DNA of 33,883 bases from Candidatus Nealsonbacteria bacterium RBG_13_42_11. Its GTDB lineage: Bacteria; Patescibacteriota; Minisyncoccia; Minisyncoccales; RBG-13-42-11. The notes beneath the pieces were generated by a model. It was not told the origin of the DNA and did not search any database. It was given only the letters and a program-made list of their open reading frames with translations. The DNA is taken from contig MHLY01000003.1 of assembly GCA_001821455.1 (NCBI GenBank), positions 10,994 through 44,876 of the forward strand, in the 5' to 3' direction. Both the position numbers and the translations under genes were made by a program. Below, in pieces: positions 1 to 33,883 of the stretch (position 1 is its first letter; each line of letters begins with the position of its first letter).

Positions 1-209
1 AAAGAAAATAAAAGAATAAAAAATATAATTGCTGCGACAAGGCCTACGGTTTTATATTGTCTTTTTAAGAAAGCTATGGCTCCTTCCCGAATAGCCTGGG
101 AAATTTCTACCATTTTCCCCGAACCCGAGGGAGCGCGTTTTATTTTTTGAATGAGAAAAAAAGCGAAAATTAAAGAAACTATAGCAATTAGAGGAATAAT
201 AATTAGCAT
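1..209 (-). CDS. hppA: Membrane-bound proton/sodium-translocating pyrophosphatase, N-terminal fragment (gene runs off the left edge)
   Basis: Not in the ORF track. Hand translation from ATG (209..207) gives MLIIIPLIAIVSLIFAFFLIQKIKRAPSGSGKMVEISQAIREGAIAFLKRQYKTVGLVAAIIFFILLFS. This is a TM helix followed by the M-x-EIS-x-AI-x-EGA-x-AFL-x-RQYKT block typical of membrane pyrophosphatase N-termini. The frame is open to base 1. Confidence 0.75.
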   Translation of the reverse strand, partial: MLIIIPLIAIVSLIFAFFLIQKIKRAPSGSGKMVEISQAIREGAIAFLKRQYKTVGLVAAIIFFILLFS

Positions 210-227
210 ATTGTTTTAATTTTTAAA

Positions 228-1475
228 TTATATCTTATCCGGCTTTTTTCTTTTGGTTTTTTCTTTTTTGGGCTTTTCTTCTTTTTTTTCTTCTGCCTGA
301 ACTTCTTCCTCCGTACCGCCTTTCACGTCTATTTTCCAACCCGTTAATTTAGCTGCCAATCTCACATTTTGTCCGTCTTTGCCGATGGCCAAAGACAACT
401 GGTCTTCAGGAACTACTGCCAAGGCCTTATTTTTGGGCTGGATTTTTACTTCCAGAACTTTAGCGGGAGAAAGAGCGTTGGCAACGTATTCTTCGGGCTT
501 GGGAGAATATTGAATAATGTCAATTTTTTCTCCGCCCAACTCGTTGATCACCGCCATAACCCTGGTGCCTCTCTGGCCAACGCAAGAACCTATAGGGTCA
601 ACTCCTTCAGCCTCCGTGGCCACGGCGATTTTAGAACGGGAACCCGGCTCTCGGGCAATTGATTTTATCTGCACCTGTCCCGAAGAAATTTCCGGCACTT
701 CCAATTCAAAAAGTTTTGAAATGATTTTAGGATAGGCGCGTGATAATAAAACCACGGGGCCCTTTGGGGTTTCATCAACGTTTAAAACATAAATCTTTAA
801 TCTTTGTCCCGGGCGATAAAACTCGCCCGGCACCTGTTCTTCTCTTATTAACAATCCCAAAGTTTTGCCGATATCTATAAAGACATTTCTCCCTTCAACC
901 CTCTGGACGATACCGGAAATTATTTCTCCTTCTTTTGATTTGTATTCGCTGAAAATGCTTTCTTTTTCCGCTTCCCGAATTCTTTGGAGAATCACCTGTT
1001 TTGCCGTTTGGGCGGCAATTCTTCCGTAATCTTCCCGAGGGGTTAAAATCGTCTGCAGTTCTTCCCCGGCTTTTATTTTTGGGTTTATCTTTTTTGCTTC
1101 TTCGATCATCACGTGCCTTTCGGGGTTGAAGCGGACTTTCTCTTTTCCTGCCGCGGCTTTGGCAAAGTTTTCTTCTTCGATTTTTTCCTCTTTCAGTTTT
1201 TCCCGCCCCTCCGGAACGAAACTTATCTTTTGCAGGGCAGCCAGTTCTTTCTCAGAATAAATCATTTTCTTATCTACCACTAACTTTACCTGCCAAAACT
1301 GAACTCCGCCCGTTTCGGGGCTAAGTTTAGCGTGAATTATCTGGCCTTTTTTCCCGTAATCTTTTTTGTACGCCGCCGCAATGGCCATCTCAATGGTTTC
1401 CAAAACCTTTTCCGCGGAAATTCCTTTTTCCTCGGCAATCTGAGCAATGGCTGATGTGAAATTTTTTATATCCAT
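228..1475 (-). CDS. nusA: Transcription termination/antitermination factor NusA (N-terminal domain, S1, two KH domains, Lys/Glu-rich tail)
   Basis: ORF 228..1655, trimmed to the internal ATG at 1475 (MDIKNFTSAIAQIAEEKGIS...), which is a typical NusA start. The longer ORF overlaps the upstream gene and a terminator hairpin. S1-like EGEIISGIVQRVEGRNVFIDIG and KH-like GVDPIGSCVGQRGTRV and LSLAIGKDGQNVRLAAKLTGWKIDV are present. Confidence 0.9.
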   Translation of the reverse strand: MDIKNFTSAIAQIAEEKGISAEKVLETIEMAIAAAYKKDYGKKGQIIHAKLSPETGGVQFWQVKLVVDKKMIYSEKELAALQKISFVPEGREKLKEEKIEEENFAKAAAGKEKVRFNPERHVMIEEAKKINPKIKAGEELQTILTPREDYGRIAAQTAKQVILQRIREAEKESIFSEYKSKEGEIISGIVQRVEGRNVFIDIGKTLGLLIREEQVPGEFYRPGQRLKIYVLNVDETPKGPVVLLSRAYPKIISKLFELEVPEISSGQVQIKSIAREPGSRSKIAVATEAEGVDPIGSCVGQRGTRVMAVINELGGEKIDIIQYSPKPEEYVANALSPAKVLEVKIQPKNKALAVVPEDQLSLAIGKDGQNVRLAAKLTGWKIDVKGGTEEEVQAEEKKEEKPKKEKTKRKKPDKI

Positions 1476-1485
1476 GTTAATTTTG

Positions 1486-1511
1486 AAAAAATGCCCGCAC
1501 TTTTCGCGGAC
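1486..1511 (-). terminator. Rho-independent terminator after the PlsY-fusion gene, just upstream of nusA
   Basis: Minus-strand RNA reads GUCCGCG-AAAAG-UGCGGGC followed by AUUUUUU. This is a 7-bp stem (two G-U pairs) with a 5-nt loop and a U-tract, 26 nt downstream of the stop at 1537. Confidence 0.55.
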
Positions 1512-1536
1512 TATCTTCAATGTAGCAGAATGAAGA

Positions 1537-4119
1537 TCATTTGTCAATTGAATGAAAGGCAACCAATAACGCCCCGGGTCCGGTATGCGTTCCCACGACA
1601 GGTGAAACGGAAGCCACAAAGGAAACTTCTCTTCCCGGCTTTTTCTCCAATTCATTTTTAAGATCCTCGGCGGTTTTTAAGTTATCGGCGTGAGCGATGG
1701 CTATTCTTATTTTTTCCCCGACCGCTACTCTGTCAATTTCTTGGGCTAAAATTTTAGCGATATTTTTGCCGAACCTTACCCCCAAAAACTTGGCTTCGCC
1801 GTCTTTTACAACGACTAAGACGCGGATTCCCATTTTTTGCAAAAAAACAACCGGTTTAATAAATATTTTTGGCAGTTTAAACCTTCCGCCTTGCACCACA
1901 TATCTAAAATCGTCAATGCAGGCCAGCAGGGAAACTTTGGGAGAGAATCGCTTTAAATCCTCAACGATTTCTTCCGTTGTTTTGCCCTGGGAGATTAAAT
2001 TCTGAGCCCGTAGAGCAATCAAGCCCTCGGCAACTTCGGCAGTAAAGCAATCGAAAACAAAAATATTCAGTTTGGCCGGTTTTTTAAAAATGGAACGGGC
2101 AATCCGGGCTGAACTGTAAGCGCCCGAGAGTTTTGAGGAAAGCGTGATTACTAAAATCTTTTCAAATTTATCAAAAGCCCTTTGATAGGCAGAAAGAAAT
2201 TCCTTAAAAGAGGGAGCGGAAGTGGTGGGTAAGGGTTGGCCTGATTTAATGGCTTCTCTCATTTTGAGGTAAATTTCTTCTTTTGAGTTAATGATTTCTC
2301 CGTCAGGAAATCTTGTGGTAAATGAAACTTCTTCTATATTATGTTTTTCTAAAAATTCCTTTGGCAGATCGGCGATCTGATCAACCACCAGGCCGAGGGG
2401 CTTTTTTTCTATTTTCTTCATTTGCGCCTCCATATCTTCAACGCGAAATTCAATTTCCGGAAAATCTTCAAACTTATTTTTAATCACGCCGGGCTCGTTG
2501 GTGTGAATATGAATTTTTACTTTATCTTCTGATTCAATCATTTCCAAACTGTCTCCCATTAAAGAAAGTTCTTCCTTTATCTTTTCGGGGTTGGGCCCTC
2601 CTTCTTTTTTAAAACTGAAAACGATTTCGTATCTGTATTTTAACGGTTTTCCCGTTTCCGGCTGGATAATGGGCTCCGTCACTTCAACCTTGGAATTAAT
2701 AGGTATGCCTTTTAAACTTTCGATCCAGGCCTCCAAAATTTTCAAAAAACCCAGGGCGCCGGCATCAACCACGTCATTCTCTTTCAAAACCTTTAACTTT
2801 TCTTTTGTTTCTTTCAGCGCCACTTCGCTTACTTTATACGCTTCATCCAAAACTTTAATGATATTTTTTTCTTTTTGCGTTCTTGCTATTTCAAAGGCCT
2901 TTTCTCCGGCAGCTTTGATCGTATCTAAAATAGTTCCTTCAACCGGCTGGGCAATAGAGTCCCTAGCTGCCTTAATGCCTCTTTTCATCGCCAAGGCCAA
3001 ATGAAAAGCATTAATGGTGTCTAAGTGCTTAATTCTGTCTAAAACTTCAATAAAATAGCCGGTGCAAATCATTCCGGCATTGCCTCGGGCATTAATCATG
3101 GCTGCATCTTTGATATCTTCAGTTAATTCCCGCAGGTTGGAATAATTTTTTGAAGAAATGGTTCCCTCAACGCCAAGCAGGGTAGCGGCTAAATTATAGC
3201 CCGTATCCTTGTCAGCCACCGGGAAAACATTGATTTTATTGATTTCTTCCTGATGGATGACGATTTTTTTTGAGGCCGCCAGCATCATTTTTTTAAAATC
3301 TTCAACCGTAATTTCCGTCACCACTTTTTCTGAGGACGGGAAAAGCATATTTATCGGTTTTTTTGCCATTTTTACTCCGAATTTCGCCGCTCTCCAGCCG
3401 ATTTTTGAAGGAATAATAATGGGGGCGGCCAGAGGTTTCATTATTTTCGTCATGCGGCTGGGATTGTTTTTTTCTTTTTCTATAATTCTCTTAATTCTAA
3501 AATTAAAAAGCGCCTCATTATTATCAAAAATGAGGCGGTTGAAAAATAAAGCAAATTTTTTCTCCGAGGTTTTTAATTCGCTGATGGGGCTCAATCTTTT
3601 AACAAAAATGGGGGCCAAAGAGAGAAGGGTGAAAAAGCCTGCGATTTCAAATTGGCCGAATTTCTTAGAAAGAAAAACTGCCGTAATTAAAAACAAGATA
3701 GTGCCGATGGAAGCATTCCAGATGATCGCCAAAGCAATCAGGGGGATGATTGAATAAAGCAGAATCAAAGGAGACAGGGCCAAAAAGGCACCGATAAAAG
3801 TAGCGATGCCTCTTCCTCCGGAAAATCCCAAAAATAAAGACCAGTTATGGCCGATAACGGCTGCAGTTCCTGAAAAGATCTGGATCTCAAAAGGAAGTCC
3901 CAATCTTTGGGCTCCGGACACGGCTAAATACCCTTTCCCGACATCCAAAAGACCGGTTAAAATTCCCTGCCACTTGCCGACATTTTTAAAAACATTGCTG
4001 CCGGAAGTTTTTTTCCAGCCCACCTCTAAAATGTTTTTGCCCGAAAATCGGGAAATTACGTATCCGAAAGGAATTGAACCCAGTAAATAACTTATAATTA
4101 TCCAGAAAATTCCTGTCAT
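1537..4119 (-). CDS. plsY: Tripartite fusion: PlsY acyl-phosphate:glycerol-3-phosphate acyltransferase (aa 1-~195) + FakA-like Dak2/DhaL module (aa ~270-575) + DegV/FakB-type fatty-acid-binding domain (aa ~578-860)
   Basis: Single uninterrupted 860-aa ORF. The N-terminus (MTGIFWIIISYLLGSIPFGYVISR...SGSNVFKNVGK...GKGYLAV) is PlsY-like with multiple TM helices. The middle carries the Dak2 signatures INVFPVADKDTGYNL and VVDAGALGFLKILEAW plus the FakA-middle-like MGDSLEMIESEDKVKIHIHTNEPG. The C-terminus is DegV-like (LGLVVDQIADLPKEF..., LPTTSAPSFKEF, ITLSSKLSGAYSSARIA). Confidence 0.8.
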   Translation of the reverse strand: MTGIFWIIISYLLGSIPFGYVISRFSGKNILEVGWKKTSGSNVFKNVGKWQGILTGLLDVGKGYLAVSGAQRLGLPFEIQIFSGTAAVIGHNWSLFLGFSGGRGIATFIGAFLALSPLILLYSIIPLIALAIIWNASIGTILFLITAVFLSKKFGQFEIAGFFTLLSLAPIFVKRLSPISELKTSEKKFALFFNRLIFDNNEALFNFRIKRIIEKEKNNPSRMTKIMKPLAAPIIIPSKIGWRAAKFGVKMAKKPINMLFPSSEKVVTEITVEDFKKMMLAASKKIVIHQEEINKINVFPVADKDTGYNLAATLLGVEGTISSKNYSNLRELTEDIKDAAMINARGNAGMICTGYFIEVLDRIKHLDTINAFHLALAMKRGIKAARDSIAQPVEGTILDTIKAAGEKAFEIARTQKEKNIIKVLDEAYKVSEVALKETKEKLKVLKENDVVDAGALGFLKILEAWIESLKGIPINSKVEVTEPIIQPETGKPLKYRYEIVFSFKKEGGPNPEKIKEELSLMGDSLEMIESEDKVKIHIHTNEPGVIKNKFEDFPEIEFRVEDMEAQMKKIEKKPLGLVVDQIADLPKEFLEKHNIEEVSFTTRFPDGEIINSKEEIYLKMREAIKSGQPLPTTSAPSFKEFLSAYQRAFDKFEKILVITLSSKLSGAYSSARIARSIFKKPAKLNIFVFDCFTAEVAEGLIALRAQNLISQGKTTEEIVEDLKRFSPKVSLLACIDDFRYVVQGGRFKLPKIFIKPVVFLQKMGIRVLVVVKDGEAKFLGVRFGKNIAKILAQEIDRVAVGEKIRIAIAHADNLKTAEDLKNELEKKPGREVSFVASVSPVVGTHTGPGALLVAFHSIDK

Positions 4120-4133
4120 TTGATTGTTCTGTT

Positions 4134-4159
4134 AAAAAACGGCATTTTTTAAGTGCCGT
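4134..4159 (-). terminator. Rho-independent terminator-like hairpin between tRNA-Ala and the plsY-fusion start
   Basis: Minus-strand RNA reads ACGGCA-CUUAAAAAA-UGCCGU followed by UUUUU. This is a 6-bp stem with a 9-nt loop, 15 nt upstream of the ATG at 4119. Confidence 0.45.
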
Positions 4160-4165
4160 AATTTA

Positions 4166-4193
4166 ATTATATCAGAATTGACAGTCAAGGCAA
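4166..4193 (-). promoter_or_regulatory. Candidate sigma-70 promoter for the plsY-fusion gene (extended -10)
   Basis: On the minus strand: TTGCCT (4193..4188), a 16-nt spacer, then TGaTATAAT (-10 at 4171..4166). The predicted start would fall at the 5' arm of the hairpin at 4159. Confidence 0.35.
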
Positions 4194-4246
4194 TTACGTC
4201 AATCTTCTCGCCTCTAATCCCGGTTTCTTTTGTAGACATAAAACAG

Positions 4247-4317
4247 TGGACTCACCGGGAATTGAACCCGGACCTCGGCAATGCGAATGCCGCGTAATGC
4301 CGTTTTACTATGAGCCC
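4247..4317 (-). tRNA. tRNA-Ala (anticodon CGC), no encoded CCA
   Basis: Hand fold of the reverse complement: GGGCTCA TA GTAA AACGGCA TTAC G CGGCA TTCGCAT TGCCG AGGT CCGGG TTCAATT CCCGG TGAGTCC A. The cloverleaf is complete, the G3:U70 alanine identity pair is present, and the anticodon loop is TT-CGC-AT. Confidence 0.9.
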
Positions 4318-4319
4318 GT

Positions 4320-5210
4320 TTATTCGGCTGGCGCCCAGCCCAGCGCCAAGGAGTCCTGGCCCAAAATGGAACCGATAACATTATCAATCAAGCTTACGGA
4401 AACCACTTCAACGTTTTCCAAATTCTTTTCAATCATTTCTTTTAATTTATTGGCTCTTTCTATGTTGTCTCCGTGGGCGATAGTTACCCTGATTTTTTTG
4501 CCGTTTTTCCTTAAATCTTTTGTTTTGTTTTCCAGTTCCCGGAATAAAGCCGTGGGAATGTCTTTTGCGCCGATTTTTATACCTGCGGGGCCGATCTTTC
4601 CTTCTTTTATTTCGAGCATAGACCTCAGGCCGATTTTTTGGGCTTTTCTCATCCAGTTAGCCACTGTCGGTGATATTCGGCCTGAAAACTCTATTCTTTT
4701 CGGGTCGTCCAGAAAAGCGTAAAGGTGAGAATGATGAGTATAATCTTCTATCTTTTTTAAGATTTCTTCAACGGACTGGCCGCTTTCCGCTAATTCAGCG
4801 GCTTTTATGACGACGAGCCCTAAAGAAGCTGTTCCGTTCAAAGAATCAATTACAAAGATACTGTTTCCTTTTTCTCCCATGAATTTTTTCGCCTGGCAGC
4901 CGGAATTATATGTACCGGAGTGCTTTGAGGTGATGGTAAGACAAATGATTTTCTCAAACTTTTCCAAATGCGTCTGGAAAATATCCACAAATGCTTTGGG
5001 AGAAGGTTGGGAGGTTTTGGCAAAAGATTTATCGCCCTTCTTTTCCAGTTCCCTGATTTTTTGAAAAATGTTTTCACCGGGGATTGCTTCAATTTCCGGC
5101 CAAGAAACATTAAGGGGAACTATTCCTATATCATATTTTGTAATTATTTCTTTTGGCAAATCGCATCCTTCGTCGGAAACTATGCCGATTGGTTTTTTAT
5201 CATTCATCAT
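4320..5210 (-). CDS. DegV family fatty-acid-binding protein (FakB-like)
   Basis: 296-aa ORF with DegV hallmarks: IGIVSDEGCDLPKEIITKYDIGIVPL, KTSQPSPKAF and ITSKHSGTYNSGCQA. The stop lies 2 nt before tRNA-Ala. Confidence 0.85.
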   Translation of the reverse strand: MMNDKKPIGIVSDEGCDLPKEIITKYDIGIVPLNVSWPEIEAIPGENIFQKIRELEKKGDKSFAKTSQPSPKAFVDIFQTHLEKFEKIICLTITSKHSGTYNSGCQAKKFMGEKGNSIFVIDSLNGTASLGLVVIKAAELAESGQSVEEILKKIEDYTHHSHLYAFLDDPKRIEFSGRISPTVANWMRKAQKIGLRSMLEIKEGKIGPAGIKIGAKDIPTALFRELENKTKDLRKNGKKIRVTIAHGDNIERANKLKEMIEKNLENVEVVSVSLIDNVIGSILGQDSLALGWAPAE

Positions 5211-5231
5211 ATATATAAATTAATAATAATG

Positions 5232-5302
5232 TCGGGGTGCTGGGAATTGAACCCAGACCGCAGAGTCCCGAACCCTGTATACTGCCGTTATACTACACCC
5301 CG
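5232..5302 (-). tRNA. tRNA-Pro (anticodon CGG), no encoded CCA
   Basis: Reverse complement folds as CGGGGTG TA GTAT AACGGCA GTAT A CAGGG TTCGGGA CTCTG CGGT CTGGG TTCAATT CCCAG CACCCCG A. The acceptor stem has 7 bp and the T-loop is TTCAATT. Confidence 0.85.
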
Positions 5303-5313
5303 AATTGTGATTT

Positions 5314-5916
5314 TTAAATCTTTTCTAAAAGTGTGAAATATTGCGGAGTCAGAAGAAGAGAAAAATGGCTTTTGATGTGCCTTAGTTTTGTTCCCCTGAT
5401 TATTTTTTGAATTTTCTTGGGACTAAACTTGTGAAGGTGAATTTTGCGACAGTGAATAATATCTCCGAACATAAGCAGGGAAGCGTTAATGGCGCCGGTG
5501 CCGCGAATTATCTCAAAAGGATAAACTAAGAGCGCTCTACCGCCCGGTTTTAAAACTTTTTCTATTTCTTTAAAAAATTTGCTGATTTCCTTAATATGTT
5601 CAATCGTATGGCAGGAATAAATTTTGTCAAAAAAATCGGCGGGAAAACCCATATTTGTCGCATCTATTACTTTTAAATTCTTGGCCACTCCGCTCTCAAT
5701 TGCTTTGATGTTTATATCAATTCCGATGGTGCCAGGGGCGATCTTCTGCATTTCTTTTGTCAAAAAACCTCTGCCGCACCCTATTTCTAAAATTTTATCT
5801 TCTGGCTTTGGCCTTAAATACTGCGAAACTTTTTCAAAAAGATTCTTATCTTTTACCTGAAACAAAGGATAGATTCGCGAGTTATATTCCGTTTTAGACA
5901 TATTAGGTTCAATCAT
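5314..5916 (-). CDS. Class I SAM-dependent methyltransferase (substrate unknown)
   Basis: 200-aa ORF with motif I ILEIGCGRGFLT and a post-I/II-like segment VLKPGGRALLVYP. Its start overlaps the cca stop in an ATGA arrangement. Confidence 0.7.
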   Translation of the reverse strand: MIEPNMSKTEYNSRIYPLFQVKDKNLFEKVSQYLRPKPEDKILEIGCGRGFLTKEMQKIAPGTIGIDINIKAIESGVAKNLKVIDATNMGFPADFFDKIYSCHTIEHIKEISKFFKEIEKVLKPGGRALLVYPFEIIRGTGAINASLLMFGDIIHCRKIHLHKFSPKKIQKIIRGTKLRHIKSHFSLLLTPQYFTLLEKI

Positions 5917-7376
5917 GTTACCCAGTATTTTTTCTTCGTCATTTCGTCCCTTTTGATTTCCACTGTTTCCCTTTCTTTTCTGCCCTCTTGGCCAAGCGTT
6001 TTCAGTTCTTTTTCCGGCAATTTGCCTAATTTCTTAATTTCTTTTTCCAAAAATTCCTTTTTGTTTTTCTTGGGTTCTGCTAAAACGTATCCTAACAAAA
6101 TGTCCAGAATTTGTCCTACTTTCGGGCCAGGCGAAATGGCCAAAATCTTCATCACCTCATTTCCTGAAACCTTAAGCATTTTTACTGAAATCGGGTCCCG
6201 GGAAACCTTTTCCATGACATATTTCAAGTGTCTTAATTTATACGGCTCGGCTTTGGGAACGCCCGAACCGATCCTGTCAGCCATTCTCACCTGAAGAAGT
6301 TCTTCCATGTTTTCAGGACCAGCCTTTAAAACCAGCCTTCTGATCGAAGAATCTCCGACTTCACCGACGTTATAGTAAAAAAGATGGTAGCGGACCAGTT
6401 TTACAATTTTTTCAATGTCTTTTTGAGAGAAGCGCAATCTTTCTAAAATTCTTTCAGTCATTTTCGCTCCGACAATTTCATGGCTGTAGAAAGTCGCGTC
6501 AGGACCCGCGCCCCTTTTTACCCTGGGTTTCCCTATGTCGTGGAAAAGAGCGGCCCATCTTACGTATTTATTGAAATTCTTTTTGGCGGCGAAATCCAAA
6601 GATCTTAAACTGTGGTCGTAGCATTCATATATATGATGCTTATTTTGACCTATTCCGCAGCCTTCCTCCAGTTCCGGAATAATGTATTTTAACAAGCCCA
6701 GTTTTCTTAAAGTTTCTATGCCTTCAGCCGCCCTTTCCGACATGATAATTTTTATCAATTCGTCTCTGATTCTCTCTTGGGAAATAAGTTTCAGAGAAGA
6801 AATGTTCTTTGTGATAGCTTTTTCGGTATTTGTCTCAATTTTCCATCCTTCGCCCAGAGTAGTTGCGAACCTCACTGCTCTCATCATTCTTAAAGCATCC
6901 TCATTGAAACGCTCTTGCGGATTGCCCACAGCTCTGATTATTTTGTTTTTTAAATCCTTCTGGCCGTCGTAGGGGTCTTGTATTTCGTATTTTTTGTCTT
7001 GTATTTTGATGGCTATGGCATTAATCGTAAAATCTCTTCTGGCTAAATCTTCCTCTAAGGTCTTAGCGAATTTTATTTCATCCGGGTGCCGTTTGTCGGT
7101 ATATTTGGCTTCCGACCTGAAAGTGGTGATTTCAACCTCTTTTAATTTCGGGTTTTTGCTGTTTATCTGGACGGTTACAGTTAAAAATTTATTTTCGTAA
7201 AAACTCTTCGGAAATATCTTTTTAATTTTCTCCGGAGGAGCATTGGTTGTCACATCCCAATCTTCGGGCGCCACCCCTCTCAAAAAATCCCTGACGCAGC
7301 CGCCAACAATAAAAGCCTCAAAGTTTTTCTTTTTTAATCTGCTAATTACCGATTTTATCTCTTTTGGAATAACCAT
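5913..7376 (-). CDS. cca: CCA-adding tRNA nucleotidyltransferase with HD domain
   Basis: 487-aa ORF. Pol-beta head motifs FIVGGCVRDFLRG...DWDVTT and RRDFTINA are present, as is the HD domain ALFHDIGKP. This fits all four tRNA genes in the window lacking an encoded CCA. Confidence 0.85.
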   Translation of the reverse strand: MVIPKEIKSVISRLKKKNFEAFIVGGCVRDFLRGVAPEDWDVTTNAPPEKIKKIFPKSFYENKFLTVTVQINSKNPKLKEVEITTFRSEAKYTDKRHPDEIKFAKTLEEDLARRDFTINAIAIKIQDKKYEIQDPYDGQKDLKNKIIRAVGNPQERFNEDALRMMRAVRFATTLGEGWKIETNTEKAITKNISSLKLISQERIRDELIKIIMSERAAEGIETLRKLGLLKYIIPELEEGCGIGQNKHHIYECYDHSLRSLDFAAKKNFNKYVRWAALFHDIGKPRVKRGAGPDATFYSHEIVGAKMTERILERLRFSQKDIEKIVKLVRYHLFYYNVGEVGDSSIRRLVLKAGPENMEELLQVRMADRIGSGVPKAEPYKLRHLKYVMEKVSRDPISVKMLKVSGNEVMKILAISPGPKVGQILDILLGYVLAEPKKNKKEFLEKEIKKLGKLPEKELKTLGQEGRKERETVEIKRDEMTKKKYWVT

Positions 7377-7400
7377 TATTCTCTATTTTATCTTAAAAAC

Positions 7401-7428
7401 TTGTCTTTTTCAATTAATCTGGTAATAT
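7401..7428 (+). promoter_or_regulatory. Candidate promoter for the tRNA-Arg / pilin / tRNA-Lys / rpsO transcription unit
   Basis: TTGTCT (7401..7406), a 16-nt spacer, then TGgTAATAT (extended -10, hexamer 7423..7428). It lies 24 nt upstream of tRNA-Arg. Confidence 0.45.
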
Positions 7429-7451
7429 TAAGATAAGTCCTGTAAGATTGA

Positions 7452-7523
7452 GCCCCCGTGGCGTAATGGATAGCGTAATGGCCTTCGAAGCCTTGGGTGG
7501 GGGTTCGAGTCCCTCCGGGGGCA
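7452..7523 (+). tRNA. tRNA-Arg (anticodon TCG), no encoded CCA
   Basis: GCCCCCG TG GCGT AATGGATA GCGT A ATGGC CTTCGAA GCCTT GGGT GGGGG TTCGAGT CCCTC CGGGGGC A. The cloverleaf has one U-U mismatch in the anticodon stem. The T-loop is TTCGAGT. Confidence 0.85.
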
Positions 7524-7528
7524 CAAAT

Positions 7529-8011
7529 ATGAAAAACAAAAAATCAAAAAACAAAAATCAAAAAATATTTTTAATGGTTTTGGTGGTCGGATTTTTTTTA
7601 CTTTCGGCTAATCAGATTTTAGCTGCTTGCCCAACCGGCATTGTTCCTTGTGGCGGCTCAGATTGCCTTTGTACTTTTTGTGATTTTTTCAAGCTTATTC
7701 ATAATATTATAAATTTCCTTCTGGTACCCTGCTCGCTTAATAGTGGTTTTGCCATTATTCCAACCATTGCCGTTTTATTGTTGGTTTTCGGCGGTCTTTA
7801 TTTGCTCATTTCCGGAGCTAGCCCGGAAATGTTCAGTAAGGCTAAGGCGATTATTACTGCCGCTATTATCGGTTTAGTAATTGTGTTTATTGCCTGGATA
7901 TTTTTAAATACATTTCTTGATTATATTGGAGTGGTGGAATGGACTGGCCTTACTGACAATCCAGATACTCCGGACGTAGTAGAAGGGTGGTGGCAAGTTC
8001 AATGTCGTTAA
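7529..8011 (+). CDS. Small membrane pilin-like protein (VirB2/TrbC-like, CPR-type T4SS pilin fold), stand-alone paralog
   Basis: ORF 7448..8011 trimmed to the ATG at 7529, because the longer ORF starts with TTG inside tRNA-Arg. The protein has a Lys-rich N-terminus and signal/TM segment, a Cys cluster CPTGIVPCGGSDCLCTFCDFF, and two TM helices around GGLYLLISGASPEMFSKAKAIITAAIIGLVIVFIAW. It ends in EGWWQVQCR. Confidence 0.65.
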   Translation: MKNKKSKNKNQKIFLMVLVVGFFLLSANQILAACPTGIVPCGGSDCLCTFCDFFKLIHNIINFLLVPCSLNSGFAIIPTIAVLLLVFGGLYLLISGASPEMFSKAKAIITAAIIGLVIVFIAWIFLNTFLDYIGVVEWTGLTDNPDTPDVVEGWWQVQCR

Positions 8012-8054
8012 GCCGTTGTAATCCAATTGGTAGTGGCCGCCTCGCACCAATTAC

Positions 8055-8127
8055 GCCCTGCTAGCTCAATTGGTAGAGCAGAGGACTCTTAATCCTTTGG
8101 TTGCAGGTTCGAGTCCTGCGCGGGGCA
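8055..8127 (+). tRNA. tRNA-Lys (anticodon CTT), no encoded CCA
   Basis: GCCCTGC TA GCTC AATTGGTA GAGC A GAGGA CTCTTAA TCCTT TGGTT GCAGG TTCGAGT CCTGC GCGGGGC A. The cloverleaf is complete. Confidence 0.9.
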
Positions 8128-8137
8128 CTAAAATAAT

Positions 8138-8404
8138 ATGTTAACACAAGAAGAAAAAAACAAATTAATCAAAGAGCACAAAGTGCATGATTTGGATACC
8201 GGTTCGCCGGAAGTTCAGGTCGCTCTGCTGACGGAAGAAATCAAGCGGCTGCTTTTACATTTGAAAAAGCATGCCAAAGATTTCCATTCGAAAAGAGGAC
8301 TTTTGAAAATAGTTTCAAAAAGAAGGACTCTTTTGAATTATCTGAAAAAGGAGGATGTAAAAAGGCACAATGCCATTTTAAAGAAAATCGGATTAAATAA
8401 GTAA
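8138..8404 (+). CDS. rpsO: 30S ribosomal protein S15
   Basis: 88 aa. [50 protein letters not shown] is classic S15. Confidence 0.95.
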
Positions 8405-8412
8405 TTTATATT

Positions 8413-8925
8413 ATGCCAACCATAAAACATCAGGGACAGCGCGTCGCTGTTTTAATTGACGTCCAAAATCTGTACCACTCGGCGAAAAATCTCTACGGAG
8501 CCCGCGTCAATTTTCGGGAAGTTTTGAAACTCGCGGTTTCAGAAAGAAATCTCATCCGGGCTTTCGCTTACGTTGTCAGGACGAAAACCGGGGAGGAAAA
8601 ACCGTTTTTTGAAGCCATAACGAAATTGGGCATTGAAACCCGAGTTCGAGACCTTCAGGAATTTTTCGGCGGGCTGAAAAAAGCTGATTGGGATGTCGGC
8701 ATCACGGTTGACGCCATAAGAATTTCAACCAGCGTTGATATTATTGTTTTGGCCTCGGGCGACGGCGATTTCCTCCAATTGATTGACTATTTAAAAAATC
8801 AGGGTAAAAGAGTGGAAGTGATTGCTTTCGGAAAATCGGCTTCGTCAAAGCTAAAAGAGTCGGCTGACGAATTTATTGATTTAGAGGGAAATCCGGCAAA
8901 ATATCTATTAAAGAAAGAAGGTTAA
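8413..8925 (+). CDS. NYN domain (LabA/DUF88-like, PIN-fold) putative ribonuclease
   Basis: 170 aa. RVAVLIDVQNLYHSAK, DVGITVDAI and IVLASGDGDFLQLIDYLKNQGKRVEVIAF match the NYN/LabA acidic-residue pattern. Confidence 0.7.
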   Translation: MPTIKHQGQRVAVLIDVQNLYHSAKNLYGARVNFREVLKLAVSERNLIRAFAYVVRTKTGEEKPFFEAITKLGIETRVRDLQEFFGGLKKADWDVGITVDAIRISTSVDIIVLASGDGDFLQLIDYLKNQGKRVEVIAFGKSASSKLKESADEFIDLEGNPAKYLLKKEG

Positions 8926-8928
8926 TAT

Positions 8929-11034
8929 ATGAAAAGTGAAAAATTTAAATTGGAATTAGGCGGCCGGGAACTGAAAGTAGAAGTCAGGGACTTGGCCGAG
9001 CAAGCGGCCGGCAGTGTCTTTGTCCAGTACGGAGACACTTTAGTTTTAGCTACCGCCGTCATGTCGGAATTTGAAAAAGAAGGAATAGATTTTTTTCCTT
9101 TAACCGTGGAATACGAAGAAAGATATTATGCCGCCGGAAAAATTCTGGGCTCAAGGTATATGAGAAGGGAAGGCCGGCCCTCTGACGAGGCGATTTTAAC
9201 CGCCAGATTTATTGACAGAGCGATCAGGCCAAGATTCCCCAAGTCCCTAAAAAGGGAGGTTCAAATTGTTGTTACTTGCCTTTCCTGGGACGGAGAAAAC
9301 GACCCTGATGAAATAGGCTTGATTGCCGCCTCTCTGGCCCTTTCCATTTCCAATATCCCCTGGTCAGGCCCTCTGGCTGTTTTAAGAATAGGAAAAACAG
9401 ACAATAAATTAATTTTAAATCCGACCTATTCCGAAAGAGAAAAGAATGACCTGGATTTGGCCCTGGCTGGCTTGGAACAAAACAATAATCTCTTAATTAA
9501 TATGATTGAAGCCGAGGGAAATGAAGTTGAAGAAGACGTTGTTTTGGAGGCAGTGAAGTTTGCCAAGCCTAATTTGAAAAAATTAATTGATTTCCAAAAT
9601 GAGATTGCTAAAAAATTGGGAGAAGAAAAAGTTGAAATTGCGGAATCTAACAGCGACCTGGGGTTGGAAAAAGAAATTAAGGAGTTTTTAAAAGATAAAT
9701 TGGAAAAAGCCCTTTACCAGCCGCTGAAATCCGGCCGGATGCAGGGCTTAAATCAACTGAAGGACGAATTGCTTTATTCTGTTGAGCAGAACCATTCCGG
9801 AAAACAGGGAATTGCGAAAGAAATTTTTGAAAATGAAATTAATGAAATAATCCATGAAAATATATTAAAATCGGAAAAGAGACCCGATGACAGAAAACTG
9901 GACGAGTTAAGGCAAATAGAATGCGAAGTGGGATTATTGCCAAGAACCCATGGCTCCGGCCTTTTCGTCAGAGGCCAAACGAAATCTCTGTCTATTTTAA
10001 CTTTGGGAGCGCCCGGAGACGTCAAATTGCTGGAAGGCATGGAAGCTAGGGGGAAAAAACGTTTTATGCACCATTATAATTTCCCGCCCTATTCCACGGG
10101 CGAAGTGAAACCGTTAAGAGGACCGGGCCGAAGAGAAATCGGCCACGGCATGCTGGCCGAGAGAGCTCTTTTGCCCCTTATCCCCGGTTTTGATGATTTT
10201 CCTTATACTATCAGAATAGTCACTGAAATTCTTTCTTCTAACGGCTCAACTTCCATGGCTTCGGTTTCCAGTTCTTCTTTGGCTTTAATGGATGCGGGCG
10301 TGCCTTTAAAAAGATTGGCTACCGGCATTGCTTTGGGATTAATGCAGGACAATGAAGGGAATTACAAAATCTTAACCGATATCCAGGGTCCCGAAGACCA
10401 CCATGGAGACATGGATTTAAAAGTGGCCGGCACCAAAAAGGGGATAACGGCCATCCAAATGGATGTCAAAATTGACGGGATTACAGACGAGATTTTAAAG
10501 AAAACTTTGGAGCAGGGGAAAAGGGCCCGGCTTCAAATCTTGGAGAAAATGGAAAAAGTAATTGCTGAGCCGAGAAAACAGCTTTCTCCTTTTGCCCCCC
10601 GAATTATTATTTTACAAATCAATCCCGAGAAAATCAGGGAGGTAATCGGACCGGGCGGAAAAGTTATCAATGCCATCATCGCCGAGTGCGGGGTTTCAAT
10701 TGATATTGAAGATACCGGCAAAATTTTTGTCACGGCTGAAAAAGAAGAGGCGGCCGATAAGGCAACTTCCTGGATAAAAAATATTACCCGAGAAGTCATG
10801 GTGGGAGAAACTTTTCAGGGAAAAGTAACCCGAATTCTGAACTTCGGCGCTTTTGTAGAAATTCTGCCGGGCCAGGAAGGTTTGGTCCATATTTCCCAAC
10901 TGGCTCCCTATCGGGTGGCAAAAGTGGAAGACATTGTTAAGGTTGGCGACGTAATACCGGTAAAAGTGATTTCCATTGACGAACAGGGAAGAATAAATCT
11001 TTCTCTAAAAGAAGCTAAAGATGAAAAAAAATAA
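8929..11034 (+). CDS. pnp: Polyribonucleotide nucleotidyltransferase (PNPase)
   Basis: 701 aa with two RNase PH domains (RPDDRKLDELRQIECEVGLLPRTHGSGLF, GPEDHHGDMDLKVAGT), a KH domain (IREVIGPGGKVINAI) and a C-terminal S1 domain (GETFQGKVTRILNFGAFVEILPGQEGLVHISQL). Confidence 0.95.
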   Translation: MKSEKFKLELGGRELKVEVRDLAEQAAGSVFVQYGDTLVLATAVMSEFEKEGIDFFPLTVEYEERYYAAGKILGSRYMRREGRPSDEAILTARFIDRAIRPRFPKSLKREVQIVVTCLSWDGENDPDEIGLIAASLALSISNIPWSGPLAVLRIGKTDNKLILNPTYSEREKNDLDLALAGLEQNNNLLINMIEAEGNEVEEDVVLEAVKFAKPNLKKLIDFQNEIAKKLGEEKVEIAESNSDLGLEKEIKEFLKDKLEKALYQPLKSGRMQGLNQLKDELLYSVEQNHSGKQGIAKEIFENEINEIIHENILKSEKRPDDRKLDELRQIECEVGLLPRTHGSGLFVRGQTKSLSILTLGAPGDVKLLEGMEARGKKRFMHHYNFPPYSTGEVKPLRGPGRREIGHGMLAERALLPLIPGFDDFPYTIRIVTEILSSNGSTSMASVSSSSLALMDAGVPLKRLATGIALGLMQDNEGNYKILTDIQGPEDHHGDMDLKVAGTKKGITAIQMDVKIDGITDEILKKTLEQGKRARLQILEKMEKVIAEPRKQLSPFAPRIIILQINPEKIREVIGPGGKVINAIIAECGVSIDIEDTGKIFVTAEKEEAADKATSWIKNITREVMVGETFQGKVTRILNFGAFVEILPGQEGLVHISQLAPYRVAKVEDIVKVGDVIPVKVISIDEQGRINLSLKEAKDEKK

Positions 11035-12078
11035 ATGGACGAAGATTTTACCCAAAAAGAAGAGGAAGAAATAAATCCAATCGAAGAAAAGCCGGTTACC
11101 CCCGAAACCGAAGAAAAAGAAATTGCTGAAAAAAAGGAATTTTTGAAAAGAGAGGAAATTGTTACCTTAAGAAAGGATGCGGCGAAATTAAGAGAATTAG
11201 AGGCCCAGGAAGAAAGAGAAAAGATCGCCTCATTAAAGCCGGCTGAGGAAATAAGGGAAAGGCTGGGAAAAGAAGAACTGAAAAGCGAGAAAGAAATACC
11301 CGTAACCTTAATTCCCAAAATTCTTCCCAAAAAACCTTCTTCTTTCCAGAAAATTTTAGTCAGAGCAGGAATGGTATTAACCGTCCTTTTGATAATTGGA
11401 GGGTTTTTTTATTGGTTTTTTGTAATGAGAAAAGTTGAGGAACCCAAAGAAGAAATTGTTCCTCCTGATGAAGAAACGACAACCACTACTGCAACTACAA
11501 CTCCTGAAATTCCCGAAATTATTATTCCTCTTTCTTTAATTACTGCTGACGCCACGGAAACAATAGAAATTACGTCTTTGGCGGAAGCCACTACTTCTTT
11601 GGCTAATGTCTTGGCTAAAAACCTCGGAGAAAATACCCTTACCCGTATTTTAATCAAAAATACGGAACAAAATACGGTTTTAGGCCTGAAAGAATTTTTT
11701 GAGGCATTTGAAGTGGCTGCTCCCGAAGGTTTTCTGGATAAATTAAATAATGATTTCACTCTCTTTCTGTATTCCAATAAAAATCTAAATCGTTTGGGTT
11801 TTGTGGCTGAAATTAAAGAGTTAGAAGGCTTTGCCACCTCAACAAGGGACTGGGAAACAACCATGGAAAAAGATACGGAAAAACTTTTTGCCGTTTTGGG
11901 AAAAACTAATCCGGCAGCGTATCCCTATTTTAAAACCGCGAGTTATAAGGGCAAAACTTTCCGCTACGTTTCTTTTCCGCCAACTAACTTTGGCATCTGC
12001 TGGTCGACTATCAACAATTACTTTCTCCTGACTTCTTCGGGGGAAAGCATGATTAAACTAATTGAAAAAATGCCATGA
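11035..12078 (+). CDS. Hypothetical membrane-anchored protein (acidic Glu/Lys-rich N-terminus, one TM helix, Thr-rich linker, ~200-aa outer domain)
   Basis: 347-aa ORF that starts immediately after the pnp stop and overlaps the next gene by ATGA. The TM helix is GMVLTVLLIIGGFFYWFFV and the linker is ETTTTTATTTPE. I recognise no family with confidence. Confidence 0.5.
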   Translation: MDEDFTQKEEEEINPIEEKPVTPETEEKEIAEKKEFLKREEIVTLRKDAAKLRELEAQEEREKIASLKPAEEIRERLGKEELKSEKEIPVTLIPKILPKKPSSFQKILVRAGMVLTVLLIIGGFFYWFFVMRKVEEPKEEIVPPDEETTTTTATTTPEIPEIIIPLSLITADATETIEITSLAEATTSLANVLAKNLGENTLTRILIKNTEQNTVLGLKEFFEAFEVAAPEGFLDKLNNDFTLFLYSNKNLNRLGFVAEIKELEGFATSTRDWETTMEKDTEKLFAVLGKTNPAAYPYFKTASYKGKTFRYVSFPPTNFGICWSTINNYFLLTSSGESMIKLIEKMP

Positions 12079-12449
12079 ATAAAAAATTGATTGAGGAGTT
12101 AAGGGAAAAACTGGAAAAAGAAAAACAGATTACGGAAAGGGCTTTGGAAAAATTTGCCAAGAAAGATGATAAGGTAAAAGGCGACTGGGATACCATTTTC
12201 CCGAAATTTAACGGCGGGGAAACAGGATCAGCTGCTTTGGAAAAAGCGGCTGATGAAGTGGAGGAATACAGCACTCTTTTGCCGATAGAACACGGCTTGG
12301 AAACAAAACTGCAAAACATTAATTTGGCTTTGGAAAAAGTTCAAAAAGAAAAATACGGCGTTTGTGAAAAATGCGGCAAAGAAATAGAAATTGAAAAATT
12401 AAAAATTTCTCCCGAAACCAGATTGTGCCTGAAGTGCCAAGACAAGTAG
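12075..12449 (+). CDS. DksA/TraR family C4-type zinc-finger protein
   Basis: 124 aa with a coiled-coil N-terminus and a C-terminal CEKCGKEIEIEKLKISPETRLCLKCQ four-cysteine finger. Confidence 0.75.
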   Translation: MNKKLIEELREKLEKEKQITERALEKFAKKDDKVKGDWDTIFPKFNGGETGSAALEKAADEVEEYSTLLPIEHGLETKLQNINLALEKVQKEKYGVCEKCGKEIEIEKLKISPETRLCLKCQDK

Positions 12450-12482
12450 CTTAATATTTAAATAAATAATGTAAATAAAAAT

Positions 12483-12503
12483 AGCCGTCTAAAACGGCTT
12501 TTT
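12483..12503. terminator. Bidirectional rho-independent terminator between the convergent dksA-like and M23 peptidase genes
   Basis: AGCCGT-CTAAA-ACGGCT stem-loop with an A-run on the 5' side and TTTTT on the 3' side. Confidence 0.65.
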
Positions 12504-12525
12504 AAAGTTAGGCTGTCTAATATTT

Positions 12526-13674
12526 TTACCTGGCAAAGGGATTTCTGGCGCCCGAAACTCCGAAGTGTACGTGGCAGCCGGTGGATAATCCCGCTCCCGG
12601 GGTTCCCGGTTGTCCGCCCATTAAAGCAATTGCCTGGCCCTGGGAAACCTGGTCTCCGGGATTTACCAAGCTTACGGCAATATGGCCGTAACTGGTTACT
12701 ACGCCATTGGGATGCAAAATACTTAAGGAATTTCCCGCACCGCCAAATGCCCAACGAGAAGTAGAATTGGTTAATTGAACTTTAAGAACTTGCCCGGCGG
12801 CAGCGGCATAAATCGGTTCGCCGCACTGGCCGTGGCTGAAATCAATGGCGTTATACCAGTGAAGCCCCTGGGTGATTCTGCAGGGAGCGGCAATGGGACA
12901 GATAAAATAGCTTGAGGCTAAAGGAACCCAAAGGGGAGCGTACTGCGTCGTGGGAACCGATATGACTCCGTTGGGAACAATTATAATATCTCCTATATAG
13001 ATGTCTCCTTCGCCGGAAAGACTATTAAAGGCAATTATTTCCTCGCTCTTTCCTTTATATTTCTGGGCAACGGAAGAAACCGTATCGCCTGATTTAATAT
13101 GATGAATAACGCCTGAAACCGGCAGGATGATTAATTTCTGGCCGGTTTGAAGCAGAGAATTTTTGTTTAAATCGTTTGCCCAAAGGATAGTATTTAAAGA
13201 CACTTCAAACTTCTCTGCAATTGACCATAAATTATCACCTGGCTCAACCAGATACTCTGTAATTGCTTTTTTAACATCTTCAGCTTCGTAGCCCTCTACT
13301 AACGCGCCTAAAGCCTGGGGAGAGAAGGTTACTGGCGGAGTGGCGGATTTCAAGCTGCAATTTCCAACCGTCAGCAGTTCCGGAGACTCGGCTAGGAATT
13401 TATTGGCCTGACTAAGGGAAAAATCCTGTTTTTGAGGCGCTTTCAACGCTTTTGAGATGCTGGCTAACGAAAAATCGGCTTTCTCAGAGCCGGATTTTAA
13501 AATGGAATTGGGCAGCAAAAACACTAAAACTAGCAAAATTACTGAAACTAACCCAATAAAACAGCAGGGGTCTTTTAAGGACCCACTTTTTAAACGAAAA
13601 CGTCTTTTAAGGTAAGATAACATTACTTTTTCTAATTTACCTTTATCTGCTAATAAGTCAAGGGTTTTATTCAC
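12526..13674 (-). CDS. LysM-domain M23 family metallopeptidase (peptidoglycan hydrolase)
   Basis: 382 aa from GTG at 13674 (alternative ATG at 13623). It has an N-terminal TM, two LysM repeats (YLVEPGDNLWSIAEKFEVSLNTILWAN and HHIKSGDTVSSVAQKY) and an M23 core (NAIDFSH...IYAAAAGQV...LSILHPNGVVTSYGHI...GDQVSQGQAIALMG...TGCHVHFGV). Confidence 0.85.
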   Translation of the reverse strand: MNKTLDLLADKGKLEKVMLSYLKRRFRLKSGSLKDPCCFIGLVSVILLVLVFLLPNSILKSGSEKADFSLASISKALKAPQKQDFSLSQANKFLAESPELLTVGNCSLKSATPPVTFSPQALGALVEGYEAEDVKKAITEYLVEPGDNLWSIAEKFEVSLNTILWANDLNKNSLLQTGQKLIILPVSGVIHHIKSGDTVSSVAQKYKGKSEEIIAFNSLSGEGDIYIGDIIIVPNGVISVPTTQYAPLWVPLASSYFICPIAAPCRITQGLHWYNAIDFSHGQCGEPIYAAAAGQVLKVQLTNSTSRWAFGGAGNSLSILHPNGVVTSYGHIAVSLVNPGDQVSQGQAIALMGGQPGTPGAGLSTGCHVHFGVSGARNPFAR

Positions 13675-13713
13675 AGCCGGCTTATTTATTGGAAATCGTG
13701 TTAAAATGTTTTA

Positions 13714-14544
13714 ATGGACCTCACTTCTCTAAAAACCGTAAAAGACCTGCTCCAAAAGTACCAAATTCGACCCCTTAAAGGCCTGGGTCAGAATTTTTTG
13801 GTTGATGAGGAGGTGTTAGACAAGATTATTGGGTCAGCCGAACTCAAAGAGAATGATACGGTTTTGGAAATAGGTTCAGGAATCGGCACCTTAACCCTGG
13901 AATTAGCTAAAAAAGTTAAAAAGGTAATTGCGGTTGAAAAAGACCTTAAAATGTGCGGAATCCTGCAGGATTTGCTGGAAAGTCAGAATGTTAGAAACGT
14001 AGAAATTATAAAAGGGGACATCCTAAAGATTAATACTAAATACTATATACCAAATACTAAATACAAAATCGTTGCCAATCTCCCTTATTACATCACCTCG
14101 CCGGTTATCAGGAAATTTCTGGAAATAGAAACACCGCCCCTAACCATGATTTTAATGGTTCAGAAAGAAGTCGGACGGAGAGTCTGCGCCAAGCCCCCTG
14201 ATATGAGTATTTTGGCGGTTTCGGTCCAGTTTTATGCCCAACCTGAAATCCTTTCTTTTGTTTCAAAAAAATCCTTCTGGCCCGAACCCGAGATTGACTC
14301 CGCCATCATTAAAATTACCCCCACCAATTCACGGAGAAATGTTCTCCGCGGACTGTTTTTTAAAATTGTGAAGGTGGGGTTCTTGCAACCGAGAAAACAA
14401 TTAATCAATAATTTATCCAACGGACTAAAAATTAACCGGGAGCAGGTCAAAAACTGGCTTTTAACAAATGGGGTTAATCCTACCCAAAGAGCTGAAACTT
14501 TAACTGTAGAAGATTGGCTAAATTTGGTTAATACATTAAAATAG
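13714..14544 (+). CDS. rsmA: 16S rRNA (adenine1518/1519-N6)-dimethyltransferase
   Basis: 276 aa with KGLGQNFLVD, VLEIGSGIGTLT and IVANLPYYITSP motifs. Confidence 0.9.
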   Translation: MDLTSLKTVKDLLQKYQIRPLKGLGQNFLVDEEVLDKIIGSAELKENDTVLEIGSGIGTLTLELAKKVKKVIAVEKDLKMCGILQDLLESQNVRNVEIIKGDILKINTKYYIPNTKYKIVANLPYYITSPVIRKFLEIETPPLTMILMVQKEVGRRVCAKPPDMSILAVSVQFYAQPEILSFVSKKSFWPEPEIDSAIIKITPTNSRRNVLRGLFFKIVKVGFLQPRKQLINNLSNGLKINREQVKNWLLTNGVNPTQRAETLTVEDWLNLVNTLK

Positions 14545-14565
14545 ATTAATAGTTAAAATTGCAGA

Positions 14566-15597
14566 ATGTTTTCTTTAATTAATAAAAAACAAGGGGTAGT
14601 TTTATTCGCAATAGTGTTTATATTTGCTGGAATTTTTCTTTTTACAAATACGGTGAAAAGCCAAGACGAAAACGATGAAGAAGATACTAATAAATGCTTG
14701 GACTGGTCGTCATATTTTTCGAGCTCAGATTCCAGGTTGTCCAAAGAGGGTATCCAAAAATGTAAAGATAATTTTAGCGGAGTGGGACGCACTTATTCTT
14801 GGGAAATCGTAGAAGAAAGGGATTATTGCTACGACGTGGCAAACGGTGAAAGTTATTGCTGTCCGCTTTCGCCTTCTTGTTGTCCTGAGTGCATCATTCC
14901 TACGCCACCTGCACCCTCCCCGCCCCCCACACCAACCCCTCCACCAACAACATTAATAAAACCAACTATTATTTATCCTAAAGAAAATGCCCAGGTTTAT
15001 GCCGGTGAAATTGAACTTAAATGGAGCAATACCGGGGCAGCTTTTTATAAATATCACGTTGAAACCGGCGGTGAAATTAAAGAAGAAAAAACAATTGGTT
15101 ATTACGGTTCTAAAACAATTAATGATTTGGTGCCCGGGAATTATTCCTGGGCGGTTTGTTCCTGCAATGATACAACAGGTGAAAACTGTAATTGCAGCGA
15201 TTTAACAACGTTTCAGGTAGTTTTTGCACCAGCTGGCTTTTTCGGCGGTATAGTTCCCTGTGGCCGGAAATACGATGATCCAAACACGCCGCCACCTCAA
15301 AACGAAAGCGTGCCTTGTGAATATAAGCATGTTTTTTTACTCCTTAAAAATATACTTGATTTTATTTTATGGCAATTGGGATTAATTGTTTTGGTTTTAT
15401 TAATTTTAGCTGTTGGTGTAATTTATTATTTCTCAATGGGTGCCCCAAGCACGATGGTAGGAGTAAAATCAATTCTAAAATCAGCTGGGATCGGTTACGG
15501 AATCATGTTTTTGGCCTGGCTATTTATTAATCTGATTTTATCCCTTCTCGGCTACCAAATCAGCATTTTTGGCCGCTGGTGGCAAATACCTTTTTAA
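14566..15597 (+). CDS. Pilin-domain fusion protein: signal/TM, Cys-rich module, Pro-rich linker, Ig/Fn3-like module, C-terminal VirB2-like pilin domain
   Basis: 343 aa. The linker is PTPPAPSPPPTPTPPPT. The C-terminal domain GGIVPCGRKYDD...VPCEYKHVFLLLKNILDFILW plus two TM helices and the ending GRWWQIPF parallels the pilin at 7529..8011. Confidence 0.6.
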   Translation: MFSLINKKQGVVLFAIVFIFAGIFLFTNTVKSQDENDEEDTNKCLDWSSYFSSSDSRLSKEGIQKCKDNFSGVGRTYSWEIVEERDYCYDVANGESYCCPLSPSCCPECIIPTPPAPSPPPTPTPPPTTLIKPTIIYPKENAQVYAGEIELKWSNTGAAFYKYHVETGGEIKEEKTIGYYGSKTINDLVPGNYSWAVCSCNDTTGENCNCSDLTTFQVVFAPAGFFGGIVPCGRKYDDPNTPPPQNESVPCEYKHVFLLLKNILDFILWQLGLIVLVLLILAVGVIYYFSMGAPSTMVGVKSILKSAGIGYGIMFLAWLFINLILSLLGYQISIFGRWWQIPF

Positions 15598-15599
15598 AA

Positions 15600-15615
15600 T
15601 TTGTGGTATAATAAA
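15600..15615 (+). promoter_or_regulatory. Extended -10 promoter element TTTGTGGTATAATAAA upstream of the VirB6-like gene
   Basis: TGgTATAAT (hexamer 15607..15612) lies 18 nt upstream of the ATG at 15631. An identical 16-mer recurs at 22113..22128. Confidence 0.5.
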
Positions 15616-15630
15616 ACAACGTTCAATTAA

Positions 15631-23649: not shown

Positions 23650-24104
23650 GGACGGGGCTTAATTAGTACGCTTCGTTCGGGTTCTTCTCCGATACTTTCC
23701 GTAATAACGTCACTTCGGTCGGCGAGTTCCAAGTGAATAATTCTTCTTTCGTAGGCTGGCATAGATGCCAGCTGTTTTTCTTTTTTAGTCAGCGACACTT
23801 CGTCAGCAGTCGTTCTGGCCATTTCTTTTAAATACTCAGTTTTTTTCTTCTTATAATCATTAATATCCAAATCAATAAAAAACTGTTCTTCAATTTTTTT
23901 TCTCAAAATCGCTTTCAAAAGATGCTGAATTTCAATTAAGGTCTGGCCGCCTTCCCCGATCAGGATCTGGGGCTCTTCGGTTTTTAAATTAATGTGTATA
24001 GCTCCGTCTTTTTCCGACAAAAGACCGATCTCAACTAAAAAAGTTGTTTTTTGAAAAAAATCTTCAACGGTTTTTTTAATTAATTCAAGGTTTTGCGGGC
24101 TCAT
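23646..24104 (-). CDS. jag: Jag/KhpB-type RNA-binding protein (KH + R3H domains)
   Basis: 152 aa with an R3H region (YERRIIHLELADRSDVITESIGEEPERSVLIKP). It sits downstream of yidC, the canonical arrangement. Confidence 0.8.
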   Translation of the reverse strand: MSPQNLELIKKTVEDFFQKTTFLVEIGLLSEKDGAIHINLKTEEPQILIGEGGQTLIEIQHLLKAILRKKIEEQFFIDLDINDYKKKKTEYLKEMARTTADEVSLTKKEKQLASMPAYERRIIHLELADRSDVITESIGEEPERSVLIKPRP

Positions 24105-24828
24105 AAGGTTTTGCTTTTGGTTTTAGTATTAAATATTGCTGCAAAATGGAAAATAAGGAAGTGACTATCCAGTAAAGGCCGATGGCTGAGGGCAGTTTCC
24201 ATAAAAACAAAACTGTGAAAATCGGGAAAAAATAAAGCATTTGTTTTTGCATGACGTCTGAAAATCGGGACATCTGGTCGGTTTTTTTGTCTGTTTTTTT
24301 ATTTTTAGCCATCATCATTTTGGATTGGAAAAACTGGGTAAGACCGGCTAAGACCGCGAGTATCATATTGCCCTGGGCCAAATTAATTATTCCTAAAAAG
24401 CTGGGGTTAATCGTCCCGGGGTTGGGAATAAAACTGTAAAGCAAGCCCATGGCTTCGGGTCTCAGTCCCTTCCAAAAAACCTGGTAAAGAGCGATCAGAA
24501 CGGGTAATTGTATTAAGAGCGGCAAACAGCCTCCGAAAGGGTTAACTCCCTCTTTCTGATAAAGAGCCATTATTTCTTTTGTCTGTTTTTCCTTGTCGTT
24601 TTTGTATTTCTCCTGAACCTCCTGAATTTTGGGCTGAAGTTCCGACATCGCTTTCTGAGACTTGATGGATTTTATCATAAAAGGGTAGAGAACAACCCTA
24701 ATTAAGGCCGTTAAAACAATAATGGCTATCCCAAAATCATGGCCCGGCAGGTATTGGTAAAGAAAAACCAGTGCATTAAGCAGGGGTTCGTACAATATTT
24801 TATTGAAAGCGGAAATGAAAAAGTCCAT
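24085..24828 (-). CDS. yidC: Membrane protein insertase YidC (short, Gram-positive-like form)
   Basis: 247 aa. The segments KSQKAMSELQPKIQEVQEKYKNDKEKQTKEIMALYQKEGVNPFGGCLPLLIQLPVLIALY are typical of YidC/Oxa1. Confidence 0.9.
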   Translation of the reverse strand: MDFFISAFNKILYEPLLNALVFLYQYLPGHDFGIAIIVLTALIRVVLYPFMIKSIKSQKAMSELQPKIQEVQEKYKNDKEKQTKEIMALYQKEGVNPFGGCLPLLIQLPVLIALYQVFWKGLRPEAMGLLYSFIPNPGTINPSFLGIINLAQGNMILAVLAGLTQFFQSKMMMAKNKKTDKKTDQMSRFSDVMQKQMLYFFPIFTVLFLWKLPSAIGLYWIVTSLFSILQQYLILKPKAKPYEPAKP

Positions 24829-24838
24829 TTTAAAAAAA

Positions 24839-25054
24839 TTACGGCAAATCTACGCCGCCCTTATTAAGAGAATTGCATCGCAATATTCTCCAAATTCCTT
24901 TTGCTATTCCTTGAAATATCCCGTATTTTTCAATCGCCGAAACTGTGTATTCTGAACAGCTCGGATAAAAACGGCAGTTAAATCCTAAATTTGGCGAAAT
25001 AAAAATTTGGTAAATTTTAATTAATTTCAGAAAAAGCTTTTTAATCATTTTCAT
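24839..25054 (-). CDS. yidD: Membrane protein insertion efficiency factor YidD
   Basis: 71 aa. [34 protein letters not shown] is the YidD signature. Confidence 0.9.
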
Positions 25055-25392
25055 TTTACGATATTTGCTCTCTTAAGCAGCGCGGCAATCGTTTTTTCAA
25101 TTTCGCGAAAATCCCTTTTTTCAATTCCCGGAATCGCAATAAATAAATTGTCCGTGCCGGTCTTTATGGTTTTAAATTTTAATCTTACTGCTTCTCTTAA
25201 CTTTCTTTTGATTTTATTTCTTAAGGTGGATTTTTTTGATACCTTCTGGGAAACAATAAAACCGCAGCGTGCTTTTCCCAAGTCATTCTTAACCGTTTTT
25301 AAAATTAAAAAGTCTTCCTTTAGCCCCTTTCCTTTTTTAAAGACGTTGTCTATGTCCTTTTTTTGCCTGAGCCGGTTGTTTTTTGGTAGCAT
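25051..25392 (-). CDS. rnpA: Ribonuclease P protein component
   Basis: 113 aa, basic. It has [21 protein letters not shown]...[27 protein letters not shown] and lies between rpmH and yidD. Confidence 0.9.
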
Positions 25393-25411
25393 TTTAAAAC
25401 CGCTTCCGTTT

Positions 25412-25546
25412 CTAAACCGTAAGATTCTTTCTGCCCTTGCCTCTTCGTCTGGCTAACGTCCTTCTCCCGCCCACAGTTTTCATTCTTCTTAAAAATCCGT
25501 GGGTTCTTTTTCTTTTTTTGCTTTTTTTATGATAAGTGACTGACAT
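25412..25546 (-). CDS. rpmH: 50S ribosomal protein L34
   Basis: Not in the ORF track (44 aa). Hand translation from ATG (25546..25544) gives MSVTYHKKSKKRKRTHGFLRRMKTVGGRRTLARRRGKGRKNLTV with stop TAG at 25414..25412. It occupies the canonical position upstream of rnpA and divergent from dnaA. Confidence 0.9.
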   Translation of the reverse strand: MSVTYHKKSKKRKRTHGFLRRMKTVGGRRTLARRRGKGRKNLTV

Positions 25547-25696
25547 ACTGTTTTTTATCTTACCTTAATAATTCGGAAAGGTCAATTTCACAGGTTTTCC
25601 CCAGAATATCAACAAAATTTTGGCTTTGTGCGGGGTTTTACTTTTCCATTCCCCATAGTATAATGAACTGGCTGATAAAATAGATTTTGTATTTTC
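25547..25696. other. rpmH-dnaA intergenic region: candidate oriC segment / dnaA promoter
   Basis: TTTTCCCCA at 25595..25603 and ATTCCCCA at 25648..25655. A TATAAT hexamer at 25659..25664 lies 32 nt upstream of the dnaA ATG, with no good -35. Confidence 0.4.
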
Positions 25697-27046
25697 ATGA
25701 TAAAAGAAGAATTGTGGCAAGCCGTGCTTGCCCAGGTCCAACTTAACATCTCCCAGGCCAATTTTGCCACTTGGTTTAAAGACACCGGAATCGTTTCTTT
25801 TAAGGATGGGGAAATTATGGTTTCAGTGCCCAACTCTTTTGCCAAAGAATGGCTGGAAAACAAATATGGGAAAACTATTTTTAAGATTTTATACAATTTA
25901 GATAAAGAAATAAAGGAAATAAAATATTCTGTTGGAAAATCCGAGCTGAAAACCCTGAAAAGAGTCCAGGTTTCCGTCCCGACTGCCGGCCAGCTTGATT
26001 TTGAGGAGTTTAAGGTTGATAAAGAAACGAATCTTAATCCTCGTTATACTTTTGAAAACTTTATTGTCGGTTCTTTTAATGAATTGGCTCATGCTGCCGC
26101 ATTAGCGGTCGCAAAAAAACCGGGCTTAGTTTACAACCCTCTTTTTGTTTATGGGGGCGTGGGAGTGGGCAAAACCCATCTTCTCCAGTCCATCGGCAAT
26201 GCGGTAATTAAAAACTCTCCCCAAAAAAAAGTAAGCTATATCGCTGCTGAAAAATTTACTGCCGGCGTTGTTTCATCAATTAAAAATCACAGCATGGAAA
26301 ATTTTAAAACAAAATACCGGGCAATTGACATTCTTATTTTGGATGACGTTCAGTTTTTAGCCGGCAAGGAAAAAACTCAGGAAGAATTTTTTCATACTTT
26401 TAACTCTTTATATGAAAACAATAAACAAATAATTTTATCTTCGGACCGGCCGCCAAAGGCCATACCCGCTCTGACGGAAAGATTGCGCTCGCGCTTTGAA
26501 GGCGGGATGATTGGGGACATCGGCTACCCCGATTATGAAACAAGAGTAGCTATTTTGAAGGCAAAAAGCCAGGAAAAAGGAGTTAATTTCCCCGACGACA
26601 TCTTGGATTATGTTGCAACAAACATTCAAAGAAATATCCGCGAGTTGGAAGGCGCTCTAAACAGGCTGATTGCCTATCAGCAGATAAACAAACAGTTGCC
26701 CAATCTGGAAGTGGCGAAATCTCTGCTAAGAAGCTTGTTTTTGTCTCCCAACAAAGTGGCCAACCCTAAAAAAATCATTCAGGTAGTGGCTGAGTTTTAT
26801 GACTTAAAAGAAAGGGACATTCTTTCAATCTCAAGAAAAAAAGAAGTGGTAAAACCCCGCCAAATTGCCATGTTTTTATTAAGAGAGGTTTTAAAAAGTT
26901 CCTATCCTTTTATTGGGAGAAAATTCGGGGGAAAAGATCACACCACCGCAATTCATGCCTGTGAAAAAATTGCCAGGGAGTTGGGGAATGACGAAAATCT
27001 TACCAATGAATTAGACCTAATAAGACAGAGGGTTTTCAGTGTGTAA
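25697..27046 (+). CDS. dnaA: Chromosomal replication initiator DnaA
   Basis: 449 aa with an AAA+ core (NPLFVYGGVGVGKTHLLQSIGN, ILILDDVQFL, SSDRPP). The C-terminal DNA-binding domain has VKPRQIAMFLLRE and FGGKDHTTAIHA. Confidence 0.95.
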   Translation: MIKEELWQAVLAQVQLNISQANFATWFKDTGIVSFKDGEIMVSVPNSFAKEWLENKYGKTIFKILYNLDKEIKEIKYSVGKSELKTLKRVQVSVPTAGQLDFEEFKVDKETNLNPRYTFENFIVGSFNELAHAAALAVAKKPGLVYNPLFVYGGVGVGKTHLLQSIGNAVIKNSPQKKVSYIAAEKFTAGVVSSIKNHSMENFKTKYRAIDILILDDVQFLAGKEKTQEEFFHTFNSLYENNKQIILSSDRPPKAIPALTERLRSRFEGGMIGDIGYPDYETRVAILKAKSQEKGVNFPDDILDYVATNIQRNIRELEGALNRLIAYQQINKQLPNLEVAKSLLRSLFLSPNKVANPKKIIQVVAEFYDLKERDILSISRKKEVVKPRQIAMFLLREVLKSSYPFIGRKFGGKDHTTAIHACEKIARELGNDENLTNELDLIRQRVFSV

Positions 27047-27178
27047 AATGGGGAAAAATTAAAAACCTTAAAAATCCCCATTCTTTCTACTGTTCATCCT
27101 TTGGTAATTTTGTGCGAGAAGCGGGAGAAAATAAAACTTTTCCCCAACGCTAATAACATTAATTTAAATATTAAATAA
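27047..27178. other. dnaA-dnaN intergenic region: candidate oriC segment with box-like repeats and an AT-rich stretch
   Basis: TGGGGAAAA (27049..27057, the reverse complement of TTTTCCCCA), AAATCCCCA (27072..27080) and TTTTCCCCA (27138..27146). An almost pure A/T run follows at 27151..27178, immediately before dnaN. Confidence 0.4.
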
Positions 27179-28327
27179 ATGAAAACCGTAATTTTGAAAG
27201 AAAAATTAAAAGAGGGAATTAATACCGTGGAAAGAATTTCTGAAAAGTCTTTAACTTTACCGATTTTAAATAACGTTTTAATTTCAACGGAAAAAAACTT
27301 TCTCAACCTGACTACGACCGATTTAGAGGTCGGAATTAACTGGTGGTCTTTAGTTAAAACTGAAAGAGAGGGGAAAATCGCCGTACCCTCCCGCGTTTTA
27401 TCTAGTTTTGTTAATTTCCTGCCGGATAAACCCGTAGAACTGGAAGTAAAAGATTTAACGTTAAAAATCAAATGCGACGATTATCAAACTTCAATTAAGG
27501 GGTTTAATCCGGAAGATTTCCCGATCATTCCAAAGGTGATAAGCAAAGAAAAAGTTGTTATTAAAAGCCAGGTTTTCTGCCAAAACCTGAGCCGGGTTGT
27601 TGATGTGGCCAGTTTTTCATCAACCAAACCGGAAATTTCCGGAATTTACTTTCTGTTCCAGAAAAACCTGATCGTGATGGCGGCTACAGACAGTTTTCGC
27701 CTAGGTGAAACAAAGATCTTTTTAGAATCCCCTAAAAATAACTTAACGAAGGATTATTCCTTAATTCTGCCCCAAAAGGCAGCTAAGGAAATTATTAATA
27801 TTTTGGGCGGGGGAAGCGGAGATTTAACCATATGTTTTTCACCGAACCAGATTCTTTTTGAAACGGGCCTGACGGAAACATCTCACCCTAAAATCCAGCT
27901 TGTTTCCCGGTTGATTGAGGGCGACTATCCGAACTACCAGGAAATTATTCCTAAAAAATCGGAAACAAAAATTCAGGTTTCTTTAAATGAGATTATTAAC
28001 CAGATTAAATTATCCTCGCTTTTCAGCAGCAAAATTAACGAGGTAAAATTAAAAATTGATCCCAAAAAGAATCAATTAAATATTTTCAGCCAAAATCCCG
28101 ACGTGGGAGAATATAATAGTTTCTTAAACGCTAAAATTGACGGCAAGCCCTTTGAGATTTCTTTTAACTACAGATTTTTATTGGACGGATTGTTAAACAT
28201 CGGTCTGGGCAGAGAAAAAGAAACCGAAGTGATTTTAGAATTAAACGGTTCAGATAAGCCCGGAGTAATAAAAGCGAAAGGAGACGAATCTTATCTTTAT
28301 TTGGTGATGCCGATAAAAACTAATTAA
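27179..28327 (+). CDS. dnaN: DNA polymerase III beta sliding clamp
   Basis: 382 aa with a typical DnaN N-terminus (LKEKLKEGINTVERISEKSLTLPILNNVLIS...LNLTTTDLEVGI). It is immediately downstream of dnaA. Confidence 0.9.
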   Translation: MKTVILKEKLKEGINTVERISEKSLTLPILNNVLISTEKNFLNLTTTDLEVGINWWSLVKTEREGKIAVPSRVLSSFVNFLPDKPVELEVKDLTLKIKCDDYQTSIKGFNPEDFPIIPKVISKEKVVIKSQVFCQNLSRVVDVASFSSTKPEISGIYFLFQKNLIVMAATDSFRLGETKIFLESPKNNLTKDYSLILPQKAAKEIINILGGGSGDLTICFSPNQILFETGLTETSHPKIQLVSRLIEGDYPNYQEIIPKKSETKIQVSLNEIINQIKLSSLFSSKINEVKLKIDPKKNQLNIFSQNPDVGEYNSFLNAKIDGKPFEISFNYRFLLDGLLNIGLGREKETEVILELNGSDKPGVIKAKGDESYLYLVMPIKTN

Positions 28328-30323
28328 AGGGATTAGGCAGGAACTTTTCTAAAAACTCGTGAAAGATCGGGCCCGCTACTGTTGCTGCGGGCTGTTTTCT
28401 TATCATGGGCTCGTTGTTATTATTTCCAACCCAAACACCCACCGTAAGCGAGGGAATATAACCTATGGTCCAGCAATCCCTAAAGTCATCAGTGGTGCCG
28501 GTTTTCGCCGCCACTTTGTAGTTTTCAAAATATAAATGCGACCGGGCGCCGAACATCGGCGTTCTCATGTCGTTATCTGAAAGAATGTCGGTGACTAATT
28601 TTGCCACCTCGCTTGATAATACTCTTTTTGAACCCTTTTTATTTTCTTCGAGAATTTTTCCCTGGTAATCCTCAATTTTTAAAATAGAAACCGGTTCCAC
28701 TCTTATTCCCTCAGCCGCAAAAACTCCGAAAGCCGAAGTGATGTCCAATAATTTTACTTCCCCGCCGCCCAGAACAATTGCCGGACCGTAAGAAGATAAG
28801 GGCTTGTCTAAAGTAGTAATTCCCATGCTTTTAGCCGTTTCAATACTCTCTTTTAATCCTTCGGCTATTATATTTTCCTGGCCGATAAAATTATTAGTAG
28901 TCAGGGCGTTTATTTTATTTTCCGAGCCGATTAAATAAAGGACTTTTATGGACGGAACGTTTAAGGATTGCGCCAAGGACTGCCTTAAAGTAATTAAGCC
29001 CCGAAACTTGCCGTCGTAGTTTTGGGGCAGATATTCTTTATCTCCCCAAAACCCAAAACTGGTTGCCTCGTCGCTGACCATGGTTTTGTCGTCATAGCCC
29101 TTCTTAAAAGCGGTGGCGTAAATAAAGGGCTTAAAGGCGGAGCCCGGTTGTCTCCCTGGGCTTTCTTTTGTGCCGAGCGTGACATTGAATTTCGGGTCAA
29201 ACAAACAATCCACTCCCGAAATGCAATTCTCAGGATATGATGAAGCGTAATAATCACCTGTTCCGACCGTCATTGACAATACTTCTCCGGTTTGCGGGTC
29301 AATAGCAACCAGGCCCGCGTTATGGGCATTATAGGCCTTATTTCTTTCAACCCCCTCTTTTACTATCCTTTCGGCTTCTTGCTGCATTTCCCAATTCAAA
29401 GAAGTATAAACTTTCAATCCCTGTTTCATTAAAAAATCTTCTCCGTATTTTTCCGTAATTTGCTGCTTCACCCAAAGGGTGAAATAGGGAGCCAGGATTT
29501 TAACCGGATTTTCAACAAAAACAACCTCTTCTTTTTTTGCCGCTTCAAACTGTTCCTCGGTTATAAAGTCATAACTTAACATTCTTCCTAAAACATAATC
29601 TTTTCTTTCCAACAGCTCGTCTTTATGGGGCCCGAAAGGAGACAAATAGCTCGGCGCCTGAATTAAAGCCGCCAAAGTGGCGATCTCGGGCAAAGAAAGA
29701 TTTTCAATTGGTTTTTCAAAATAAGTTTGGCTGGCCGCTGCCACGCCGTAAGCATTTTGGCCAAAAGGAATTTGGTTTAAATACCATTCTAAAATCTGGT
29801 CTTTTGAATAACGCCGGTCTATTTCCAAAGCCAAGACGATTTCTCTGAATTTTCTACTGATAGTTTTTTCAGTGGAGAAAAAGGTTGACCTGATTAGCTG
29901 CTGGGGGATAGTGGAACCGCCATACATCGCCTCTTTCAGTTTTAAATTAATTAGGACTGATCTGAGTATCCCCTTAAAATCAACTCCGAAATGGTGATAA
30001 AAATTAATATCTTCCGTGACAATGACAGCCTGTTCTAGCAAGTCAGGTATCTGATTCAAGGAAACCAAGGTTCTTTTTTCTTCCCCGTAAATTTCATAAA
30101 GCAATACTTTTCCCGTGCGGTCGTAAATTTTCGTTGATTGAGCAAATTGTTTCTCGGTAAATTTTTCCGGCCGCGGCAGATCTTTCGCGTAATAGATAAA
30201 TAAAACAACAGAACAAAAAACGAGAAACAAAAAAAGACCCCCCGTTATTTTAACAAAACGAGAAACTTTCTTCCTTTCTTTGCTCTCCCGATAGGTTTTA
30301 CGATGAAAAATCCGATAAGGCAC
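28320..30323 (-). CDS. Class A penicillin-binding protein (GT51 transglycosylase + transpeptidase)
   Basis: 667 aa from a GTG start, with an N-terminal TM. GT51 motifs are EDINFYHHFGVD and GGSTIPQQL. Transpeptidase motifs are GSAFKPF (SxxK), SLN and KTGTTDD. The 3' end overlaps the dnaN 3' end by 8 nt in convergent orientation. Confidence 0.9.
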   Translation of the reverse strand: MPYRIFHRKTYRESKERKKVSRFVKITGGLFLFLVFCSVVLFIYYAKDLPRPEKFTEKQFAQSTKIYDRTGKVLLYEIYGEEKRTLVSLNQIPDLLEQAVIVTEDINFYHHFGVDFKGILRSVLINLKLKEAMYGGSTIPQQLIRSTFFSTEKTISRKFREIVLALEIDRRYSKDQILEWYLNQIPFGQNAYGVAAASQTYFEKPIENLSLPEIATLAALIQAPSYLSPFGPHKDELLERKDYVLGRMLSYDFITEEQFEAAKKEEVVFVENPVKILAPYFTLWVKQQITEKYGEDFLMKQGLKVYTSLNWEMQQEAERIVKEGVERNKAYNAHNAGLVAIDPQTGEVLSMTVGTGDYYASSYPENCISGVDCLFDPKFNVTLGTKESPGRQPGSAFKPFIYATAFKKGYDDKTMVSDEATSFGFWGDKEYLPQNYDGKFRGLITLRQSLAQSLNVPSIKVLYLIGSENKINALTTNNFIGQENIIAEGLKESIETAKSMGITTLDKPLSSYGPAIVLGGGEVKLLDITSAFGVFAAEGIRVEPVSILKIEDYQGKILEENKKGSKRVLSSEVAKLVTDILSDNDMRTPMFGARSHLYFENYKVAAKTGTTDDFRDCWTIGYIPSLTVGVWVGNNNNEPMIRKQPAATVAGPIFHEFLEKFLPNPFN

Positions 30324-30351
30324 AACTCTATTTTATAAAAATTAAGGCCAA

Positions 30352-30380
30352 TTGGCAATTTTTATTAATTTTGATAAGAT
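30352..30380 (+). promoter_or_regulatory. Candidate tyrS promoter
   Basis: TTGGCA (30352..30357), a 17-nt spacer, then TGaTAAGAT (hexamer 30375..30380). This is only 12 nt upstream of the ATG, so there is no room for a T-box leader. The -35 lies inside the 10-bp palindrome GCCAATTGGC (30347..30356). Confidence 0.4.
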
Positions 30381-30392
30381 GAAATAAAATCC

Positions 30393-31580
30393 ATGAAAGC
30401 TAACATTAATTCCCAAAAAATTGAAGAAGCTTTAACAAGAGGAGTAGAAAATATTTATCCCAGTCACAAAGCGCTGGAGCGCGTTTTAAGGTCCGGCAAA
30501 AAACTCAGGATTTATATTGGTATTGACCCTACGGGCAAACTTCATGTCGGCCACATGGTGGTTTTAAGAAAATTGCGTCAATTTCAGGACTTAGGGCATG
30601 AAATCATTATTTTAATAGGAGATTTTACAGCTACTATTGGCGACCCAACCGATAAGGCGGCTCTTAGAAAACCCTTAACCCGCAAGCAAGTTTTAGAAAA
30701 CGCCAAAGATTATAAAAAACAGATTGGCAAAATTTTAGACACAAAAAAGCCAAACATTAAGTTTTTAAACAACGAAGCGTGGGCTAATAAATTAAAACCG
30801 GCAGACATGCTTAAGCTCGCCTCTTGTTTTACCGTAGCCCGATTACTGGAAAGGGACATGTTTCAAAAACGGATAAAAGATGGTAAAGAAATTCATTTAC
30901 ACGAGTTTTTATACCCCGTATTTCAGGCCTACGACAGCGTCGCCATGAACGTTGATTTGGAAATCGGAGGTAATGACCAATCTTTTAATATGCTGGCGGG
31001 CCGCGATTTGATAAAAAAAATGAAAAACAAAGAAAAGTTCGTTTTAGCCACTAGGTTGTTAACCGATTCCGCAGGAAAAAAGATGGGTAAAACCGAAGGG
31101 AATCTGGTTTCCCTGGATACGCCAAGCGGAGAAATGTACGGCAAAATTATGTCCTGGCCGGATTCTCTTATTAAGGTGGGATTTGAAATTTTAACCGATG
31201 TTCCCCTAGATGAAGTAAAAAATTTTTTAAACAAACCCAGAGAAGCTAAAGCCAGATTAGCCAGAGAAGTTGTGGCAACCTGTCATAGTAAAGAAAAAGC
31301 CCTTTTGGCTGAAAAAGAATTCAACCGCGTCTTTAAAGAAAAAGAATTGCCGACAAAAATACCGGAAATTAACATTAAAGATAAAAATCTGAACATTCTT
31401 GATTTGTTGGTAAAAACAAAACTGGTTTCTTCTAAGTCCGAAGCCCGACGTCTAGTTTTACAAAAAGGAATTAAGATTGATAATAAAATTCAGGACGACT
31501 GGAGAAAAAACGTTGAAACAAAAGATGGTTTGATAATCCAGGCCGGGAAAAGAAAATTCGCCAAAATAAAATCTATTTAA
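30393..31580 (+). CDS. tyrS: Tyrosine--tRNA ligase
   Basis: 395 aa with HIGH-type GKLHVGHMV, KMSKS-type KMGKTEG and a C-terminal S4-like domain (SKSEARRLVLQKGIKIDNK). Confidence 0.9.
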   Translation: MKANINSQKIEEALTRGVENIYPSHKALERVLRSGKKLRIYIGIDPTGKLHVGHMVVLRKLRQFQDLGHEIIILIGDFTATIGDPTDKAALRKPLTRKQVLENAKDYKKQIGKILDTKKPNIKFLNNEAWANKLKPADMLKLASCFTVARLLERDMFQKRIKDGKEIHLHEFLYPVFQAYDSVAMNVDLEIGGNDQSFNMLAGRDLIKKMKNKEKFVLATRLLTDSAGKKMGKTEGNLVSLDTPSGEMYGKIMSWPDSLIKVGFEILTDVPLDEVKNFLNKPREAKARLAREVVATCHSKEKALLAEKEFNRVFKEKELPTKIPEINIKDKNLNILDLLVKTKLVSSKSEARRLVLQKGIKIDNKIQDDWRKNVETKDGLIIQAGKRKFAKIKSI

Positions 31581-31582
31581 AC

Positions 31583-31611
31583 AAAAAATCCCGCTATAGG
31601 CGGGATTTTTT
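31583..31611. terminator. Bidirectional rho-independent terminator after tyrS and after the minus-strand micro-ORF
   Basis: AAAAAA-TCCCGC-TATAG-GCGGGA-TTTTTT. The 6-bp GC-rich stem is flanked by complementary A and T runs and starts 3 nt after the tyrS stop. Confidence 0.75.
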
Positions 31612-31635
31612 GTTTCTGAGAAGCGTTTTCTGAAA

Positions 31636-31758
31636 CTAAATTTCAGGAGTTTCTTCTTCGGTACTTTCTTCTTTAGGAGTTTTTTCTTCGTCAGTACCTT
31701 CCTCAGTGCCTTCTTCTTGATTAACAAAGGATTGAGGTTCTTGTTCTTCGTAAATCAT
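31636..31758 (-). CDS. Possible 40-aa highly acidic micro-protein
   Basis: Not in the ORF track. Hand translation from ATG (31758..31756) gives MIYEEQEPQSFVNQEEGTEEGTDEEKTPKEESTEEETPEI, with a stop at 31638..31636. It sits between a consensus promoter and a terminator. AAGGAGA lies 15 nt upstream, which is long for a functional SD. Confidence 0.35.
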   Translation of the reverse strand: MIYEEQEPQSFVNQEEGTEEGTDEEKTPKEESTEEETPEI

Positions 31759-31879
31759 ATTTTTATTTTATATTCTCCTTATTAACTATTTCGCTCCGCT
31801 TTTTGCGGAGCTAATTTCTTTTTCAATATCGACTTTTCCTAAGCATATAAGTTTATATGCTCAGATGTTTCTAATGGCA

Positions 31880-31907
31880 ATTATATTCTTTTCAAAAAAA
31901 TTGTCAA
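31880..31907 (-). promoter_or_regulatory. Near-consensus sigma-70 promoter directly downstream of the ruvC stop
   Basis: On the minus strand: TTGACA (31907..31902), a 16-nt spacer, then TATAAT (31885..31880). Both hexamers are perfect. Confidence 0.6.
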
Positions 31908-31911
31908 GGGT

Positions 31912-32400
31912 TTATGCTTTATGCCTTTTGTAAAGACAGAAGGTGGCTGCAATGGCCAAGGCATCGGCAGCGTCGTCGGGCTTCGGGGCCTCTTTTAATT
32001 TTAAAAGAGATTTTATCTTTTTTTGGACAACTTCTTTTTCCGCCCTGCCAAAACCGCCGACGGCCAATTTCACCTGGAGGGGAGTAAATTGGTGCACGGG
32101 AAGTTTATTTTTTGCGGCCGTGAGTAAGATTACTCCTCCAGCCTGACTTACCGGAATAGCGGTTTTAAAATTCTTAAAAAAATAAAGGCTTTCCATAACC
32201 AGAACCTCGGGCTGGTATTTTTTAATTAATCTGTCCAGGTCGTTATTCAGCTTCATTAAACGTTCGGGGGCGGTGAAAATGGGCTGGGTTTTGATTACGC
32301 CGTAATCCAAACATCGGAAACGTTTAGTTTTCGATTCAAGTCTTTTAATTACACCGTAGCCCGTACTGGCGGTGCCGGGGTCAATTCCAAGTATGATCAT
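31912..32400 (-). CDS. ruvC: Crossover junction endodeoxyribonuclease RuvC
   Basis: 162 aa with MIILGIDPGTASTGYGVI and the C-terminal acidic motif PDDAADALAIA. Confidence 0.9.
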   Translation of the reverse strand: MIILGIDPGTASTGYGVIKRLESKTKRFRCLDYGVIKTQPIFTAPERLMKLNNDLDRLIKKYQPEVLVMESLYFFKNFKTAIPVSQAGGVILLTAAKNKLPVHQFTPLQVKLAVGGFGRAEKEVVQKKIKSLLKLKEAPKPDDAADALAIAATFCLYKRHKA

Positions 32401-32408
32401 GGATAGAG

Positions 32409-33883: not shown

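Follow-up and report, generated by a model that had tools for sequence, protein, structure and literature searches.

Here, we describe a gene of Candidatus Nealsonbacteria bacterium RBG_13_42_11, an ultra-small bacterium of the CPR/Patescibacteria, which probably encodes a membrane-anchored module combining, in a single polypeptide, the activation of fatty acids with the acylation of a lipid acceptor. The gene lies in a 33,883-nucleotide stretch of contig MHLY01000003.1 (hereafter the window) and joins a PlsY-family acyltransferase, a FakA-like kinase and a FakB-like DegV domain. CPR bacteria have been found to hold PlsY and PlsC and no PlsX, and the source of their acyl-phosphate has been posed as a question (Probst et al. 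2020, PMC7242380). The fusion bears on this published open question and suggests how PlsX-less CPR/Patescibacteria make acyl-phosphate for their membrane lipids; no account of it turned up in the literature that could be searched. A preliminary description of the locus had proposed that the fusion links the producer and the consumer of acyl-phosphate, channels scavenged fatty acids into lysophosphatidic acid and may draw on a second DegV of different acyl-chain specificity. The architecture, the FakA-like kinase with a genuine DegV and the producer-consumer link hold up in our analysis, while the lysophosphatidic acid product and the DegV specificity are less secure.

Architecture and conservation of the fusion

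The open reading frame of 860 aa (1537..4119; all features given here are on the minus strand) was taken from the ORF listing and scanned with Pfam and NCBIfam, and all four of its Pfam matches are far in excess of the gathering scores. The N-terminal module (residues 1-200, 3520..4119) is a PlsY-family 7-TM acyltransferase of a non-canonical subtype, matching PF02660 (G3P_acyltransf) at residues 9-168 (E 8.8e-31, 107.6 bits). After a linker (residues 201-267, 3319..3519), which includes a partly conserved basic amphipathic segment, follow a Dak2 or FakA_N-like ATP-binding kinase domain (residues 268-470, 2710..3318; PF02734 Dak2 at 300-466, E 4.8e-27), a FakA middle domain (residues 494-569, 2413..2640; PF21645 FakA-like_M over the same residues, E 1.2e-12) and a full-length DegV/FakB-like fatty-acid-binding domain (residues 576-860, 1540..2394; PF02645 DegV at 576-855, profile positions 3-277 of 280, E 1.9e-46, 159 bits). 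The scans, which recovered the PlsY family, Dak2 and DegV alike, thus bear out the single four-part reading frame described earlier, and the junctions then placed at about 3530 and 2390 correspond to residues ~200 and 576.

The same collinear four-domain architecture is carried by more than 118 clusters of homologues (clustered at 90% identity) from independent Patescibacteria assemblies in JGI, ENA, NCBI and Logan, with lengths of 814-920 aa, 53-91% identity and 99-100% of the ORF length aligned. One cluster, P0002 (90% identical to the 860-aa protein), recurs on 13 separate contigs that stem from different sequencing runs. One might suspect a chimeric join, or a frameshift merging neighbouring plsY, fakA-like and degV genes, from the presence of the same modules as adjacent split genes in other lineages (L012, L027). 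Nevertheless, the independent collinear clusters and the 13 contigs exclude such an artefact for practical purposes; moreover, PlsY comes first in the fusion and the kinase first at the split loci, and evolution has kept a family-specific linker. We consider the artefact effectively refuted. Relative to the window protein, identity averages 67% in PlsY, 75% in Dak2, 51% in FakA_M, 64% in DegV and 52% in the linker, and all modules are similarly constrained. Within the linker, the segment KPLAxPIxxPxKIGWxxAKFGxKxAKKP is partly conserved, and P0120, a relative without PlsY, keeps it at its N-terminus; residues 222-263 have AF2 pLDDT <50, and the linker as a whole (201-267) is predicted to be flexible.

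Among syntenic or adjacent arrangements of these modules, the fused form occurs at most loci. At L012 an orthologous plsY-type gene follows the kinase gene after 2 nt, and at L027 the gap to the next gene, of the PlsY family, is 4 nt; PlsY stands alone at L013/14 and the kinase alone at L019. Genes of phospholipid synthesis recur around these modules: a CarS-like/CdsA gene and a CDP-alcohol phosphatidyltransferase gene adjoin the fusion at L015, and both kinds are found at L025-27, with PlsC also present in L025 and L027. The unfused kinase of ~595 aa is very common in Patescibacteria, within phospholipid gene clusters. In some related Patescibacteria its cluster also includes KR, FabA/Z-like, FabK-like, thiolase-like and PlsC genes, and part of a FAS-like gene set is thus present in some relatives. 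Scavenging need not be the only source of fatty acids.

The kinase part and the two DegV proteins

The Dak2 domain was aligned with FakA_N from S. suis and S. aureus. Its residues D303, D305, T306, G307, R345-G-N, P392-x-x-G-T and D452-A-G are invariant in the family, and its AF2 model matches FakA_N (8vit/7rzk) with a Foldseek TM-score (normalised to target) of 0.95 and an rmsd of 1.4 Å. The middle domain, aligned to 7w7h_A, has an invariant H537-x-H539 pair. Judged by the residue roles reported for FakA (PMC9136124, PMC10848957), the catalytic residues of the kinase part are retained. Against the main reading stands the zinc finger of FakA_M, where Glu498 takes the place of Cys240/244 of FakA and Cys is replaced by Glu in 85% of family members.

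The fused DegV domain scores 184 bits with TIGR00762 (cut-off 99.7), and its model matches fatty-acid-loaded FakB1 with a Foldseek TM-score (normalised to target) of 0.84-0.87 over ~290 columns. Its residues T633, S665, R746 and H845 (conserved in 89%, 94%, 98% and 85%, respectively) are equivalent to T62, S95, R173 and H270 of FakB1, and by the roles assigned to these in FakB (PMC8892158, PMC9136124), the carboxylate network and the catalytic Arg are retained. In Firmicutes, the C-terminal FakA_C has a DegV-related fold and binds FakB (PMC9136124, PMC10848957); Pfam gave no match to FakA-like_C on the 860-aa protein. Because an intact DegV stands where Firmicute FakA has the degenerate FakA_C, the kinase part can be read as a single-chain FakA plus FakB.

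Just upstream of the fusion gene on the coding strand lie a tRNA-Ala (CGC; 4246..4317, ARAGORN) and, beyond it as previously described, a free DegV paralogue of 296 aa (4320..5210; Pfam DegV, E 1.6e-52). The window further includes a tRNA-Pro (CGG) at 5231-5302. Two features in the 5' leader of the fusion gene are weak consensus matches only: a promoter-like site at 4193-4166 (TTGCCT-16-TATAAT, its second hexamer preceded by TG) and, at 4159-4134, a hairpin with a T-run (ACGGCA..TGCCGT). The free DegV is 33% identical to the fused one and keeps the T62, S95 and R173 equivalents, with Ile at the H270 equivalent; its orthologues (49-69% identity), which consistently lack this His of the carboxylate network, adjoin the fusion or the unfused kinase at L001, L006, L011, L015/16 and L025-27. 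As for the earlier suggestion that the second DegV could supply a different acyl specificity, the free DegV is a conserved partner, but the His270 equivalent is missing and specificity is no more than one role among several that it might have. Of the loci examined, just about one third have a neighbouring free DegV, which also counts against the main reading.

Could the free DegV be the real carrier, phosphorylated in trans, and the fused DegV mainly a FakA_C-like platform with a secondary or regulatory pocket? The fused domain takes exactly the position of FakA_C, itself DegV-related and FakB-binding, and the free orthologue recurs near the fusion or unfused kinase in many lineages with its catalytic R173 equivalent kept. 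Yet the full-length fused DegV has the fatty-acid tunnel segments that FakA_C lacks, and the 85-98% conservation of its four ligand and catalytic residues would be needless for a mere dock; the network His has been lost from the free protein and not from the fused one, and a DegV gene within 10 kb is missing at many of the fusion loci. We find this division of labour unlikely, and the roles of dock and carrier are not mutually exclusive.

The PlsY-family module and the proposed route

The PlsY module matches Aquifex PlsY (5xj5) with a phmmer E of 2.8e-21, is modelled with AF2 pLDDT ~90 and carries the motifs G34-W-[RK]-K-T-S-G-S-N-V-F-K, G90-H-N-W-S, G101-G-R-G and K174-R-L-S-P...N194-R-L; the residues that are invariant in the family alignment are concentrated in its three canonical active-site loops. 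Following the roles established for PlsY (PMC5700162), the acyl-phosphate binders are retained as S41 (for T41), H91 (canonical H92) and the Gly-rich phosphate hole G101-G-R-G104. Residues of the glycerol-3-phosphate clamp are replaced, namely S35->W (invariant in the family), H177->R175 and N180->P178; three further changes, R45->K, K104->R and S142->T, are conservative. In the Aquifex enzyme, mutating S35, R45, H177 or N180 cuts activity severely and K104R brings it to about 25% (PMC5700162). Half of the canonical G3P pocket is replaced, and this, like a score of 88 bits against the TIGR00023 PlsY equivalog cut-off of 137, weighs against the main reading. As several canonical clamp residues are missing, the acceptor is something we can only infer; of the claim that the fusion joins producer and consumer, the consumer stands as a member of the PlsY family, but the step straight into lysophosphatidic acid is conjectural.

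It is accordingly worth weighing, although we think it quite improbable, that the module is not a glycerol-3-phosphate acyltransferase: it might pass the acyl group of acyl-phosphate to another acceptor (lysophosphatidate at sn-2, for example, or G1P, or some further membrane or polar molecule) or act chiefly as a membrane anchor and acyl-phosphate receiver. The replaced clamp, a ~15-residue insertion in motif 3 and the TIGR00023 score would fit, as would the narrow distribution of the W35 subtype, which is small and CPR-restricted (only 24 representative clusters at E<=1e-30). A second PlsY paralogue stands in tandem with the W35 type at L013/L014, and a fully canonical PlsY is present in at least one related lineage (L026), which counts against the main reading; fusion-bearing genomes might hold a canonical PlsY as well. 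ACP and PlsX are reported absent from these organisms, leaving PlsC without its usual donor, but PlsC is reported in CPR (Probst et al.) and located in related clusters. Furthermore, the wider non-canonical subfamily (GGRG, KRL...NRLxFD) takes in Dehalococcoidia proteins annotated as PlsY, the basic residues K37, K45, R103, K174, R175 and R195 remain around the site, as fits a phosphorylated acceptor, and invariant residues in the catalytic loops speak against a mere anchor.

We favour a route in which the C-terminal DegV domain would bind a free fatty acid from the inner membrane leaflet for phosphorylation by the kinase. In aaPlsY, motif 3 follows the last TM helix on the cytoplasmic side (PMC5700162), which makes a C-terminal cytosolic fusion topologically sound. 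Two flexible tethers and the ~65-residue linker would hold the kinase on this cytoplasmic C-terminus of the acyltransferase, so that acyl-phosphate would be released beside the enzyme family that consumes it. The acyltransferase would most probably convert glycerol-phosphate to lysophosphatidic acid, the first phospholipid step, in an organism presumably without PlsX, and the adjacent free DegV may deliver fatty acids in trans. The AF2 model, with a pTM of 0.47, does not fix the inter-domain geometry with confidence and lends channelling no structural support, which also counts against this reading.

Comparison with known systems

One close parallel is the FakA/FakB fatty acid kinase of Firmicutes (S. 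aureus, S. suis; PDB 7W7H, 7RM7, 6W6B, 5UTO). Both it and the fusion have a Dak2 domain for ATP binding in which the Mg/ATP motifs agree, the His-x-His pair in the FakA middle domain, a fatty-acid binder of DegV fold bearing the catalytic R173 as well as the T62/S95/H270 network, and domains joined by flexible tethers. In the fusion, however, the binder is covalently attached in place of FakA_C, giving one chain instead of two proteins, the zinc-finger Cys is Glu, the scores do not come near the equivalog cut-offs for FakA and FakB1, and a membrane enzyme serves as anchor for the entire kinase. With the acyl-phosphate:glycerol-3-phosphate acyltransferase PlsY of Aquifex aeolicus (PDB 5XJ5), the N-terminal module has in common PF02660 membership, the helix layout, the 'phosphate hole' GGxG, the H92 and T41 (here Ser) equivalents, D59/K62 and the N-terminal LLGSxPFG motif; it differs in S35->W, H177->R, N180->P, K104->R and R45->K, in the motif 3 insertion and in a 660-residue C-terminal extension.

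Dak2-DegV fusions have been noted before (Erni et al. 2006, as cited in bioRxiv 10.1101/2021.02.16.431466). The unfused Dak2-FakA_M-DegV proteins of Patescibacteria, annotated as 'DegV family protein', have the three kinase modules in the same order at about 40% identity, together with the Glu-for-Cys change and the lipid-gene neighbourhood, but have neither an N-terminal PlsY module nor the family-specific linker, the PlsY-family gene being separate and sometimes the next gene. Dihydroxyacetone kinases (DhaK/DhaL, single-chain Dak1-Dak2) likewise pair an EDD-fold substrate-binding domain with a Dak2 nucleotide domain, sometimes in one chain. From these, the fusion differs in its presumed substrate, a fatty acid in the DegV tunnel in place of dihydroxyacetone, in its reversed domain order and in its additional middle domain and membrane module.

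Architecture and authenticity of the fusion gene

The 860-aa fusion is encoded at 1537..4119 on the minus strand and, as the preliminary description had claimed, a Pfam scan places PlsY, Dak2, a FakA-like middle region and a full-length DegV domain in this one open reading frame. The four domains, all exceeding their gathering scores by a wide margin, are G3P_acyltransf (PlsY, PF02660; residues 9-168, E 8.8e-31, 107.6 bits against a cut-off of 24.1), Dak2 (residues 300-466, E 4.8e-27), FakA-like_M (PF21645; residues 494-569, E 1.2e-12) and DegV (PF02645; residues 576-855, E 1.9e-46, profile positions 3-277 of 280). At the family level of NCBIfam, the TIGR00762 DegV model scored 184 bits on the fusion against a cut-off of 99.7, and none of the 'equivalog' cut-offs for PlsY, FakA and FakB1 was reached. 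The second DegV gene reported beyond a tRNA-Ala is also in place: tRNA-Ala(CGC) (4246-4317, minus strand) lies between the fusion and an open reading frame at 4320..5210 (minus strand) encoding the 296-aa free DegV (Pfam DegV E 1.6e-52), and tRNA-Pro(CGG) is found beyond it (5231-5302, minus strand).

The same description had suggested surveying relatives for the fusion, and among 5.8 billion proteins searched, more than 118 clusters (90% identity) carry the same four precomputed Pfam domains. These homologues measure 814-920 aa, match the query over 99-100% of its length at 53-91% identity, originate from JGI, ENA, NCBI and Logan assemblies and, where named, bear the annotation 'glycerol-3-phosphate acyltransferase' and belong to MAGs of Pacebacteria/Paceibacterota, Parcubacteria or Patescibacteria. 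Because more than 118 clusters are collinear with the fusion and one homologue, 90% identical to it (P0002), is carried by 13 independent contigs from different runs, an assembly chimera or a frameshift is effectively excluded. The modules are conserved to a broadly similar degree, with mean identities to the window protein of 67% for PlsY, 75% for Dak2, 51% for FakA_M (the FakA middle domain), 64% for DegV and 52% for the linker. One 631-aa homologue (P0130) has PlsY, Dak2 and FakA_M, and its last ~95 residues give no DegV match; either its gene call is truncated or it is a natural variant without the fused DegV.

Kinase and DegV domains

All of the Mg2+/nucleotide motifs of Dak2 (DxDTG, RGN, PxEGT and DxG) are present in the fusion. 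In an alignment to FakA of S. suis and S. aureus, NVFPVADKDTG takes the place of NVFPVPDGDTG, and ARGNAG, PVEGTIL and DAGALG are also found; the residues concerned (D303-K-D305-T-G, R345-G-N, P392-V-E-G-T and D452-A-G) show no or almost no variation across the fusion family. The AlphaFold Dak2 domain matches FakA_N with bound ADP-Mg at a TM-score (normalised to target) of 0.95 and an rmsd of 1.4 A (Foldseek). The FakA middle domain holds a Cys-His-His cluster, described as the C240/H282/H284 'triad' in S. aureus and as a Zn finger in S. suis (PMC9136124, PMC10848957). Its His-x-His pair is kept as H537 and H539 in 119/119 family sequences, and the Cys position, equated by motif inspection (YRYE vs YGYC), is occupied by Glu in 101, Asp in 11 and Cys in 7 of the 119. 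The AlphaFold model of the whole fusion has a mean pLDDT of 82, and low-confidence segments at residues 475-492 and 565-570 match the two flexible tethers of S. aureus FakA (PMC9136124).

FakA itself ends in a DegV-related fold, FakA_C, in which three inserts are gone; it therefore has no fatty-acid tunnel, and its task is the docking of FakB (PMC9136124). The reading of the fused domain as a divergent FakA_C we rejected. FakA_C (PF13684) has no match in the fusion at E<=0.01 in Pfam, the match to the DegV profile spans practically its whole length, and the TIGR03599 YloV model matches at profile positions 1-358 of 530 only, that is, without the FakA C-terminal domain, with the fusion staying below the cut-offs of both the FakA and the YloV NCBIfam models. 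The full-length DegV fold, including the tunnel-forming inserts, is recovered by PF02645, TIGR00762 and Foldseek, the latter aligning the fused DegV model over ~290 columns with fatty-acid-loaded FakB1, TM841 and other DegV structures at TM-scores (normalised to target) of 0.84-0.87. In FakB1 the carboxylate hydrogen-bond network is formed by Thr62, Ser95 and His270, and Arg173 is the catalytic residue (PMC8892158, PMC9136124). T62, S95, H270 and R173 correspond to T633, S665, H845 and R746 of the fusion, conserved in 106, 112, 101 and 117 of the 119 family sequences, respectively, with Tyr in 16 at the position of H845. With no PF13684 match, a full DegV profile and structure, and the FakB1 residues kept, the kinase part is therefore best described, on sequence and model, as a single-chain FakA(N+M)+FakB, in which the fused DegV is predicted to bind a fatty acid for phosphorylation by the Dak2 part.

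The free DegV is 33% identical to the fused one. Since its orthologues (49-69% identity) recur beside the fusion or beside an unfused kinase, a ~595-aa single-chain Dak2-FakA_M-DegV protein without the PlsY module, and since it keeps the equivalents of T62, S95 and R173 (three of the four FakB1 residues) and lacks the His, with Ile, Leu or Val always found at the H270 position of its orthologues, the free DegV is a conserved partner of long standing, whose carboxylate site differs somewhat. It might deliver fatty acids in trans, bind a different ligand or dock on the fused DegV.

The PlsY-family module

The N-terminal module is a member of the PF02660 family and at most a putative orthologue of characterised PlsY: it scored 88.4 on the TIGR00023 PlsY equivalog against a cut-off of 137.2, and all other PlsY-type NCBIfam models were likewise below their cut-offs. 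Residues 3-169 aligned to Aquifex aeolicus PlsY (aaPlsY; 5xj5) with an E-value of 2.8e-21 in phmmer, gapless through motif 1, and residue roles in aaPlsY were taken from the structure paper (PMC5700162). The acyl-phosphate site, consisting of the T41 hydroxyl, H92 and a Gly-rich phosphate hole, is retained: T41 is represented by S41 (118/119), H92 by H91 (115/119) and the phosphate hole (102-107) by an invariant G101-G102-R103-G104. A T41S exchange in aaPlsY leaves half of the activity (PMC5700162).

The G3P pocket of aaPlsY (phosphate clamp S35, R45, K104 and N180, plus S142 and H177) is for the most part replaced. Its equivalents, assigned by aligning the module to 5xj5 (phmmer) and to canonical PlsY (MAFFT), are W35 for S35, R103 for K104 and T140 for S142, each in 119/119, and K45 for R45 (K in 100 and R in 16 of 119). 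In motif 3, R175 for H177 and P178 for N180 (both 119/119, from the alignment with canonical PlsY) are less certain than the equivalences of motifs 1 and 2, as the alignment crosses an insertion of ~15 residues that precedes the retained N194-R195-L196. The replacement motifs are invariant across the fusion family, and the site is therefore under selection, yet not canonical. That the module is a degenerate membrane anchor we judge unlikely, since it is the three catalytic loops that contain the invariant residues. It is possible, with a low probability, that the remodelled pocket (W35; no His177 or Asn180) takes an acceptor other than sn-G3P, such as the sn-2 position of lysophosphatidate or G1P, with diacyl lipids made wholly from acyl-phosphate in CPR (Patescibacteria) lacking PlsX and ACP; if true, PlsY paralogues fed by the single-chain kinase would constitute an ACP-independent pathway of phospholipid acylation. 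Motif 3 directly follows TMH7 and lines the cytoplasm-facing G3P pocket, which puts the PlsY C-terminus in the cytoplasm, and the fusion is therefore topologically sound.

An exhaustive profile-free search with the module gave only 24 representative clusters at E<=1e-30, among them both fusions and ~220-aa stand-alone orthologues with the common motif GW[RK]K[TN]S[GA]SN. A wider non-canonical PlsY subfamily (GGRG; KRL...NRLxFD) includes Dehalococcoidia proteins (one named cluster). A related Nealsonbacteria MAG locus (L026) encodes a fully canonical PlsY at 2357-2977 (GSGNIGGTNVLR, GGKG, HRENLQR) in a lipid cluster with an unfused kinase, so that at least three distinct subtypes of PlsY exist in CPR.

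Genomic linkage and a possible acyl-phosphate route

Local synteny around the fusion is conserved (CCA-adding enzyme ... (UPF0102) ... fusion - NusA - H+-PPase - ClpP), the order in the window being CCA - methyltransferase - tRNA-Pro - DegV - tRNA-Ala - fusion - NusA. In relatives (L015), the place of tRNA-Ala is filled by UPF0102, CDP-OH transferase and CarS-like genes. Just before the fusion start codon, at 4134-4193 (minus strand), there is a promoter-like TTGCCT-16-TATAAT with TG ahead of the second hexamer, a weak consensus match, followed by a 6-bp GC-rich hairpin and a T-run; these could be a tRNA-Ala terminator or a leader element. Further single tRNA genes lie between protein genes of the window (Arg-TCG, 7452-7524; Lys-CTT, 8055-8128).

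Elsewhere in the window, a type IV secretion-like cluster of the kind usual in Patescibacteria (14566-23649) includes two large proteins with T4SS_pilin domains at their ends, a PrgI-family protein, a TraG/VirB4-like P-loop ATPase and several ORFs without a Pfam match (884, 149 and 209 aa), and a further pilin-like ORF is located at ~7530-8011. A replication-origin gene set (23646-28327) comprises rnpA, yidC and Jag/KhpB on the minus strand and dnaA (25697-27046) and dnaN (27179-28327) on the plus strand; the cumulative GC skew reaches its minimum, and the coding strand switches, near 7.4 kb, ~18 kb from dnaA.

Several arrangements of the modules are seen at syntenic loci or in neighbouring genes, the fused form being one of them. 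The kinase is found alone with the family-specific linker kept (P0120/L019), and the PlsY-type gene without the kinase, as a tandem pair with another PlsY paralogue (L013/L014), while at L012 a 589-aa Dak2-M-DegV gene is followed after 2 nt by an orthologous 221-aa PlsY-type gene, in reversed order relative to the fusion. The neighbours of the fusion in L015/16 are a CarS-like/CdsA gene, a CDP-alcohol phosphatidyltransferase gene and the free DegV. In Nealsonbacteria/Parcubacteria MAGs (L013 4463-8256, L014 1642-5644), a biotinyl-carrier-like protein (138 aa), a BirA-like ligase (175 aa) and a 515-aa carboxyltransferase (PF01039) are encoded directly upstream of the two tandem, mutually divergent PlsY-family genes, one with GTGNVGAMNVQR/GGKA and the other the orthologue of the fusion's module.

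The unfused kinase is very common in Patescibacteria (4655 matches at E<=1e-10, the best 120 of which all have the Dak2-M-DegV architecture), and those of its matches that bear a name, one from Nealsonbacteria among them, are called merely 'DegV family protein'. At three loci (L025-L027) it resides in a lipid cluster with free DegV, CarS-like, thiolase-like and KR genes, joined by a CDP-OH phosphatidyltransferase in L026 and L027, by FabA/Z-like, FabK-like and PlsC genes in L025 and L027, and, in L026 and L027, by a PlsY-family gene, which is the canonical PlsY in L026 and starts 4 nt after the kinase in L027. This linkage to lipid genes supports a role in phospholipid synthesis. A conserved 217-aa multi-pass membrane protein with a weak MscS-type PF05552 match, absent from the window, is encoded directly upstream of the unfused kinase in these three lineages (L025 7346-7999, L026 6905-7558, L027 7344-7997).

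Near the unfused kinase (L025 15430-17797, L026 9350-14585, L027 11224-17791) are genes for thiolase-like, short-chain dehydrogenase (KR/FabG-like), FabA/FabZ-like dehydratase, NMO/FabK-like reductase, BioY and PlsC proteins, and within these intervals neither ACP nor PlsX is visible, a hint of a partial capacity for fatty-acid elongation that may be independent of ACP. These CPR lineages are usually described as unable to make lipids. Within the 34-kb window we found no genes for FASII, PlsX, ACP or a second canonical PlsY.

What the analysis shows is the anatomy, conservation and genomic linkage of the fusion; its enzymatic activities, its acyl acceptor and any channelling are inferred, and the following route is proposed. 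The fused DegV would bind a fatty acid, which would be phosphorylated by the Dak2 and middle domains; the acyl-phosphate would be released at the membrane next to the tethered PlsY-family module, which would pass the acyl group to a glycerol-phosphate acceptor, and CdsA-like and CDP-alcohol transferase enzymes would act downstream. With a pTM of 0.47 and low-confidence linkers, the AlphaFold model is uninformative on inter-domain geometry and docking.

CPR account for much of bacterial diversity, and the way in which they acquire their membranes is unresolved. Probst et al. 2020 (ISME J; PMC7242380) reported PlsY and PlsC, and no PlsX, in CPR, and explicitly asked for the source of PlsY's acyl-phosphate. 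The locus offers a specific answer to this question, in that the fusion is a Rosetta-stone link joining a single-chain FakA+FakB kinase to a PlsY-family enzyme, and thereby ties widespread, under-annotated proteins ('DegV family protein', 'glycerol-3-phosphate acyltransferase') to the acyl-phosphate step. If confirmed, it would provide a concrete route, open to testing, by which CPR turn free fatty acids into phospholipids, as well as a natural one-chain kinase-substrate complex for the still debated catalytic geometry of Fak. It would also bear on the passage of acyl-phosphate between enzymes, a question raised with the PlsY structure, and suggest that FakA_C of Firmicutes arose by degeneration from a DegV domain that originally bound substrate.

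A full-text literature search found no description of the three-way fusion with PlsY or of a role of the single-chain kinase in CPR. The nearest counterparts of the fusion are the Dak2-DegV fusions that receive a generic mention in the literature (bioRxiv 10.1101/2021.02.16.431466) and FakA/FakB plus PlsY of Firmicutes. In Firmicutes, FakA and FakB are two soluble proteins and PlsY is a separate membrane enzyme, whereas in the fusion all of these components are combined in one chain.
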